Origin: Thermodesulfobacteriota bacterium
GTDB lineage: Bacteria > Desulfobacterota > Desulfobacteria > Desulfobacterales > SURF-7
Length of the DNA: 64,000 nt
Direction of reading: 5' to 3'
NCBI GenBank assembly: GCA_049320885.1
Contig: JBMORA010000009.1
Location: forward strand, 256,001-320,000
Made by a program: the position numbers and the translations under genes. Under the pieces are notes generated by a model, which made no database searches, had not been told where the DNA came from, and worked only from the letters and a program-made list of their open reading frames with translations. Each line of letters begins with the position of its first letter. The stretch's first letter is position 1. This document shows, in pieces, positions 1 to 64,000 of this stretch.

Positions 1-390
1 GATGCGCATATCGCACATCAACGCCAGATCGCATCCCGCCCCGATGGCCGGTCCGTTGACCGCCGCGATGGTGGGCACCTCCACTCCGTGAAGCGCCAGG
101 GGTATGCGCTGGATATTGCGGCGGTAGTTCTCCATGATTTGCAGGGGTGAACCGGCGAACATCCCCGATTTCGAATACATGTCCTTGATATTGCCGCCGG
201 CGGAAAAAGCCGGGTCGGCGCCGGTGATGATCAGCACCTTGATGTGCATGTCGGCATTGACCAGACGGCAGGCGCCTTCCACTTCACCGATGATGTCGGC
301 GCCGGTGATCGTGTTCCGGATTTCCGGCAGGTTGAGGGTGAGGGTGGCGACGTGACCGCTGATATGAAACAGAATGGTCTTGAAATCCAT
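1..390 (-). CDS. enoyl-CoA hydratase/isomerase family protein (3' end runs off window)
   Basis: Not in ORF track; manual translation MDFKTILFHISGHVATLTLNLPEIRN...FSAGGNIKDM...IAAVNGPAIGAGCDLALMCDMRI has crotonase motifs; GGAGGA RBS upstream of ATG at 390. Confidence 0.9.
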   Translation of the reverse strand, partial: MDFKTILFHISGHVATLTLNLPEIRNTITGADIIGEVEGACRLVNADMHIKVLIITGADPAFSAGGNIKDMYSKSGMFAGSPLQIMENYRRNIQRIPLALHGVEVPTIAAVNGPAIGAGCDLALMCDMRI

Positions 391-436
391 ACGCATTCCT
401 CCCAGGTTGGCGCCTTGTTGATTGTGATCCGATGCG

Positions 437-1696
437 TTACGAGGGCATCACATCCGGCTTGAAATCCAATGTGGCGAAATGATCCGCCAGGGTTTCCTCC
501 CGCCGGATCAGCTCGATGTTCCCGTCGGCCCGCAGCAGCAGTTCCTTGGGTCTCAGCCGTCCGTTGTAATTGAATCCCATGGCGTGACCATGGGCCCCGG
601 TGTCGTGAATCAGCAGCAGGTCTCCCGGGGAAATTTTCGGCAGGCATCTCTGGATGGCGAATTTGTCGTTGTTCTCGCAGAGCGCGCCGACCACATCCAC
701 CGGCTCCTTTGCCGGTGCGCCGTTCTTCCCGTGAATGCTGATTTCATGATAGGCGCCGTAAATGGCGGGCCTCATCAGCGCCGACATGCAGGCATCCACG
801 CCGATATATCGCCGGTAGGTGTTTTTTTCGTTGATGACCGTTGTGACCAGAACGCCGTGAGGACCGGTCATATAGCGCCCGCTTTCGACGTATAGCGCCG
901 GGGCATAACCGTTTTTCCGGCCGAACGCGTCAAAGCAGGCGGCGGTTTCCCGGCCAAGGGCGGAAATGTCCAGGGGGTTTTGGTCCGGGGTGTAAGGGAT
1001 GCCGAACCCCCCGCCGATATTGACGAAATCAAATCGAATCCCCAGGGCCGCCGTTATGGACTCGGCCAAATCCAGGATCATGGTGACGGTATCGATCATG
1101 TACCGGTAATTCAATTCGTTGGAGACCAGCATGGTATGAAGCCCGAAGCGTGCGGCGCCGCGATCCCGGGCCTTCCGGTAGGCCGCTATCATCTGATCGT
1201 GATGCAGTCCGTACTTTGCCTCCACCGGATTGCCGATGATGTGGTTGCCGCTGCGCCGGGGACCCGGATTGTAACGGAAGCAGATCAATTCCGGCATTTC
1301 CGGTAATTTTTCCAGCAGGGTGATGTCATCGAGATTGATGACGGCGCCGCCGTCTTTCAAGGCATATTCGAACTCCTCCCTGCTGGTGTTGTTGGAGGTG
1401 AACATGATGTCCGCCGCCACAGCTCCTGCCTGTCGGCTGAGGGCGATTTCGGCTATGGAACTGCAATCGAATCCGAACCCCAGCTCCTTCATGATGCGGA
1501 GGATGCGAGGATTCGGCAGGGCCTTGACCGCATAGTATTCCCGGAAGCCGGGGATGGCGCTGAAAGCCGCGTTCAAATTCCTTCCGGTGGCGCGGATGCC
1601 GATTTCGTCATATATATGAAAAGGGGTCCCGAAATGGGCGGCCGCCTTTTTTACAACAGGGTCCAGGCGGTTCAAAAAATCGTTGCTCATGGGCAT
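437..1696 (-). CDS. lysA: diaminopimelate decarboxylase
   Basis: YAVKALPN PLP-lysine motif, NIGGGFG, ESGRY, VVGALCENND, HDTGAHG. Confidence 0.9.
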   Translation of the reverse strand: MPMSNDFLNRLDPVVKKAAAHFGTPFHIYDEIGIRATGRNLNAAFSAIPGFREYYAVKALPNPRILRIMKELGFGFDCSSIAEIALSRQAGAVAADIMFTSNNTSREEFEYALKDGGAVINLDDITLLEKLPEMPELICFRYNPGPRRSGNHIIGNPVEAKYGLHHDQMIAAYRKARDRGAARFGLHTMLVSNELNYRYMIDTVTMILDLAESITAALGIRFDFVNIGGGFGIPYTPDQNPLDISALGRETAACFDAFGRKNGYAPALYVESGRYMTGPHGVLVTTVINEKNTYRRYIGVDACMSALMRPAIYGAYHEISIHGKNGAPAKEPVDVVGALCENNDKFAIQRCLPKISPGDLLLIHDTGAHGHAMGFNYNGRLRPKELLLRADGNIELIRREETLADHFATLDFKPDVMPS

Positions 1697-1731
1697 AAGG
1701 TCATATCTCCTTCCGGAATCAAAAAAAACGC

Positions 1732-2220
1732 TTACCCCTCATCCGGCTGGAGTGTCGCCGGATCGATGGAATGCAGCGGGATTTTGGCCGTTTCTTTTTG
1801 GGTGGACAACACGATATGGGTTTTATGGGAACGCACCGGTGCGAGGGGCAGGATTTTTTCCCGCAGCAATCGTTCCAGTTCCCGGTGATCCGCCGTGCGC
1901 ACTTTTAATAGGTACCCGTCCAGGCCGGAAAGGAAATGAACTTCCTGAACTTCCGGCAGGGCGGAAAAACAAAGTCCCCAGTCCTTCGTCCCATCGGCGG
2001 GATCTGTCCGCAACAAAACGAAGGCCACCAGGCTGCGCCGAAAAAACTCCGGATTCAGGCGGACCTCGTATCCATCGATAACGCCCTGTTTTTCGAGCTT
2101 GCGGATTCGCTCCAGGACCGCCGAGGGCGCCATGCCCACCTGTCGGGCCACCTCCACGTTGGGAATACGGGCCTGCCCCTGCAAAATATTCAGAATTTTA
2201 ATGCCAATTTCGTCTATCAT
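1732..2220 (-). CDS. Lrp/AsnC family transcriptional regulator
   Basis: N-terminal HTH (ARIPNVEVARQVGMAPSAVLERIRKLEKQGVIDGY) plus C-terminal RAM-like domain; start set at ATG 2220. Confidence 0.92.
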   Translation of the reverse strand: MIDEIGIKILNILQGQARIPNVEVARQVGMAPSAVLERIRKLEKQGVIDGYEVRLNPEFFRRSLVAFVLLRTDPADGTKDWGLCFSALPEVQEVHFLSGLDGYLLKVRTADHRELERLLREKILPLAPVRSHKTHIVLSTQKETAKIPLHSIDPATLQPDEG

Positions 2221-2331
2221 TCTTATAATCACCAATTTTACAGACCAATAGTCTTAAAAATGGCAAATGTCAAGAATAATTCATCGGTATCCGCCGGTGC
2301 CGGAGGATAAACCCGCCGCCGGCTGTCAGGC

Positions 2332-3270
2332 TCATTGGCGGGGCTGTCCGATCAGTCGACCGGCAATGGCGGTCCAGCCGTCATCGCGGAGCTGCTCCAG
2401 AACCCGGAAACCGACGCTCTCCATTTTGGCGATCACGGTTCCACCCCGCTCCTCGGCGATTCCGGAACAGATCAAAATGCCGCCATCCGATAATGCCGAC
2501 CCGATGGAATCCAGCAGCGTCAGCACCACTTCCGAAAGGATGTTGGCGGCCGCCAAATGGAAGCGCCGGGGGACTTCCTGAATCAAGTCTCCGGCAGCCA
2601 CCGAAAAGCGCAGCGGATCGATATGGTTCAGGGATAGATTGCCGGCGGCGATGCCCACGGCGGTTTCATCATGGTCGATGCCCAATCCACTGCGGGCGCC
2701 CAATTTGGCCGCGGCGATCATCAGGATGCCGGAGCCCGTGCCCACGTCCAGAAAATCGTCTCCCGGCCGGAGATGCCGTTCGATCAGGCGGATGCACATG
2801 GCGGTGGTGGGGTGGGTGCCGGTTCCAAAAGCCATGCCCGGATCGATTTCCAGAACAACGGCGTCGGGTTCCGGCAGGTAGTCCCGCCAGGTGGGCTTGA
2901 CCACTATGCGGTCGGTGATTTTCTCCGGCCAGAAGAATTCTTTCCAGGATTCGGCCCAATCCTCCTCATCCACTTGGCGATAGTGAACCCGGGTGGAAAT
3001 GCCTTCCCTGTCTGCCAGCCGTTTCAGGGAGGCCTCCAGTTCCAGCCTGCGTCCTTCAAAGGACTCATTCAGGACAAAATAACCGATCACGGCATGATGG
3101 GTCGGCCGGGGCAGGGCGTCCTCGCCCCATCCTTCCGCCGGTTCCTCGGACGGATCCTCGATCCACACTCCCTGGAGGCCGAAGCCGTCAAAGAGGTCGG
3201 CGATCAGTTCGATTGCCGGCCGGGGCTGATCACCCTCGTAAACAACCTTTGCTTCCATCCATTTCATCAC
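2332..3270 (-). CDS. prmA: ribosomal protein L11 methyltransferase
   Basis: DWAESWKEFF, DPGMAFGTGTHPTT, LDVGTGSGIL, ANIL, SGI motifs. Confidence 0.96.
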   Translation of the reverse strand: MMKWMEAKVVYEGDQPRPAIELIADLFDGFGLQGVWIEDPSEEPAEGWGEDALPRPTHHAVIGYFVLNESFEGRRLELEASLKRLADREGISTRVHYRQVDEEDWAESWKEFFWPEKITDRIVVKPTWRDYLPEPDAVVLEIDPGMAFGTGTHPTTAMCIRLIERHLRPGDDFLDVGTGSGILMIAAAKLGARSGLGIDHDETAVGIAAGNLSLNHIDPLRFSVAAGDLIQEVPRRFHLAAANILSEVVLTLLDSIGSALSDGGILICSGIAEERGGTVIAKMESVGFRVLEQLRDDGWTAIAGRLIGQPRQ

Positions 3271-3411
3271 ATGGTCCTTTCCGGTATCTTGATGTTCAGG
3301 GATTTCCTTATCGTACCAAAATCAAGCCGTGTCAAGGGAACCGTCTTGACGCACCGACATGTCTGGATTATGAGTTGACAAAGCGAATATGCACATAAAA
3401 GGGGGACGGTT

Positions 3412-4242
3412 ATCGAAAAGCGCATCGTCGAAGAAGCCGCGGAATTCATTCGCATGGAAGTCGGCGGCCGGCACCGGGTGGGAATTCTGACCGGCACGGG
3501 GCTCGGCGAAGTCGCCGCCGGTATGGCGGATATCCGCGCCGTGGATTATGCGGCCATTCCGCATTTCCCCACCGCCACCGTGGCAGGTCATTACGGGAAG
3601 CTCCTTAGCGGAAACCTGGCAAACAATCCGTTACTGGTCATGCAGGGCCGGTTCCATCTGTATGAAGGCTACAGTCCGCGTCAGGTCGCCTTTCCCATCC
3701 GCCTGATGAAAGCCCTGGGCATTGAAATCGCGATCATCTTGAATGCGGCGGGCGGTTTGAATCCCTGCTTTCGGGAAGGAGACATCATGCTGCTCTCCGA
3801 TCATATCAATCTGACGGCCTGCAACCCGCTTACCGGTCCCAACGAGGACACCTGGGGCATTCGTTTCCCGGATATGAGCGCTGTTTATGACGGACCTCTT
3901 CGCGGCCTCGCGGATTCAGCCGGCAGGGACCATGGAATCCGATTCCGTCAAGGTGTGTATGCCGGACTGCCGGGGCCGGCATTGGAAACGCCGGCGGAAA
4001 CCAGATGGCTCCGCGCCATGGGGGCGGATGCCGTGGGCTTTTCAACCATTCAGGAGGTCATCGCGGCGGTTCACGCGGGCCTGCGTGTCCTGGGGTTATC
4101 CATCATCACCAACCTGAATGACCCGGAGCACCCGGCGAGGACGACCCTGGAAAGCGTGCTCCAGGTCGCCCGGCGGTCGGCAGCCGTTCTTGCGCCGATC
4201 CTGGGTACCATTGTGGAGCGTATCCATGAACCGGCAAGCTGA
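3412..4242 (+). CDS. punA: purine-nucleoside phosphorylase (trimeric type); first ATG at 3454, conserved-looking N-terminus extends to about 3412
   Basis: GILTGTGLG, GHYG, MQGRFHLYEG, NAAGG, DHIN, RFPDM, ETPAE, GADAVG motifs. Confidence 0.88.
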   Translation: MEKRIVEEAAEFIRMEVGGRHRVGILTGTGLGEVAAGMADIRAVDYAAIPHFPTATVAGHYGKLLSGNLANNPLLVMQGRFHLYEGYSPRQVAFPIRLMKALGIEIAIILNAAGGLNPCFREGDIMLLSDHINLTACNPLTGPNEDTWGIRFPDMSAVYDGPLRGLADSAGRDHGIRFRQGVYAGLPGPALETPAETRWLRAMGADAVGFSTIQEVIAAVHAGLRVLGLSIITNLNDPEHPARTTLESVLQVARRSAAVLAPILGTIVERIHEPAS

Positions 4243-5548
4243 TCTCCTGATCCGGAACGGCCGGATTCTGACCCGGCCATCATCCGGTGATCTGATCGAA
4301 AACGGCACGATCGTCATTCGGAAAGACAAGATTGCCGCAGTGGGAAGCGCCGCGGAAACCGCGGACTGGACGGCCGCTGAAGTCATCGACGCCGGCGGCG
4401 GCATTGTCATGCCGGGCCTTGTCAACACGCATACCCATCTGCCCATGTCCCTTTTCCGGGGATTGGCGGATGATCTTCCGTTGATGACCTGGCTCAACGA
4501 GCATATTTTCCCGGCCGAGGCCTCCCGGATCAACCCCCAGACCGTGGAAATCGGCGCGCGGCTTTCCATTGCCGAAATGCTGCTGTCCGGAACAACCACC
4601 TGCTGCGATGGGTATTTCCATGAAGACATCGTGGCCGCCGTGGTTCAGGAAACCGGAATACGGGCGGTTCTGGGACATGGGGTGATCGACTATCCGGCCC
4701 CCGGTGTTCCGGACCCGCGGGAAAATGTCCGCCGGGCAATGGATTTCTGTGACGGCTGGCAGGAGATTTGCCCCGAAATCAGGCCTTCCGTTTTTTGTCA
4801 TTCTCCGTATACCTGCTCGGCGGAAACTTTGCGCAAAGCCAAGGCGGCCGCCACGGAGAGAGGCCTGCTGTTTCAAATCCATGCGGCGGAAACCCGGGCC
4901 GAGGTAAAGCAGATCCGGGCGCAACACGGGATGACGCCGGTGCAATATCTCGACGGTCTGGGGCTGCTGGATCCCTTGACGCTGCTGGTGCATGCCGTCT
5001 GGCTCGATGAACGGGACATCGGGCTGATCGCCCTGCGGGGCGCTACGATTTCCCACAACCCGGAGAGCAATATGAAACTCGGCGCAGGTATCGCTCCGGT
5101 GCCGGCATTTTTGAATTCCCATATTCCGGTGGGTCTCGGCACCGATGGATGTGCCAGCAACAACGACCTGGACCTTTTCGGGGAGATGGACACAGCCGCC
5201 AAGCTGCACAAGGTCAACGGCCTTGACCCGACGCTGCTCAGCGCCCGTGAGGTGTTGACCATGGCAACCAGCGGAGGTGCCGAAGCCATCGGTCTGAACC
5301 GGGAGATCGGTTCGCTTGAAGTGGGAAAGCAGGCGGATCTGATTGTCATCGATACGCAAAAACCCCACCTGGTGCCCATGTACCATCCTGTTTCCCATCT
5401 CGTCTACGCGGCGCGGGGATCGGATGTCCGGGATGTGTTCGTCGCCGGGAAACCGCTGGTGAGAAACCGTTCCTTGCTGACCATCGATTCGGCCGATCTC
5501 TTTCGCCGGGTATCAGAGTTCGTTGTCGGACAGGATCGAGTCCGTTGA
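4226..5548 (+). CDS. mtaD: 5'-methylthioadenosine/S-adenosylhomocysteine deaminase-type amidohydrolase
   Basis: PGLVNTHTH, HSPYTCS, IHAAET, HNPESNMKL, LGTDGCASNNDLD; overlaps the phosphorylase gene. Confidence 0.85.
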   Translation: MNRQADLLIRNGRILTRPSSGDLIENGTIVIRKDKIAAVGSAAETADWTAAEVIDAGGGIVMPGLVNTHTHLPMSLFRGLADDLPLMTWLNEHIFPAEASRINPQTVEIGARLSIAEMLLSGTTTCCDGYFHEDIVAAVVQETGIRAVLGHGVIDYPAPGVPDPRENVRRAMDFCDGWQEICPEIRPSVFCHSPYTCSAETLRKAKAAATERGLLFQIHAAETRAEVKQIRAQHGMTPVQYLDGLGLLDPLTLLVHAVWLDERDIGLIALRGATISHNPESNMKLGAGIAPVPAFLNSHIPVGLGTDGCASNNDLDLFGEMDTAAKLHKVNGLDPTLLSAREVLTMATSGGAEAIGLNREIGSLEVGKQADLIVIDTQKPHLVPMYHPVSHLVYAARGSDVRDVFVAGKPLVRNRSLLTIDSADLFRRVSEFVVGQDRVR

Positions 5549-5860
5549 CCTTCCCGCGTCTGTTTTTTTCCCAAGGGGGCGTGCGAAGGTGAACTTGGCC
5601 GGATTGACCACCATTTTTTCGGCAGCCAAGGAAATATTGCCGCCGGGAGCGGAAAACGGCAGGGAGACAACGAACATTGCGCTGCCGAAGACCAGCGCCG
5701 CCAGACCCAGCGGCCTTGCGATCAGCGTATCAGCCACCATGGAACCGGCGTCCAGGTTCGTTGCCGCTGCATGCCCGTCGGCGGCGGCGCCGAGCGACAC
5801 CAGGGTTACCGCCACTATTATCTGTTTTATTTTTTTCAAGATTCGTTTGGGTAGGGTCAT
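5513..5860 (-). CDS. small exported/membrane hypothetical protein
   Basis: Signal-peptide-like N-terminus and DxLIARPLG...SLPFS...FARPLG pattern; promoter-like site upstream. Confidence 0.7.
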   Translation of the reverse strand: MTLPKRILKKIKQIIVAVTLVSLGAAADGHAAATNLDAGSMVADTLIARPLGLAALVFGSAMFVVSLPFSAPGGNISLAAEKMVVNPAKFTFARPLGKKTDAGRSTDSILSDNEL

Positions 5861-5943
5861 TTGTTTTTCCCCATTTAGAAAGGGTCCCTGTTATCCAGCC
5901 GGTTTCCCAGGGCGGCCGGTCGACCCTGAAGCATGCCTGAGTA

Positions 5944-5972
5944 TATATAGAAGGGAAGCCGCTGCATGTCAA
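5944..5972 (-). promoter_or_regulatory. sigma70-like promoter for 5513-5860 gene
   Basis: TTGACA-N17-TATATA on minus strand. Confidence 0.5.
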
Positions 5973-6077
5973 GCAAGGCTTCGCGGGATCAAAACCGCTT
6001 ATTGACACCGATGGAATTTTACGATAGTTCATCGACGCTAGCGATGTTTTTTACAGCCATGAATTAGGGAAACCAGA

Positions 6078-7772
6078 ATGATTATAGGGCTGGATGTCGG
6101 CGGTACCCATACGGATGTCGTGTTGCTCGATCAGGAAAGCCTGGTTAATGAAATCAAGGTGCGCACCGATTCATCGGATTTGTTCCAAAGCGTGTTGGAA
6201 GGCCTGGAACGGATAACCGCCGGCGTGGACCCGAAAAAAATTGAACGGGTGGTGCTGAGCACGACATTGACGACCAATGCCATCGTCCAGGGCGCCGTGC
6301 CGAATGTCGGGATGATTGTTTCCAGCGGTCCTGGTATCGATCCGGAATATTACCGCACCAATGAACAGTATTACCCGGTGTCCGGCTCCATCGACCATCG
6401 CGGCCGTCGTATCACGCCGGTGGATCCGGAACAGATCAAGGCGGTGGGCAGAACCCTGGCCGCCGCGGGCGTCCGTCATGTGGGTGTGATCGGTAAATTT
6501 TCCGCCCGCAATCCGAGCCATGAGCTGGAGATCCGGCGAATCCTGCGTGATCATTTCGAGCATATTTTCCTCGGACATCGTATTTCCGGCAATCTCAATT
6601 TCCCCCGGCGTATTGCTACCACCTTTCTGAATGCGGCGGTATACCCGATTCACAAGGAATTCTTCACGGCGGTCAAGCGATCCCTGGATCGCCATGGATT
6701 GAAGGTGCCCATTCATATACTCAAGGCCGACGGCGGCACCATGAGTTTCGAGTTTTCCATTGATTTTCCGGGCCAGACCATTCTTTCCGGGCCCGCGGCC
6801 AGCGTTATGGGCGCCTGCGCTTTCGCACCGGTGGATGAGGATGTCATCGTCCTGGATATCGGCGGCACCACCACCGACATGGCGGTCCTCATCGGTGGCG
6901 CGCCCCTGCTCGACCCTTTCGGCATCGAACTCTGCGGATACAAAACCCTGATTCGATCGTTGAATACGCGTTCCATCGGGGTGGGCGGCGACAGCGTCGT
7001 GCGCATTATCCGGGGGGAGCTGTGCATAGGGCCGGACCGGTGCGGCATGGCTATGGGGTATGGCGGACCGTCGCCCACACCCACCGATGCTTTGATGGTT
7101 CTCGGCATCATGCCGGATGGTGAAAGGGATCGGGCGGTTGCCGGTCTGGAACCGCTGGCCGCATCTTTGGGAATCAGTCTGGAAGAGACAGCGAATCGGA
7201 TTTTCGACCTCGCCTGTCAGAAAATCCTGACGGAAGCCGTTCAAATGGTGGAACAGATCAATTCCAAACCCGTATACACCATCCATGAATTGCGGGAAGG
7301 CTATCGGGTGGATCCCAAAAAAATGATGGTCCTGGGCGGACCCGCGCCCTATTTTGCGGAACGGCTGGCCGCCAACAGCAGTTTCAGGGTCAACACGGTC
7401 CCCAAATGGAAAGTGGCCAACGCCATCGGTGCGGCGCTGGCTCGGACCACCTGCGAAGTCACCTTGTTCGCCGATACCGAGCGGGGAATTCTTACAGCCC
7501 CGGAAGAAAAATTCAAAAAGAATGTATCCAGGGATTTCTCCCGGGAACAGGCGGTTGAAAAAGCGTTTGACCTGTTGAAGGAGAAAGCCTTTGTCAGAGG
7601 GGCAAACCCCAGGGATCTCGAAATCGAATTGCTGGAGGATCTCCAGTTCAATATGGTGAGGGGGTTTGACACCACCGGGAAAAATATCCGCATCAAGGCG
7701 CAGGTCAAGCCCGGACTGATTCATGGGTACGGTGCGGTGGCGGAAAGGCTGTCGAAGAAAGAAGCCCCATAG
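6078..7772 (+). CDS. hydantoinase/oxoprolinase A-type (ASKHA ATPase) protein
   Basis: IGLDVGGTHTD, STTLTTNAI, SGPAAS, LDIGGTTTD, PTPTDA, ANAIGAA. Confidence 0.9.
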   Translation: MIIGLDVGGTHTDVVLLDQESLVNEIKVRTDSSDLFQSVLEGLERITAGVDPKKIERVVLSTTLTTNAIVQGAVPNVGMIVSSGPGIDPEYYRTNEQYYPVSGSIDHRGRRITPVDPEQIKAVGRTLAAAGVRHVGVIGKFSARNPSHELEIRRILRDHFEHIFLGHRISGNLNFPRRIATTFLNAAVYPIHKEFFTAVKRSLDRHGLKVPIHILKADGGTMSFEFSIDFPGQTILSGPAASVMGACAFAPVDEDVIVLDIGGTTTDMAVLIGGAPLLDPFGIELCGYKTLIRSLNTRSIGVGGDSVVRIIRGELCIGPDRCGMAMGYGGPSPTPTDALMVLGIMPDGERDRAVAGLEPLAASLGISLEETANRIFDLACQKILTEAVQMVEQINSKPVYTIHELREGYRVDPKKMMVLGGPAPYFAERLAANSSFRVNTVPKWKVANAIGAALARTTCEVTLFADTERGILTAPEEKFKKNVSRDFSREQAVEKAFDLLKEKAFVRGANPRDLEIELLEDLQFNMVRGFDTTGKNIRIKAQVKPGLIHGYGAVAERLSKKEAP

Positions 7773-7837
7773 AGGCCTGACGGGCTGCGGGTTTCTGTCC
7801 GAGGGAAGCGGATGGCAAGGAGTGCCGGAGAACGCAG

Positions 7838-9148
7838 ATGATTAAAAGCAAAAACCGAACCGGGTTGGTGTTTTTTCCCGCTTTTGACTGGGCCATTGAT
7901 CCCACCCACCCGGAACGGGAAGAACGGCTGCTCTACACCCAGGATCAGGTGTTTGAGGAAGGGATCCTGGATATTGACGGTATCATCGAATACAAGCCGG
8001 ACCTGGTGACGGTCCGGGATGTCCAGAGGGCCCATTTTTGCGTGCCGGATGTATGGTCCGTCACCACCGAGTCCCATTTTATCAGCGCCGGAGGCGCCAA
8101 AACCATCGGCATGGCCGTGATGGAAAAAAAAATCGAGCGTGGATTCGCGCTGGTACGTCCCCCGGGACATCACGCCATGCGGGTGGTCCACGGTTGCAGA
8201 GGGTTTTGCAATATCAACATCGAAGCCGTCATGATTGAATACCTGCGCAAGGCTTACGGTATCCGGAGGGTTGCCATTGTGGATACGGACTGTCACCACG
8301 GTGACGGTACCCAGGATATCTACTGGCATGATCCCGACGTCTTGTTCATCTCCCTGCATCAGGACGGCCGGACCCTGTATCCCGGATCCGGATTCGTGAA
8401 CGAACTCGGCGGCCCCAACGCGTTCGGCGCCACCATCAATATCCCGCTGCCCCCCTATACAGCGGAAGAAGGATTCCTGTACACCATTGAAAAGGTGGTC
8501 CTGCCGATTCTGGCGGAGTTCAAACCGGAGCTGATCGTCAACTCCGCGGGTCAGGACAACCATTACTCCGATCCCATCACCAACATGAATTTTTCCGCCC
8601 AGGGATATGCCCGCCTGACCGATCTCCTCAAGGCCGACATCGCTGTCCTGGAGGGCGGGTATGCCATCGAGGGAGCGCTGCCCTATGTGAATGCCGGCAT
8701 TATTCTGGCCATGGCCGGACTCGATTACAGTCATATCCATGAACCGGATTATGATCCGGACCGCATCCGCCAGGCCCGCAGCGTCACCCAGCAGATCAAG
8801 GAAACCGGCGACAAGGTTTTGAACTACTGGCGGGAGCGGGAGAGAATCCAGGAAAGAATGCGTCCGGATGGACCCTACAGCGAACGACCCCGCAGAATTT
8901 TTTACGATACGGACGGCATCGCTGAGTCACAGACGGAAAAGGTCCGGATCTGCAAGGATTGCGGCGGGGCCTTGCGCATTCATTCCCAAACGGATAGCGG
9001 CGCCAATATCCTGGCGATTCATATTCCCCTTTATGCCTGTCGCGCCTGCCGGGAGACCGGTTATCGCTGGTATGGGGAAGCCACCGGAAATGATTACCAG
9101 ATGGTGCATCTGCAAGACAGACCCAAGGATGAATATCTGATCAAATAG
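7838..9148 (+). CDS. histone deacetylase family (Zn amidohydrolase) protein with Cys-rich C-terminal extension
   Basis: RPPGHHA, GFCNIN, DCHHGDGTQD, SLHQ, YPGSG, SAGQD, LEGGY; C-terminal CKDC...CRAC. Confidence 0.92.
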   Translation: MIKSKNRTGLVFFPAFDWAIDPTHPEREERLLYTQDQVFEEGILDIDGIIEYKPDLVTVRDVQRAHFCVPDVWSVTTESHFISAGGAKTIGMAVMEKKIERGFALVRPPGHHAMRVVHGCRGFCNINIEAVMIEYLRKAYGIRRVAIVDTDCHHGDGTQDIYWHDPDVLFISLHQDGRTLYPGSGFVNELGGPNAFGATINIPLPPYTAEEGFLYTIEKVVLPILAEFKPELIVNSAGQDNHYSDPITNMNFSAQGYARLTDLLKADIAVLEGGYAIEGALPYVNAGIILAMAGLDYSHIHEPDYDPDRIRQARSVTQQIKETGDKVLNYWRERERIQERMRPDGPYSERPRRIFYDTDGIAESQTEKVRICKDCGGALRIHSQTDSGANILAIHIPLYACRACRETGYRWYGEATGNDYQMVHLQDRPKDEYLIK

Positions 9149-9184
9149 TCGGTAATAGCAACGGATAGAACCATATACACCTCC

Positions 9185-10081
9185 TTGACGCATAATCTGA
9201 CCCTGCGGGCGCGAATTCTTCAAGAGATCCGCCGTTTTTTTGTCAGCCGGGATTTTCTGGAGGTCGAAACCCCTTACCGAATACCGGCGCCGGCTCCCGA
9301 GGCGCATATTGCGGCCCCGCCTTCGGGAGACTGGTTCCTGCATACCTCGCCGGAGCTTTGCATGAAGAGGCTTCTGGCCCGGGGAATCCCGCGGCTTTTT
9401 CAGCTTTGCCGATGTTTCCGGCAGAACGAACGCGGTGAGCGGCATCTTCCGGAATTTACCCTGTTGGAATGGTATGCCGCCCATATGGACTATCACGGCA
9501 TGATGACGCAATGCGAGGAACTGATCCATGACATCAGCGTCCGGCTCGGTCTGGGCGGCCGCATCCGTTATCAGGGCCACGACATTGACCTGTCGCCGCC
9601 ATGGCCCCGGGTAACGGTTGCCGAGGCGTTTCGCCGGTTCACCGATGTTACACCGGAACGCGCGTTGTCCGAAGGATGTTTCGATGAACTCGTCGGCTGC
9701 CGCATCGAACCAGGACTGGGCCTGGAAAAACCGGTTTTTTTATGCGAATACCCGGTCTCCCAGGCGGCTCTTGCAAGGGTCTGCCCCGAAAACCCGGCGG
9801 TGGCCGAGCGTTTCGAGTTGTATATCGGCGGTTTGGAGCTTTGCAATGCATTCACCGAACTGACGGAGCCGCTGGAGCAACGCCGAAGATTTGAAATCCA
9901 GCTTCGTCAAATGCAGACCGAAGGCTGCCGGGTGTATCCCATGCCGGAAAAATTTCTGAAGGATTTATCCCATATGCCCCCGGCCGCCGGCAATGCCCTG
10001 GGCATCGACCGTCTCGTCATGCTGTTCGCGGATACGTCCCGGATCGATGATGTGGTGGCCTTTACCCCGGAAACATTATAA
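9185..10081 (+). CDS. epmA: EF-P lysine aminoacylase (class II lysyl-tRNA synthetase paralog)
   Basis: FLEVETP, LHTSPELCMKRLL, FRQNE, HLPEFTLLEWY, ERFELYIGGLELCNAFTEL, ALGIDRL; no anticodon-binding domain; TTG start uncertain. Confidence 0.9.
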   Translation: MTHNLTLRARILQEIRRFFVSRDFLEVETPYRIPAPAPEAHIAAPPSGDWFLHTSPELCMKRLLARGIPRLFQLCRCFRQNERGERHLPEFTLLEWYAAHMDYHGMMTQCEELIHDISVRLGLGGRIRYQGHDIDLSPPWPRVTVAEAFRRFTDVTPERALSEGCFDELVGCRIEPGLGLEKPVFLCEYPVSQAALARVCPENPAVAERFELYIGGLELCNAFTELTEPLEQRRRFEIQLRQMQTEGCRVYPMPEKFLKDLSHMPPAAGNALGIDRLVMLFADTSRIDDVVAFTPETL

Positions 10082-10106
10082 ACCGATTCATACGGAAAGG
10101 ATGGCC

Positions 10107-10898
10107 ATGGACCGGAAAACCCGTTTCATTGACCTGAGCATATCCATCGAGGCGGATCTTCCCAGCGATCCGCCCATGATGATTCCCAAAATCGATTATC
10201 TGGATCATGAATCCGGAGCGGAACAGATGCAGCTGTTTTTCCCGGGTGTTAGAAAAGATCAATTGCCTGGAGGATTGGGCTGGGCCGTGGAATTCGTGGC
10301 CCTGACCACCCATTCGGGGACGCATCTGGATGCGCCGCATCATTATCACCCCACCATGGACAAAGGCAAACCGGCGCTCACCATTGACCAGATTCCCCTG
10401 GAATGGTGTTTCAGCGACGGAGTGGTGCTGGATTTTTCCGCCAAGGCGGACGGCGACAGGATTACGGCCGCTGATGTGGAAACCGAATTATCCCGCATCG
10501 ATTATCGGCTGAAGCCGCTGGATATCGTTCTTATCCGAACGGGTGCGGACAAGGTCTGGGGAAAGGCGGAGTATCTGACCAAGGGCGCCGGCATGACCCG
10601 CGAGTCGACGCTTTTTTTGTTGAACCATGGGGTGAAGGTGGTGGGAACGGATGCCTGGTCCTGGGATCGTCCGCTGCCCTTCCTGTCCCAGGAATTCCAG
10701 GCAACCGGCGATCCCGCGGTGATCTGGGAGGCGCATTTCGCCGGCATTGAAAAAGGGTATTGCCATATGGAAAAAATGGCGAACCTGGACAAAATTCCGC
10801 GGCCGCATGGATTCAAGGTGTCCTGTTTCCCGGTGCGCATTAAATCGGCCTCGGCCGCATGGGTGCGGGCCGTGGCCATGGTGGCGGAGGAACTGTAA
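10107..10898 (+). CDS. cyclase family (kynurenine formamidase-like) metallohydrolase
   Basis: HSGTHLDAPHH signature, DIVLIRTG, VGTDAWSWD, HMEKMANLD. Confidence 0.92.
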   Translation: MDRKTRFIDLSISIEADLPSDPPMMIPKIDYLDHESGAEQMQLFFPGVRKDQLPGGLGWAVEFVALTTHSGTHLDAPHHYHPTMDKGKPALTIDQIPLEWCFSDGVVLDFSAKADGDRITAADVETELSRIDYRLKPLDIVLIRTGADKVWGKAEYLTKGAGMTRESTLFLLNHGVKVVGTDAWSWDRPLPFLSQEFQATGDPAVIWEAHFAGIEKGYCHMEKMANLDKIPRPHGFKVSCFPVRIKSASAAWVRAVAMVAEEL

Positions 10899-11031
10899 CA
10901 AGATCACCACAAGCTGTTTGCATTTTCCCGGGAAACATACTATGGCCTTCATGTAGTCCGATGGTGATGTTTTCAGGCCGGTCCCCGCGCCGCAAAACCA
11001 ATTAACCCACTGTTTGTCTGGAAGGAGTCCG

Positions 11032-12084
11032 ATGATGAAACCGAATCCGGTCGCTTTGGTAGCAGCGATAATGGTGTGCTTTTCCCTCTGTCCGGAGGGC
11101 CTTGCCAAGGAAAACGCGAAGACGGTCATCAAGATCGCCACCCTGGCTCCCAAAGGCTCCATGTCGGCCAACATGTTGGATGAACTAAACACCAGGATCA
11201 TGGAGCAGACCAATCGGGAGGTGGCTTTTAAAATTTACTACGGAGGCGTGCAGGGGGATGCGCAGGATGTGTTGCGAAAAATCAAGTTCAAGCAGTTGCA
11301 TGGGGCCATGCTGGCTTCCTACGGGTTGGGGCAGATCGCTTCGGACATCCGCGTGACGGGCCTGCCGTATATATTCAGAAATTACCAGGAAGTCCGGTAT
11401 GTGCGGGAGAAATTGAAGGATCACATGGACAATTCGATGAAAGCCAACGGTTTTGTGGCCCTCGGATGGTATGACATCGGCTTTGTCTACAGTTTTTCCA
11501 AAGTGCCGATCACTTCCGTGGAAGTCGCCCGCCAGCAGAAATTCTGGGCCCCGGAAGGCGATCCCTTGGCGCAAAAGGTTTACGAGGTCATCGGGATCAC
11601 GCCGGTCTCCCTCTCCATTACGGATGTGATGACATCGCTTTCAACGCGCCTGATCGATGCCGCCAGCGCACCGCCGCTGGCGGCGGTGGCTTTCCGCTGG
11701 TACACGAAATTCAAGTACATGACGGAATATCCTTCCACCAACGTACTGGGCGCCCTGGTGGTCGACAAGGAAATTTTCAATAAAATTTCCCCGGAAAGTC
11801 AGGAGAAAATGCTGGCGCTCAGCCAGGAATATTGCCTGAAAATCCAGGAAGGACACCAGAAGGAAAACGAAAAAAGCATTCAGCTGTTAAAAAAATCAGG
11901 TATCTCCATCGTCAGAAATCAGGATGACGCGGGCTATCAGAAATTCATCGACGATACGGCCAACCGGACAATGGAAGCCTTGACGGGGCAATTGTTCTCA
12001 AAAGAACTTCTCGATCGCATGCTTGCTTATCTGAAGGAATATCGCGACCTGCACCCGGAAAGCGCCGTGGAGAAGATCGAATAA
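11032..12084 (+). CDS. dctP: TRAP transporter substrate-binding protein
   Basis: Signal peptide, IKIATLAPKGS, KIYYGGVQGD, LPYIFRNY pattern. Confidence 0.88.
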   Translation: MMKPNPVALVAAIMVCFSLCPEGLAKENAKTVIKIATLAPKGSMSANMLDELNTRIMEQTNREVAFKIYYGGVQGDAQDVLRKIKFKQLHGAMLASYGLGQIASDIRVTGLPYIFRNYQEVRYVREKLKDHMDNSMKANGFVALGWYDIGFVYSFSKVPITSVEVARQQKFWAPEGDPLAQKVYEVIGITPVSLSITDVMTSLSTRLIDAASAPPLAAVAFRWYTKFKYMTEYPSTNVLGALVVDKEIFNKISPESQEKMLALSQEYCLKIQEGHQKENEKSIQLLKKSGISIVRNQDDAGYQKFIDDTANRTMEALTGQLFSKELLDRMLAYLKEYRDLHPESAVEKIE

Positions 12085-12093
12085 CCAAGAGGT

Positions 12094-13143
12094 ATGACCA
12101 TGAAACGCATAAGCCTGATCGTTTTGCTCGTCTTTTTGTGCCTGGCCGCTGTCCAGCGGCCGGCCTTTGCGGCGGAAGAAGGCGGCGTGACCATCAAACT
12201 CGCCACCCTGCTGCCCAAAGACTCCGGGGGCGTCTTTGAAAAATTCCGCAAGGAGGTCGCCCATCGAACGGGCAACCAGGTTCGTATTAAAATCTATTAC
12301 GGCGGGGTCCAGGGGGATGAATTCGATGTTTTGCGCAAAATCCAGTACAAGCAGCTCCATGGGGGCTCTTTCACCGGCCATGGCCTGGGCAGGATCGTTC
12401 CGGCGGTGAGAATCACGGAACTCCCCTATCTGTTTAAAAACTACGGCGAGCTGTCATACGTGCGCTCCCAGCTGGAAGAAACCATGAACAGCCTTTTTTT
12501 TCAGGAAGGATACGTGGTGCTGGGCTGGTATGAGACCGGTTTCGCGTATGTTTTTTCCAAAGTCCCGATTACAAGCGTCGAAGTGGCCCGGGAACAGAAA
12601 TGGTGGATGTGGGAGGGCGATCCCATGCAGCAGGCGACGTTCGACGCTATGGGCATCAGCCCGGTGTCCCTCTCCCTGACGGATGTGATGACCTCGCTGT
12701 CCACGCGGCTGATTGACGCCGCTGCCACGACCCCTTTCGGGGCCGTCGCCTTCCGCTGGTACACGCGCTTCAAGTTCATGGGGGAGTACCCCATCGCCAA
12801 CGGAATCGTCGCGGTGGTCGTCACCCGCGAGGTCTGGGATAAAATTTCGGCGGACAACCGGCAGAAGATTCAGGAATTCTCAAAAGAATTGTTTGCCGGA
12901 ATGGTGAAAGAGCGCAGGGCGTCAAACGATCAAAGCATTGAGGTTCTGAAGAAGGCGGGGATTTCCGTCGTCCCCTTCGATACGCAGAGCGAGGCGATGC
13001 AATTCGTCCTTTCAGCCGCCGAAAAGGCCAGGGAGAATATGGTCGGCCAGCTGTATACCCGGGAATTGCTGGATCGAACGGAATCGCTATTAGAGGAATA
13101 TCGGGGCAGGAATCCCGGGAGCGATGTGGTGAAGATCCATTAG
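12094..13143 (+). CDS. dctP: TRAP transporter substrate-binding protein (paralog of the preceding gene)
   Basis: IKLATLLPKDS, KIYYGGVQGD, PVSLSLTDVMTSLSTRLIDAA shared with 11032-12084. Confidence 0.88.
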   Translation: MTMKRISLIVLLVFLCLAAVQRPAFAAEEGGVTIKLATLLPKDSGGVFEKFRKEVAHRTGNQVRIKIYYGGVQGDEFDVLRKIQYKQLHGGSFTGHGLGRIVPAVRITELPYLFKNYGELSYVRSQLEETMNSLFFQEGYVVLGWYETGFAYVFSKVPITSVEVAREQKWWMWEGDPMQQATFDAMGISPVSLSLTDVMTSLSTRLIDAAATTPFGAVAFRWYTRFKFMGEYPIANGIVAVVVTREVWDKISADNRQKIQEFSKELFAGMVKERRASNDQSIEVLKKAGISVVPFDTQSEAMQFVLSAAEKARENMVGQLYTRELLDRTESLLEEYRGRNPGSDVVKIH

Positions 13144-13202
13144 GAATGAAAGACGGGCGTCTGAAGCCACCGTTGGGATTTGTTTTTCGTCTGAGGATGA
13201 CA

Positions 13203-15428
13203 ATGAAAGCGTTTTTTTCAACAACCAGCCATGGGCCGACCGGGCGAAGAGCGGTCTGGTTTTTGGTTTTCGCCGCTCTGATCGGATGCAGTGGAAGCGA
13301 TTCCGCGCCGGAGTCCGTCTCCTTCGAAAAACCGGCCGAGGTCGATAATTCAGGTTTTTACGGCAAATACAAGGTCGATCTGGAGATCGGAGCCGGCACG
13401 GAGGAGACGTTTATTGCGACCATCGGCGGCGATCCGAATTTCAAGGGCCAGGATGGTTATTTTTATATTCCCGCAGCGGAGAGCAGCGCAGCCTATACCG
13501 TAAAAGATCGGGAGGTGGCTGTCAACGTCGATGGGAACACCGTGGCGATCGAACAATCGGGAACCGGGTGGACCTACGATCTCGTGCTTGAATATTCCGC
13601 GGCAACCGGCGGGATCGTCATCAGTGGAAATGCCGATGCGGATGACCCGTTGGAGCCCAGGGGTACGATTTCCGGCAGCGCCGTGAAGGTCGAGGAAACC
13701 GCGGATTGGATCGATGGGGATTATGTCAATACACTGGGAATGACCTACATGAAAATTCCCGCCGGCGAATTCACCATGGGGAGTCCGACCGGGGAAGGGG
13801 GACGCTATGTCAATGAAACCCAGCATCCGGTTCGCCTGACGAGAAATTTTTACCTGCAGACCACCGAGGTGACCCAGGAGCAGTGGCGAACCGTGATGGG
13901 ATACAGCGCCGCCGGGTTTGCGGGCTGCGGCGTTGACTGTCCGGTGGAGAGCGTTTCCTGGAATGACGCCCGGGAATTCATCGCTCAGCTCGGCACCCGC
14001 GAAGGCCGACGTTATCGGCTGCCGACGGAAGCGGAATGGGAATACGCCGCCAGGGCCAACGGTACGGAAGCTTTTCCCAACGGCGATATCTCCCATATCG
14101 GCACGGGCCGTGATCCCCGGCTGAACGTGATCGGATGGTATGCCTATAATTCGAACCGCATGACCCGGCCGGTGGGAATGAAAATGCCCAACGCCTGGGG
14201 TCTTTATGACATGCATGGAAATGTGCAGGAGTGGTGTGAGGACTGGCAGGATGAGTATCCGAACAGTTCGGCCCTCAATCCCATAGGCCCCTCGTCAGGG
14301 GTGTTGCGGATTTTGCGCGGCGGCGCCTGGAACAGTCGCAGCGCCTTCTGCCGGTCGGCCTATCGCTCCGCCGCCGAGCCGAGTGAACGCAGCGACGGCA
14401 ACGGATTTCGAACGATTGTGATGTTTCCGCCTGCGGCGACCATCATAAACCCGGTAAGTGGATCGGAACATAGGTATCGGGGATCGGTTTCATTCCAGGC
14501 CAGTGCCGAGGATGCGGAGGACGGGAAGCTGTCTGGTCAAAAGCTGGTATGGCAATCCGACATGGATGGCCGAATCGGGACGGGCTCGTTCTTCCAGACC
14601 GCGGCGTTGTCGAAAGGCGTTCATACCATCACGCTGACGGTCTCCGACAGCGATGGGCAAAAAACCGTCGACACGACAACCATCACGATTTCCAGTCATC
14701 AGGATACCGTCACCAACGAATTCGGCATGGCATTCATCCTGGTGTCCCCGGGCTCATTCATGATGGGCAGTCCCCCTGATGAACCGGGGCGGAAATCGGA
14801 CGAAATCAGTCACCAGGTGACTTTGACGAAGGATTATTATTTGCAGAAAACCGAAGTGACCCAGGGCCAGTGGCGGATGGTGATGGGCGCCAATCCTTCC
14901 CGGTTCTATCGATGTGGCGACGACTGCCCGGTGGAGAGCGTTTCCTGGGACGATGCCCAGGCGTTCATCGCCGCTCTCAATGGGATGACGACAGACGGCT
15001 CTGTCTACCGTCTGCCCAGCGAAGCGGAGTGGGAATATGCAGCCAGATCCGCAAGCGTCACGGCATTTGCGAACGGAAACATCACCCACATTGGATCGGG
15101 CTTCGATCAAAATCTCGATCTCATGGGGTGGTACATCTATAATTCGCAGGGGCAAATTCATCCAGTGGGTCTCAAACAGGCCAATGAATGGGGTTTTCAG
15201 GATATGCACGGCAATGTGATGGAATGGTGCCAGGACTGGATGGGTAAATATTCACCCTACTCCATAACGGATCCCGCTGGACCTTCGGCTGGCACCTTGC
15301 GTGTCATGCGCGGTGGAAATATGACGAGTGATGCATCGAACTGCCGCTCCGCCACCCGCCTATCCGCCAAACCGGAAAGACGCAGCGATACAACTGGACT
15401 TAGGCTGGTTCTTGTTCCGGCAGAATGA
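13203..15428 (+). CDS. lipoprotein with two FGE-sulfatase (SUMF1/C-type-lectin fold) domains separated by an Ig/PKD-like domain
   Basis: Lipobox LIGC; duplicated FxMGSP, TEVTQ, PVESVSW, RLPxEAEWEYAAR, DMHGNVxEWC, RGG motifs; central ASAEDAEDG...HTITLTVSDSDG. Confidence 0.88.
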   Translation: MKAFFSTTSHGPTGRRAVWFLVFAALIGCSGSDSAPESVSFEKPAEVDNSGFYGKYKVDLEIGAGTEETFIATIGGDPNFKGQDGYFYIPAAESSAAYTVKDREVAVNVDGNTVAIEQSGTGWTYDLVLEYSAATGGIVISGNADADDPLEPRGTISGSAVKVEETADWIDGDYVNTLGMTYMKIPAGEFTMGSPTGEGGRYVNETQHPVRLTRNFYLQTTEVTQEQWRTVMGYSAAGFAGCGVDCPVESVSWNDAREFIAQLGTREGRRYRLPTEAEWEYAARANGTEAFPNGDISHIGTGRDPRLNVIGWYAYNSNRMTRPVGMKMPNAWGLYDMHGNVQEWCEDWQDEYPNSSALNPIGPSSGVLRILRGGAWNSRSAFCRSAYRSAAEPSERSDGNGFRTIVMFPPAATIINPVSGSEHRYRGSVSFQASAEDAEDGKLSGQKLVWQSDMDGRIGTGSFFQTAALSKGVHTITLTVSDSDGQKTVDTTTITISSHQDTVTNEFGMAFILVSPGSFMMGSPPDEPGRKSDEISHQVTLTKDYYLQKTEVTQGQWRMVMGANPSRFYRCGDDCPVESVSWDDAQAFIAALNGMTTDGSVYRLPSEAEWEYAARSASVTAFANGNITHIGSGFDQNLDLMGWYIYNSQGQIHPVGLKQANEWGFQDMHGNVMEWCQDWMGKYSPYSITDPAGPSAGTLRVMRGGNMTSDASNCRSATRLSAKPERRSDTTGLRLVLVPAE

Positions 15429-15522
15429 GTACGCCTGTGTTTACGGCGGGAGTATGACGGGCAATCGGATGGATTGGTAAACGGAAATTCTCATATCAAT
15501 CGACTCGGAAGGGAGTAGCAGG

Positions 15523-16869
15523 ATGAAACAAGATTGGACCAGCGTATTGCGCGCCATGAACCGGCAATTTATGCAGGCCGTCTGGCAAAAGGCCAAAAAC
15601 CGCCGGTTGGACGAACTGGATGAAAGCGAAAAGCAGATCGCCATGATCATGCTGGATCACGCCGCGGAATTCCGCAGCCGGTTCGAACAGGCCGCGGCGG
15701 TCGAAGGAAAGACCGTCGACGAGGAGGAAATCAATCCATTCATGCATATCTGCCTCCATGCCGTGGTGGAAAATCAGCTGGCGGAAAGGGAGCCTCCCGA
15801 GGTCTATCACTTCTACCAGGCGATGATCAAAAAAAAGTGCGGCCGTCATGACGCGCTGCACTTGATCGCCAATATTCTTTTCCCCATGGTGTTCCGGGTG
15901 CTTCGATCCGGCAAGGAATTTGACCTGGAAACGTATTGCGCCATCCTCAACAAAATGAAAAATCGGAAACCGGAAAAAATTCCGGAGCTGGTGGAGGAGG
16001 AGCTTTACGAGACGGGGTATTTCGACGATCTGGAACTGGAGTTCGAAACAGTGGAAAGCAGTGTGGCCGCCAAGGAACTGGATGGCTTGATCGATGATAT
16101 TTCCTCCGGAGGAACACCGAAAATATTGCGCAGCAAAAACGGGGGCCGGGCGGTATTGTTTTCCCTGGAGGAATTCGAACTTTTTCTGGAAGAAAAGGAC
16201 GAGCATGCCGATGGGGATGAGGAGCCCGATGCGGAAAATCGGGCGACCGCATCCCCGCAGGCGCCTCCCGATTTGGACCGGAATTTTGCCAGGGTCTACC
16301 GGTTCCGCATCACCCTGGAAGAAACGGAGCCGCGCATCTGGCGTCTGATCGAGGTTCCGGAGAACTACACCTTCTGGGATCTGCATGTGGCCATTCAGGA
16401 CGCCATGGGGTGGCAGGACAACCATCTCCACCGGTTTGAAATCCATCACCCGAAAACCGGCCAGCTGCTGGAAATCGGCATTCCCGGCATGGATGAGACG
16501 GAAGAGACCACCGCCGCCGGATGGCGGTATCCGATCAGCGAGCTGTTTTCCCTGAAACACCCGGCGGCGGAATATCTCTACGACTTCGGTGACGACTGGC
16601 GGCACAGCGTGGTCCTGGAAGAAATTCTCGAGCGCCGCAAATCCCAGAAATATCCCCGCTGCCTGGAGGGCCAGGGCGCCTGCCCGCCGGAAGACTGCGG
16701 CGGGATTCCCGGATTTTACGATCTACTTGCGGTGCTTCAGGATAAGGAGCATCCGGAATACGATGAAATTCTGGAATGGGTCGGCCGAAAATACGATCCG
16801 GCGGTTTTCGATCCCCGGAAGGTCGTTTTCTGGGATCCCCGGAAACGATGGCGGATGGCGTTTGATTGA
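15523..16869 (+). CDS. multidomain protein: DUF1841-like N-terminus, Phd/YefM-like middle segment, pRiA4b ORF-3 family C-terminus
   Basis: NPFMHICLHAVVENQL; IWRLIEVP..TFWDLHVAIQDAMGWQDNHLHRF, YDFGDDWRH, CPPEDCGGIPG. Confidence 0.8.
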   Translation: MKQDWTSVLRAMNRQFMQAVWQKAKNRRLDELDESEKQIAMIMLDHAAEFRSRFEQAAAVEGKTVDEEEINPFMHICLHAVVENQLAEREPPEVYHFYQAMIKKKCGRHDALHLIANILFPMVFRVLRSGKEFDLETYCAILNKMKNRKPEKIPELVEEELYETGYFDDLELEFETVESSVAAKELDGLIDDISSGGTPKILRSKNGGRAVLFSLEEFELFLEEKDEHADGDEEPDAENRATASPQAPPDLDRNFARVYRFRITLEETEPRIWRLIEVPENYTFWDLHVAIQDAMGWQDNHLHRFEIHHPKTGQLLEIGIPGMDETEETTAAGWRYPISELFSLKHPAAEYLYDFGDDWRHSVVLEEILERRKSQKYPRCLEGQGACPPEDCGGIPGFYDLLAVLQDKEHPEYDEILEWVGRKYDPAVFDPRKVVFWDPRKRWRMAFD

Positions 16870-16929
16870 CCTTGCAAAATGTTTCCCGGGCACAGATAAT
16901 CGGCGGGGAGATCCGGAAGGCGAGGGGTG

Positions 16930-17325
16930 ATGGAAGATCATATCCGGTCCTCAAAAAGAAGTGGGAGCATCGAATTTTTCATTGTTCAACGGGAGCCGGA
17001 TTGTGTCATCAGCCGGATGCCGGTCGCAGCCGGGATGCTCAACCCCTATGGCATCGTCCAGGCCGGCGCCATGGTCTGGCTGGCTGATGTCACCGCGTCG
17101 GTGTTGATCCTGGAAAATCAGCCCATGGAAGAAAAAGGCAAGGGGTTTCCCCTGGCGGTGGATCTGCACACCTCCCTGGTGGGGAACCAGCGTGAGGGCG
17201 AAATCAAAGCCGAAGCCCGGTTTGTGAAAAAAGGCCGGAAAGTGAGCGTGATCCGGACGCGCCTCACCGGCGACGGTGACCGTCTGCTGGCGGAAATCAC
17301 CAGCACCCACGTGGCGGCCGGATAA
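16930..17325 (+). CDS. PaaI family (hotdog fold) thioesterase
   Basis: LNPYGIVQAGAMVWLAD, AEARFVKKGRK. Confidence 0.88.
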   Translation: MEDHIRSSKRSGSIEFFIVQREPDCVISRMPVAAGMLNPYGIVQAGAMVWLADVTASVLILENQPMEEKGKGFPLAVDLHTSLVGNQREGEIKAEARFVKKGRKVSVIRTRLTGDGDRLLAEITSTHVAAG

Positions 17326-17349
17326 TTTTTCGGCGCCGACGATCTCCCC

Positions 17350-17967
17350 ATGGACCTTCTTACCGCGGAATTTTACCGGCAACGATTCCGGGACTGTGCC
17401 GATGAGTATGAAAAGGCCACACTGCCGGCGCTCCACCGCCTGATTCTTTCTGTTGCCCTGCCGGGGTGCGGTGTGCTCGAAATCGGGTCCGGTTCCGGAC
17501 GGGAGGCGGCGCTACTGAAGGCCGCCGGCTGCCGGGTCACGGTTACCGATGGCTGCCCGCAAATGCTGGCAGAGGCCATCCGGCTGCATCCCGAGCTGGC
17601 CGCCAACGCCCGAACAGCCGATTTCCCCCTGCCGGATGACGACCCGCTACTGATAGAGCGGTTTGACCTGGTGCTGGCCCTCGCCCTCATCATGCATTTG
17701 ACCGATCCGGACTTGGAACGCTTCGCCCACCAGACGGCCGGGATCACCCGACCCGGCGGGGCCCTGATCCTCTCCCATTCCTCAGGCCGCCGGAATTTGC
17801 ACCGGGATCGCGATCCTGAGAATCGCCTGATCATCGAGCGTTCCGTTACGGACATCTGTCATCGATTCACCTTGGCTGGCTTTGACCAGCAGGTGGCTAT
17901 CCAGAGCCAGGACGGTCTGGGCCGGGAACCTATCTCCTGGTCCACCCATATGTTTCGAAAAAGATAG
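17350..17967 (+). CDS. class I SAM-dependent methyltransferase
   Basis: VLEIGSGSGREA, FDLVL, RPGGALIL. Confidence 0.85.
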   Translation: MDLLTAEFYRQRFRDCADEYEKATLPALHRLILSVALPGCGVLEIGSGSGREAALLKAAGCRVTVTDGCPQMLAEAIRLHPELAANARTADFPLPDDDPLLIERFDLVLALALIMHLTDPDLERFAHQTAGITRPGGALILSHSSGRRNLHRDRDPENRLIIERSVTDICHRFTLAGFDQQVAIQSQDGLGREPISWSTHMFRKR

Positions 17968-17973
17968 GTAAAC

Positions 17974-18000
17974 CACGGATGGCACGGATGGCACGGATGA
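17974..18000. repeat. 3 x 9-bp tandem repeat CACGGATGG
   Basis: cacggatgg cacggatgg cacggatga directly after the methyltransferase stop. Confidence 0.85.
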
Positions 18001-18198
18001 GGATTAAGCGGTTTTCTCCGGCCTTGCCGGAACCACTTCGCGGACATACGAAAGTTTTTGACTTGTAAGGTTTTCTGACCGATTTTATTTTGTCTTCTGA
18101 CTCCTGAATAGCTTCCCGCGGCCGGTTCATGGCATCTCTTTTGCTTCCTTTAACCTCCGAAAGACCTTCCAGGAGCCCCGTGAACAAAGGATACCGCC

Positions 18199-18618
18199 AT
18201 GGGAATCAGTAAAATCGGATATCAAAACGGCAGGTTGTCAAATGAGCAGACCTTGCTGGGCGATGAGCGGAAACAGCAACTCAAGGAAATTCTTGCAGGA
18301 TATCATCCGGAAAATATTTCCGCGGAGGAGCAGTCGCGCCTGTGGGCGGAATTGAAGGCCGCCGGGATTCCGCGCAACCGGGAAACCATCCAGCTGCTTC
18401 AAAAAGCCGGGTTTGATATCGCTCCATTGCCGGCCGGTCAGGACCGGCAGGGGATTCCGGACATCCAAAGCGGGCAGCTGGTGACCCCCCGCATTCTGGA
18501 CTTGTTCCGGCAGCGGGATTCCGGCAACATCACCGAGGCGGAATTCCAATCCCGGATCGAAGATCTCAAACAGCTCCTGCACACCCCCACCGGAACCCTG
18601 CTGGATCGCAGCGCCTGA
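18199..18618 (+). CDS. hypothetical protein
   Basis: AAAGGA RBS, 139-aa ORF ending GTLLDRSA. Confidence 0.7.
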   Translation: MGISKIGYQNGRLSNEQTLLGDERKQQLKEILAGYHPENISAEEQSRLWAELKAAGIPRNRETIQLLQKAGFDIAPLPAGQDRQGIPDIQSGQLVTPRILDLFRQRDSGNITEAEFQSRIEDLKQLLHTPTGTLLDRSA

Positions 18619-18704
18619 CGGCCGGCTTCTCTCCGGAAATCCTTCCCGAGTGACGGTATCTCCAAATCAACGCGCGTCAGGCAACAGGACTTGCCTTATA
18701 CTCC

Positions 18705-18730
18705 TTGACAATATCCATGCCTGTTGTACA
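18705..18730 (+). promoter_or_regulatory. promoter/operator remnant of the PIN-Phd module
   Basis: TTGACA at 18705-18710 and TGTACA palindrome at 18725-18730 (core known from YefM/Phd-type operators). Confidence 0.5.
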
Positions 18731-18965
18731 TAGGCTGACACTTGAGGAAGCCCGGAAAGGTTTAATCATTTTTAACAGCATCCCGTTACGGTATGTCGAA
18801 GTGGATTTCGCTAATGCATTACAATTATCTAAAGCGATCAATATGTATGCCTATGACGCCTATGTCTTAGATTGCGCAATTAGATATAACGCATCTTTGC
18901 TGACTTTAGACCGCAAATTAGTTGCGGCGGCCCAAAGCATAAATATTCAAATACTGGAGGTTTAG
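18731..18965 (+). pseudogene. vapC: PIN-domain (VapC-like) toxin, 5'-truncated
   Basis: C-terminal PIN motifs YAYDAYVLDCA and LLTLDRKL present; N-terminal DTN-type and E motifs missing. Confidence 0.78.
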
Positions 18966-18966
18966 G

Positions 18967-19185
18967 ATGCAAATCTATACATATTCGGAGGCAAGACAAA
19001 AACTTGCATATGTATTGGAGCAAGCAGAAAACACAGGTAAGGTGTTAATTCGAAGAAAAGACGGTAGAACATTCGCACTGGTACCAGAAAAAACAGCTTC
19101 ATCCCCTCTCGATGTTCCTTCGGTTAAAGCAAAGATTACTACTCAAACGATTGTGGATATAATTCGAGAAGGAAGAGAAAGGTAG
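18967..19185 (+). CDS. Phd/YefM family antitoxin
   Basis: YTYSEARQKLAYVLEQA...VLIRRKDGRTF; GGAGG RBS. Confidence 0.9.
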   Translation: MQIYTYSEARQKLAYVLEQAENTGKVLIRRKDGRTFALVPEKTASSPLDVPSVKAKITTQTIVDIIREGRER

Positions 19186-19243
19186 AACGTTGCCTGCTGG
19201 GCTTGTTTTGTCAGCGGGATTCCGGCGACACAGCCATATGAAT

Positions 19244-19312
19244 AATCTGTGTAAATCGGTGTAATCTGAGGATAGAAAAAATCGGTGGATAAAAACGGAC
19301 TATCCGCAGATT
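19244..19312. repeat. short-period AATC(T/G)GTG repeat with inverted copy
   Basis: aatctgtgta aatcggtgt aatctgaggata ... aatcggtggata; tatccgcagatt (19301-19312) is an 11/12 inverted copy of 19263-19274. Confidence 0.65.
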
Positions 19313-19739
19313 GTCGTTGGCGTAGAAGAACCGTCCAGAATCGTCGGTGTTGATGAAGAGCGTCTCAAGAGGATCTTTGAGATAGCGATTCAGCGGCTCA
19401 CGCCGCGGATACGGGCAACCCTTTCGTTTCAAGAGATCGAGGGCAAGAGAGTAGCCATTTTTGGTGTACCACGCTCAGCCTCTGTCGTTCTGGCTGATGG
19501 CAGTGCCTTTGTCCGCAGCGGTACCTTACCCAGCCAATGGCTTTAAGCTACCGGAGAAACCAGATACAAAGACTATAGAAGCGCTTGCTAATTCAATCGA
19601 GAAGCAGACGACGCTCATCGAAGAGCTGAGAGAAGAAATACGGGTCAGCAATAGCTGGAAGAGCAAATGGAAGGATTACTTGATTTTTGGGTTTGTGGGT
19701 GCAATCCTCGGTGCAATCGCGACTATCTTGATCGGTTGA
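19310..19739 (+). pseudogene. AlbA_2/Schlafen-like domain protein with C-terminal TM helix, 5'-truncated and frameshifted
   Basis: Frame 19310-19546 reads IVVGVEEPSRIVGVDE...EIEGKRVAIFGVPRS...GSAFVRSGT; continues in another frame to a coiled coil and YLIFGFVGAILGAIATILIG. Confidence 0.6.
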
Positions 19740-19742
19740 TGT

Positions 19743-19799
19743 GCCCCACCCGGCCTGCTGCGGATTCTGTTCCCTCGCTGCAGAGGTTGGGTATTATAG
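19743..19799 (+). mobile_element. degenerate attC-like site
   Basis: GCCCCAC just after a stop, imperfect hairpin (ctgctgcg/cgctgcag; cccacc/ggttggg), ends ATTATAG in place of GTTRRRY. Confidence 0.4.
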
Positions 19800-19834
19800 A
19801 TCAAAAAAGCCATATAAAAAGCCATATTTTTATA

Positions 19835-19863
19835 TTGACATACTTTCTTTTCCAACCTACTAT
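19835..19863 (+). promoter_or_regulatory. sigma70 promoter of brnT-brnA
   Basis: TTGACA-N17-TACTAT; preceded by tandem AAAAAGCCATAT x2 (19804-19827). Confidence 0.7.
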
Positions 19864-19869
19864 AAAATA

Positions 19870-20163
19870 ATAAAAAAACAATCTGATTTTGATTGGGATG
19901 CCGACAAAGACAATCTCAATCAGGAAAAGCATGGCGTTTCGTTTGCTCTGGCACAACTTGCGTTTCTGGACCCTGACCGTGTTATCCTTGAAGATTTTGA
20001 GCACGGGGATGATGAGAAACGGTACTATTGCCTTGGCAGAGTCTCTGCCGGAATAATGACCGTTCGATTTACGTACAGAAAAAACAAAATCAGAATTTTT
20101 GGCGCCGGATATTGGCGGAAAGGAAAGAAAATATATGAAAGGGAAAATCAAATACACGGATGA
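19870..20163 (+). CDS. brnT: BrnT family toxin (start codon reads ATA; possibly inactivated)
   Basis: FDWDADKDNLNQEKHGVSFALAQLAFLD, EKRYYCLG, TVRFTYR..IRIFGAGYWRKG. Confidence 0.82.
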   Translation: MKKQSDFDWDADKDNLNQEKHGVSFALAQLAFLDPDRVILEDFEHGDDEKRYYCLGRVSAGIMTVRFTYRKNKIRIFGAGYWRKGKKIYERENQIHG

Positions 20164-20362
20164 GCCCATTGGGAAGGTCAAGGTTATTCCTGATTTTCTC
20201 CCATCCCCAGAAGAACTCGCTCTGAAAGACGAGACCGTGAAGGTTACAATTGTGTTAAGCAAAGCAAGTGTCGATTTTTTTAAAAAAGAGGCCAAAAAAT
20301 ATAACACTCAATATCAGAAAATGATCCGCAGACTTTTGGATGAATATACCGTTCATCAGTAA
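20135..20362 (+). CDS. brnA: BrnA/CopG-like ribbon-helix-helix antitoxin
   Basis: DFLPSPEEL..ETVKVTIVLSKASVDFFK..YQKMIRRLLDEY; overlaps brnT. Confidence 0.85.
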   Translation: MKGKIKYTDEPIGKVKVIPDFLPSPEELALKDETVKVTIVLSKASVDFFKKEAKKYNTQYQKMIRRLLDEYTVHQ

Positions 20363-20390
20363 ACGCGGATCCATAAAAGGAAGCATACGC

Positions 20391-20690
20391 ATGGACATGT
20401 GGAAGTTCTTTAACATCACGCATCGGGAGCACACTCTCTGCAATCCGATGAGTCTTGAGAAACTTGAACAGCTTATCACACTTCTGCCGTTGAAACCCGG
20501 GGCGCGCGTGCTTGATATCGCCACTGGCAAGGGCGAGTTTCTCATCAAGCTTGCAGAGCGGTACCGGCAAATGACAGGGACAGGCGTTGATTTCTCTCCC
20601 CACTGCATTGCCGATGTCCGCAAGAAACATCAAGAACGTGTTCCCGATGCCCAGCTCCATTTCTTGGAGATGGACGGGGCCAAGTATGTC
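20391..20690 (+). pseudogene. SAM-dependent methyltransferase, 3'-truncated
   Basis: HTLCNPMSLEK..VLDIATGKGE..GVDFSP; ORF ends shortly after MDGAKY. Confidence 0.75.
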
Positions 20691-20691
20691 C

Positions 20692-21216
20692 GGATGCGGC
20701 TATGGACGCACATGTTCTGAATTGATAGAGGCCGGTTATCACAATGTAGTCGGGATTGACATCTCTGAGGAAATGATAAGACGCGGTAGGTGGCTGAATG
20801 GCGATCTGAACCTTCATATTTTTGACGGCAGGTCAGTTGATTTCGAAGATAGCTCCTTTGACGCCTGTATTTTGTTGGCGGTACTCACCTGCATACCATA
20901 TGATGGAGGGCAAAACCGTACCATAGATGAAGTACACAGGTTGCTTCGACCCGGTGGCATGGTATTTATCAGTGATTATCCCCTGCGGAAGGACGAGAGG
21001 AACCAAAAACGATACCGTGAGTTCGAAAAACAATTTGGGACTTTTGGCATTTTTAGGACTGAGAATGCTATCCTTCGCCATTTCGATATGAGTCGGATAT
21101 ACCAACTCCTATCGAGATTTGAAATCCTTTGGGAAGAGGTCATCAGAGTTTGCACAATGAATGGCAACGAATCAGATGTTTTCCAAATTGGGGCACGGAA
21201 GAAAAATATCGGCTGA
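20692..21216 (+). pseudogene. second SAM-dependent methyltransferase, 5'-truncated
   Basis: Starts mid motif I (GCGYGRT), GIDISEEMI, FDACILLAVLTC, LLRPGG. Confidence 0.75.
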
Positions 21217-21298
21217 CCCAGCATGAACTCGGACTGGGAATCAGCTGCTACGCTTCGCGTTGCAGCTATTTTCCAACCGGTTATACTGAACATTCGCT
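21211..21298 (+). mobile_element. attC-like integron cassette recombination site (degenerate core)
   Basis: GGCTGAC overlapping a stop codon, cagcatgaactcgg pairing with ccggttatactg with bulged bases, inner stem agctgc-t-acgc/gcgt-t-gcagct, ends ATTCGCT. Confidence 0.65.
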
Positions 21299-21447
21299 TT
21301 CATAAAATCAGCTGAAGGGGCTGAAGGGGATAGTATATGGTCGGACCACGATAAGTAGTTAAACGTAAAATAAATAAGTAGTAAAAACGTTGTTCAAATT
21401 AGCCCATAACCGATTTTTTGAGGGCAAAAAAGAGTTTAGGAAAAGGC

Positions 21448-21789
21448 ATGTCGATAAAACACTTAATTCCAGATGACCCCCAACAATTTATCCAACGCAA
21501 TGTAATCCAAAGGAAAATATTTTGGACATACCATGTGAATATGCGTTTGAAAGGCCGTTCCATTTCCCGAGATGCAATTATCAATTCTCACGATAGTTAT
21601 GAAATATTGTAACAATATCAGAATGATAAATATTTTCCAAGCTATCTTGTTCGTTCTGAATACCATAATGATATAGTACATATTCTGTTTGCAGCTGATG
21701 TGAAAGATGATAATATTCGTATTATTACCGCCTATCGCCCGACTTTGGGAGAATGGGAAGAGGGCTTTAGAATAAGGAGGCAATCTTGA
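21448..21789 (+). pseudogene. DUF4258 family putative toxin with internal TAA at 21610-21612
   Basis: IFWTYHVNMRLKGRSI..EIL*QYQNDKYFPSYLV..HILFAAD..IRIITAYRP..EW continues in the same frame; TGATG overlap with next gene. Confidence 0.82.
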
Positions 21790-22010
21790 TGAAATGCCAT
21801 TTGTGTGGATCAAAATTGGAGTCTTTGATCACCGACCTACCTTTCAAAATCAGCGATACGACCATTGCCATTTTGAAAGGTATGCCGATTTTGCAATGTG
21901 AAAATTGTGGTGAGTATCTGATTGATGATTCGGTGATGAAACATGTTGAAAAAATCCTGGAACGGGTAAGCGCAGATGCTGAGCTAGAAATTATTCGTTA
22001 TGCCGCTTGA
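21789..22010 (+). CDS. YgiT/MqsA-type zinc-finger protein (putative antitoxin)
   Basis: MKCHLCG...PILQCENCGEY...EIIRYAA. Confidence 0.9.
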   Translation: MKCHLCGSKLESLITDLPFKISDTTIAILKGMPILQCENCGEYLIDDSVMKHVEKILERVSADAELEIIRYAA

Positions 22011-22085
22011 AGATTTGTTTGACCGCTATGAATGCCCAACCATTCACATAAAACCTCTATGCACCGCTGATATGGAAAAAAAGTG

Positions 22086-22559
22086 ATGTCCGATAGAGCC
22101 GCCATGGCAACGGAAAAATTCCTGAGTGGATACAACTGAGCCCAGGCCGTCCTTTACGCTTTCCGGGACGAAAGCGAATTGCCGGGGGAAACAGCCTTGA
22201 AGATCGCGTGTGGCCTGGGTGCGGGCATGGGGCGAAAAGAGGAGGTCTGCGGCGCCGTGACCGGCGGGATTCTTGTCCTGGGATTGCGGCATGGCCGGGG
22301 CGGCCAAGATGATCGCTCGGCCATGGAATCAACATACCGGAAAACCCGGGAGCTTATGGACCGGTTTGCCGCGAAGCATGGCACGTTCATTTGCCGCAAG
22401 CTGCTGAATGGCTGCGAGTTGACGACGGACGAAGGGCAGAAGTACTTTAAGGAAAACGACCTGTTGAACAAGACCTGTGTCCCGTGTGTTCAGACTGTTG
22501 TTGGGATCCTTTTGGATCAGGAGGAAAGCAATGCCACAATTACTGGGCATCCGCATTAA
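22086..22559 (+). CDS. C-GCAxxG-C-C family redox protein with in-frame TGA (candidate selenocysteine at codon 18)
   Basis: MSDRAAMATEKFLSGYN(TGA)AQAVL...GLGAGMGR..EVCGAVTGG...GTFICRKLL...TCVPCV; hairpin after TGA. Confidence 0.8.
22140..22187 (+). promoter_or_regulatory. candidate bacterial SECIS element
   Basis: Perfect stem CGCTTTC (22157-63)/GAAAGCG (22170-76), loop CGGGAC, lower stem CCCAGGC/GCCGGGG. Confidence 0.55.
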
Positions 22560-23754
22560 AAATTATAAATCACTAAAGTCTGTCACACTGGGGCAGATCG
22601 GATATGGGCAAGGAGATGCCCTGCCGCCGCTCAGTTGCTTTATCGGTCCGAATGGAAGCGGCAAATCGAGTCTGCTGGATTCATTTGGATTTCTTTCTGA
22701 TTGCCTGCGAGAAGGGGTGGAGGCTGCCTGCGACAAGCCGCAACGCGGAGGTTTCGGGCGATTACGAACCCAAGGGTGTGATGAATCGATACAGTTTGAC
22801 ATTTATTACCGGGAGAATTTGACCGCCAGGCCAATAACGTACAATTTTGAAATTACCGAGGACAAAGGAGTCCCCATCGTTCTTCGCGAACATCTCCGCC
22901 AGCGTAGAAAAGGCCAAAAACATGGACAACCATTTACATTCCTTCGACTTGAAAGAGGGAAGGGAGTTGTATGGGCTGGAGAAAAAACCGAAGACGAGGA
23001 AGGCGCAACCCAACAGGATATCAAACTGGAAGATAATGACCGGCTCGGGATTACAACGCTTGGTCAATTATCCGAACATCCGCGCATCGTAGGATTGCGT
23101 GCCTATATCGAGAATTGGTACCTTTCTTATTTTATCCCGGATGCGGCCAGGCGGTTACCGCCGGCAGGGGCGCAAAAGCATCTTGATCGAACCGGTGAAA
23201 ATCTCGGGAACGTGGTCCAGTTTCTTGAGAGGAATCATAAGACTCGTTTTGATAGCATTTTGGAACGAATACGGCAACGAATTCCTGGAATCGAAAAAAT
23301 CGAAACAGAAAAAAGTCAAGATGGCCGGCTGTTATTGAAGTTCAATGAAGCAGGCTATCAGGATCCGTTTTTTCAACAGAACATGTCCGATGGAACATTA
23401 AAGATGTTTGCTTATCTGCTGCTTCTTGAAGATCCGGAACCGCCTTCGTTTGTTGGAATAGAGGAACCTGAAAACGGACTCTATCATAGATTGGTGGAAC
23501 AACTCGCCAGCGAATTTCGCCGGTATTCTGAAAAATCGAAAGGCAAACTTCAGGTATTGATAACAACCCATTCTCCACAGTTTGTTGATGCATTGAGCCC
23601 CGAACAAGTTTGGCTGATGGAAAAGGATGAAAACGGATTCACTCAAGTCAAGCGCACAGCCGATATGCCCATCATAAAAACCCTTGACGAAGAAGGAATA
23701 CCGCTTGGCAGCCTATGGTACAGCAATCACCTTGAGGAAAGATTCGCGGGATGA
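22531..23754 (+). CDS. ABC-type (AAA_21/AAA_15-like) ATPase
   Basis: IKNYKSL, Walker A GPNGSGKS, signature MSDGT, Walker B IEEPENGL, TTHSP; AGGAGG RBS. Confidence 0.92.
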   Translation: MPQLLGIRIKNYKSLKSVTLGQIGYGQGDALPPLSCFIGPNGSGKSSLLDSFGFLSDCLREGVEAACDKPQRGGFGRLRTQGCDESIQFDIYYRENLTARPITYNFEITEDKGVPIVLREHLRQRRKGQKHGQPFTFLRLERGKGVVWAGEKTEDEEGATQQDIKLEDNDRLGITTLGQLSEHPRIVGLRAYIENWYLSYFIPDAARRLPPAGAQKHLDRTGENLGNVVQFLERNHKTRFDSILERIRQRIPGIEKIETEKSQDGRLLLKFNEAGYQDPFFQQNMSDGTLKMFAYLLLLEDPEPPSFVGIEEPENGLYHRLVEQLASEFRRYSEKSKGKLQVLITTHSPQFVDALSPEQVWLMEKDENGFTQVKRTADMPIIKTLDEEGIPLGSLWYSNHLEERFAG

Positions 23755-24380
23755 GGATTCATTTTTTTGTTGAAGGTCTATCGGAAAAGACTTTTCTGCA
23801 AGTATGGTTGCCTAGATTTCTGCCTGCGAGCCACTCTTTCAAGATCATTCCTCACAGGGGTAAAGGCAAAATTCCCGGCGATCCGGGTAAGAAGCCGGAT
23901 CCAAGACGGCAAGGACTTTTGGATCAATTACCGGCAAAACTCAGGGCCTATGGAAAGGAATTGCATCGCGATACGGATAGAATTATTGTACTTGTTGATT
24001 TGGATCACGATGATTGTCTGATCCTTAAGAAAAAGATGGTTGATTTGCTTGATTACTGCGATACCCCGCCGGTCGCTCTTTTCCGGATTGCTATCGAAGA
24101 AACCGAGGCTTTTTATCTCGGTGATCGATCAGCTATCCGGGCCGCTTTTCCAAAGGCGAGAATATCGCTTCTGGACACATATATTCAGGATAGCATTTGC
24201 GGCACTTGGGAATTGTTCATGGAAGCAATAAGAGAGACTTCGGATGACAAGGTGCGCTGGGCCGGAATAATGGGCAGGCATTTGACAACAAAGTGGAAAG
24301 GCGCGTTTGCAAATAAATCCATATCATTTCAACAATTTTGCAAAGGGATTTTGCAAATGGCCGGTGAGCCGATCGATTGA
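23751..24380 (+). CDS. DUF4276-like TOPRIM-fold protein
   Basis: FFVEGLSE, VLVDLDHDDC, IAIEETEAFYLGD, NKSISFQQF; ATGA overlap with the ATPase. Confidence 0.78.
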   Translation: MRIHFFVEGLSEKTFLQVWLPRFLPASHSFKIIPHRGKGKIPGDPGKKPDPRRQGLLDQLPAKLRAYGKELHRDTDRIIVLVDLDHDDCLILKKKMVDLLDYCDTPPVALFRIAIEETEAFYLGDRSAIRAAFPKARISLLDTYIQDSICGTWELFMEAIRETSDDKVRWAGIMGRHLTTKWKGAFANKSISFQQFCKGILQMAGEPID

Positions 24381-24515
24381 AAACGCTTTAAATCGACCTG
24401 TATGGATGCTCATTCCTGTAAATTATGAAAATTTGTCACAAAACAACCTTGAATAATACGAATAAACATCAATAAAAATGGTTGACATTTCCGAAATCGG
24501 CTGTAATTTGGGGGC

Positions 24516-25871
24516 ATGAAACGAGCCATCGACCCGATTCTCGATCAATGGAAAGACAGTCGCGTGCGTCAGCCGCTGCTGGTCCGGGGGGCCCGGCAAG
24601 TCGGCAAGACCCGTTCGATAACGGATTTCGGCAGGCGGGCGTTTGACAACATCGTGACGGTGAATTTTGAAGAACGGCCCGAGTTGAGCCGCTGCTTTTC
24701 GGATTTCGATCCCAAGGGGATCATCGACCGCCTGTCCATCCTGACCCGGGAAACCATCCGGCCGGGGAAAACCTTGCTGTTCCTGGATGAAATCCAGGAA
24801 TGCCCGCGGGCGATAACCGCCTTGCGGTATTTTGACGAAAATATGCCGGAACTTCATATTGTCGGCGCCGGGTCGCTGGTGGAGTTCGCCTTGCGCTCGG
24901 AGGGCTTTCGCATGCCCGTCGGACGTGTGCAAAGTCTGTACATGGTTCCGATGTCCTATGAAGAATTTCTGACCGCCATGGGGGAAGAGCGGCTCGTTGA
25001 GTATCTCGGCGGTGTTGATGCAACAACCGGGATGGAGCCGATCATTTCCGAAAGGCTGGAACAATTGTTCCGCCAGTATTTGCTGGTGGGCGGGATGCCC
25101 AGGATCGTCGACGCCTTCCGGGAAAAGGTGTTCATGGAGGAATTGCAGCGGCTGCAATCCAGCCTCATTCGCACCTATTCCGATGATTTCGCCAAGTATG
25201 CGTCCACCGCCAGGCACAAGTATCTGAAGGAAGTGTATGCCGGTGCGCCCAGGATGGTGGGCAGGCGTTACAAGTATTCGCAGGTCAACCCGGACATCGA
25301 GTCCAAATTCCTGAAAGAGGCGGTCGAACTGCTGGTTGATGCAAGGGTGTTGTATCGAATCTGCCACGCATCCGGTGAAGGCGTGCCGCTGGCTTCAACC
25401 ATGAATGAACGCAAATTCAAAATTGCGTTTCTCGATGTCGGCTTGATGCAAAATGCGCTGGGCATTCAGGCCGACATCGTTTCCGAGGTCAGCGTCATGC
25501 GGATCAACGCCGGCAGCCTCGCGGAACAGGTCGTTGCCCAGGAACTGATCGCCCATGCGGATTCGTACGTTGATAAAAAACTCCATTTCTGGACAAGAGA
25601 AGAACGTGGGAGCAGTGCCGAAGTGGATTATCTCATGGAAATCGCCGGCCGGCCGGTGCCTGTGGAAGTGAAATCCGGCGCCGGGGGTTCTCTGAAAAGT
25701 ATGCGTCTCTTTCTGGAAAAATATCCCAAAACACCGCTCGGCATCCGCTATTCCCTGCATGAACTGTCCTATCACGATCGAATCCTGTCGATTCCATTGA
25801 CCATGATCGGCCAGACGCATCGGCTGGTCCGCATTTTCATGGATGAGAATTTAGTGTTAAAACAAAGTTGA
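24516..25871 (+). CDS. AAA_14 ATPase with C-terminal DUF4143 (PD-(D/E)xK-like) domain
   Basis: GARQVGKT, LFLDEIQECP, GAGSL, PMSYEEFL, VGGMP, AEVDY..PVEVKSG. Confidence 0.92.
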   Translation: MKRAIDPILDQWKDSRVRQPLLVRGARQVGKTRSITDFGRRAFDNIVTVNFEERPELSRCFSDFDPKGIIDRLSILTRETIRPGKTLLFLDEIQECPRAITALRYFDENMPELHIVGAGSLVEFALRSEGFRMPVGRVQSLYMVPMSYEEFLTAMGEERLVEYLGGVDATTGMEPIISERLEQLFRQYLLVGGMPRIVDAFREKVFMEELQRLQSSLIRTYSDDFAKYASTARHKYLKEVYAGAPRMVGRRYKYSQVNPDIESKFLKEAVELLVDARVLYRICHASGEGVPLASTMNERKFKIAFLDVGLMQNALGIQADIVSEVSVMRINAGSLAEQVVAQELIAHADSYVDKKLHFWTREERGSSAEVDYLMEIAGRPVPVEVKSGAGGSLKSMRLFLEKYPKTPLGIRYSLHELSYHDRILSIPLTMIGQTHRLVRIFMDENLVLKQS

Positions 25872-25935
25872 AGCTTGCTTTGGGATACAATGGAGTATGC
25901 TATATGATACTGATATCGCGGCATCTTGAATAATC

Positions 25936-26862
25936 ATGATGAACATCGCCACCACCATTGTCCCCATTTTTTCGGTCATCGTGCTGGGCTGGATCGCCCA
26001 TCGCCGGGGGTTCATTCCCGCCGAATTCATTGTTCCCGCCAACCGCATTGTCTACTACCTGGCCATCCCGGCCATGATTTTCAAGGTGGTGGCCCGGACG
26101 GATTTCAGCTCCAGTTTTCAGGGCCGGGTGACGGTGATCGCCTGGCTTGCCATGGCTGCGACCTTCGCCTTTTCCTGGGGGACCGGCAAGCTGATCCAAT
26201 TCCGCCGGGGCCGTCTGTCCACCTTCATCCAGAGCGGCTACCACTGTAATATCGGTTACATGGCTCTGGCGGTGGCCTATTATTATCTGGGAAACGAGGG
26301 CTTGGCGCGAACCGGCATGCTGGCGGCTTTTCTCATGCTGCTGCAGAACGTGCTGTCCGTGGCGGTGCTCAGTTATTACGCCCGGGAGGAAACCGGCGGG
26401 CAGAAATGGCGACGGACCGTCGCCAACATTTTCGGGAACCCCATTCTCCTGGCCGCGGCGGCCGGCATGCTGTTTTCACTGTTGCGCATTCCGGTGCCTT
26501 CCGTGGCGGACAGGAGCCTCGAAATCCTGGGTGGAATGGCCCTGCCCATGGCCCTGATCCTGATCGGCGCCTCCCTGTCCTTCCGGATGATCCGGCGCCA
26601 TCTGTGGGCAATCCTCTGGAGCGCGGGAGCGGTGAAACTGCTGCTGCTTCCCGGTCTGGCCTACGCAGCCTTCCGGTTCCTGGAAATTCCCGGCCGGGAT
26701 TTCCTGCCGGCGATCATTCTTTTGGCGAGTCCCACGGCTACGGTTACGTATGTGATGGCCAGGGAGATGGGCGGTGATCCGGATTTCGCCGTGGGGGCCG
26801 TATCGGCCGGCACCCTGTTGTCGGCGGTGACCTTTTCCTTCTGGCTGTCCCTTTCGGCCTGA
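25936..26862 (+). CDS. AEC family membrane transporter
   Basis: About 10 hydrophobic segments, NRIVYYLAIPA, NIGYMAL, NPILLA, PMALILIGA, SPTATVTY. Confidence 0.9.
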   Translation: MMNIATTIVPIFSVIVLGWIAHRRGFIPAEFIVPANRIVYYLAIPAMIFKVVARTDFSSSFQGRVTVIAWLAMAATFAFSWGTGKLIQFRRGRLSTFIQSGYHCNIGYMALAVAYYYLGNEGLARTGMLAAFLMLLQNVLSVAVLSYYAREETGGQKWRRTVANIFGNPILLAAAAGMLFSLLRIPVPSVADRSLEILGGMALPMALILIGASLSFRMIRRHLWAILWSAGAVKLLLLPGLAYAAFRFLEIPGRDFLPAIILLASPTATVTYVMAREMGGDPDFAVGAVSAGTLLSAVTFSFWLSLSA

Positions 26863-26899
26863 TGTCCCCCCCCGGACCGTTTGCCGTTTTGGAATCCGG

Positions 26900-27580
26900 T
26901 CAGGGAGCGAAACGGAGCTCGCCGAAACAGCGGGGCAGGTGAAAATTCAGCTCATCCACCGGCGACCAGGCGGCCCAGTGGGGCCGGGAGGTTTCATCGC
27001 CGCATTTGTAGAAATTGGCCCGCCAGCAGGTTCCGGGGTCAACGCTGAAATCTCCGGCGTATTTCCGCAGCAGCGCGAACGGAATATAAAATTCGAGATG
27101 CCAGCAGGTTTCCCGGGTCAGCTCCGGTTCCACTATGGGCGGCAGGGAGGCGTAAATGTCAACGCTGCCGCCCTCCCCGGGTGTCAGCTTCGTGAAGGCG
27201 CGGAAACCGTCCGGTGTTCGCCGCGGGTCGGTGATATAATACATCAGGGCCGCCCCGCCGCAGTTGAATTCGAAATTGAAATACCCGGAGTCCGGCCGCG
27301 GCTGGACAAAAAACTCCACGCAGCTGTCCTTGTAAACTTCCGATTGAAACCCTGTCCGGACGCAGCGAACGAACCGGTCCTGCACCTGGAAAAGACCGAA
27401 CAACCCTTCCGGGTTCGACAGGATTTTCACCCGCGTGACGGGGCGGTGGGTGCCGCTCTCAGGTCTGAATGCCGCGATTTCCAGGAACGGGGCGTTTCCC
27501 CAGACTTCGCCGCCCCATTGCCCCTTCAGCTCCGGTCGGTTGTCCGTTCTGTGGATTGTATACACCGGCAGGTTCGCCAT
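26900..27580 (-). CDS. carbohydrate-binding family 9-like protein
   Basis: VYKDSCVEFF, YFNFEFNCGG, WRANFYKCGD, NFHLPRCFG. Confidence 0.85.
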   Translation of the reverse strand: MANLPVYTIHRTDNRPELKGQWGGEVWGNAPFLEIAAFRPESGTHRPVTRVKILSNPEGLFGLFQVQDRFVRCVRTGFQSEVYKDSCVEFFVQPRPDSGYFNFEFNCGGAALMYYITDPRRTPDGFRAFTKLTPGEGGSVDIYASLPPIVEPELTRETCWHLEFYIPFALLRKYAGDFSVDPGTCWRANFYKCGDETSRPHWAAWSPVDELNFHLPRCFGELRFAP

Positions 27581-27764
27581 GACTTGTTCTCCGGTTCGGG
27601 CCACTTGCGGAAACCGGCGGACCGGTTGACAAGCGTCCGGTAAAAAGATAATTTGAGTTCATCCCGTGCACGGCCGTTTCTCGCGAAGGAAGCGGCCAAC
27701 GCGGATCGGGCTGCGCGCAGGCCGACGGTATCATCTCTTTTTGGTTTCATGAAAAGGAGTCCCC

Positions 27765-28241
27765 ATGCCCGGTATCCGGTATACGATCCTCCTGGGTCTA
27801 TTGGCTCTGCTCTTCCTGCCGTCCCGTCCGGCCGAGGCCGTGCGGGGCTACACCGAACGAGACTATATCATCGACCGCTACAACCGCTTCCAGGGCTATG
27901 AGCCGGTGCTGTATGAGCCTTACACCATCAGCGTATCCGACACCCGGTGGGATCAGGTGTTCGGTTACGTCATGAGCAAGGACCGCACCCTGCTGTTGGA
28001 AATAACGCCGGTGACAGCCTCGGCCGGGGTGATCATGTTCGGCAGCGAGACCGGGTCGCCCCGATGCCTCAAGGCGGTCTGGGCCCACGACAACATCACG
28101 GAACCCATCCGGTTCTGGACGGACCGGTTCTGGTCGCCGGACGACCGGGAGTGCGATAACACCTACACCGATTGTCCGCGGATCATGTTCAGGGCCACCA
28201 GCGGCACCTTGGGGGTGAGCGTCCTGGAACGGAAAAAATAA
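27765..28241 (+). CDS. exported hypothetical protein
   Basis: AAGGAG RBS, signal peptide ending AEA, GC3-biased codons. Confidence 0.7.
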   Translation: MPGIRYTILLGLLALLFLPSRPAEAVRGYTERDYIIDRYNRFQGYEPVLYEPYTISVSDTRWDQVFGYVMSKDRTLLLEITPVTASAGVIMFGSETGSPRCLKAVWAHDNITEPIRFWTDRFWSPDDRECDNTYTDCPRIMFRATSGTLGVSVLERKK

Positions 28242-28251
28242 GTCCGTTCCG

Positions 28252-29019
28252 TCACCTCCGCGCTTTGAACGCTGTATTTTTCATCTTCAGGCGTTCCACC
28301 AGCGTGTACATCAGAAACAACGGATTCCCCCACAGGTAACGGACCAGTCCCCGGCGGGGTTCCTCCAACAGCATCCACAGCCATTCCATGTGGTTGTCCA
28401 GCATCCAGCGGGGCGCCCGGGTCCGCAAGCCGGCCATGTACCGGTAGGCGCTGCCGCAGATCATGAACACCTTGACGTTCAGCTTCCGGCAATTGTCCAG
28501 CACCCATTTTTCCTGCAGGGGCATGCCCATGCCCACCCACAGGATGTCCGGCGCGGCCCGGTTGATGAGCCGGATTGTCGCTTCGTTTTCCGGACCTCGT
28601 TTTTGAAAAAAACCATGCTGGGTTCCCACGATCCGGATCCGGGGAAACGCCTGCCGAATGCGCGCGGCGGCTGCATCCGGAAGCCCTTCCGGCCCGCCCA
28701 GCAGGAACAGACGGTACTGCCGGTCCGCGATGTGCCGGGACAGGGGCGGCCACCAATCGGCCCAGGTGATCCGCTGCGGGATACGATAGCCGAAGGCCTT
28801 GGCCGCCAGAATGATCCCGCCGCCGTCCACATGCACCACGTCCGCCTGTTTGAAAAAATCCGCCAGCCAGGGCCGGGTCCGGGCCAGGTTGACGGCGTGG
28901 GCGTTGACGGAAAGAATGAAACCGGGGCCGCCCCGGCCGATGAGGCGGTCGATTTCCGCGTGGATTTCCACCATGCCCGCCGCCGTCACTTTGATTCCCA
29001 ACATCTCCAATTGCCGCAT
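28252..29019 (-). CDS. WecB/TagA/CpsF family glycosyltransferase (GT26)
   Basis: DGGG, RITWAD, LFLLGG, HGFF, VGMGMPLQEKW, RAPRWM..EWLW.LLEEPRR. Confidence 0.93.
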   Translation of the reverse strand: MRQLEMLGIKVTAAGMVEIHAEIDRLIGRGGPGFILSVNAHAVNLARTRPWLADFFKQADVVHVDGGGIILAAKAFGYRIPQRITWADWWPPLSRHIADRQYRLFLLGGPEGLPDAAAARIRQAFPRIRIVGTQHGFFQKRGPENEATIRLINRAAPDILWVGMGMPLQEKWVLDNCRKLNVKVFMICGSAYRYMAGLRTRAPRWMLDNHMEWLWMLLEEPRRGLVRYLWGNPLFLMYTLVERLKMKNTAFKARR

Positions 29020-29030
29020 GGGGTCTCCTT

Positions 29031-29924
29031 CTATATCTGCCGTCGCCTGCGGGCCCGGACTACCTCCTGTTGGATGTTCTTCCCCAACAACCGTTTCAGT
29101 TGTTCCCTTCTCAGGAACTCCGCCAGACGAAGATCTTCCAGCCGCGGTTCCGAGCGCATCCAGGCCAGCGCATAGCCAAGCAGGATGAGCAGGCCCGCGC
29201 CATGGGGCGGCTCCAGCGCGCGATAGATCGCCCGTCCCAGAACGAACAGCGGCAGGGCGCGCACGGCGTACATGCCCCGGCCGTGACCGATATGGCCGCG
29301 AAGCATTCCTTTTTCCGAGCCGGTCATGCGCAGATGCCGGATGGCCAAATCCCGGAAGGAGCGCGTTTCCCAGCCCAGCATGCGGGCCCTGGCGCCGTCC
29401 AGGATATCCCAGCCGTAAATCGGAAGGAGGCCGTTGATCCCTCGAAAGCACGTCATCCGGTAGGTTTTGCAGGCCCCGGTCACGTGAAAATCCGGAAAGC
29501 GCTCCTCGATCCAGGCGCCCCGGTGTTCAATGAAGAGTTTGCCCGAGGCCATGCCGAGGCTGCGGTCCGCCTGAAATCGCGCCAGCAGGGTTTCAAAATA
29601 GTCTTCCGGCAATAGAATGTCCGCGTCCAGTTTGACCAGATACTCCATTTCCTGATGGAGATGGGGGAGCCCGTCGTTGAAAACCCGGACAACGTGGGCG
29701 CCCAGTTCCCGCCGGACTTTCCCGGTGCGTCGGACCGGATGGATGAACGGGTATGCCTGGCGCGCTTCGGTAAGGAGCCGCCAGGTGGCGTCCGTGGAGC
29801 GGTCGTCCACGATGACCCAGCGGCTTGGTTTCCAGGTCTGGGCGGCCACGGCCCGGATGACCCGGGGCAGAAAAGCCGCTTCGTTATGGGCCGGCGTTAT
29901 GATGGCGTAGGATGGCTGTCTCAT
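29031..29924 (-). CDS. glycosyltransferase family 2
   Basis: IITPAHNEA, VDDRSTDAT, KLDAD, YGWD. Confidence 0.92.
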   Translation of the reverse strand: MRQPSYAIITPAHNEAAFLPRVIRAVAAQTWKPSRWVIVDDRSTDATWRLLTEARQAYPFIHPVRRTGKVRRELGAHVVRVFNDGLPHLHQEMEYLVKLDADILLPEDYFETLLARFQADRSLGMASGKLFIEHRGAWIEERFPDFHVTGACKTYRMTCFRGINGLLPIYGWDILDGARARMLGWETRSFRDLAIRHLRMTGSEKGMLRGHIGHGRGMYAVRALPLFVLGRAIYRALEPPHGAGLLILLGYALAWMRSEPRLEDLRLAEFLRREQLKRLLGKNIQQEVVRARRRRQI

Positions 29925-31156
29925 GGTTTTTCCATTTTGATTTCCTCCCGGAAAATCCTTTCCAGAATGCGGGTGTTGGTGGCAGCCTCATAGCGTTTCT
30001 CCGCATGGCGGCGTCCGGCGGCGCCCATTTCCACCATCCGCTCCGGGTCCTGAGACAACCGGGCCAGGCAGTCCGCCAGGGCCGCCGGGTCGTTCCGGGG
30101 ATAGAGCAGGCCGGTTTCGCCCGTTATCACCATTTCCGGCAGGCCCGTCATGTCCGGCGCCACCACCGCGCGCCCCTTGGCCATGGCCTCGATGACGGTC
30201 ATGGGCGTGCCCTCGCTTCTGGAGGATAACACCATGACATGGCACCAGTCGAACTGGCGGGCCACCTCCGCTTCGAATAGCGGCCCCGTCATTGCAACCC
30301 GGCCGGCAAGACCATGGGCCTCGATCAGCCGGGAGATCCGGGTTTTGATGGGGCCGTCCCCCACCAGGCGGCAGACAAACGGTATTCCCAAGTCCCGCAG
30401 GCGGGAACAGGCTTCGAGCAGCAACTCATGGCCTTTCACCGGATCGAACCGGGCCACGTTCAGAATGCGCAAGGGGGGAATCGGCGCTGGCGGAACAACC
30501 GTCCGCCACGGGGGCTGCGAAACGGACAGTCCCAGGGGGACCACGAAAAAGCGCTGTCGGCCCAGGGCGGGAAACCGCCGGCGCAGAAAGTTTACATGAT
30601 ATCGGCAGTTGGATACCACGAAGCGGGCCCGCCGCAGTTTTTCGAACGTCATGGGCTGGGGCAGCAGTACGTCCGAGCCGTGAATGCTGATGCTGTAAGG
30701 AATACCGCTGAGCGTTTCCAGCAGCATGGCCACGCCGGCCGCGCCAAAAGCGAAATGGACATGCACATGGACGACGCGGTTGTTCCGCAGGTGTTCCGCC
30801 AGAACCGCGGCCCCGGCCAGTCGGGCCAGATTGCGGAAGCGTTGGCCCGGGAAGGCGTCCGTCACCTTCAGCGCCAGTCCGATGGCCCGCAGATACCGCC
30901 GGGGATGTCGAACAAGCCATCCCAAATTGGCCTTCAGGTAGGGCAGGGGACGAACGGGGTTTAAATAGAAGGTCCCATCCACCAGGTCCCGGTCGCCGGG
31001 ATGGAAGGCGCCCGTCGCCGGCGGGCGGTTGGCCGCCAGCAGCGGAAAGAGGCCGACGCTGTTCAGACCCCGGACTTCCCGCTGCAGAAAGGTGGTGTTG
31101 AGGTGCGGAAAGGTGGAGAAAAAATAGGCGATTTTTAGTTCCGGAAGGTTCATCAT
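29921..31156 (-). CDS. glycosyltransferase family 4 (WcaL-like)
   Basis: HVHVHFA, HGSD, ARFDPVKG, EGTPMTVIEAMA, GLPE. Confidence 0.92.
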   Translation of the reverse strand: MMNLPELKIAYFFSTFPHLNTTFLQREVRGLNSVGLFPLLAANRPPATGAFHPGDRDLVDGTFYLNPVRPLPYLKANLGWLVRHPRRYLRAIGLALKVTDAFPGQRFRNLARLAGAAVLAEHLRNNRVVHVHVHFAFGAAGVAMLLETLSGIPYSISIHGSDVLLPQPMTFEKLRRARFVVSNCRYHVNFLRRRFPALGRQRFFVVPLGLSVSQPPWRTVVPPAPIPPLRILNVARFDPVKGHELLLEACSRLRDLGIPFVCRLVGDGPIKTRISRLIEAHGLAGRVAMTGPLFEAEVARQFDWCHVMVLSSRSEGTPMTVIEAMAKGRAVVAPDMTGLPEMVITGETGLLYPRNDPAALADCLARLSQDPERMVEMGAAGRRHAEKRYEAATNTRILERIFREEIKMEKP

Positions 31157-31178
31157 CGGTTGCGATTGGATCCCGGAT

Positions 31179-32330
31179 TTATTGACAGTCCGCGGGCTGC
31201 TCGGACATAATCCGGCGGCTCCCCTTTCCCTGTCCCGATGCGGCCCGATATTGCGAGAAGGAGGAATATTCCCGGTCCAGGTAGACAAACGCGCCCTTCC
31301 CGCAAAAAAGGTTGTTGGTTTCCGAATAACCGCTTGCGGCGCCTTTCTCCACGATCAGAAAACCGTCCTCGTACCGGCCGATGATCCGGTTCAGGTTGAT
31401 TCTCACCTGGCGGACCCCGGCCATCAGGCGGATGCCGCAGTCCGCGGTTACATGGTGGAGCCGGTTGCCGGCGATATGGATACGCTGGGGTTTTCCCCCC
31501 TGCCCCTGGCCGTAGAGGGAGATACCGCCGCGGAGGTTGTTTTCGAAGTCATTGCCGGAAATGATGGTGTCGCTGCAGGTCAGCGGTGGATCCACCCAGA
31601 CGGACAAGCCGAAGTCCCCGTTTTCCAGCAGCCGGTTCCTTTCAATGCGGTTCCGGTCGCCTTCCATGCGGATGCCCACCCGGGCGTTGCCGGACACCTG
31701 ATTGGCGCGCACCTCGTTGTCGTTCCCCAGGATATAGACGCCGTGGCCGTCTTCGCCGGTCCCGGTCCGGTTCCGGCCGTTTTCCAGGATTCGGTTGCCT
31801 TCGATGCGGTTATGATGACCGCCCACGTATATGCCGCTGTATCCATCCAGACCGCAGTTTTGAATGGTATTGCCCTCGATCACATTGTAGTCCGCTCCAT
31901 GGTCCTCCGCATCCAGATGGTCGTGGAGGTGGATCCCGTTGCGGAGGGAATTGCGGACGACGAGTCCCCGGATGCAGACATGGGAGGCGTTCCAGAGGAT
32001 CACCCCGTGCCGCCTCCCCGCGGCGTCGATAACCGGCGGGTTGTCCGGTGATCCCTGGAAGACGATGATTGCCCCGGGGGCTCCGGAGCGCGTTATTTCC
32101 AGCATGGCGGGGTAAATGCCGCCGCCGATGGTCACGGTGTCGCCGGGCCGGGCCTGCCGGGCGGCCATGGCCGGGGTTTTCCACGGTTCCCGGGCGGTTC
32201 CGGGATTGCCGTCATCGCCGTCGGGACTCACATACCAGGTTTGGGCCTCCACCGGCTGAACCAGTACCGGCGCAAGCAAGCCCAGACAGATCAATACTCC
32301 CGCAAAACAATGAAGCGCGTTTTTCAGCAC
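31179..32330 (-). CDS. secreted right-handed parallel beta-helix protein (polysaccharide lyase/hydrolase-like)
   Basis: Signal peptide, WYVSPDGDDGNPGT..PWKT, PGDTV..GGIY, repeated N.IEGN.I units. Confidence 0.85.
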   Translation of the reverse strand: MLKNALHCFAGVLICLGLLAPVLVQPVEAQTWYVSPDGDDGNPGTAREPWKTPAMAARQARPGDTVTIGGGIYPAMLEITRSGAPGAIIVFQGSPDNPPVIDAAGRRHGVILWNASHVCIRGLVVRNSLRNGIHLHDHLDAEDHGADYNVIEGNTIQNCGLDGYSGIYVGGHHNRIEGNRILENGRNRTGTGEDGHGVYILGNDNEVRANQVSGNARVGIRMEGDRNRIERNRLLENGDFGLSVWVDPPLTCSDTIISGNDFENNLRGGISLYGQGQGGKPQRIHIAGNRLHHVTADCGIRLMAGVRQVRINLNRIIGRYEDGFLIVEKGAASGYSETNNLFCGKGAFVYLDREYSSFSQYRAASGQGKGSRRIMSEQPADCQ

Positions 32331-32408
32331 AGGTCACCTCTCTTTTCCGGGATCGGAAGCAATTCCCCGATTCCCGTCAGGCTGTTCGTGTCCGCCGGCT
32401 TCGGCGGG

Positions 32409-34259
32409 TCATAGCAGCAACACATCCGGATGGCGATCCATCACGCTGTCACCGTAAAGTCCCAGCCCCAGCATGGCGAGGGCCGTAAACAGATGGATCA
32501 TATGATAGCGGTCGTGCCGGTTTCCCCCGGCGATAATGCGCTGGAGTTGTCCGAAGTCGATCACTTCCCGCAGGATCGGGTGCATTGCCCCTTCGCGGGC
32601 CATCATTCCGAAAAGCGGGGCGCCGGCCGGAAGGGCTTCCGCGCCTTTCAGCAGATGCTTCAGGTTCAGGGTCCAGGCCGGACGGATGAATTTGATCCTT
32701 TTCTTCCAGTGGTTCAGGCGAAACCGCGCCGATCCGAGAGGCCCCTGATAGCCGCTGTATTCCAGGGCCGCCGTCGCGGGCGACAACCGCTGTAAAAACC
32801 GCCGGTACAAATCGAATCCCGACTTCCGGGATTGGGGGCAATGAATTGCATCGGAATAAAAGGGCAGGCTGTAGAAGGGACTCGCGCTCCAGAAATAGCA
32901 GCGGTTGCGGTCCTCGGCTTCAAAACAGATTTTGACGCCGATGCCGTAAAATTGCCAGTGGAGCCACTTGGCCTCCAGACTTTTCTCCGGAAGCGCCTCG
33001 AGGTATTCCACCAGGGAATTGAGCAGGGTCGCTTCTGGTATTCCGGTGAGGGCGGTGGTCAATTTCATTCCCAGGCGGCGGCCGCCCAGATAATTGTCCT
33101 GGACGATATAGTCCGCAAGACCCGGCAGACCGGTCATGGGAACCGGCGGGCGCAGGGCCGGGAGACATTGATCGCCGCCGTCACCGGTGAACTGGACGAT
33201 GTCGCCGCCATATCGGCGCCGCAGTTCCCGGAAATATTCCAAAATAAAGGCCATATACAGCGGGCTGAAACCGGCTTTCAGATACAGCAATTCGCGGGCG
33301 TCCCGGCAGCGCAGCGGCTGGAGGGAAATCAGGTTCCATGGTGCCCCGAGGGACTGCGCCACCCGCCGGGCGCAGGCCGTTTCCGAATCGGGGGTATATC
33401 CGGCGCGAAAGAATGTCGCCGTGACGAACGGACTTCCCGCGGCGTGGAGTCCGGCCGCCACCGCACGGGAATCCAGTCCTCCGCTCAGGGAAACGACATG
33501 GCAGGCGTCGCCGCCCGCTCTTGCCTTGCAGGCGGCGATAAAGCCTTCCACAAGCCGATCCGCCTTTCGGTCACCGCTTTCATGCTCCGAATCCCTTTGG
33601 CTGAAGTCAAAGCGGTGCAGCCTCCGCACCGTGACCTGCCGTTCCAATGGATCAACCTGCAACAGGCTGGCCGGTGTCAGCAACCGGATTTCCCGGAAAA
33701 CCGTTTTCTCTTCCAGGGCATGACCCAGCATGAGGAAATGCGCCAGGGAAAGCCGGTCGACGCTCAATCCGTTCCACAGGGAATACAGAAAACGGGCATC
33801 CCGGGACAGGGCGAAACCGGTCTTCCCGCAACGATAGTACAGCGGCAGACGGCCGAACAGGTCATTCAGGACAGCGGTTTTGCCGCTCCGCTTTTCATGC
33901 ATAAAAAGGATGAAATCTCCGTCCATTTCATGCAGCCGGTGTCCCAGGGAGCTATGATCCGGCGGTGCGATGAAAACCTGCCGCACCACGCCCGCCAGGG
34001 TTTTCTGCAGATCACATCGGGGAAGATCGTAAATGCGGCCTTCCAGGACCATGTTAAAATCATCGTCTTCCATGATGGTGACGGGATAGGAATCATAGGA
34101 TTTTGTTCCCAGCACCATCCCGGGCGTCCGTATGCGGATTCGGTGTCTGTCACCCGGAAGCAGGAAAAGGGACCGGCCCGCCCGCTCATAAAGGATTTCG
34201 GGTGGTTGCATGTCGGATGATTCCGGGTTAAAGCATTGGATCACATTGATTCCAGGCAT
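32409..34259 (-). CDS. asparagine synthase-related amidoligase
   Basis: NDLFGRLPLYY, PP-loop VSLSGGLDSR, FTGDGGD; N-terminus MPGI rather than MCGI. Confidence 0.85.
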   Translation of the reverse strand: MPGINVIQCFNPESSDMQPPEILYERAGRSLFLLPGDRHRIRIRTPGMVLGTKSYDSYPVTIMEDDDFNMVLEGRIYDLPRCDLQKTLAGVVRQVFIAPPDHSSLGHRLHEMDGDFILFMHEKRSGKTAVLNDLFGRLPLYYRCGKTGFALSRDARFLYSLWNGLSVDRLSLAHFLMLGHALEEKTVFREIRLLTPASLLQVDPLERQVTVRRLHRFDFSQRDSEHESGDRKADRLVEGFIAACKARAGGDACHVVSLSGGLDSRAVAAGLHAAGSPFVTATFFRAGYTPDSETACARRVAQSLGAPWNLISLQPLRCRDARELLYLKAGFSPLYMAFILEYFRELRRRYGGDIVQFTGDGGDQCLPALRPPVPMTGLPGLADYIVQDNYLGGRRLGMKLTTALTGIPEATLLNSLVEYLEALPEKSLEAKWLHWQFYGIGVKICFEAEDRNRCYFWSASPFYSLPFYSDAIHCPQSRKSGFDLYRRFLQRLSPATAALEYSGYQGPLGSARFRLNHWKKRIKFIRPAWTLNLKHLLKGAEALPAGAPLFGMMAREGAMHPILREVIDFGQLQRIIAGGNRHDRYHMIHLFTALAMLGLGLYGDSVMDRHPDVLLL

Positions 34260-34366
34260 GAAATCCTCCGCGGGCCGACGGCTTTCCGATGGCGGCCCGC
34301 CTTACCGGCCGGTGTGATGATGCGCCTTCCCGGCGGAAAAGGAAAAATCGCTCTGTTCCGAATGAA

Positions 34367-34396
34367 GTGATACCGCATCCGGCCGGTATGTGTCAA
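34367..34396 (-). promoter_or_regulatory. possible internal promoter in the EPS cluster
   Basis: TTGACA-N18-TATCAC on minus strand within a 240-bp gap. Confidence 0.35.
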
Positions 34397-34499
34397 GGCG
34401 GCCAGGTGGTTCCTGCGGGCCCGGTGGAAGGCTGGTCTGCCTGAAGCGGCCAAGCCGGAATTCAGGGTGATTCCGCTGTGCTTTTTCCTATAGGGCCTT

Positions 34500-35870
34500 T
34501 CAAAATTGGCGCAGAAAATCCGTTTCAGGCGGTGCGGGGGGATCGAAACCCACAACCCGGAGCCCGCTGCGATCGTCTTCGAAAACCCTGGGAGCCAGGT
34601 CTTGTCCGGCAATCCGGAAGAACACTTCCTGGCCGGCCGGCACATCAAAACAAAGACCGGCTGTTTCCGAACGATCCAAATTCCTGGTGCCGGTGACGGG
34701 ATCGCGGATCGGTCCCAATTCGACCACCAGCCGGTCCTCCTCCCGGAACGCCTGCCAGTCAAGATATTTCGTTACCATCCAGTAATCCAGCAGTTGGGTG
34801 GTGGGAGCGACCCAGATTTTCCCCCGGCGGTGGAGATCGGCCAGATGCCGCAGGGCCGCGAGATCAGCTTCGGGCAAAAGCGCGCCGTCCGCGAAACGGG
34901 GCATGCCGAGGTGGGTATAGAGGATCAGGTATCCCTGCTCGGCCATGAGTTCATCCAGCACCCGGGAAGCCAGGGCGTAGCGCAGTGTGTGCCGGGTGCT
35001 CGGTTCCTTGAACCGGCGCAGATGACGGGTGAAGGCCATGAGCAGGGTGCCGTCCGTGAGTCGCGCCGGCTGACACAGCTCGTTGATCTGGGCGGTGGTA
35101 CGGGTCAACCGCCGGCGTCCGACTATATTTTTCATCAGGTTTTTCATCAGGTTGATATGAGGCTGGATGGCGACACGCATGGTTTTCGGCGGCCGGCGGC
35201 CCGAAAGCGGCCAGTCCACCAGTTCGGACCACCAATAATATTGAATCCCGAGAACCCGTATCAGGTCAAGGGTGAAAAAGGGGGAGGCGGGATTGTCGCC
35301 GGCATATCCCGGCTGGAGCCTGGCCTTGAGATTCTGCCGGTTGTTGGGGTCGCCGTGGTTGATCCAGGTCTTGAGAGACAACCCGTTGCGGGCGAACATG
35401 TCGGTCAGGCGCTGGGCGCTGTCCCTCAGGGCCGCCGGATTCGGCGGGTTGTGGTTAAAATCTCCCCATGAGTGCAGGGAATCGATCAAACCGGCCCGGA
35501 CCGCTTCGATGATCAAGGCAGCGTCGGGTCCCGGACTCCGGCCGTCCGGAAGGAAATAGGCCAGTTGCCCCGGTGTCTGGCCCACGGCAAAGAATGAATC
35601 GGCCACCGGTAGCCCCAGGCCGTCACCCGGATGATTGATGAACCGGTGTAATTCCAGGAAAGTCCGGCGGTCGCAGTCGTCGATGTCGGAGCAGATCGAC
35701 AAGGCGGCCGAATACGGAAACGGCATCGGCCGCAGCCGTACTTGGCCATGGGGGGCGCTCCCGGAAGTACTCCCTGACGCGCCGGCGGCTCCTGCCGCCG
35801 TTTTCCGCCGGTCCTCCTTGGGCTGAAACCGACTGTCGCTCTGATTGCATGACAGGTTATTCCGAATCAT
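34500..35870 (-). CDS. hypothetical EPS-locus protein, possibly polysaccharide-deacetylase-like fold
   Basis: ICSDIDD, DSLHSWGDF, WINHG, LYTHLG metal-ligand-like motifs; operon context. Confidence 0.65.
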   Translation of the reverse strand: MIRNNLSCNQSDSRFQPKEDRRKTAAGAAGASGSTSGSAPHGQVRLRPMPFPYSAALSICSDIDDCDRRTFLELHRFINHPGDGLGLPVADSFFAVGQTPGQLAYFLPDGRSPGPDAALIIEAVRAGLIDSLHSWGDFNHNPPNPAALRDSAQRLTDMFARNGLSLKTWINHGDPNNRQNLKARLQPGYAGDNPASPFFTLDLIRVLGIQYYWWSELVDWPLSGRRPPKTMRVAIQPHINLMKNLMKNIVGRRRLTRTTAQINELCQPARLTDGTLLMAFTRHLRRFKEPSTRHTLRYALASRVLDELMAEQGYLILYTHLGMPRFADGALLPEADLAALRHLADLHRRGKIWVAPTTQLLDYWMVTKYLDWQAFREEDRLVVELGPIRDPVTGTRNLDRSETAGLCFDVPAGQEVFFRIAGQDLAPRVFEDDRSGLRVVGFDPPAPPETDFLRQF

Positions 35871-35892
35871 TCGTTTTTCCCTCACTGGCAGT

Positions 35893-37380
35893 TCAGCGGT
35901 TTTTCCGGAAGGGTATGAGATTTACGACGGCCATGAATTCATCGCGCGACAAGGCCCCGGTAAGCAGCAGCAGTGCCAGCAGCGCCGGGGGCATCACCAG
36001 AAAAGTCACAAACGGATCCACCTCCCAGATCATCATCGCCCGTCCCAGGAGGAACCCCAGGAGACCTGCCAGCACCGGCCGCGCTGCTGTTCCAGCGAGT
36101 TCGAAGCGCACGCTCCGATCCCATCCCAGGGCTTTAAATTGCAGCACGAGCACGATGACCTGGCACAGGAAAGTTGAAATCGCCGCTCCGTTTTGCTGAA
36201 AAGCGGGGATCAGGGCCAGATTGAGCAGGATGTTGGCGATAAGCGCCAGACCGAAGATTCGGAGGCTTTTCCTCTCCTGGTTCATGGCAATGAGGGCGCT
36301 GGCAAAGGACAAGGCGGTGAAATCCAGCACCAGATTCAGGGCCATGAGACCCATGGTCGCAATGGCCGGTCGAAAGGCGGTACCATAGACCACCAGGATG
36401 AAGCTGTTGGCGAGGCCTCCGAGAAGCGCCGCCAGACACAATCCCGTCAGGAGAAGATATTTGAAATAATGCCGAAACGTCCGGGAAAAAGCCGGCCAGC
36501 TCTGGAGCGCGCATTGGCTCAAGACCGGCAGGAAGGCGCCCGTGAACGCATCCGGCAGGAAATCGAAGGCGGATGTCAGCCGCAGGGCCGCGGAATAGAA
36601 CCCGGTTGCGGCGTCGTCCGCCAGGGCCGGCAGCATGAGCATGTTGGCGGAGGCAAGGGCGGACAGGATGACCCGGATCAGCAGAAAGTCCTTCGCCGCT
36701 TTGCCCAGTTCCAGCATTCGGTTCCAGGGGCTTGTTGCCGGTTTCCCTGGCTGCGGGCCGACGGAATCGAAGGGAGGGAGAGGGGCGGCGATTTTTCGTA
36801 AAAACAGCCACCAGGAGAGGCAACAGGCACCTGCCTGGGCGATCAGTTCCAGCAGGACCAGGGTGATCAGACCCCGGCCGGAGAGAATGGCCGCCAGTCC
36901 CGCCATGCCGTATACCAGCCGGAAGCTCATCACCACCAGGGCTTCGTAACCGGCTTTCTGGCAGGCCCGGAAAAAAGCGTTACCGGAGGCGATATTGGCG
37001 CGGAAAAACAGGGAGAGACCGAGGATGATCACCACCCAGCGTTTCATGTCACTGTCCACCATCGTCAGGCCCAGGAGGAGGATCAGGCCGATGGAGATCA
37101 GGAAAACCAGTGCTTTCAGTTGAAAAACCGTGGCATACAGGGCCCCGGCCAATTCCCGCCGCCGGCCGACTTCCCGCTGGATGAAGCGGTCCAGGCCGAA
37201 ATTGATGCCGGTCTCGAAAAGGCCGACAAAGGTCAGCGCGAAGGCATAGATGCCCATCATCTGGGGACCGAGCCGGCGGGCCACGACGATCACCAGCAGC
37301 AGACTGACCATGCGGCTGAGCAGTTCCGTGGCGCTGAGCAAAATGGTGTTGACGGCTATTCTTCGTTCCGCGGCTTTCAT
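35893..37380 (-). CDS. wzx: polysaccharide flippase
   Basis: NTILL..VARRLGPQMMGIYAFA..NFGL, TGFYSAA, NILLNLALIP..GAAIST; many TM segments. Confidence 0.9.
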   Translation of the reverse strand: MKAAERRIAVNTILLSATELLSRMVSLLLVIVVARRLGPQMMGIYAFALTFVGLFETGINFGLDRFIQREVGRRRELAGALYATVFQLKALVFLISIGLILLLGLTMVDSDMKRWVVIILGLSLFFRANIASGNAFFRACQKAGYEALVVMSFRLVYGMAGLAAILSGRGLITLVLLELIAQAGACCLSWWLFLRKIAAPLPPFDSVGPQPGKPATSPWNRMLELGKAAKDFLLIRVILSALASANMLMLPALADDAATGFYSAALRLTSAFDFLPDAFTGAFLPVLSQCALQSWPAFSRTFRHYFKYLLLTGLCLAALLGGLANSFILVVYGTAFRPAIATMGLMALNLVLDFTALSFASALIAMNQERKSLRIFGLALIANILLNLALIPAFQQNGAAISTFLCQVIVLVLQFKALGWDRSVRFELAGTAARPVLAGLLGFLLGRAMMIWEVDPFVTFLVMPPALLALLLLTGALSRDEFMAVVNLIPFRKNR

Positions 37381-38525
37381 GGGTTTTTCATGACGGCCAG
37401 AATGTCGGCGGTCACCGCCTTCCAGGTGAGCCTGCGGTTGACGAAATCATGGAGCCGGGCGGCGATCCGTTCGCGCTCGGCGGGATGCCGATGAAGCCGG
37501 ATAATGGCCGCGGCAAGCGCTTCGTCGTCGCCGGGCGGCACCAGCCGGACCGCTTCCCGGATTTCCGGAGGATAGCCGTCCAGTGAGGTTCCGGCGGTGA
37601 CAACCGGCAGGTGGAAGATCCCGTAGACGCCCAACTTGGTGTGGATCGGTCCATGTTCCCGCAGGGCGTCCTTGGTAAGCGTCATGAAGCCGACGTCCAT
37701 GGCCGGCAGCACGCCGGGCAGGGCTTCTTGCGGCAGCCATCCGGTCATGGTGAGGCTCTCCCCAAGTCCCAGCGCCCGGGCTTGCTGCAGGAGACGGGGG
37801 GCTTCCGTGCCGCTGCCGACCACGATCAGTCGAAGTAGCGGAATATGCTCCCGGCAGCGCGCCATGGCCTTCAGCAGGGTGGAAAAGTCATAGCGTTCGG
37901 TCAATGTCCCCACGTAGCCCAGACAGAAGGAATCAAGGGGCAGCCCGAGCGATTCCCGCACGGACTCCCTGGCGGGGACGTCGCCGTTCCATGGTTCGGT
38001 CCCGTTCAGAATCATATGAATTTTGCCTGCCGGGATGCCGAAATCCCGGGCAATCAGCCGGCAACGCGGCACCGAGGGTACGATCAAGCCGGCGGCGGCA
38101 TTATAATCCAGTTGCAAATTGGCCTTGACGATCCTGCGGACGATGGCCGGATAACTGCCTTCGACGGGGCTGTCATCGATTTCCAGAAACAACGGCAGCC
38201 GAAACCAGCGCGAGCAAAGACGCGGCCCGATGAATACATCCATGTCCCGGGCATAGATCGCCTCGTAGCGGTTGCGCAGGCACAGGGCCATCAGCCATAG
38301 CGCGCTGTAGGGAATTTCCCGCAACAGATACCGTCTTTTGCCCCGGTACCGGCTGATATACCGGTATCGAACCCCGGGGAGCTCCGGGAGATCGGAAACC
38401 GGACGGGGAACCACGGCGTCAACCCGGCAGCCGTTGGCGGCGAAGCCGCGCAGAACCCCCAGGGTGTGGGTCTGGCAGGCGCTTGGCGTGTCTAAATCGG
38501 CATACGAAAAATACAGAATCTTCAT
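37377..38525 (-). CDS. glycosyltransferase family 4
   Basis: GYVGTL, VVGSG, MTGWLP, TKLGVY, VPPGDDEALA, LTW. Confidence 0.88.
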   Translation of the reverse strand: MKILYFSYADLDTPSACQTHTLGVLRGFAANGCRVDAVVPRPVSDLPELPGVRYRYISRYRGKRRYLLREIPYSALWLMALCLRNRYEAIYARDMDVFIGPRLCSRWFRLPLFLEIDDSPVEGSYPAIVRRIVKANLQLDYNAAAGLIVPSVPRCRLIARDFGIPAGKIHMILNGTEPWNGDVPARESVRESLGLPLDSFCLGYVGTLTERYDFSTLLKAMARCREHIPLLRLIVVGSGTEAPRLLQQARALGLGESLTMTGWLPQEALPGVLPAMDVGFMTLTKDALREHGPIHTKLGVYGIFHLPVVTAGTSLDGYPPEIREAVRLVPPGDDEALAAAIIRLHRHPAERERIAARLHDFVNRRLTWKAVTADILAVMKNP

Positions 38526-40020
38526 GGGCGGACACAGTCGTTTTCCTGCGGCTGGGAGTCCTGCAGGAGCGTCATGGCCTGAAACAGGCCGAACAGCACC
38601 CAGGTGATTTCCGAAAAGAATACATATTCGTACTCGAACTGATGATGAAGGCACCAGCCCAGCCAGCCACCGAAGAATCCGATGGTCACCCAGGAGCGAA
38701 ACGGGGCGCCCGGCGATCGGGCGGTCCGGAACAGGACGATGAACATCTGCGCCAATATGACGAGAAACAGTCCAAGACCGATCAACCCCTGCTCGGCGGC
38801 GATGAGCAAAAACTCGTTGTGCACCGGCCGGGGAAAGTCATAGCTGACCGCCATGGCGGTGGTGTCGTGCCGTTCGATGACGGCGGTGTAGTTGTTGAGC
38901 CCGACGCCCGTCAGGGGGAAATGGCGGATGATGTTGAGGGCCACGACGCTCATGGGGATTCGCAGGGCCGCGGTGCCGTAGTCGTCCTCGAACAAGCGGC
39001 GCTTGACGGATTGAACGCTGCCGATGACGACTATCAGGAAGATGCCCAGGAAAACAGTCATCAGCACCACAGAAAACAAGCGGTTCCGGCTGTTTTTCGC
39101 AAGGCACCAGTAAAGAACCACGGTTCCGCCCAGGGCCAGTCCCAGCCAGCCGCCCCGCGAATAGGTCAGCAGCATGGTCAATCCCATGAGGGCAAACGGA
39201 ATGCAGAGCGCGAGCTTGACCCTTCTGGAGAGACCAGCGAAAAAAAGCGCAAAATTCATCTGGAGCAGCAGATTCAGAAAAACCGCCAGCTTGTTGGGAT
39301 GTCCCAGGGTTCCCGCCACCCGGCTCACGGTTCCGGCGCCGGCCCGCATTTCAAAAAAGGAGCGCTCCGCCTCACCGAACATGGCCAATCCCAGTTTTCC
39401 GCCGGTGACATACTGGGCGAGTCCGATCAGGGATTGGAGCATGCCCACGACCAGCAGGAGGACCACCACCTGCCGGATGGAGCCGACCACATGGATATTG
39501 TTGGCAATGTAAATAAATACCAGCCAGTTCTTGAAAACCGTCCAGATCACCGAGGCCATGACAATATCCGGCATGGTTGTCCGGAGAACACCCGGAATGG
39601 CGATGATCCAGACCAGCAGGAAGGGAATGGAAATTCCCGGGAACAGACGGATCCGCAGGCGATGATCCAGAACCGCCCGGAGCATCCAGGACCCCATGGC
39701 CAGCAGGAAAAAGACATCAAAGGCGCTGACGCCGAAACCGTTGATGGGTCTTATCCAGACGCCTTCGGTATAGACGAAATGGAAATCGACGCGTATGGGC
39801 AAAAAAAAAGGGTACAGTAAAGGAAAAACCGTTCCCGGTCGGGGATAATGAGGGTGGCGGTAAAGACGAAGATACCGGTCATGGCGAAGATCAGCCATTT
39901 GACGGGCTGCCCGGAGGACAGGATCAGGGCCGCAGCCGCGCCGAACCCCACGAGAAGGGTCAGGAGGACGTCCATGCCGATGGTCCGGCCGCCTATGTGG
40001 ATGCGTGTCGGCTTATACAT
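38522..40020 (-). pseudogene. O-antigen ligase/Wzy polymerase family gene frameshifted at a T9 tract
   Basis: N-terminal ORF 39751-40020 joins ORF 38522-39898 at A9 39801-39809; RVAGTLGHPN, TYSRGGW, GVGLNNY, VHNEFL motifs. Confidence 0.85.
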
Positions 40021-40762
40021 ACCGGTAGAGCCATTTGGGAATGACGAATCGCCGTCGGTTCAGAAAGCCGCCCAGCAAGTGCGCTCCGTCGCTGCTCAGC
40101 AGGGATCGGGCCGCGCCCACCACCTCCGAGCGTGTCCGGTTTGCTTCAAACACGAGGATGACGCCGTCGGTTTTTGCGGCCATCATCCGTGTCAGGCTGG
40201 AACGCAGAACAGGCGCTGCATCCAGCAGGACGATATCGTATGTTTCCCGGACCGTCGACAGAAAGCGTGTGAAAGCCGTCATGTCGAACGGCAGCGAGGA
40301 CTGGGACGAGCGCCGGCCCACCGGCATCAGATCCAGCCCGGCAAGCTGCGAGCGGTGAACGGTTTCCGCAAGCGGATTCTGGCCCAGCACGCAATCCAGA
40401 AATCCGGGAGTCGCGGGGATTTTGAAAGCCGTATGCAGGGTGGGGCGGTCCAGGTGGGTATCCACCAGGAGGGTTTTTTCACCGGCCAGATCCCATGCCA
40501 GGGTCAGGCCGAGATTGAATGCGGTGGCGGAGGTCCCGACCCCCCTTTCGGTGCCGGTGAGCATGAAGACCCGGAAGGATCGTTCCGCCTGCAACGCCAG
40601 CAGTTTGTTTTTAAAACTCCTGAATTCCTCGGCCACGGAAAGATGACGATCCTGTTCCAGCATCCAGAGGGCCGGTCCGCCCGTCTGCGGCCGGCTCTTC
40701 TTCCCCAGGGTTCCGGGAAAGGTTGTCGGTACGGTTTTTACGTCGCGGTTGTCAGGGTTCAT
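40013..40762 (-). CDS. CpsD/CapB-like (Wzc cytoplasmic domain) protein with degenerate Walker A
   Basis: AEEFRSF, LLVDTHLDRP, YDIVLLDAAPVL, DGVILV, LGGFLN; Walker A reads GVGTS. Confidence 0.85.
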   Translation of the reverse strand: MNPDNRDVKTVPTTFPGTLGKKSRPQTGGPALWMLEQDRHLSVAEEFRSFKNKLLALQAERSFRVFMLTGTERGVGTSATAFNLGLTLAWDLAGEKTLLVDTHLDRPTLHTAFKIPATPGFLDCVLGQNPLAETVHRSQLAGLDLMPVGRRSSQSSLPFDMTAFTRFLSTVRETYDIVLLDAAPVLRSSLTRMMAAKTDGVILVFEANRTRSEVVGAARSLLSSDGAHLLGGFLNRRRFVIPKWLYRYV

Positions 40763-42206
40763 GCTTCTCTTCTTTTTCCTGGGGGATGTCTTCAATGGCT
40801 GCGAAAACCGGAATGTTGAACCAGCGCAGAATGTCCTCCGGCCGTTTGACCGTATGGTCGAGATAATAGGCGGCGAAGGCGCAGCCGATGCCGGCCAGCA
40901 GTCCCGCCAGAATAGACAGGCCGGCCATAAGCAACTTGCGGGGATATACCGGCGTTGAGGGGGCCACGGCGAAGTTGTTCACCGAGATGTTGGCGACGCG
41001 CGACAGATCGCGCTGGGCTTCGATACGGGCCTCTTCCGTCTTGTCGGTATACAGCAGATAGTTTTTCTTGTTCTGATCCACTTCCCGGAGGAGCTGGTTC
41101 AACTCGACTTCTTTCAGGGAAAGGGTTACGGAGTCGGCCGCTATCTGTTGAATTTCCGTTTCCAGCAGTTGTTTCTGGTTCAGCAGGGCCGTCAGCTCCA
41201 GCTGCATCCCGTCCAGCAGCTTTTTCTGTTCGTTACGGATCCGGTGGACGACTTTATCCACCTGGCGTTGGGCGTCCTGATATTCCACGGAGGTTTCCGG
41301 ATACAAGATGGCGATACGCTCCTTTTCCACCAGGATGGGCGTCAGGGCCTTTTCGAGATCCACCATGACTTCGTACATCCGGGCCTCCTCGGTGACCGCC
41401 TGCAATTCGCCGGTTTGTTGAATCGCTTTTTCCATGTTCCGGATTTTCACTTCCGTTGCGGCGATTTTGGCCGCCGTTTCGCTTTCATTTTCCTGCAAGG
41501 TCCGCAGATAGCGGACATTTTGTGTCCGCTGGGCCTCGATTTGAATGATGGCGCCGCTTTTCTGAAACTCCTTCAACTTGTTTTCGGCTTCCAGCAGCTT
41601 CATCCGGGCCGTCTCCGTCTGGCGGCTGTAAAAATCCACCCCACCGCCGGTCCGGTGAACTTCGATGTGGCGGTCGATGTAGCGGTCCAGGAACGTGTTG
41701 ACGATTTCGGTGATCCGGGCCGGGTCCTTGCCTTTCAGGCGCACTTCGATGATGTTGGACATGGTCACCGGCTCGATTTCGAGTTTCTCGCGCAGGTATA
41801 ACACCGCTGCTTCCGTGGGATGAACCTGCCCGGCGATTCCCAGCCGGATCATTGCTTTATGAAAAGCGGAGGGTTGATATTCCGCCTGCAGGTTCAGTTG
41901 CTCCACCACCAGCCGCAAGAGGGTGTCGGAGGTCATGATCTGGATTTCCGAGTTGATATCCTGCTGGGAAACCGGCAGAACCTCGAATCGTTCCAGGGTG
42001 TGGAGCTGCTGACGTGAATCCAGCAGCGGTTTCAGCAAAACGCTGCCTTTCACCTGATATTGGGGGGTGGCGAGAAAGGAATGGCCGACGACCAGCGCCA
42101 CGATGACGGCAAAGGTGCCGACCAGAACGCGCAGTTTTGAAAAGACGATGAATAGAACGTCTCGCAACGAAACGCGCAGGGGTTGCTGTACAGGAGTATC
42201 GATCAT
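40752..42206 (-). CDS. GumC/Wzz-like polysaccharide co-polymerase
   Basis: N- and C-terminal TM helices, INSEIQIMTS, long coiled coil, APSTPVYPRK, YLDHTVKRPED. Confidence 0.9.
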   Translation of the reverse strand: MIDTPVQQPLRVSLRDVLFIVFSKLRVLVGTFAVIVALVVGHSFLATPQYQVKGSVLLKPLLDSRQQLHTLERFEVLPVSQQDINSEIQIMTSDTLLRLVVEQLNLQAEYQPSAFHKAMIRLGIAGQVHPTEAAVLYLREKLEIEPVTMSNIIEVRLKGKDPARITEIVNTFLDRYIDRHIEVHRTGGGVDFYSRQTETARMKLLEAENKLKEFQKSGAIIQIEAQRTQNVRYLRTLQENESETAAKIAATEVKIRNMEKAIQQTGELQAVTEEARMYEVMVDLEKALTPILVEKERIAILYPETSVEYQDAQRQVDKVVHRIRNEQKKLLDGMQLELTALLNQKQLLETEIQQIAADSVTLSLKEVELNQLLREVDQNKKNYLLYTDKTEEARIEAQRDLSRVANISVNNFAVAPSTPVYPRKLLMAGLSILAGLLAGIGCAFAAYYLDHTVKRPEDILRWFNIPVFAAIEDIPQEKEEKHEP

Positions 42207-42217
42207 ATGCTTCCGCC

Positions 42218-43264
42218 TTATTGGGCCGCCTTGCCGCCAAGGGAGTAGACACCCGAAATGTTGAATTCCAACGGTATGATGCGCCACAGGGCGTCGGCCG
42301 TTAAGGCTGCGCTCGCGATGGCGGTTCTGGGAATATAGACCACATCGTATTGCTGGATAAGGGGATCCATGACGGTTTTCCGGTCGATGACTTCACCCAG
42401 GTAAACCATTTGGACATCCGGCTGCCCGTTTTTCTTGCGTCGAATGATGACGACCTGGTCGGTCTCGGCCTCCGGACCCAGGCCCCCGGCCATGGAAATC
42501 AGCTGGGTGAGGGTGATGGGGCCGGGCAGCTCATAAAAGTCCGGACGCTCCACCTGGCCCATGACGTATACCCGGTTGGAGCGGGCTCGCAGCATGACGA
42601 CGGAAAGCGTCAGGTTGTTGATGAGCTTCTGATAGCGTGATTCCAGCCTGTCCCGCAATTCCTGGGTGGTGAGGCCTATAACCCTGATATCGTCGATATA
42701 GGGCAGCGAAATGCGTCCGTCGGGCCTGACCACCGCCAGGCGGGACATGCCCCGTTCCTGGTTGTAGATGGTGCGTTTCAGATCTTCCACCTTGGCGTTG
42801 AACCCGATGACCTCCACCGTGATCACCGGTCGTGTCAGGATCGAGGTGTAGCGCTCACTGATTTCCAGCGCCAGGTCGGTGGGTTTTTTCCTTACGGCGC
42901 GGATGTCCCCGACGGGCGACAGGGTGATTTTTCCGTCCGGCCGGACCCTGACCGTCCGGCTCATCACCGGATAATAATAGAAATCGACCCGCAGCATGTC
43001 TTCGGTGTCGATCGTATACTCCGGCGCCAATGTCCCCGGGTCGATGTGATACAGCACTTCCAGTTCGTCGCCCATGCCGATCAGGTAGGAGGCCGTCACC
43101 ACGGGTTTCGCGCCTTCGGGTTCCGCGGCCAGCGGTTTTGCCGGTTCAGGAGCGGACTTGCATCCTGACAGGGCCAAGACCATGACCGCCAGAACGGTGA
43201 TGATCGGTTGTTGCCTTTTCTCCCTGCAGTAACAGGGACGGGGGTTCCCTTTTTGCAATGCCAT
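42218..43264 (-). CDS. wza: polysaccharide export outer-membrane lipoprotein
   Basis: Lipobox LSGC, two VRPDGxIxL poly_export motifs, VYVMGQVERP SLBB domain, DVVYIP. Confidence 0.9.
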   Translation of the reverse strand: MALQKGNPRPCYCREKRQQPIITVLAVMVLALSGCKSAPEPAKPLAAEPEGAKPVVTASYLIGMGDELEVLYHIDPGTLAPEYTIDTEDMLRVDFYYYPVMSRTVRVRPDGKITLSPVGDIRAVRKKPTDLALEISERYTSILTRPVITVEVIGFNAKVEDLKRTIYNQERGMSRLAVVRPDGRISLPYIDDIRVIGLTTQELRDRLESRYQKLINNLTLSVVMLRARSNRVYVMGQVERPDFYELPGPITLTQLISMAGGLGPEAETDQVVIIRRKKNGQPDVQMVYLGEVIDRKTVMDPLIQQYDVVYIPRTAIASAALTADALWRIIPLEFNISGVYSLGGKAAQ

Positions 43265-43283
43265 GCTTCGATTCCTGTTGATC

Positions 43284-44060
43284 CTATTGCGGAACTTCCC
43301 TGAGCTGAATTTCCACGCGCCGGTCATGTTCCCATGCGAAGCGTTTGCCCTGATGATCAATGGTATATAGTTTGCCGCGCCCCTCCACCCGCATCCGGCT
43401 TTCCTCCAGACCGAACCCTTTCAGCGCGTCGTACACCGCCTGGGCGCGCTGGAGGGACAGAACCTGGTTGTAGGGGACGTTATGACGTTCATCCGCAAAG
43501 CCGATGATTTCGAGGCTGAAACGGTTGTTCTTCATGAATGCGGCGAACTGCTCGAGTTCCTTCAGGTAGCGCTTTTTCACGTTGTAGCGGTCGGTATCGA
43601 AAAAAACCACCGGCGGCAGAATGTACTTTTCCGTGACGATGGTTTTTTCGATGATTTCGGGTTTGCCGCCGCCGGCATCGGTTCCCTTGCGACTTCCATC
43701 GTCGTAACCGTCCTCGTCCATTTGGTCTTCCAGGGAAGCCGGAGCGTCAAAATTCAGGACGATGATTTTTTCGGGGATGGGCGGCAATTCCACCGTCAGT
43801 TCCTGTTTTAATTCTGGATGGTTGACGGCTACCGCCGTAATGCGCAGCGGGGTTGTTCCCAGATAGGAAACCGGCAGATCCAGGGGGGTGCGGCCGGCTT
43901 CCCGGCCATTGACGGTGATGTCCGCATCAGCGGTGGCGGATTCAATCCGGATATGCCCGCTGACGCCCTCTTCCGAACGTTGCCAGTGGGAAGGATGGCA
44001 TCCGCAAAACATTGTCGCCCAAACGCCCAAGCCAATAACAAGAAACCAGTGTCTCTGCAT
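43284..44060 (-). CDS. PEGA plus OmpA-like domain lipoprotein
   Basis: IES..ADITVNGREAGRTP; FFDTD, GFADE..YNQVLSLQRAQAV, RRVEI. Confidence 0.85.
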   Translation of the reverse strand: MQRHWFLVIGLGVWATMFCGCHPSHWQRSEEGVSGHIRIESATADADITVNGREAGRTPLDLPVSYLGTTPLRITAVAVNHPELKQELTVELPPIPEKIIVLNFDAPASLEDQMDEDGYDDGSRKGTDAGGGKPEIIEKTIVTEKYILPPVVFFDTDRYNVKKRYLKELEQFAAFMKNNRFSLEIIGFADERHNVPYNQVLSLQRAQAVYDALKGFGLEESRMRVEGRGKLYTIDHQGKRFAWEHDRRVEIQLREVPQ

Positions 44061-44129
44061 GTCGCTTCCATTTCCGGTGGAACTGTCGAACAGTCCTGGA
44101 TCGAACCACCTGATATGGATGTTCTCCTA

Positions 44130-45623
44130 TCATGGTTCTTTTTTTTTCTCAAGCAGTTGTTGCATGAGCCGGCGGGCTTTTTCATCACCCGGATTCCGCT
44201 CGAGGGCCCTTTTGAAGAGATTCCCGGCTTTGTCATAGTCCTTCAACCGGAAGCACAACTCACCGAAGCTCAACAGGAAATCCGGATATCCGACCTGGCG
44301 GTTCAACAGCAAATCGCCGATCTCCAGGGCCGATCGGGATTTACCAGCGGTTTTCAAGGTGTTGAACAGCATGATCCGGGCGCGGGTATAGGTCGGGTTT
44401 AGCTGGAGGGCTTCCCGGAAGGCCGTTTCCGCTTCCGCCAATTTTCCGGCCCGGTAGTGAAGCGAACCGATGCCGAATTGAAAATCCGGATAGCGGGTAT
44501 ACAGATGAGCAGCGCACCGGACCGCCTCAATCACCTGATCCAGCAGCCCGGGCAGGTTTTCATCCTCGATGGGCTCCGTCAGCATCAGCATTTCCACGAC
44601 ATTGGGAGCCGCCGCCAGGTTTTGGCCATAGGTGCCGATGGTTTGATGGAGCAGTGCCTCGGCCGTTCCGTTGTCTCTGGTTTCCGATTCGCGAACCCTA
44701 CCGGTTTTGTCGAAATATTCCAGCAGCAGCCTCAGGGAGCGATCATCGGGATACACCCGGCTTCCTTCCCTCAGGAGCCGGATGCCCTCCGGATGTCTCC
44801 CGCTGGAAAACAAGAGCATCGCCAGCTTGATCCGGGCCGCGGAAAAACCGGGATTTGCGGACAGGGCTTTTTGAAACCATTCCAGGGCCGCGGTTTGATC
44901 CCCACTCGTCGACCCTGAATGGACAGACCCCAGGTGATGGTACAGGTCCACATAATCCGGAAATTTTTCAAGCAGCAGGGAGAATTGAGCCGCAGCCTTA
45001 TCCGGTGCTCCCGTGTTCGCATACGCCGTGCCCAGTTTGATCCTTGCCGGCCAATAATGCGGATTGATGGCGACGGCCTGCTCAAAAGATGGTATGGCCA
45101 GCATGGGTTTTCCCGTGCCCAGATACGTCAATCCCAGGGTATAATGCAGATCTGCGTGATGGGGATATTGCCGGAGTCGCCGCCGGCAGGCATCCTCGAC
45201 CCGGTCCCAGATCCCGAGCCGATGAAACGCCGCGATGATTTTTAGACCCGGCGGGTAGTTATAGGGATTTATTTCCGCAATGCGCCGGTACAGGTCCGGG
45301 CTGTTCTCCCGGGCGCCGATTTTTTCATGGCAATGTCCCATGTATTCGTAGACCCGGCTCCTTTCCGGATCGATCCGCAGGGCCTGTTCGAATTCACTTA
45401 GGGCGCCCAGATAATTGCCCATGGAGAACAGGATTCTTCCCAGATCGTAATGGGCCTGGGCGCAATAAAAGGATGCCAGACGATAGCTCAATCCGCCGCT
45501 AGTGGTGTCCGTGATGATCTTCTGAAACAGCGGGATCGCCTGCCGGTAATGCCCCTGATTGAACAGGCCGATGGCCCGGTCATACAATCTGCGGTTACCT
45601 TTTGACCATATACGTTTGATCAT
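44130..45623 (-). CDS. tetratricopeptide repeat protein
   Basis: Multiple A..LG....A...FE.A..INP repeats. Confidence 0.9.
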   Translation of the reverse strand: MIKRIWSKGNRRLYDRAIGLFNQGHYRQAIPLFQKIITDTTSGGLSYRLASFYCAQAHYDLGRILFSMGNYLGALSEFEQALRIDPERSRVYEYMGHCHEKIGARENSPDLYRRIAEINPYNYPPGLKIIAAFHRLGIWDRVEDACRRRLRQYPHHADLHYTLGLTYLGTGKPMLAIPSFEQAVAINPHYWPARIKLGTAYANTGAPDKAAAQFSLLLEKFPDYVDLYHHLGSVHSGSTSGDQTAALEWFQKALSANPGFSAARIKLAMLLFSSGRHPEGIRLLREGSRVYPDDRSLRLLLEYFDKTGRVRESETRDNGTAEALLHQTIGTYGQNLAAAPNVVEMLMLTEPIEDENLPGLLDQVIEAVRCAAHLYTRYPDFQFGIGSLHYRAGKLAEAETAFREALQLNPTYTRARIMLFNTLKTAGKSRSALEIGDLLLNRQVGYPDFLLSFGELCFRLKDYDKAGNLFKRALERNPGDEKARRLMQQLLEKKKEP

Positions 45624-45674
45624 CGCATTCCTTTTTCCGGACCGCCCGCGGGATGGATATCCGGAAAGCCCTTC

Positions 45675-47105
45675 CTATTTGGCGCCTTTCCCGGACAATA
45701 CCACGGGGATCGTGTAAAACAGGATTTTCAAATCCAGCAGCAGATTCCAATTTTGTGTGTAGTCGATATCCAGGCCCATCCATTCTTCAAATTTGACGAT
45801 ATTGCGCCCGCTGATCTGCCACAGACCGGTCATGCCGGGTTTGACGCTGAAGCGCAGACGATGCCGGTCATCATAAAAAAGTTCGAAATCCCGCACCGGC
45901 AGGGGGCGCGGTCCCACCAGGCTCATGGAGCCCAGGAGCACATTCAGGAGCTGGGGCAGTTCGTCCAGGCTGGTCCGGCGGAGCCAGTGTCCGCTTCGGA
46001 TCACGCGGGGGTCGTTGGTCATTTTAAAGGCGGCCCCGTCGCTGTATTCATTATGGATTTCCAGGCTTTCCATCATCTGGTCGGCGTTGCGGACCATGGT
46101 GCGGAATTTGAAAATCCGAAATCTACGCTTGTTCAATCCGATTCGCTCCTGGGTGTAAAAAACCGGGAAGCCGTCATCCCATGCAATCCAGATGGAGATG
46201 ATCAGAAAAACCGGCGCCAGCAGGATCAGGCCGACCAATGATCCGACAATGTCGATCCAGCGTTTGATGTCGTACTGCAGTTTGGTGGCGTATCCCCGGG
46301 TGGCGAAATAGAGCAACGGGTGGTCGGCGTCCGGCTGGACCATCTGCCGGACGTTTTTCTGCAAGGTGAAGATATTCGCGGCCAGTTGCACGTTGACGCC
46401 CTGGCGGGCGCAGAGTTCGATGATTTTTTGAATACGGTCGTAATGGCTTCGGATGGGCAGGGCAATGATGACGGTATCCGTGGGCTGATTGGAGATGTCA
46501 TAATTGAAATCCGAAAGGGTTCCCAGTTTCGCCTGGGCGCCGATGGTTTTTGCCTGTTCATATCCGGACGGATTCTCGACAAAATCGAAAAAAGCAACCC
46601 GGGTCTGGGGGTTCAGGAGCGACCGGTACATTTCCAGGGAACGGTCGTTGATGCCGACGATGGTCACCTGGCGGATCATCCGCTTGTCCAGCATGGATTG
46701 AAGACCGAAAACCAGGGAGCGGTACAGGAAGAACGCCGTTATCAGGATGCACCAGGAGACCCATGCCGGCAGAAGCCGAAACGGGATAATGTCAAAAAAA
46801 TGCAATCCGACAATCTGAACGACTGCGCCTGCCGTCACCGCCAGGGGCAGTTTTCTGGTCCATTGAGGCCGTTCCGGAAGCATGTCCCGGGGATACAGCT
46901 CCAGACAGTTGAAAATCGTTATCCAGAAAAGGGCAAGCGCCGTCATGACCAGGAACTGTCCAATGGTTGCCTGCCGTACCAGCAATCCGGCAGGCTCCGG
47001 AATCCCGCTGGTTGAAAAATAGCTCTCGACACCGAAGAAAACATAAAAAATCAGTGTGATATCAACAAGCTGTAATAAAATTTGAACTGGGGCTCGATTT
47101 TTCAA
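45675..47105 (-). CDS. initiating polyprenyl-phosphate glycosylphosphotransferase (WcaJ/WbaP-like)
   Basis: KRWIDI, FKFRTM, DPRV..G.WLRRTSLDELPQLLNVL.GSMSLVGPRP, KPGMTGLWQ. Confidence 0.93.
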   Translation of the reverse strand: MKNRAPVQILLQLVDITLIFYVFFGVESYFSTSGIPEPAGLLVRQATIGQFLVMTALALFWITIFNCLELYPRDMLPERPQWTRKLPLAVTAGAVVQIVGLHFFDIIPFRLLPAWVSWCILITAFFLYRSLVFGLQSMLDKRMIRQVTIVGINDRSLEMYRSLLNPQTRVAFFDFVENPSGYEQAKTIGAQAKLGTLSDFNYDISNQPTDTVIIALPIRSHYDRIQKIIELCARQGVNVQLAANIFTLQKNVRQMVQPDADHPLLYFATRGYATKLQYDIKRWIDIVGSLVGLILLAPVFLIISIWIAWDDGFPVFYTQERIGLNKRRFRIFKFRTMVRNADQMMESLEIHNEYSDGAAFKMTNDPRVIRSGHWLRRTSLDELPQLLNVLLGSMSLVGPRPLPVRDFELFYDDRHRLRFSVKPGMTGLWQISGRNIVKFEEWMGLDIDYTQNWNLLLDLKILFYTIPVVLSGKGAK

Positions 47106-47297
47106 GATGATTTGGCATGTTTGATGATAAACTCACCCAAACGGTCCGAAAAACTTCCGCAGGATTTTATATTCATAACAGATCCAAACGGTTTGGTCAA
47201 TTTATGATTTGCGGAATAATCCAAGTTGACGGAAGTGGGTCGCATGTCGTATGAAATTTATTTTATTTGTGAAACGAGATGAAAGAACTGTGGATCC

Positions 47298-48194
47298 ATG
47301 AGAATAGTGACACGACCCGATTTTGACGGCATCGCCTGCGCGGTGCTGCTCCATGAGGCGCTGGCCATTCAGGAACCGGTTACATGGGTTGAACCCAATG
47401 ACATGCAGAAAGGCCGGGTGGTCATTCAACCGGGCGATGTAATCGCCAATTTGCCCTATCATCCCGCATGCTCCTTGTGGTTCGATCATCATTTTTCCAA
47501 TCGGATCGACACCCCGTTCCAGGGAGAGTACCGGATCGCCCCGTCCGCCGCCGGGATTGTTTTTGATTATTATAAGGAAAGATTCAAAAAAGACTTCGGC
47601 GAATTGGCTGCGGCGGCGGATAAAATCGATTCCGCCGATCTTTCCAGCGATGAAGTGCTCCAGCCGGAAAAATATCCATATATCCTGGTTTCCATGACCG
47701 TCAAGGGCCACCAGAAGGAGGACGAACCCTACTGGAACACCCTTGTCGACCTGTTCCGGGAACAGGAACTATCGGATATCTGCGGGCATGGGGAAGTCCA
47801 GGCCCGATGCCAGGCGGTTATCCGCGAGAACCGGCTGTTCGGAGAAATCCTGCAACGGCACACCACGGTGGACCGGCATGTATCCATCACGGATCTGCGA
47901 TCCTTTGACCGGGCGCCGAGCGGCAACCGCTTCCTGGTGTATTCCCTTTTCCCCCAGGCGGTGGTCAGCGTGAAAATCCGGTACGACGATCGGAACCGGG
48001 AAAAAATCATCGTCAGCGTGGGTCACAGCATTTTCAACCGCAATTGCCGGGTGAATGTGGGAAAGATGCTGTCGGCCTTCGAGGGCGGCGGCCACAGGGG
48101 GGCCGGAGCCTGCAGCTTCCATTACAGCAAAGCCGATGATTATATAAATGAAATTGTTGAAATACTGCTGCGGAATGAACCCAATGATCCTTGA
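47298..48194 (+). CDS. DHH/DHHA1 family phosphoesterase
   Basis: RIVTRPDFDG, FDHH, PSAA, DKIDSA, GGGHRGAGAC. Confidence 0.88.
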   Translation: MRIVTRPDFDGIACAVLLHEALAIQEPVTWVEPNDMQKGRVVIQPGDVIANLPYHPACSLWFDHHFSNRIDTPFQGEYRIAPSAAGIVFDYYKERFKKDFGELAAAADKIDSADLSSDEVLQPEKYPYILVSMTVKGHQKEDEPYWNTLVDLFREQELSDICGHGEVQARCQAVIRENRLFGEILQRHTTVDRHVSITDLRSFDRAPSGNRFLVYSLFPQAVVSVKIRYDDRNREKIIVSVGHSIFNRNCRVNVGKMLSAFEGGGHRGAGACSFHYSKADDYINEIVEILLRNEPNDP

Positions 48195-48207
48195 GCGGGA
48201 GCATCCG

Positions 48208-49449
48208 TCAAGATGATCTGGAAGGGAATTCCACATAAAAGTGCACACCCCGGCCGGGGATGCTTTCACACCGCAGTTCGCCTTTCAGTTTTCGGACAAC
48301 CAATTCATGAACCACGTGCAGTCCCAAGCCGCTGCCGCCTTTGCCGCGCCTGGTCGTGAAAAACGGTTGGAAAATTTTATCTAGATGTTCCCGGGGGATT
48401 CCCCGACCGTTGTCCTGATAATGAATGCGGACGTTACCATTGGCCGGCGCTGCCTGAATTCGGATTTCATTCCCTTGGGTTGTCTCAAAACCATGGACCA
48501 GGGAGTTGGTCACCAGATTGGTGATGATCTGGCACAGGGCGCCCGGGAAGCTGGTGAGCACCATTTTCTCGGGGCATTCGACCCGAATGGCATGGGGAGG
48601 GGTGCGCATACGGGGGGACAGACTGACAAGGATTTCCTCCAAATATTCCTTCAGGTCAAAAGCCCGCGGTTCATCGCTGCATTGGTCGACGGCCACCGTC
48701 TTGAAACTTCTGATCAGCCTGGAAGCGTTGCCGAGATTGAGCTGGAGCATATGGAGCGACTCGAAAACGGTTTTGCAGAACTTGTCGACATCCGCTCGTT
48801 TCAGGGCTCCGTTCAAAAACTCCCGGTGCAGTTTTTGGGTGAGTTCCTGCAAATGGGAGGTGACGGTCAGGCCGATGCCGAGGGGCGTGTTGATTTCATG
48901 GGTCGCACCGGCGACCATGCTCCCCAGGGCCGCCATTTTTTCCGCCAGGATCAGCTGATCCCTGGCCTGTTGGATGGTATCGACGGAATTCCTCAGCTCC
49001 GCGCTTTTTTCGATCAACTCCCGGGTTCTTTCCGCCACCAGTCTTTCCAGATGATCCCGGTGTGATTTCAAATCAAGATGGGTCCGGATTCTCGCCCCGA
49101 TGACGGCGGGCCGGAACGGCTTGGTGATGTAATCCACCGCACCCAGGGAAAATCCCATGGCTTCGTCTTCCGTATCGCTTCGGGTGGTGATGAAGATCAC
49201 CGGAATATCGCGAGCGGCCGGTTCCGATTTGATCCGACGGCAAACCTCATGACCGTTCATTCCGGGCATGACGATATCCAGCAGAATCAAGTCCGGCGGA
49301 TGCTCGGACATGGCGATTTCGACGGCCGTCGATCCGGAGGCGGCGACCCGGATCTCGTAGTCATGGGACAGCATTTCCCCAAGCAGGATCAGGTTCAGGG
49401 GCTCATCGTCCACAATCAGGATTTCCGCTTTTTTATCAGGATCGGTCAT
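48208..49449 (-). CDS. hybrid response regulator-histidine kinase (REC-HisKA-HATPase)
   Basis: [52 protein letters not shown]. Confidence 0.93.
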
Positions 49450-52267
49450 GGCGCTCTCCATTTGTTCCGGCGATAACAGCTACCCGCCGCGGGGTCTCTT
49501 CCTCGGGTTGGATTTTTTTCATCAGGCCAAGCACCGTGGCGGCTCCTTGCCGGAAATCAAAGCTCTCCACCTGCTGCTGGAGAATCAATAAATCATCGTG
49601 GAACGTGGCCTGTGTCCAAAGCCGTTTCTTGATGGCATTGAAATACGCCAACGAACGATAGTTGTTACCCAGCAGAAAGGTTTTCAGCTGTTCCAGCTCG
49701 GGGATGGTCACCGGCGTCGCCATCATGGATTCCACCTGCGCGGTTCCCGGCTCCTTGGGTAGCAGCGGTCCGATCTTCGATACGGCATCCCCCAGGCGGC
49801 CGATGGCCGTCCGGTAATGTTCCAGGCTTTCCTGAACCCTCGCCGCGGCAAATTCGGGATTCGGTTCGGCCAGGGCGGCCTCGATTTCTTTGACCGCGGT
49901 CCGCACCGCATTCGCTCCCAGATTCGCGCTGACACCGCTGATGGTATGAAGAAGCTCACCGGCCGCCCGGAGGTCCTGATGTTCAATTGCATGCCGGAGG
50001 GTGTCGGCGGAATCCCGGTATTGCTTCAAAAAGGCTTCCAGCAGGCTGCGATAGAGGTCGTTTTTCCTGCCGACCCGTTCCAGGCCGGACCGGAAATCAA
50101 GGACCTCCTCCGAATCAGGCGGCCGGGGCCGCAGATCCACCGAATCCACGGGAAGGGCCCGCAATCCCGGAAGCCATTTTTCAAGGCAGGTGAACAACTG
50201 GTCCGCATTGATGGGTTTGGTGATATAGTCGCTCATTCCCGCGCCCAGACATTTTTCACGGTCGCCGGGGGTGGCGCCAGCTGTCATGGCAATGACTGGA
50301 AGGTTCCGAAGCCGGAGGCGGTTGCGGATCAACCGGACCGCCTCCAAACCGTCCATTTCCGGCATCTGGATGTCCATCAGAACCGCATGGTAGGTGCGCT
50401 CCTTGATCCGGTCAACTGCCTCCCGGCCATTGCCGGCCACATCCACTGAAAAGCCGAGATGTCGCAGCATTTCGGAAGCCACCATCTGATTGACGGGATT
50501 GTCCTCCACCAACAGAAGCTGAAACGTTGCCGTGGGCGTCATTTCGGGACGGGGGCGGTGATCCGGCTGGATATCCGCTGGCGGGGCGGCCGGCATTTTT
50601 GCCGTCATGGCTTGAATGTCGTCGGCCGCGGCTGTTTTGAAAGCGACTGCAAAGGAAAAGGTGCTGCCCTTGCCCGGCTGGCTTTCCACCCGGATGTCGC
50701 CATTCATCATCCGGGTGATCCGGCGGCAGATGGCCAGGCCGAGTCCGGTTCCGCCGTACCGGCGTGTGGTGGTTCCATCCGCCTGGGTGAAGGCTTCAAA
50801 TATCTTTTCAAGTGCCTGGGGTTGAATGCCGATGCCGGTATCCTGAACGTGGAACAGAATCCCGGTTTGTTCCCGGGATTGAAACTCCGGCTGGACCGTG
50901 ATGCGGATGGCACCCGTATCCGTGAATTTCAGGGCATTGGAAACGAGATTGAGCAGCACCTGTTGCAGGCGGAACGGGTCGCCGACGACCACATCAGGAA
51001 GGGCGGGGCTGATGGATACGATAAAGTCCAGTTTTTTTTCAGCTATCTGGGGGCGGTACATCTCGGCGGTGACCTCCACCACCTCCCGGACGGAGAAAGG
51101 GATGGATTCGAAGGCGAGCATCCCGGCCTCGATCTTGGAAATGTCCAGGATGTCGTTCATCAAGGTCAACAGGGATTGCGAGGAAGCGCTGATGATCCTC
51201 AGGTACTCGGCCTGTTTCGGCTGCAGACAGGTGCGCATGACCAGGGAACACATGCCGATGATGGCATTCAGGGGCGTCCGGATTTCATGGCTGATATTTG
51301 CCAGAAAATCGCTTTTGGCCCTGGCCGATGCTTCACTGGCGGCTTTTTCCCGCTGCAGGCGCTGGTGGGTGGCGGATGTAAAGGCCACGATGATTCCAAG
51401 GCCGATGGCGAAAGCCATGATCAGGACGACCACCAGCTGGGTGGCGGCGACATCTTTTTCCACGGCCTTCCGGGCCAGCTGCATTTCCTTCCAGCCGCCG
51501 ATGTAAATTTTGTTGGCCAGGCCTGCGATTTCCGGAGCGATGGGCAAAATCGTGGTATTGACCTCTTCTTCCATTTTCCGGGAAACCGAGACGATTCCCT
51601 CCATATAATCCCGGTAATCCTCCACCGCCAGGATCAGTTTCCGCACGCGGCTGTCCGACAGCGGCGACAGTTCGGCCAGCACTGTGTTCAGGAGTGCCAG
51701 GGTTTCCTCCGCCTGGGCTGGATTGAATTCCGTCAGATATTGCTGGAAGCTGAAACGCGCCTCGTCAAAGCGGTGATGACAGTCGGGCGGTGCCAGGTTT
51801 TCGGCCGCCAGCCGCTGAAGATCGGTGTGGATTTCCTTCCCGAGACGGCACAAGGCCTCCTTATTGCTGTTGCGGGCGCGGTAGCGGATGACGACATTGC
51901 GGTATTTGGAAATGTAGTGTCCGGTCAACGCCCGAATGCGCTCGATGGAATCGCGGATTTTCGGATCGGCAATCCGTTGGGCGGCGCTCCGCAGAATGGT
52001 TTCCGCTTCCCGCATTTTTTTTTCCGCTTCCTGATTGTCCTCTTCCTTGTTGAGGTAGAGGAATTTTTCCACCGCCGTGCGCATGCCCAGGATGACCGTT
52101 TCAATTTCATATGCCAGGCTGAGTTTCGCGAAAACCTCCCTGGTCAGAAAGTTGACGCGGGTCTCGAGGGACTTGGCCTGAAAAATGGAAATGGCGGACA
52201 TCAGCGCAAACAGAAAAACCAGGAGCACATAACCGGTGAACTTCAGTTTTCGGAGGCTGATTTTCAT
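49436..52267 (-). CDS. membrane hybrid sensor kinase (periplasmic sensor-HisKA-HATPase-REC-Hpt)
   Basis: Two TM helices; [54 protein letters not shown]. Confidence 0.94.
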
Positions 52268-52277
52268 GAGCGGGCGT

Positions 52278-53756
52278 CTAGAACCGGATATCTACCAGCA
52301 GGTAATAATTGGTTGTCTTCATATCGCTCTCCCGGGGCTCGCCGTACAACGGACTGAAATAATCATGGTCCGCCAGAATCGCGCCGGCTCTCAGGAACAT
52401 GGTGTTCTTGTGCAGCGGCTGGATATAGTAGAGTTCCCCGGCATGCCCCCGGGTGGCGAGCTTGTTGAACAGGCTGCCGCTGCCGGAAGAAAGCAGCCCC
52501 AGCCAGTATTCGGAGCCGTAATTGTATTCAAGGCCGACCCTGGGGAAACGGAGAAAAGACAGCGGCAACTGGTAGCGGACGCCGGTGAACACACCGTGGC
52601 CCTGCAGATCATCGCCGATGGTTCCGCTGATGTTGTCGGAATAGATGCTGGCTTCATACCCATTTTCGAAGAGGGTTCCGGAGGGGGCCAGATCCATGCT
52701 GATGTGGGTATAGGCGCCGAACCAGTCCAGACCCGATCCCGCAAGATCATTGAACTGCAGATGCAGCGTGGCCATATCCGCGTAGCCGGTACTTTCGGGA
52801 TAGCTTACTATTCCGGGCAGGTCTTTCAGGGGGGCCAGATCCATGCGGACGTAACTCAGCCAGAGCAGGGAGCTGCGGACGTATGGCACTTCCGTTTCAA
52901 AAGCCGCCCCCATGCCGCGCACATCATCAAAATCCAGCGTGCGGCCCATGTACCGCAGGTAGTGCTGCTGGAATTTGGTGTAGACCAGCCGGAACATGCT
53001 GTTTTTGAGACCGGTCAGGCGGTCCAGCGACAGGGAAGCGATGAGACCGTCGGCCTCCACATCGTTCAGCATCACCGGCCAAGTGGATTTACGGGTGGTG
53101 TTGTCCTTCAATTCATTGGGAGGGCCGTCACTTGCCGGTAACCGGCCGAAGGTGATTGACAGCGGCGTTCCTTCGATAAAATAATCGATGTAAGCCCTTT
53201 CCACATGCAGGTCGCCTTCCGGGTCCGGGAAGCTGGGGTAGCTCCAGTCGGACGGCTCCTGGTCGAAGGTGTATTCGCCAAACAATTTATAGTAGGACAG
53301 CCGGCCGTGAAAAATGATGTTCTCCCGGATGTCCGAGCGAAGGCTGATACGCAGCCGGTTGGACCAGACTTCCTCGGCGCTGCCGTCGACCGTTTCGCCC
53401 GCGAAGGAGAGGTCCTGGTGCCGGATGGTCTCCAGACGGGTGCGGAATTCGCCGGTGAGTTTGATTTTATCCAGAATCGATTTGGTTTCGATGGTGTCGA
53501 GCCGGGAGGACATGTCGTCCAGTTCCTCCTGAAGGATCCCCGCCTGCTCCGTGGAGGACGGCCGGGTTTCCGTCTGGTTGGGTCCTTCCTGTTGCGACGC
53601 CGGGTCAACGGGCGGGGCGCTGGAATCCATCCGGTCCGGACCCGAATCCGGGCTGTTTTCCAAAAGGTCGCCCTTGGCCGGAACGGCGGCGATCAAGATC
53701 AAAAAGGCGAACAGTGGTGTCAGCACCGCCCGAGACGACCATACCCATTTGTGCAT
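52278..53756 (-). CDS. DUF3373-like outer-membrane beta-barrel protein
   Basis: Signal peptide, short coiled coil, [34 protein letters not shown]-terminal DIRF. Confidence 0.72.
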
Positions 53757-53771
53757 ACATGACCTCCGTTA

Positions 53772-54104
53772 CTATTTCATTCCGGCAGCGATGGGGCGGT
53801 CCGAGTCCGCGGCATGTTCCATGAGATATTGTTGAATTTTAGATCGCTCTTCCGGGGTGATCAATTGATGGATATCCTGTTTGCGCTGATGTTTTTCCCG
53901 GGAAAAAAAGCGTTCCCATTGAACCGCGGCGAATTTGACCGGCGCCATCACCGGCGCTTTGCCGCCTTCCGCGTGACAGGCGCCGCATTTGCCGTAAAAC
54001 AACTGTTCGCCGTCCATGGTATCCGCGATGGCATCGGCCGCAAGCAAGGCCGCGGCGACTGTAAGGATGAGGATAGGGATGGTCCTGGGCGCTAATGGAT
54101 TCAT
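53772..54104 (-). CDS. small periplasmic monoheme cytochrome c
   Basis: Signal peptide, single CGACH, QWERFF, YLMEHAADSD. Confidence 0.85.
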   Translation of the reverse strand: MNPLAPRTIPILILTVAAALLAADAIADTMDGEQLFYGKCGACHAEGGKAPVMAPVKFAAVQWERFFSREKHQRKQDIHQLITPEERSKIQQYLMEHAADSDRPIAAGMK

Positions 54105-54378
54105 GGCGATATCACACCGGTATTCGCTATCGGGGATGAAAACAAACGATCCGGGCTGACGGCGCAACCGCCTGAAAAAATATATTGAAATAAAAAGAAA
54201 TTTAGATGAATCGGTCGGGGCGGTCGTGGCTGCGCAAACGCGTGTGGTGCCTGCCGAATGGATTCATCATACTATTTTTCGGCGAGGATGGCAATCCCAG
54301 AAAGCCGCCCGCGTTCCCCTGTAAGGAAATGTCGGTGAAACGCGGGCGAAGGCAATTTCAGTAGGACGGGGTGCGGGT

Positions 54379-55446
54379 TCAAACCGGCACTTTTTCGATC
54401 CAGCCGTCGGGAGCCGCGGCTTTGCCATACTGGATGTCGGTAATGGCGCTGAAAAATTTTTCCGCCACCGGGCCGACGTTTCCATGACCGATTTCAATCC
54501 GTTTTTCGCCGAATTGGATCAGCCCCACCGGCGAAATGACCGCCGCCGTGCCGGAACCGAACACTTCCTGCAATTTCCCGTTGCGGTGGGCTTCGAATAC
54601 TTCATCGATGGCGATGCGTCTCTCCGAGGCCTTCAGGCCCCATTTTTTGGCCAGCTGCAAGACGGAATCCCGGGTGATGCCGGCCAGGATACTGCCGTTC
54701 AGCATGGGGGTTACCAGTTCGTCGCCGATCACGAAGAAAATGTTCATGGAACCGACTTCCTCCACGTATTTCAGTTCCACGCCGTCCAGCCAGAGAACCT
54801 GGGTGAATCCGTTACGGTGGGCCTCCTCGCCGGCGTACAGACTGGCGGCGTAATTGCCGGCGGTTTTGACATGTCCGACGCCGCCGCGGACCGCGCGCAC
54901 ATGCTCCCGGGTGACCCAGATTTTCACCGGATTGAAGCCTTCCTTGTAATAGGCCCCCACTGGCGACAGGATGATAAAAAACCGATAGGTATGGGAAGCC
55001 CGGACCCCGAGAAACGGGTCCATGGCGATGATGGTGGGGCGGATGTACAGGGAGGTTCCGACGGTCTTCGGGACCCAGTCTTTTTCCAGGCTGACCAATT
55101 GTTTCAAGGCCTCAAGGGCCAGGGATTCGTCGAATTCGGGGATGCATAGCGCCTTGGCCGAGCGGTTGAACCGGCTGAAATTGTCCCGGGGCCGAAACAG
55201 GTTGATATCGCCGTCGACCGCGTGGAAGGCCTTCAGACCCTCGAAGATGGCCTGGCCGTAATGAAACACCATGGTGGACGGATCAGCCTGAATGGGTGCG
55301 TACGGCTCGATGCGCGGGTTATGCCACCCGTTTTTCAAATCATAGTCCATATTGAACATATGGTCGGTGAAGACGGTGCCGAAGGTCAGCTGGGAATCCT
55401 CCGGATGTGGGTTGAGCTGTCTGCTTTTGGTGAGACGGATTTGCAC
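54379..55446 (-). CDS. ilvE: branched-chain amino acid aminotransferase
   Basis: FGTVFTDHM, HYGQAIFEGLKA, LYIRP, KTAGNYAAS, EEVGSMN, ILAGITR, GSGTAAVISPV. Confidence 0.96.
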   Translation of the reverse strand: MQIRLTKSRQLNPHPEDSQLTFGTVFTDHMFNMDYDLKNGWHNPRIEPYAPIQADPSTMVFHYGQAIFEGLKAFHAVDGDINLFRPRDNFSRFNRSAKALCIPEFDESLALEALKQLVSLEKDWVPKTVGTSLYIRPTIIAMDPFLGVRASHTYRFFIILSPVGAYYKEGFNPVKIWVTREHVRAVRGGVGHVKTAGNYAASLYAGEEAHRNGFTQVLWLDGVELKYVEEVGSMNIFFVIGDELVTPMLNGSILAGITRDSVLQLAKKWGLKASERRIAIDEVFEAHRNGKLQEVFGSGTAAVISPVGLIQFGEKRIEIGHGNVGPVAEKFFSAITDIQYGKAAAPDGWIEKVPV

Positions 55447-55560
55447 GGAAACCTCCAGACTGTTTCGTTATTAGGTTAGATCCGGTATATCGGTTCCAAA
55501 CCTATCGACACCGGAAGCGGAAATCAAGGAATATATTTCGAAGCGCGGGCGGGCGTGATC

Positions 55561-55606
55561 AAGAGAACGTGCCCGTGGACGCGTCCGTCCACGGGCACGT
55601 GAAAAA
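55561..55606 (-). terminator. probable intrinsic terminator
   Basis: Perfect 15-bp stem ACGTGCCCGTGGACG/CGTCCACGGGCACGT (55567-55600), 4-nt loop, TCTCTT tail on minus strand, downstream of 55661-56872. Confidence 0.7.
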
Positions 55607-55660
55607 ACAACGGGTGGTGGATGGCAACCGGAGATCCGGACCGTTGTTACCGGCGGGATG

Positions 55661-56872
55661 CTAGTAGCGATAGATCGTTCCGATGGTGATCCCGGTTGCT
55701 TCGATTTCATCAAGCTCGAAGGTTTTATTGATGCCCAGGTTGAATTCAAAGGCTTCCGACGGGAAATAGGACGCGGAAAGGCCAGTGTAGGTCTGGGCGC
55801 TCCGGTCGCTGTCGATATCGTCGCTGATGAAATTGGAACGGATCACTTCCATGTTCACGGAAAAGGAATCACCGATGGGAAGGCCGAAATTGAACCCGTA
55901 GGACAAGGTCTGCACCGGATCCAGGTCGTTCAGCCAGTCGATGGCCTCTTCCACGAATTCATTGTCTGTATCCAGCATTCCCGAATCCAGGCTCGCCTTG
56001 GTGATTTTATAATCCAGCCCCAGATTCAGACAGCCCCCGAATCCGAACAACATTTCCACGGAGGTGAAGACGCCGCCGCCGTATTTGTAATTGCCGGATT
56101 GGTCGATCATATCGGATTGCAGATTATAAACATCGCCCATGATATCGGCGCCTATGTTCCAAGTGACCGTCCGGCCCTTGATCACCGGATATTTGGTATA
56201 TAAATCCAGGCCGAGAAAATGGGAGGACGAGTCGATTTCATCATCGACGGACATATATCGGTAGGGCAGCAGAAAGCCGAATTCCAGATCGCTTTCCGCT
56301 GTATGGGTATAGCCCAACATGAGGGAACCGGCCTGGCCGTCGTTGCTGTTGACCTCGAGGACATGGTATTCGAGGGCGCCTTTGAAATCATTGTTCAGTT
56401 TTTCGATCTGGTCCCTTTTGGAGGCAGGAACCGCGGTTTTCAGTATTCGTCCCGAGAACATCCCCTGGGACATGATGGCGTCGTCGGATATGCCCATGGC
56501 CGTAGCTATGCCGCCGGGGAAAATGACATTCAGGATGGCGTCGGCGTTATCCTCGGCCCAGGTTTCCAACTGCGCCCGGGAGGTAACACCCGGAGGGGTT
56601 TGCAGCGCCAGGTTGCCCTTGCGGTCGTAAATCTGGAGAGGCCCCCGCATGAACTCGGTATCATCCCATTTGCCGTCCAGATTCGTGTCATTCCAGCCAG
56701 CGGAGAGCTTGGCGCTGTAAATTGTCGGTGAGACGGATTTTTCTACGCCCGTACCCGACACATTGTAATCGATCAGGTCGAAAAAATCCTCGGCCCCGGC
56801 CGGACCGGCCCAGACGCCCATGAAAACCACTGCCGCAAACAGAATACCCCGCTTTACCAGATTGTTTCTCAT
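55661..56872 (-). CDS. putative outer-membrane beta-barrel protein
   Basis: GGAGG RBS, signal peptide AGA, alternating aromatic/Gly strands, terminal IGTIYRY. Confidence 0.65.
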   Translation of the reverse strand: MRNNLVKRGILFAAVVFMGVWAGPAGAEDFFDLIDYNVSGTGVEKSVSPTIYSAKLSAGWNDTNLDGKWDDTEFMRGPLQIYDRKGNLALQTPPGVTSRAQLETWAEDNADAILNVIFPGGIATAMGISDDAIMSQGMFSGRILKTAVPASKRDQIEKLNNDFKGALEYHVLEVNSNDGQAGSLMLGYTHTAESDLEFGFLLPYRYMSVDDEIDSSSHFLGLDLYTKYPVIKGRTVTWNIGADIMGDVYNLQSDMIDQSGNYKYGGGVFTSVEMLFGFGGCLNLGLDYKITKASLDSGMLDTDNEFVEEAIDWLNDLDPVQTLSYGFNFGLPIGDSFSVNMEVIRSNFISDDIDSDRSAQTYTGLSASYFPSEAFEFNLGINKTFELDEIEATGITIGTIYRY

Positions 56873-56974
56873 CGCCCCTCCTAATACTGTTGTCATGGTT
56901 GGTTTTGTTATGATATGGATAACAATCGAAAAATATTATTTACCACGGTTATAATCGGTTGGTACGAATTAAGG

Positions 56975-57658
56975 ATGACAATGATGAACTATAGCATTCG
57001 GCAACTTGCTTTTCAAGAAGAACCTCCCCTGCGCCAACAGACTCTCCTGATGATGTTTTTTTCGGTTTGTTTGCTGGTGTCATGCGCCACGACCACACCC
57101 GAAGTCGCGGAAAACGATCTGGCGAACCCGGCGGGTCAACCCGTTGTCTTTCCCGCCTACACGGGGCCCAAAACCCCCCTGGCTGTTCTGCCCATGGGAC
57201 TGTCGGAAGCAGCGGCCAAGCGGTATCCCCATCTGCTGGAGAAATCAGTGGGGCTCGGCATCCACAACGTGCTGTCGGATACTTTGTATCAGAGCGGCCG
57301 CTTCCGTTTTGTGGAGGACAAGGAATCGGTGATCAAGGACATGCTCGAACGCCAGAAACTGAGCATGACGGGCCTGGTGGACAAGGAATACGCCATCAAT
57401 ATCGGCAAAATGCTGGGCGCCAAGAAGGTGGTGTACGGCGAAGTGTTCGATTATTCGGAAGGTAAGGAAGAAAGCATCTCCGGCTTCAGCAAATCAACGA
57501 CGCCGCGGGTGCGCGTGGGCGTCCAGATCCGGATGGTCGATCTGGAAACCCTGGAATATATCCCGGCTTCGGCCATCAAATACGGAATGGACTGGGGGGA
57601 TGCCAGCCGGGCCGCCATCGAATCCGCCGTCCTAACCATGGTTCAACGGTTGGAATAG
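56975..57658 (+). CDS. CsgG/HfaB family lipoprotein (start uncertain)
   Basis: Lipobox LVSC, YTGPKTPLAV, LYQSGRFRFVE, IGKMLGA..VVYGEV, VQIRMVDLET. Confidence 0.82.
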   Translation: MTMMNYSIRQLAFQEEPPLRQQTLLMMFFSVCLLVSCATTTPEVAENDLANPAGQPVVFPAYTGPKTPLAVLPMGLSEAAAKRYPHLLEKSVGLGIHNVLSDTLYQSGRFRFVEDKESVIKDMLERQKLSMTGLVDKEYAINIGKMLGAKKVVYGEVFDYSEGKEESISGFSKSTTPRVRVGVQIRMVDLETLEYIPASAIKYGMDWGDASRAAIESAVLTMVQRLE

Positions 57659-57665
57659 CCGGATT

Positions 57666-58316
57666 CTACCACAGTTGTTCCACCGCGGCGTCAATGGCTT
57701 TCTGGGTGGCGCGCCCCAGAGAGGTCTGGTCGAAATAGATTTTATTGTCCCGGATGTCATAAAACAGCGCCGAGGAGTCGGTGGCCGCCTCTCCTTCTCC
57801 CCGGGCGGTCTTGATCTCCGCGTTCTTTTCCTGCAGATAGATCTCGATCTCAATTCTCACCATGGTGCGCGCCTTGGAAAAAATTCCTATCATCCCTTTG
57901 GAGCGGCTGATGCCGCAATGAATGATTTTGGCGTAGGCCACGGCATCGGAATGCAGTTCCTCCGAGATCCGCGCCGCGTCGGCCGGTGTATGGAACTGAT
58001 CCTTACCCGCCCACTGGCGCTGGATCATGCCATTGATCGCTGCGATGATTTCCGGATTGTTCTCGATGGGAACATATCCGCCCGTGTCGAACAGTTTCTG
58101 CAGCAGCAAGGAGGAGATCCCGTGGCCGATGAGCTGGTTTTCCAATTCCGGCCGGTCGACTTCGTTTTTCACGCCGATAACCACCAGTGATTTCGCTGGT
58201 GATTTCGTTTCCGCGGAAGACAGGGGGGCCGGCGGAAGCAGCAACAGGCTGACAAGGAGTACCGGGAGGAAACCCCGGAAGTGAATGGTCGAAAAGGCGG
58301 CGGAACGGTTCTTCAT
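57666..58316 (-). CDS. exported CsgG/TolB-N-like fold protein
   Basis: Signal peptide, IGHGISSLLLQKLFDTGGY..IE, SDAVAYAKI, LGRATQKAIDAAV resembling the neighbour's pattern. Confidence 0.6.
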   Translation of the reverse strand: MKNRSAAFSTIHFRGFLPVLLVSLLLLPPAPLSSAETKSPAKSLVVIGVKNEVDRPELENQLIGHGISSLLLQKLFDTGGYVPIENNPEIIAAINGMIQRQWAGKDQFHTPADAARISEELHSDAVAYAKIIHCGISRSKGMIGIFSKARTMVRIEIEIYLQEKNAEIKTARGEGEAATDSSALFYDIRDNKIYFDQTSLGRATQKAIDAAVEQLW

Positions 58317-58387
58317 GATGGATTCCCTCACGGCATGCTGAAATGATATTCATCGTTGACCACGGGACAAAGCATATGCCGGGACTG

Positions 58388-59263
58388 TCACCGTGTCAAG
58401 CGTCCGTCCGGTTCCAGGAAGGCGGCGATGGCGTCATCACGGACCCGGTTCGGCCGGAACAGAATGGAATAATGATCGGCGTCCTGGATATCGACGCAGG
58501 CGGACCGGGGCATGGCCCGGACCATGGCCCGGGCGGTTTCCTCCGGCAGGAGAATGTCGTCTTCCGTAAGCAGGCCTTTGAGGGCCCTCAGGATCAGAAC
58601 CGGGCAGGTGATCCGGGGGTAAAGCTCCGCCGGATCCGTGGTTTTCATATTCTCGATTTCCTCCAGAATATGGGCGGCATGGATGTTGGAACGCACGCCT
58701 TCCGCCGAGGTCTCGATTTCATAGCGGAAATAGGTCTCGAGCCGGGGCGACCAGGGGTGAAAGAAAGGCGCGGTTTTCAGGCTTGCCAGATAACGCTCAA
58801 CCGATGGAAACAGCTTCCCCAGCCGATCCAGGGACGGTTTGATGCCGGCCAGGACTTTTTCGCGGTGTTCCTCCGGCAGGACTCCGCCGCCGTCCAAAAG
58901 GACGAGTCGGTCCACGCGCCGGGGATGCCGGGCGGCAAACGCCAGCGCGATGAGGGCTCCCAGGGAATGTCCCATGAGTACAGGCCGCGCGAGTTTCCGG
59001 CTTTCCATCAGGGCAAGAAGGTCCCGGCAGTGATGCGCAACGGAATATCCAGCCGGGGGTTTGTCCGAATTCCCCCGGCCCCTCAGATCCGGGGCGATGA
59101 TCCGATGGGGCGGGGCCATGGCCTCGGCCAGGAGATCCCAGCAGCGGCAATTGGCCGTCAAGCCGTGGATGCAGAGGACATCCCTGCCGTCCGCCCCCTG
59201 CCAGACGGCAATCCGCATGTCGATTCCGTCGCCTTTTTCGGTTGTCATTACAGGTTCGGGCAT
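58388..59263 (-). CDS. alpha/beta hydrolase
   Basis: IHGLT, DLRGRGNSD, nucleophile GHSLG, CPVLILRA, ADHY. Confidence 0.92.
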   Translation of the reverse strand: MPEPVMTTEKGDGIDMRIAVWQGADGRDVLCIHGLTANCRCWDLLAEAMAPPHRIIAPDLRGRGNSDKPPAGYSVAHHCRDLLALMESRKLARPVLMGHSLGALIALAFAARHPRRVDRLVLLDGGGVLPEEHREKVLAGIKPSLDRLGKLFPSVERYLASLKTAPFFHPWSPRLETYFRYEIETSAEGVRSNIHAAHILEEIENMKTTDPAELYPRITCPVLILRALKGLLTEDDILLPEETARAMVRAMPRSACVDIQDADHYSILFRPNRVRDDAIAAFLEPDGRLTR

Positions 59264-59313
59264 GATCACCTCGAATGCGGGCATGGTGATTCGTGGTTGC
59301 AACACCCGCCGGC

Positions 59314-60780
59314 TCAGAAACCGGGCGGCGGCCGGAAGCCTCCCATGACCTCGGATATCAGTCCGGCGACGTGAATCGTCGTACGGTCCTCCAGATAGGG
59401 GCCGATGATCTGGATACCGACGGGCAGGCCTTCCGGGTTCATGCCCACCGGAGCCACGGTGGCCGGCAGGTACGACACGCCCGCCAGTCCGGCCCAGGCC
59501 ATCAGATCCAGGTAAGGGCGAAGCGAGCCGTTGACCTTCACGGTTCTCTCGTACAGGTATTGGTGGTCGTGGGGAAAGGCGGCCACCGGCGCGGGCGGGC
59601 AAAGCAGCACATCGCAGATTTCAAAAAAATCGGCCCATTTCTGGCGCAGAATCTGACGGATCACGTCATTGCGGATCCAGCTGAGGTGCAACTGGGTGGC
59701 GCCGCGGATGTGACTGGCCAGATAACTCCGGTCGTCCGCATCCAGTTTTTCCGAGGTTTCCAGCCATTTGTTGAACATGGCCTGGGGCACGCCGGAGCCC
59801 ATGACGGCAGCCAGCAGGGACAGAAAAATCTGATGGCTGGTGTGGAAGTCCACCTGGGGCTTTATGTCGCGGATTTGGGCCCCGGTTTTGGAAAGAGCGT
59901 CCACGGCATTCTGGATCACATCGCCGACGCCGGCATCCACCGGACAGACCGGATCATCCAGCCACAATCCGATGCGGTATTTTTTCAGGTTTTTTTTGCG
60001 CGGCGCGGGCAGCCGGATGCGCCAGGCCTTGCGCTCAGCCCTTTCCGGCCCGGCAAGGATGTCCATGGCCACGGCCAGATCCTCGGCGCTGCGGGCCAGG
60101 GGCCCGCTGGCGAGGATGTCCACCGACAGGCTGTGTTTGCCGGTGAAGATGCCGGGGGGCGGCGGGATATGACCGCGGTCCGGTACGATTCCATAGCTGG
60201 GTTTATGGCCGAAGATGCCGCAAAAATGAGCCGGAGTGCGGATCGATCCGCCGATATCGCTGCCGATTTCCAGACCGCAAAGACCGGCGGCCAGGGCCGC
60301 TGCGGCGCCGCCGGAGGACCCGCCCGGCGTGCGGTCCGTTCGCCAGGGGTTGTTGGTCCGGCCGTACACGCTGTTATAGGTCTGAATATCGGCCCCGTAG
60401 AGGGGCATATTGGTTTTACCGAACACGACGGCGCCGGCGTCGATGAGGGACTGGACCGCATCGGCGTTTTCAGCCGGCTGGTGGTGCCGGAGTTCGGGGG
60501 CCCCGGAGGTGCAGGGCATGCCGACGACCTCAAAGGAATCCTTGACCGTCATGGGCAGTCCGTGCAAGGGGCCCCGGATTTGTCCTTTGGAAAGGGCCGC
60601 GTCCGCTTCATCGGCCTGTCTCCTTGCGCCGTCGGCATCCATGGCCACGACGGCATTGATTCCCGGATTCAATCGTGTCACCCGTTCCAGATAGAGGTCG
60701 AGCAGTTCCCGCGAGGTAATGGCGCGGTTTCGGATGGCCCGGATTTGCGTAAGGGCCGGTTGAAATACCAGATCATCCAT
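59314..60780 (-). CDS. amidase (amidase signature family)
   Basis: LHGLPMTVKD, GKTN, TPGGSSGG, GSDIGGSIRTPA, GLPVGIQ. Confidence 0.94.
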   Translation of the reverse strand: MDDLVFQPALTQIRAIRNRAITSRELLDLYLERVTRLNPGINAVVAMDADGARRQADEADAALSKGQIRGPLHGLPMTVKDSFEVVGMPCTSGAPELRHHQPAENADAVQSLIDAGAVVFGKTNMPLYGADIQTYNSVYGRTNNPWRTDRTPGGSSGGAAAALAAGLCGLEIGSDIGGSIRTPAHFCGIFGHKPSYGIVPDRGHIPPPPGIFTGKHSLSVDILASGPLARSAEDLAVAMDILAGPERAERKAWRIRLPAPRKKNLKKYRIGLWLDDPVCPVDAGVGDVIQNAVDALSKTGAQIRDIKPQVDFHTSHQIFLSLLAAVMGSGVPQAMFNKWLETSEKLDADDRSYLASHIRGATQLHLSWIRNDVIRQILRQKWADFFEICDVLLCPPAPVAAFPHDHQYLYERTVKVNGSLRPYLDLMAWAGLAGVSYLPATVAPVGMNPEGLPVGIQIIGPYLEDRTTIHVAGLISEVMGGFRPPPGF

Positions 60781-60829
60781 GGGGTCTGTCCTTCCTGGGG
60801 ATGTTGTTGCGGTAAAACCGGTTGCGCGT

Positions 60830-61333
60830 TTATTCGCCCATATGTCTGACCAGATGGGCCAGTTCGGGAAAAATAAGGGCTTTGCATGCCAGCTTGCAGG
60901 CGCCCAGACTGCCCGGGATGCAAAAAACCACCGTGTGTCCGATGATGCCGGCGGTGGCCCGGGAAAGCAGTGCCGCTGAATCGATTTCTTCATAGCTGAG
61001 CTGGGCGAAAATCGGGCCGAAGGCAGTCAATTCCTTTTGGAAACAGGGGCGTACGGCCTCGATGGTCAGATCCTTGGGGCTGATCCCGGTGCCGCCGGTG
61101 AGGATCAGCACCTGGGGGGACAGGACCGCGGTAATATCCTGAACCGTGGCGGCGATGACGCCGCTGTCATCCGGTATGACCCGGTGGACGGCGATGACAT
61201 GGCCTTCCTTTTTGGCGAACTGCTTGATCCATTGGCCGCTGGCGTCGGTTTCAAGCGTTCGGGTGGTGGAAACGGTTAAAATGCCGATGGATAATGCCGC
61301 CGGCGGATTTTGTTTGTGTTCGGCTGTGCCCAT
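60830..61333 (-). CDS. moaB: MogA/MoaB family molybdenum cofactor biosynthesis protein
   Basis: ILTVS, DASG, IPDD, TGGTGISPKDLTIEA, SRATAG, IPGS. Confidence 0.9.
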   Translation of the reverse strand: MGTAEHKQNPPAALSIGILTVSTTRTLETDASGQWIKQFAKKEGHVIAVHRVIPDDSGVIAATVQDITAVLSPQVLILTGGTGISPKDLTIEAVRPCFQKELTAFGPIFAQLSYEEIDSAALLSRATAGIIGHTVVFCIPGSLGACKLACKALIFPELAHLVRHMGE

Positions 61334-61337
61334 CCCG

Positions 61338-61877
61338 CTATTCTCCCTGGTCGATGACGACCCTGTCTTCCCCGTCGTGCTCGCTGAGCAGTACGTTTAC
61401 GGTTTCGGATCGTTGGGTTTTGACGTATTTACCGATATAATCCGCCTGGATGGGAAGCTCCCGGAAGCCACGATCCACCAGGACCGCCAGTTCGATCCGG
61501 TCCGGTCGGCCGAAATCGATGACCGCATCCATGGCGGCCCGGATGGTGCGTCCGGTAAACAACACGTCATCGATGAGCACGACCTGTTTTCCGTTCACGC
61601 TGAAGGGGATTTCCGTTTTCCGCACCACCGGGTTTATATCGATGCGGGTCCAGTCGTCCCGATACAGGGTGATGTCCATTTCACCGGTGGGAATTTCCGT
61701 TCCTTCGGCCTTCCGGATGCTTTCCTGTATCCTTCTGGCCAGGTATACGCCGCGGGTCTGAATGCCGATGAGCGACAGATTGCTCGTCCCCTTGTGGGTT
61801 TCCAGAATCTCATACGCCATGCGGGTGATGATCCGGCCGATATCCGCGGGTTCCAATATGGTGATGCTGCTTGCCAT
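61338..61877 (-). CDS. pyrR: pyrimidine regulatory protein/uracil phosphoribosyltransferase
   Basis: RMAYEILE, GIQTRG, DITLYRDD, DDVLFTGRTIRAAMDA, DRGFRELPIQADYIG. Confidence 0.95.
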   Translation of the reverse strand: MASSITILEPADIGRIITRMAYEILETHKGTSNLSLIGIQTRGVYLARRIQESIRKAEGTEIPTGEMDITLYRDDWTRIDINPVVRKTEIPFSVNGKQVVLIDDVLFTGRTIRAAMDAVIDFGRPDRIELAVLVDRGFRELPIQADYIGKYVKTQRSETVNVLLSEHDGEDRVVIDQGE

Positions 61878-62126
61878 GATCTGCGCTCCGGTTGGGATGA
61901 TAGGGCTTTCATGCGACGAAGGACCGCCGCGGATGGTTGTTTCCCGCCGCAACGGCAGCTCTCACGGATCGATATATCATGCCCCGGTCTGAGATCAAGC
62001 AGAATATCACAGGGGGATTCCCTTCCCGTAACCAGAATCCCCTTGCTTTCGATTTCTGTTTTTGCCTATATCCCGGCAACGGGGAATTCCGTTTTCCATT
62101 TTAAGGAGGGTACAGGAACGATTCCG

Positions 62127-62750
62127 ATGAAACCATCCTGCAGCGGCATCATTCTCGCCGGCGGCCTCAATTCCCGGTTTTCGGGCCGCAACAAGGCTTT
62201 GATGGCGATCGGCGCCAGGCAGATACTGAGCCGGATTTGCGAGGTTTTTTCCGACCTGTTCGAGGAGGTGATCCTGGTGACCAACGATCCCTTGGCGTAT
62301 GCGGACCGGGATATCCAGGTGGTGACGGATCTGTATGATATCCGCAGCTCATTGACCGGCCTGCATGCCGGCCTCTTCTACGCCAACTGCCCGAACGCTT
62401 TCTTTACAGCCTGCGACACACCGTTTTTACAAAAGGATGTCATCCGGCTGGTTCTGGATCATATCGATTCCCAGAAGGATATCGTTGTCCCCCGGACCCG
62501 TGCCGGTTTTGAGCCGCTGTGCGCCGCCTATTCCACCAGATGCCTTCCGGCAGTGGCGTCCTGCCTGGAAAGCGGATTCTTCAAAATCATGGACCTGTTC
62601 GAAAAAGTGAGGGTCCGGACAGTTGACGAGGCGCTCCTGCGGGAAAAGGACCCGGAGTTGCTCTCGTTTTTCAACGTGAACACGCCCGACGATCGTGCCA
62701 GGGCGGAAGCCCTGTTGGCGGAAAAAGCGGTCCGGGGGCGCCTGCTTTAG
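62127..62750 (+). CDS. mobA: molybdenum cofactor guanylyltransferase
   Basis: ILAGGLNSRF..NKA, LTGLHAGL, ACDTPF, EPLCAAY, FNVNTPDD. Confidence 0.92.
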   Translation: MKPSCSGIILAGGLNSRFSGRNKALMAIGARQILSRICEVFSDLFEEVILVTNDPLAYADRDIQVVTDLYDIRSSLTGLHAGLFYANCPNAFFTACDTPFLQKDVIRLVLDHIDSQKDIVVPRTRAGFEPLCAAYSTRCLPAVASCLESGFFKIMDLFEKVRVRTVDEALLREKDPELLSFFNVNTPDDRARAEALLAEKAVRGRLL

Positions 62751-63661
62751 TGACCGGTTTTGGCTTCCATGGCGGCCCGGATGTTCGGCAGTTGCTCCCG
62801 CGCGGCTTTTTCGCCGGCTTCCATCAGTCGTTTCTTTTGGGAAAAATCATTGTAGGCCACGTTGCCGATTTCCGGGCGGATCACCACATCGGCGTCTTTG
62901 ACCCCCAGTACCCCGATTTCCGAAGACATGATCGTCACCGCATGATAGGCGATTTCCAGGGGATTCTCGGGTGCCCGGGAGGGGATCGCCGGGTCGATGA
63001 CCACCGCGATCACCACCTCGGCGCCTTTCCGGCGTGCAAAATCCACGGGTATGGGATCGGTGACGCCGCCGTCGACGAAAACACGTCCGCCGATGGTAAC
63101 CGGCACAAAAACACCCGGAATGGCGCAGGAGGCATGGACCGCGCGGGCCACCGGTCCCCGCTCGAGAAGGACCGACTGCCCGGTGCGCAGGTCCACGGCC
63201 ACGGCGCCGTATGGAATTTTCATGTTTTCAATGCGTTTGCTGGAAAGATGGGTGTTCAGGAAGGCTTCCAGTTTCTCCCCCTTGACAAAACCACCTGAAA
63301 AAATGGAAAAAGCGCTGTAGTCGAAAATATCCTCCTCCCGGATGGCGATGGCGATGAACTCGGCGTCCAGGACCCGCCCCGTATCGGCATAGATGGCCCC
63401 GATCAAGCTGCCCACCGAAGTGCCGATCACCAGATCGATGGGGATTTTTTCCTGCTCCAGCACCCGGAGGACGCCGATTTCGGCAAAACCGCGCGCTCCG
63501 CCGCCGCCGAGGGCGATGCCCACCTTCGGCAACCGCTTCTGATCCGCCGCCGGCGGTTTGTCTTCCTGCCGGGTATCCTGGACCGGCCAACAGGCCGTGA
63601 GCGTCACAACAACCGTCAACACAGCCGCCTGGACGAATAAACGCCATTCCCGTGTTCCCAT
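62747..63661 (-). CDS. patatin-like phospholipase lipoprotein
   Basis: Lipobox LTAC, ALGGGGARG, GTSVG, ASCAIPG, DGG. Confidence 0.92.
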   Translation of the reverse strand: MGTREWRLFVQAAVLTVVVTLTACWPVQDTRQEDKPPAADQKRLPKVGIALGGGGARGFAEIGVLRVLEQEKIPIDLVIGTSVGSLIGAIYADTGRVLDAEFIAIAIREEDIFDYSAFSIFSGGFVKGEKLEAFLNTHLSSKRIENMKIPYGAVAVDLRTGQSVLLERGPVARAVHASCAIPGVFVPVTIGGRVFVDGGVTDPIPVDFARRKGAEVVIAVVIDPAIPSRAPENPLEIAYHAVTIMSSEIGVLGVKDADVVIRPEIGNVAYNDFSQKKRLMEAGEKAAREQLPNIRAAMEAKTGH

Positions 63662-63795
63662 TGTCCACCCCATGTTAGCCAAATGGATTGTTTGTTCGCA
63701 CCCCGGCTTCTATTTACCGAATCCGGATTCGGTTTTGCAAGATCATAAATGTCCGGGATGGATACCCCCGTGATTCGTCCGGGATTCCAAGATGC

Positions 63796-63824
63796 TTGAC
63801 ACACCTGCGGGCCTCGGTTAGAGT
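63796..63824 (+). promoter_or_regulatory. sigma70-like promoter
   Basis: TTGACA-N17-TAGAGT upstream of a GGAGG RBS. Confidence 0.55.
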
Positions 63825-63889
63825 TTCACCCTACCAATTCGATATAGACGGACTCACCGGTGTTCATCAGTTACTACAGGAGGGGTATC

Positions 63890-64000
63890 ATGAAGAAGCT
63901 ATGGATAATCGCCTTGGTATTGCATGCCGCAGCCATCGCCGTACCGGTCATGGCCGCCGAAACCATTAAAATCGGATTGATGGCGCCCCTGACCGGCTCC
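63890..64000 (+). CDS. branched-chain amino acid-type ABC substrate-binding protein (5' part only)
   Basis: MKKLWIIALVLHAAAIAVPVMAAETIKIGLMAPLTGS: signal peptide plus IKIG..PLTG motif. Confidence 0.85.
   Translation, partial: MKKLWIIALVLHAAAIAVPVMAAETIKIGLMAPLTGS

Follow-up and report, generated by a model that had tools for sequence, protein, structure and literature searches.

A C-GCAxxG-C-C family gene with a predicted selenocysteine codon and in-frame SECIS hairpin in a Thermodesulfobacteriota genome

The gene at positions 22086-22559 of the 64,000-nt stretch of Thermodesulfobacteriota DNA analyzed here (the window) very probably encodes a selenoprotein: a predicted small, helical metal or Fe-S redox protein, with selenocysteine (Sec) in place of the first of four invariant cysteines. 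“Redox” is the family label as applied to this predicted protein. A first-pass annotation had proposed that a UGA is read as Sec here to give a 157-aa product; this prediction is supported by conservation of the codon together with a downstream hairpin, by selection on the reading frame, and by the presence of Sec machinery in the genome.

Reading frame and protein family

The frame runs from ATG 22086 to TAA 22557-22559, with one internal TGA at 22137-22139 (codon 18; Table 1). The table-11 ORF list begins the gene at TTG 22179 (126 aa), and it is called as 120 aa in the public protein collection; the start codon of the orthologs is the same codon as ATG 22086. Among the 120 best protein matches, 42 are fragments of at most 130 aa starting 3′ of the TGA, and three translate the TGA as Trp. 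Gene callers truncate genes of this clade, and the annotation needs correcting. On re-reading, the coordinates first assigned to the ATG, TGA, 17-nt spacer, stem, loop, and lower stem were all borne out. Contigs from two other studies (X3 and X4) span codon 18 with one and zero differences, respectively, none at the TGA, which is thus not a sequencing error; contig X1 was left out of the count of independent samples because it may be the source itself. The assembly carrying the window (G000) is 98% complete, in 68 contigs.

Table 1. Features of the gene, with positions in the window.
Feature	Positions	Strand	Basis
Full CDS, C-GCAxxG-C-C family, 157 aa read through one TGA	22086..22559	+	Profile scores
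17 codons 5′ of the TGA, missed in standard gene calling	22086..22136	+	pN/pS 0.25 vs. 25 TGA orthologs
In-frame TGA, codon 18, predicted selenocysteine at first invariant Cys	22137..22139	+	Conservation
Lower stem proposed at first pass, 22141-22147 with 22181-22187	22141..22187	+	Can form in this copy
Predicted SECIS hairpin, codons 24-30, loop from 24 nt after the TGA	22157..22176	+	-8.9 kcal/mol, conservation
Cys55, second invariant Cys (CGAVTG motif)	22248..22250	+	113/114 representatives
Cys103, third invariant Cys	22392..22394	+	113/114 representatives
Cys131, fourth invariant Cys	22476..22478	+	114/114 representatives
Foreign C-terminal tail, codons 143-157	22512..22559	+	Ortholog lengths, junction

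Read through, the protein scores 82.5 bits against TIGR01909 (cut-off 47.4), labeled “C-GCAxxG-C-C family (seleno)protein,” and 107.9 bits against PF09719 (cut-off 27). Across 114 representatives (32-61% identity), Cys is found at positions 18, 55, and 103 in 113 each and at position 131 in all 114; the three remaining Cys of this protein vary. The TGA of GYN-TGA-AQAV does therefore fall at the first Cys of the family, as originally read. Two more family members are found in G000 (C17:97841-98221 and C43:49052-49792), one a tandem two-domain form, with no internal stops.

The predicted model is all-helical (mean pLDDT 90.4), with the first helix, encoded by the 17 codons 5′ of the TGA, at pLDDT above 90 and residues 18, 55, and 103 at helix starts. 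When the model was compared with 48,161 chains, split-Soret cytochrome c ranked first (1h21; Z 12.4, rmsd 4.0, 139 residues aligned), with the second-best row at Z 5.5. Foldseek also gives 1h21 as its first match (probability 0.84, but E 0.69, which is not significant); identity is 12%, close to what helical proteins may show by chance. Solved structures were also searched by sequence, with no match to 1h21 and none to any entry below E 0.1. The PDB entry is for the Desulfovibrio desulfuricans protein and is titled “A novel iron centre...”. From this fold match to an iron-centre protein, Sec18, Cys55, Cys103, and Cys131 could form a single Fe-S or metal site, for cytoplasmic electron transfer or thiol redox chemistry, a model to which we give about an even chance. 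We take the iron centre of 1h21 to be a Cys-bound [2Fe-2S]-like cluster.

The TGA codon and its hairpin among homologs

Sixty-one related genomes (including G000) were searched, with a family match in 35. Outside G000, the four best matches (73-79% identity; three genomes, two families) have one TGA each, and the next-best (65% identity) has none. The possibility considered at first pass, that close orthologs would all have TGC or TGT with the same hairpin, is contradicted by these four. The tblastn rows, at least 190 among the matches listed, comprise 48 with TGA, 137 with TGC or TGT, and five that fall short of codon 18. The 164 rows with at least 50% identity that span codon 18 were kept and identical 72-nt contexts collapsed, giving 133 distinct contexts among the matches listed: 29 with TGA, 104 with TGC or TGT, and no other codon at position 18. 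The TGA contexts span several families and orders, and the genes of those listed have no further internal stop. In this comparison, which the first-pass annotation had suggested, the closest orthologs have the TGA plus the same hairpin, and Cys homologs are without the hairpin. Since relatives keep codon and hairpin together, read-through as Sec is very likely.

The hairpin begins after a 17-nt spacer and has a 7-bp stem (CGCTTTC, 22157-22163, with GAAAGCG, 22170-22176) and a 6-nt loop (CGGGAC, 22164-22169). As a chance level, 133 of 18,854 TGA triplets sampled from G000 (0.7%) are followed by a hairpin with seven Watson-Crick pairs and a loop G at +21 to +29; widening the search to +15 to +38 raises this to 355 (1.9%). 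Among the matches listed, 28 of the 29 TGA contexts have the complete 7-bp stem, which all 104 Cys contexts lack. The best Cys contexts have six of seven pairs (five cases, L044 among them), and mean hairpin energy is -8.7 kcal/mol in TGA contexts vs. -1.7 kcal/mol in Cys contexts. The TGA rows form one clade, so these counts describe one lineage rather than independent trials. The perfect stem is thus tied to TGA, but the covariation anticipated for it was not seen: the stem is nearly invariant among TGA contexts, with eight one-sided changes to G-U, one broken pair, and no compensatory two-sided change, and its covariation score is no better than that of shuffles. The G in the second loop position is present as described; it is shared by 101 of 104 Cys contexts, and so is no marker by itself.

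The lower stem (CCCAGGC/GCCGGGG) forms in this copy but is not conserved: 65.5% of cells are paired across orthologs, vs. 99.5% for the upper stem. It is also missing from the consensus fold and is not needed for the explanation, and was rejected. Folding of the whole region was dropped as evidence, being no better than shuffles (z 0.15, -0.05, and 0.78).

Within the hairpin, Ala25 is GCT and Phe26 is TTC in all 29 TGA contexts; elsewhere in these contexts, three or four codons are in use for Ala19, Val22, and Ala37. Over hairpin codons 24-31, the query has a pS of 0.14 and the all-pairs value is 0.22, compared to 0.75 and 0.67 downstream of the hairpin codons, and to 0.84 for codons 24-31 in Cys genes. 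Arg27 is encoded by CGG in 20 of 26 cases and CGT in the remaining six; six other Arg positions also use CGA, CGC, AGA, and AGG. The published bacterial SECIS model has a G within the first two loop positions and a G[G|U] loop pattern (PMC13188914, as given in the Fig. 2A legend), and limitation of Arg27 to CGG and CGT fits this rule. Residue 27 is Arg with the hairpin, and Cys in most Cys-form homologs.

A tree was constructed from the 122 contexts with full-length genes, leaving out codon 18 and codons 24-31 (quick search, no bootstrap). All 26 TGA rows fall in a single clade (SH-aLRT 100) that also includes two Cys rows, L044 and L061, and there are three changes at codon 18, against 24 with shuffled labels. 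If the root is outside the clade, as a distant outgroup suggests, the tree suggests a single gain of TGA and two reversions to Cys. The hairpins are weakened in both reversions, that of L044 having six of seven pairs. Four more distant rows (27-38% identity) likewise have TGA at the first Cys, so the same Cys probably became Sec more than once.

Distant family members with one TGA, some apparently two-domain, include L029, L027, L056, and L171 second matches, and four of these distant TGA rows were confirmed at the first Cys. Further distant rows with one TGA are found in G006, G011, G013, G014, G015, G017, G027, G032, and G056. A different pattern is seen in L126 (and L127), an apparent chimera in which codons 1-55 match TGA-clade genes (92-96% identity) and codons 56-142 match the L151 Cys-clade gene (93-97%). 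Proteins P0005 and P0008 have the same pattern. In L126/L127, recombination may have placed the TGA and hairpin on a Cys gene, or this may be an assembly artefact.

In the mechanism we propose, SelB loaded with Sec-tRNA would bind the hairpin loop 24 nt past the UGA and deliver Sec, giving the 157-aa product. UGA and hairpin would have arisen once, inside a Cys-encoding subfamily and with Arg at residue 27, and then have been kept in Thermodesulfobacteriota and relatives, apart from the two reversions. The copy in the window keeps every conserved residue but no longer has its usual stop, and any intact attC sites would have been lost from it.

Condition and surroundings of the window copy

Compared to 25 TGA orthologs, codons 2-17 have a pN/pS of 0.25, and codons 19-142 one of 0.16. 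On the gene's own branch, dS is 0.56-1.26 and dN 0.04-0.06, with dN/dS 0.04-0.08 in eight of ten triplets (two were not computable). Purifying selection 5′ and 3′ of the TGA, and along the own branch, speaks strongly against an old nonsense mutation. The caveat that neighboring genes are decayed is a real one: the DUF4258 gene at 21448-21789 is interrupted by an in-frame TAA (21610-21612). With the whole-region folding no better than shuffles, these decayed neighbors might suggest that a simple TGY-to-TGA nonsense mutation, or a sequencing error, produced the TGA, and that the hairpin is a coincidence. However, the TGA is common to the 29 distinct contexts listed, across families and orders; it is linked to the hairpin and has selection on either side; and the identical codon appears in independent samples. 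There is only the faintest likelihood that this explanation is right.

The 3′ end of this copy is unusual. Most orthologs stop at 146-148 aa, whereas in this one the sequence is foreign from codon 143 on. It has lost the usual stop, and its frame overlaps the next gene (an AAA ATPase, ATG 22531) by 29 nt. The ribosome-binding site is weak, and a promoter and terminator scan at this gene gave counts at or near shuffle level. The lost stop and the neighboring pseudogene leave room for very recent silencing, with the lineage truly selenoprotein-encoding but this copy a silenced passenger among cassette remnants. The 15 foreign C-terminal residues, the overlap, and the weak ribosome-binding site would be in keeping with this, as would the absence of an intact attC from the window, the DUF4258 nonsense codon, and a broken methyltransferase nearby. 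Against it, own-branch dS is high with dN low; all conserved residues, including the four catalytic positions, and the perfect stem are retained; gene GC is 56%, the same as that of the genome, with adjoining bins at 37-46%; and the sequence and its 3′ junction recur in samples of other studies, the junction being bridged by a contig of one of them (X2 record 7). On balance, silencing seems improbable, and a functional selenoprotein gene remains the preferred reading.

The surrounding region (18705-24380) is an AT-rich patchwork of toxin-antitoxin modules and fragments (partial PIN with Phd; BrnT/BrnA), DUF4258 with a YgiT-type zinc finger, and an AAA_21 ATPase with DUF4276, with a methyltransferase in pieces at 20340-21216. 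A stretch of ~40-80 bp at 19233-19311 is repeated at six places on five other G000 contigs (82-92% identity).

An integron gene cassette is a single promoterless gene bordered by attC sites. The core GTTRRRY is found just 5′ of the start in 7 of 26 TGA loci and 15 of 99 Cys loci (background 3.7%), and RYYYAAC just 3′ of the stop in 8 of 26 and 17 of 99 (background 3.0%). By a covariance model built from only nine attC sites, and with E-values that are therefore rough, attC-like sites adjoin 7 of 29 TGA contexts (E <= 0.1; five outside the training set, three on both sides); three adjacent TGA matches are weak (0.04-0.095), and 22 contexts are without an adjacent match. The palindromes lie either 5′ of the gene, ending 13-21 nt short of the start, or at its 3′ end, where they begin between -14 and +11 nt relative to the stop. 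In a search of 100 loci, such sites were also found beside 10 Cys genes of the collapsed set, five of which belong to the training set. Neighbors vary by locus, and include acetyltransferase, cupins, glyoxalase, YefM/YoeB, DUF4145, and DUF6429. From the attC-like borders and changing neighbors, it appears that the subfamily, Sec and Cys forms alike, moves partly as cassettes; that relatives of the window copy travel in this way is, we think, probable. Such attC-bordered copies point to integrons as a spreading route for selenoprotein genes. In the passages retrieved from full-text literature on integrons with selenoproteins or selenocysteine, which concern selenocysteine lyase, there is no report of cassette-borne spread.

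The window copy itself would be at most a former cassette. No attC was found under E 1 in the 64-kb window (heuristic and covariance model, filters on and off). Two integron integrases over cut-off are present in G000 (C8:468-1409 and C56:52009-52959), both near contig ends and with no attC beside them by this covariance model; across the genome there was one attC match under E 0.01 and three under 0.1, among the 150 of 1099 candidates scored. Three of five relatives searched have an integron integrase, on other contigs. There is a lone GCCCAAC core at 22034-22040, but such cores occur in ~3% of random 55-nt windows; that this core and position 22512 mark a cassette remnant and its start is suggestive only.

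Two arrangements at other loci may be mentioned. At L202:3424-4428 (G021), three attC-like sites in a row flank a methyltransferase, a cupin, and the TGA gene, in a stretch without an integrase; the genes around this array are presumably a chromate transporter and hcp. Adjoining an ortholog at L047:2705-3004, L139:about 430-729, and downstream in L121 is another small gene that has its own in-frame TGA (GFS-U-R) and hairpin and that weakly matches the NCBIfam “DF family (seleno)protein” (43.6 bits, below the cut-off of 70).

Decoding machinery and comparison with known systems

The search for Sec genes suggested at first pass found selA, selB, selD, and a canonical tRNA-Sec (75 bits) in G000, each over cut-off, so this is not a genome without Sec machinery. 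Its selD has one TGA of its own (GAG-U-ASK) with a short hairpin, as does an fdhA gene; in a motif-plus-hairpin scan of G000 for other selenoproteins, chance matches dominate, and only the selD and fdhA rows are usable. In nine other TGA-bearing genomes, selA was found in eight, selB in eight, and canonical tRNA-Sec in seven; each has at least selA or tRNA-Sec, the one without selA having tRNA-Sec. Among 12 genomes with Cys forms outside the clade, selA was over cut-off in two, but these were hand-picked drafts, mostly from other phyla, and not a random sample.

G000 also has a second UCA tRNA of the selC* type (A1:U72, U73; 52 bits) at C1:315730-315821, followed directly by a second SelB over the TIGR00475 cut-off (C1:315730-317772; L003, L007). 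Some Cys insertion at UGA is therefore possible, and it is conceivable that codon 18 is read mainly as Cys here, through this tRNA and its own SelB copy; according to excerpts of PMC5389517, a selD opal codon can be decoded as Cys by such a tRNA in E. coli. On the other hand, the canonical Sec system of G000 is complete, and no dedicated CysRS* without an anticodon-binding domain was found in this assembly, the second CysRS match being a 759-aa CysK-CysRS fusion (L208:592-2871, on C1) whose CysRS-like domain has altered motifs. A single SelB and a canonical tRNA-Sec, truncated in one case at a contig end, were seen in six of the nine other TGA-bearing genomes. Inspection of their matches (in drafts, with at most 114 tRNA candidates scored each) turned up no selC*-type tRNA in these six, which argues that the TGA allele is independent of selC*. 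A mainly Cys reading is accordingly given a low probability, only marginally above that of recent silencing. Sec would be the default at codon 18, and Cys may be inserted in a small share of the product or when selenium is low; the selenoprotein explanation would also accommodate Cys insertion that is partial or depends on selenium. Near-identical selC*-type tRNAs occur in G001 and, in two copies, in G002; G032 has a similar tRNA. The ordinary CysRS of G000 is on C29. ARAGORN also calls an unusually long (87 nt) tRNA-Gln(CTG) at C48:44011-44097.

These elements could be combined further: a cassette-borne selenoprotein whose coding-sequence SECIS is usable by any Sec-competent anaerobe, with a 5′ end that recombines onto Cys genes and a UGA whose reading, Sec or Cys, would follow selenium availability (selC*/SelB*). 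We consider this fuller scheme rather unlikely. The clade is in any case a natural experiment in Cys-to-Sec codon change, with a putative single gain, a hairpin within the coding sequence, and two reversions, and the Cys homologs at 55-70% identity suit side-by-side assays. As a short protein with one early UGA, it would also be a handy reporter of selC* tRNA action in a native host.

Several known systems can be compared. The selC*/SelB*/CysRS* system (PMC5389517, excerpts) is matched by the G000 tRNA with its A1:U72, U73, and UCA and by the selB that directly follows it, but the gene after this second selB is not cysS*, nor was cysS* found elsewhere in the assembly. With integron cassettes, relatives share attC-like borders and neighbors typical of cassette cargo, and G000 has integrases; the window copy differs in having no intact attC or nearby integrase. 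Split-Soret cytochrome c (1h21), the best structural match over 139 residues, is a longer protein (240 vs. 157 residues), and its two c-type haem motifs (CxxCH) are absent from the translation, which also has no visible signal peptide. In the text available from PMC8105010, PMC8840924, PMC11492766, and PMC5701242, split-Soret cytochrome is only mentioned.

The bacterial SECIS model as described in excerpts of PMC13188914 calls for a loop of 3-9 nt, a stem of 4-16 bp, a spacing of 16-37 nt, and an energy of -7.5 kcal/mol or below. The hairpin here lies within all four ranges, with a 6-nt loop, 7-bp stem, 24-nt spacing, and -8.9 kcal/mol, and has G-G after the first loop base; it differs in that there is no conserved lower stem, and the first and last loop bases (N1, N2) do not form a standard pair.

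Finally, the novelty implied for this selenoprotein at first pass does not stand. Sec forms of the C-GCAxxG-C-C family are catalogued in PMC9312934 and PMC13188914 and go back to PMC1976440, as the sections available of these papers indicate; because of this earlier cataloguing, the present finding is mostly an annotation fix. The family is not named in excerpts of PMC2398784. Reference accessions for published Sec forms 1 and 2 are MGD8741185.1 and WP_012158890.1. At the family level, the likeness includes passing both profile cut-offs, the four invariant Cys positions, the same kind of anaerobic host, and a Sec/Cys pair with a downstream stem-loop. In the available descriptions of the published forms there is no mention of attC-bordered copies. 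The genes described here differ from those forms in making up a distinct clade, with its own hairpin, that lies inside a group of Cys-encoding homologs at 55-70% identity.
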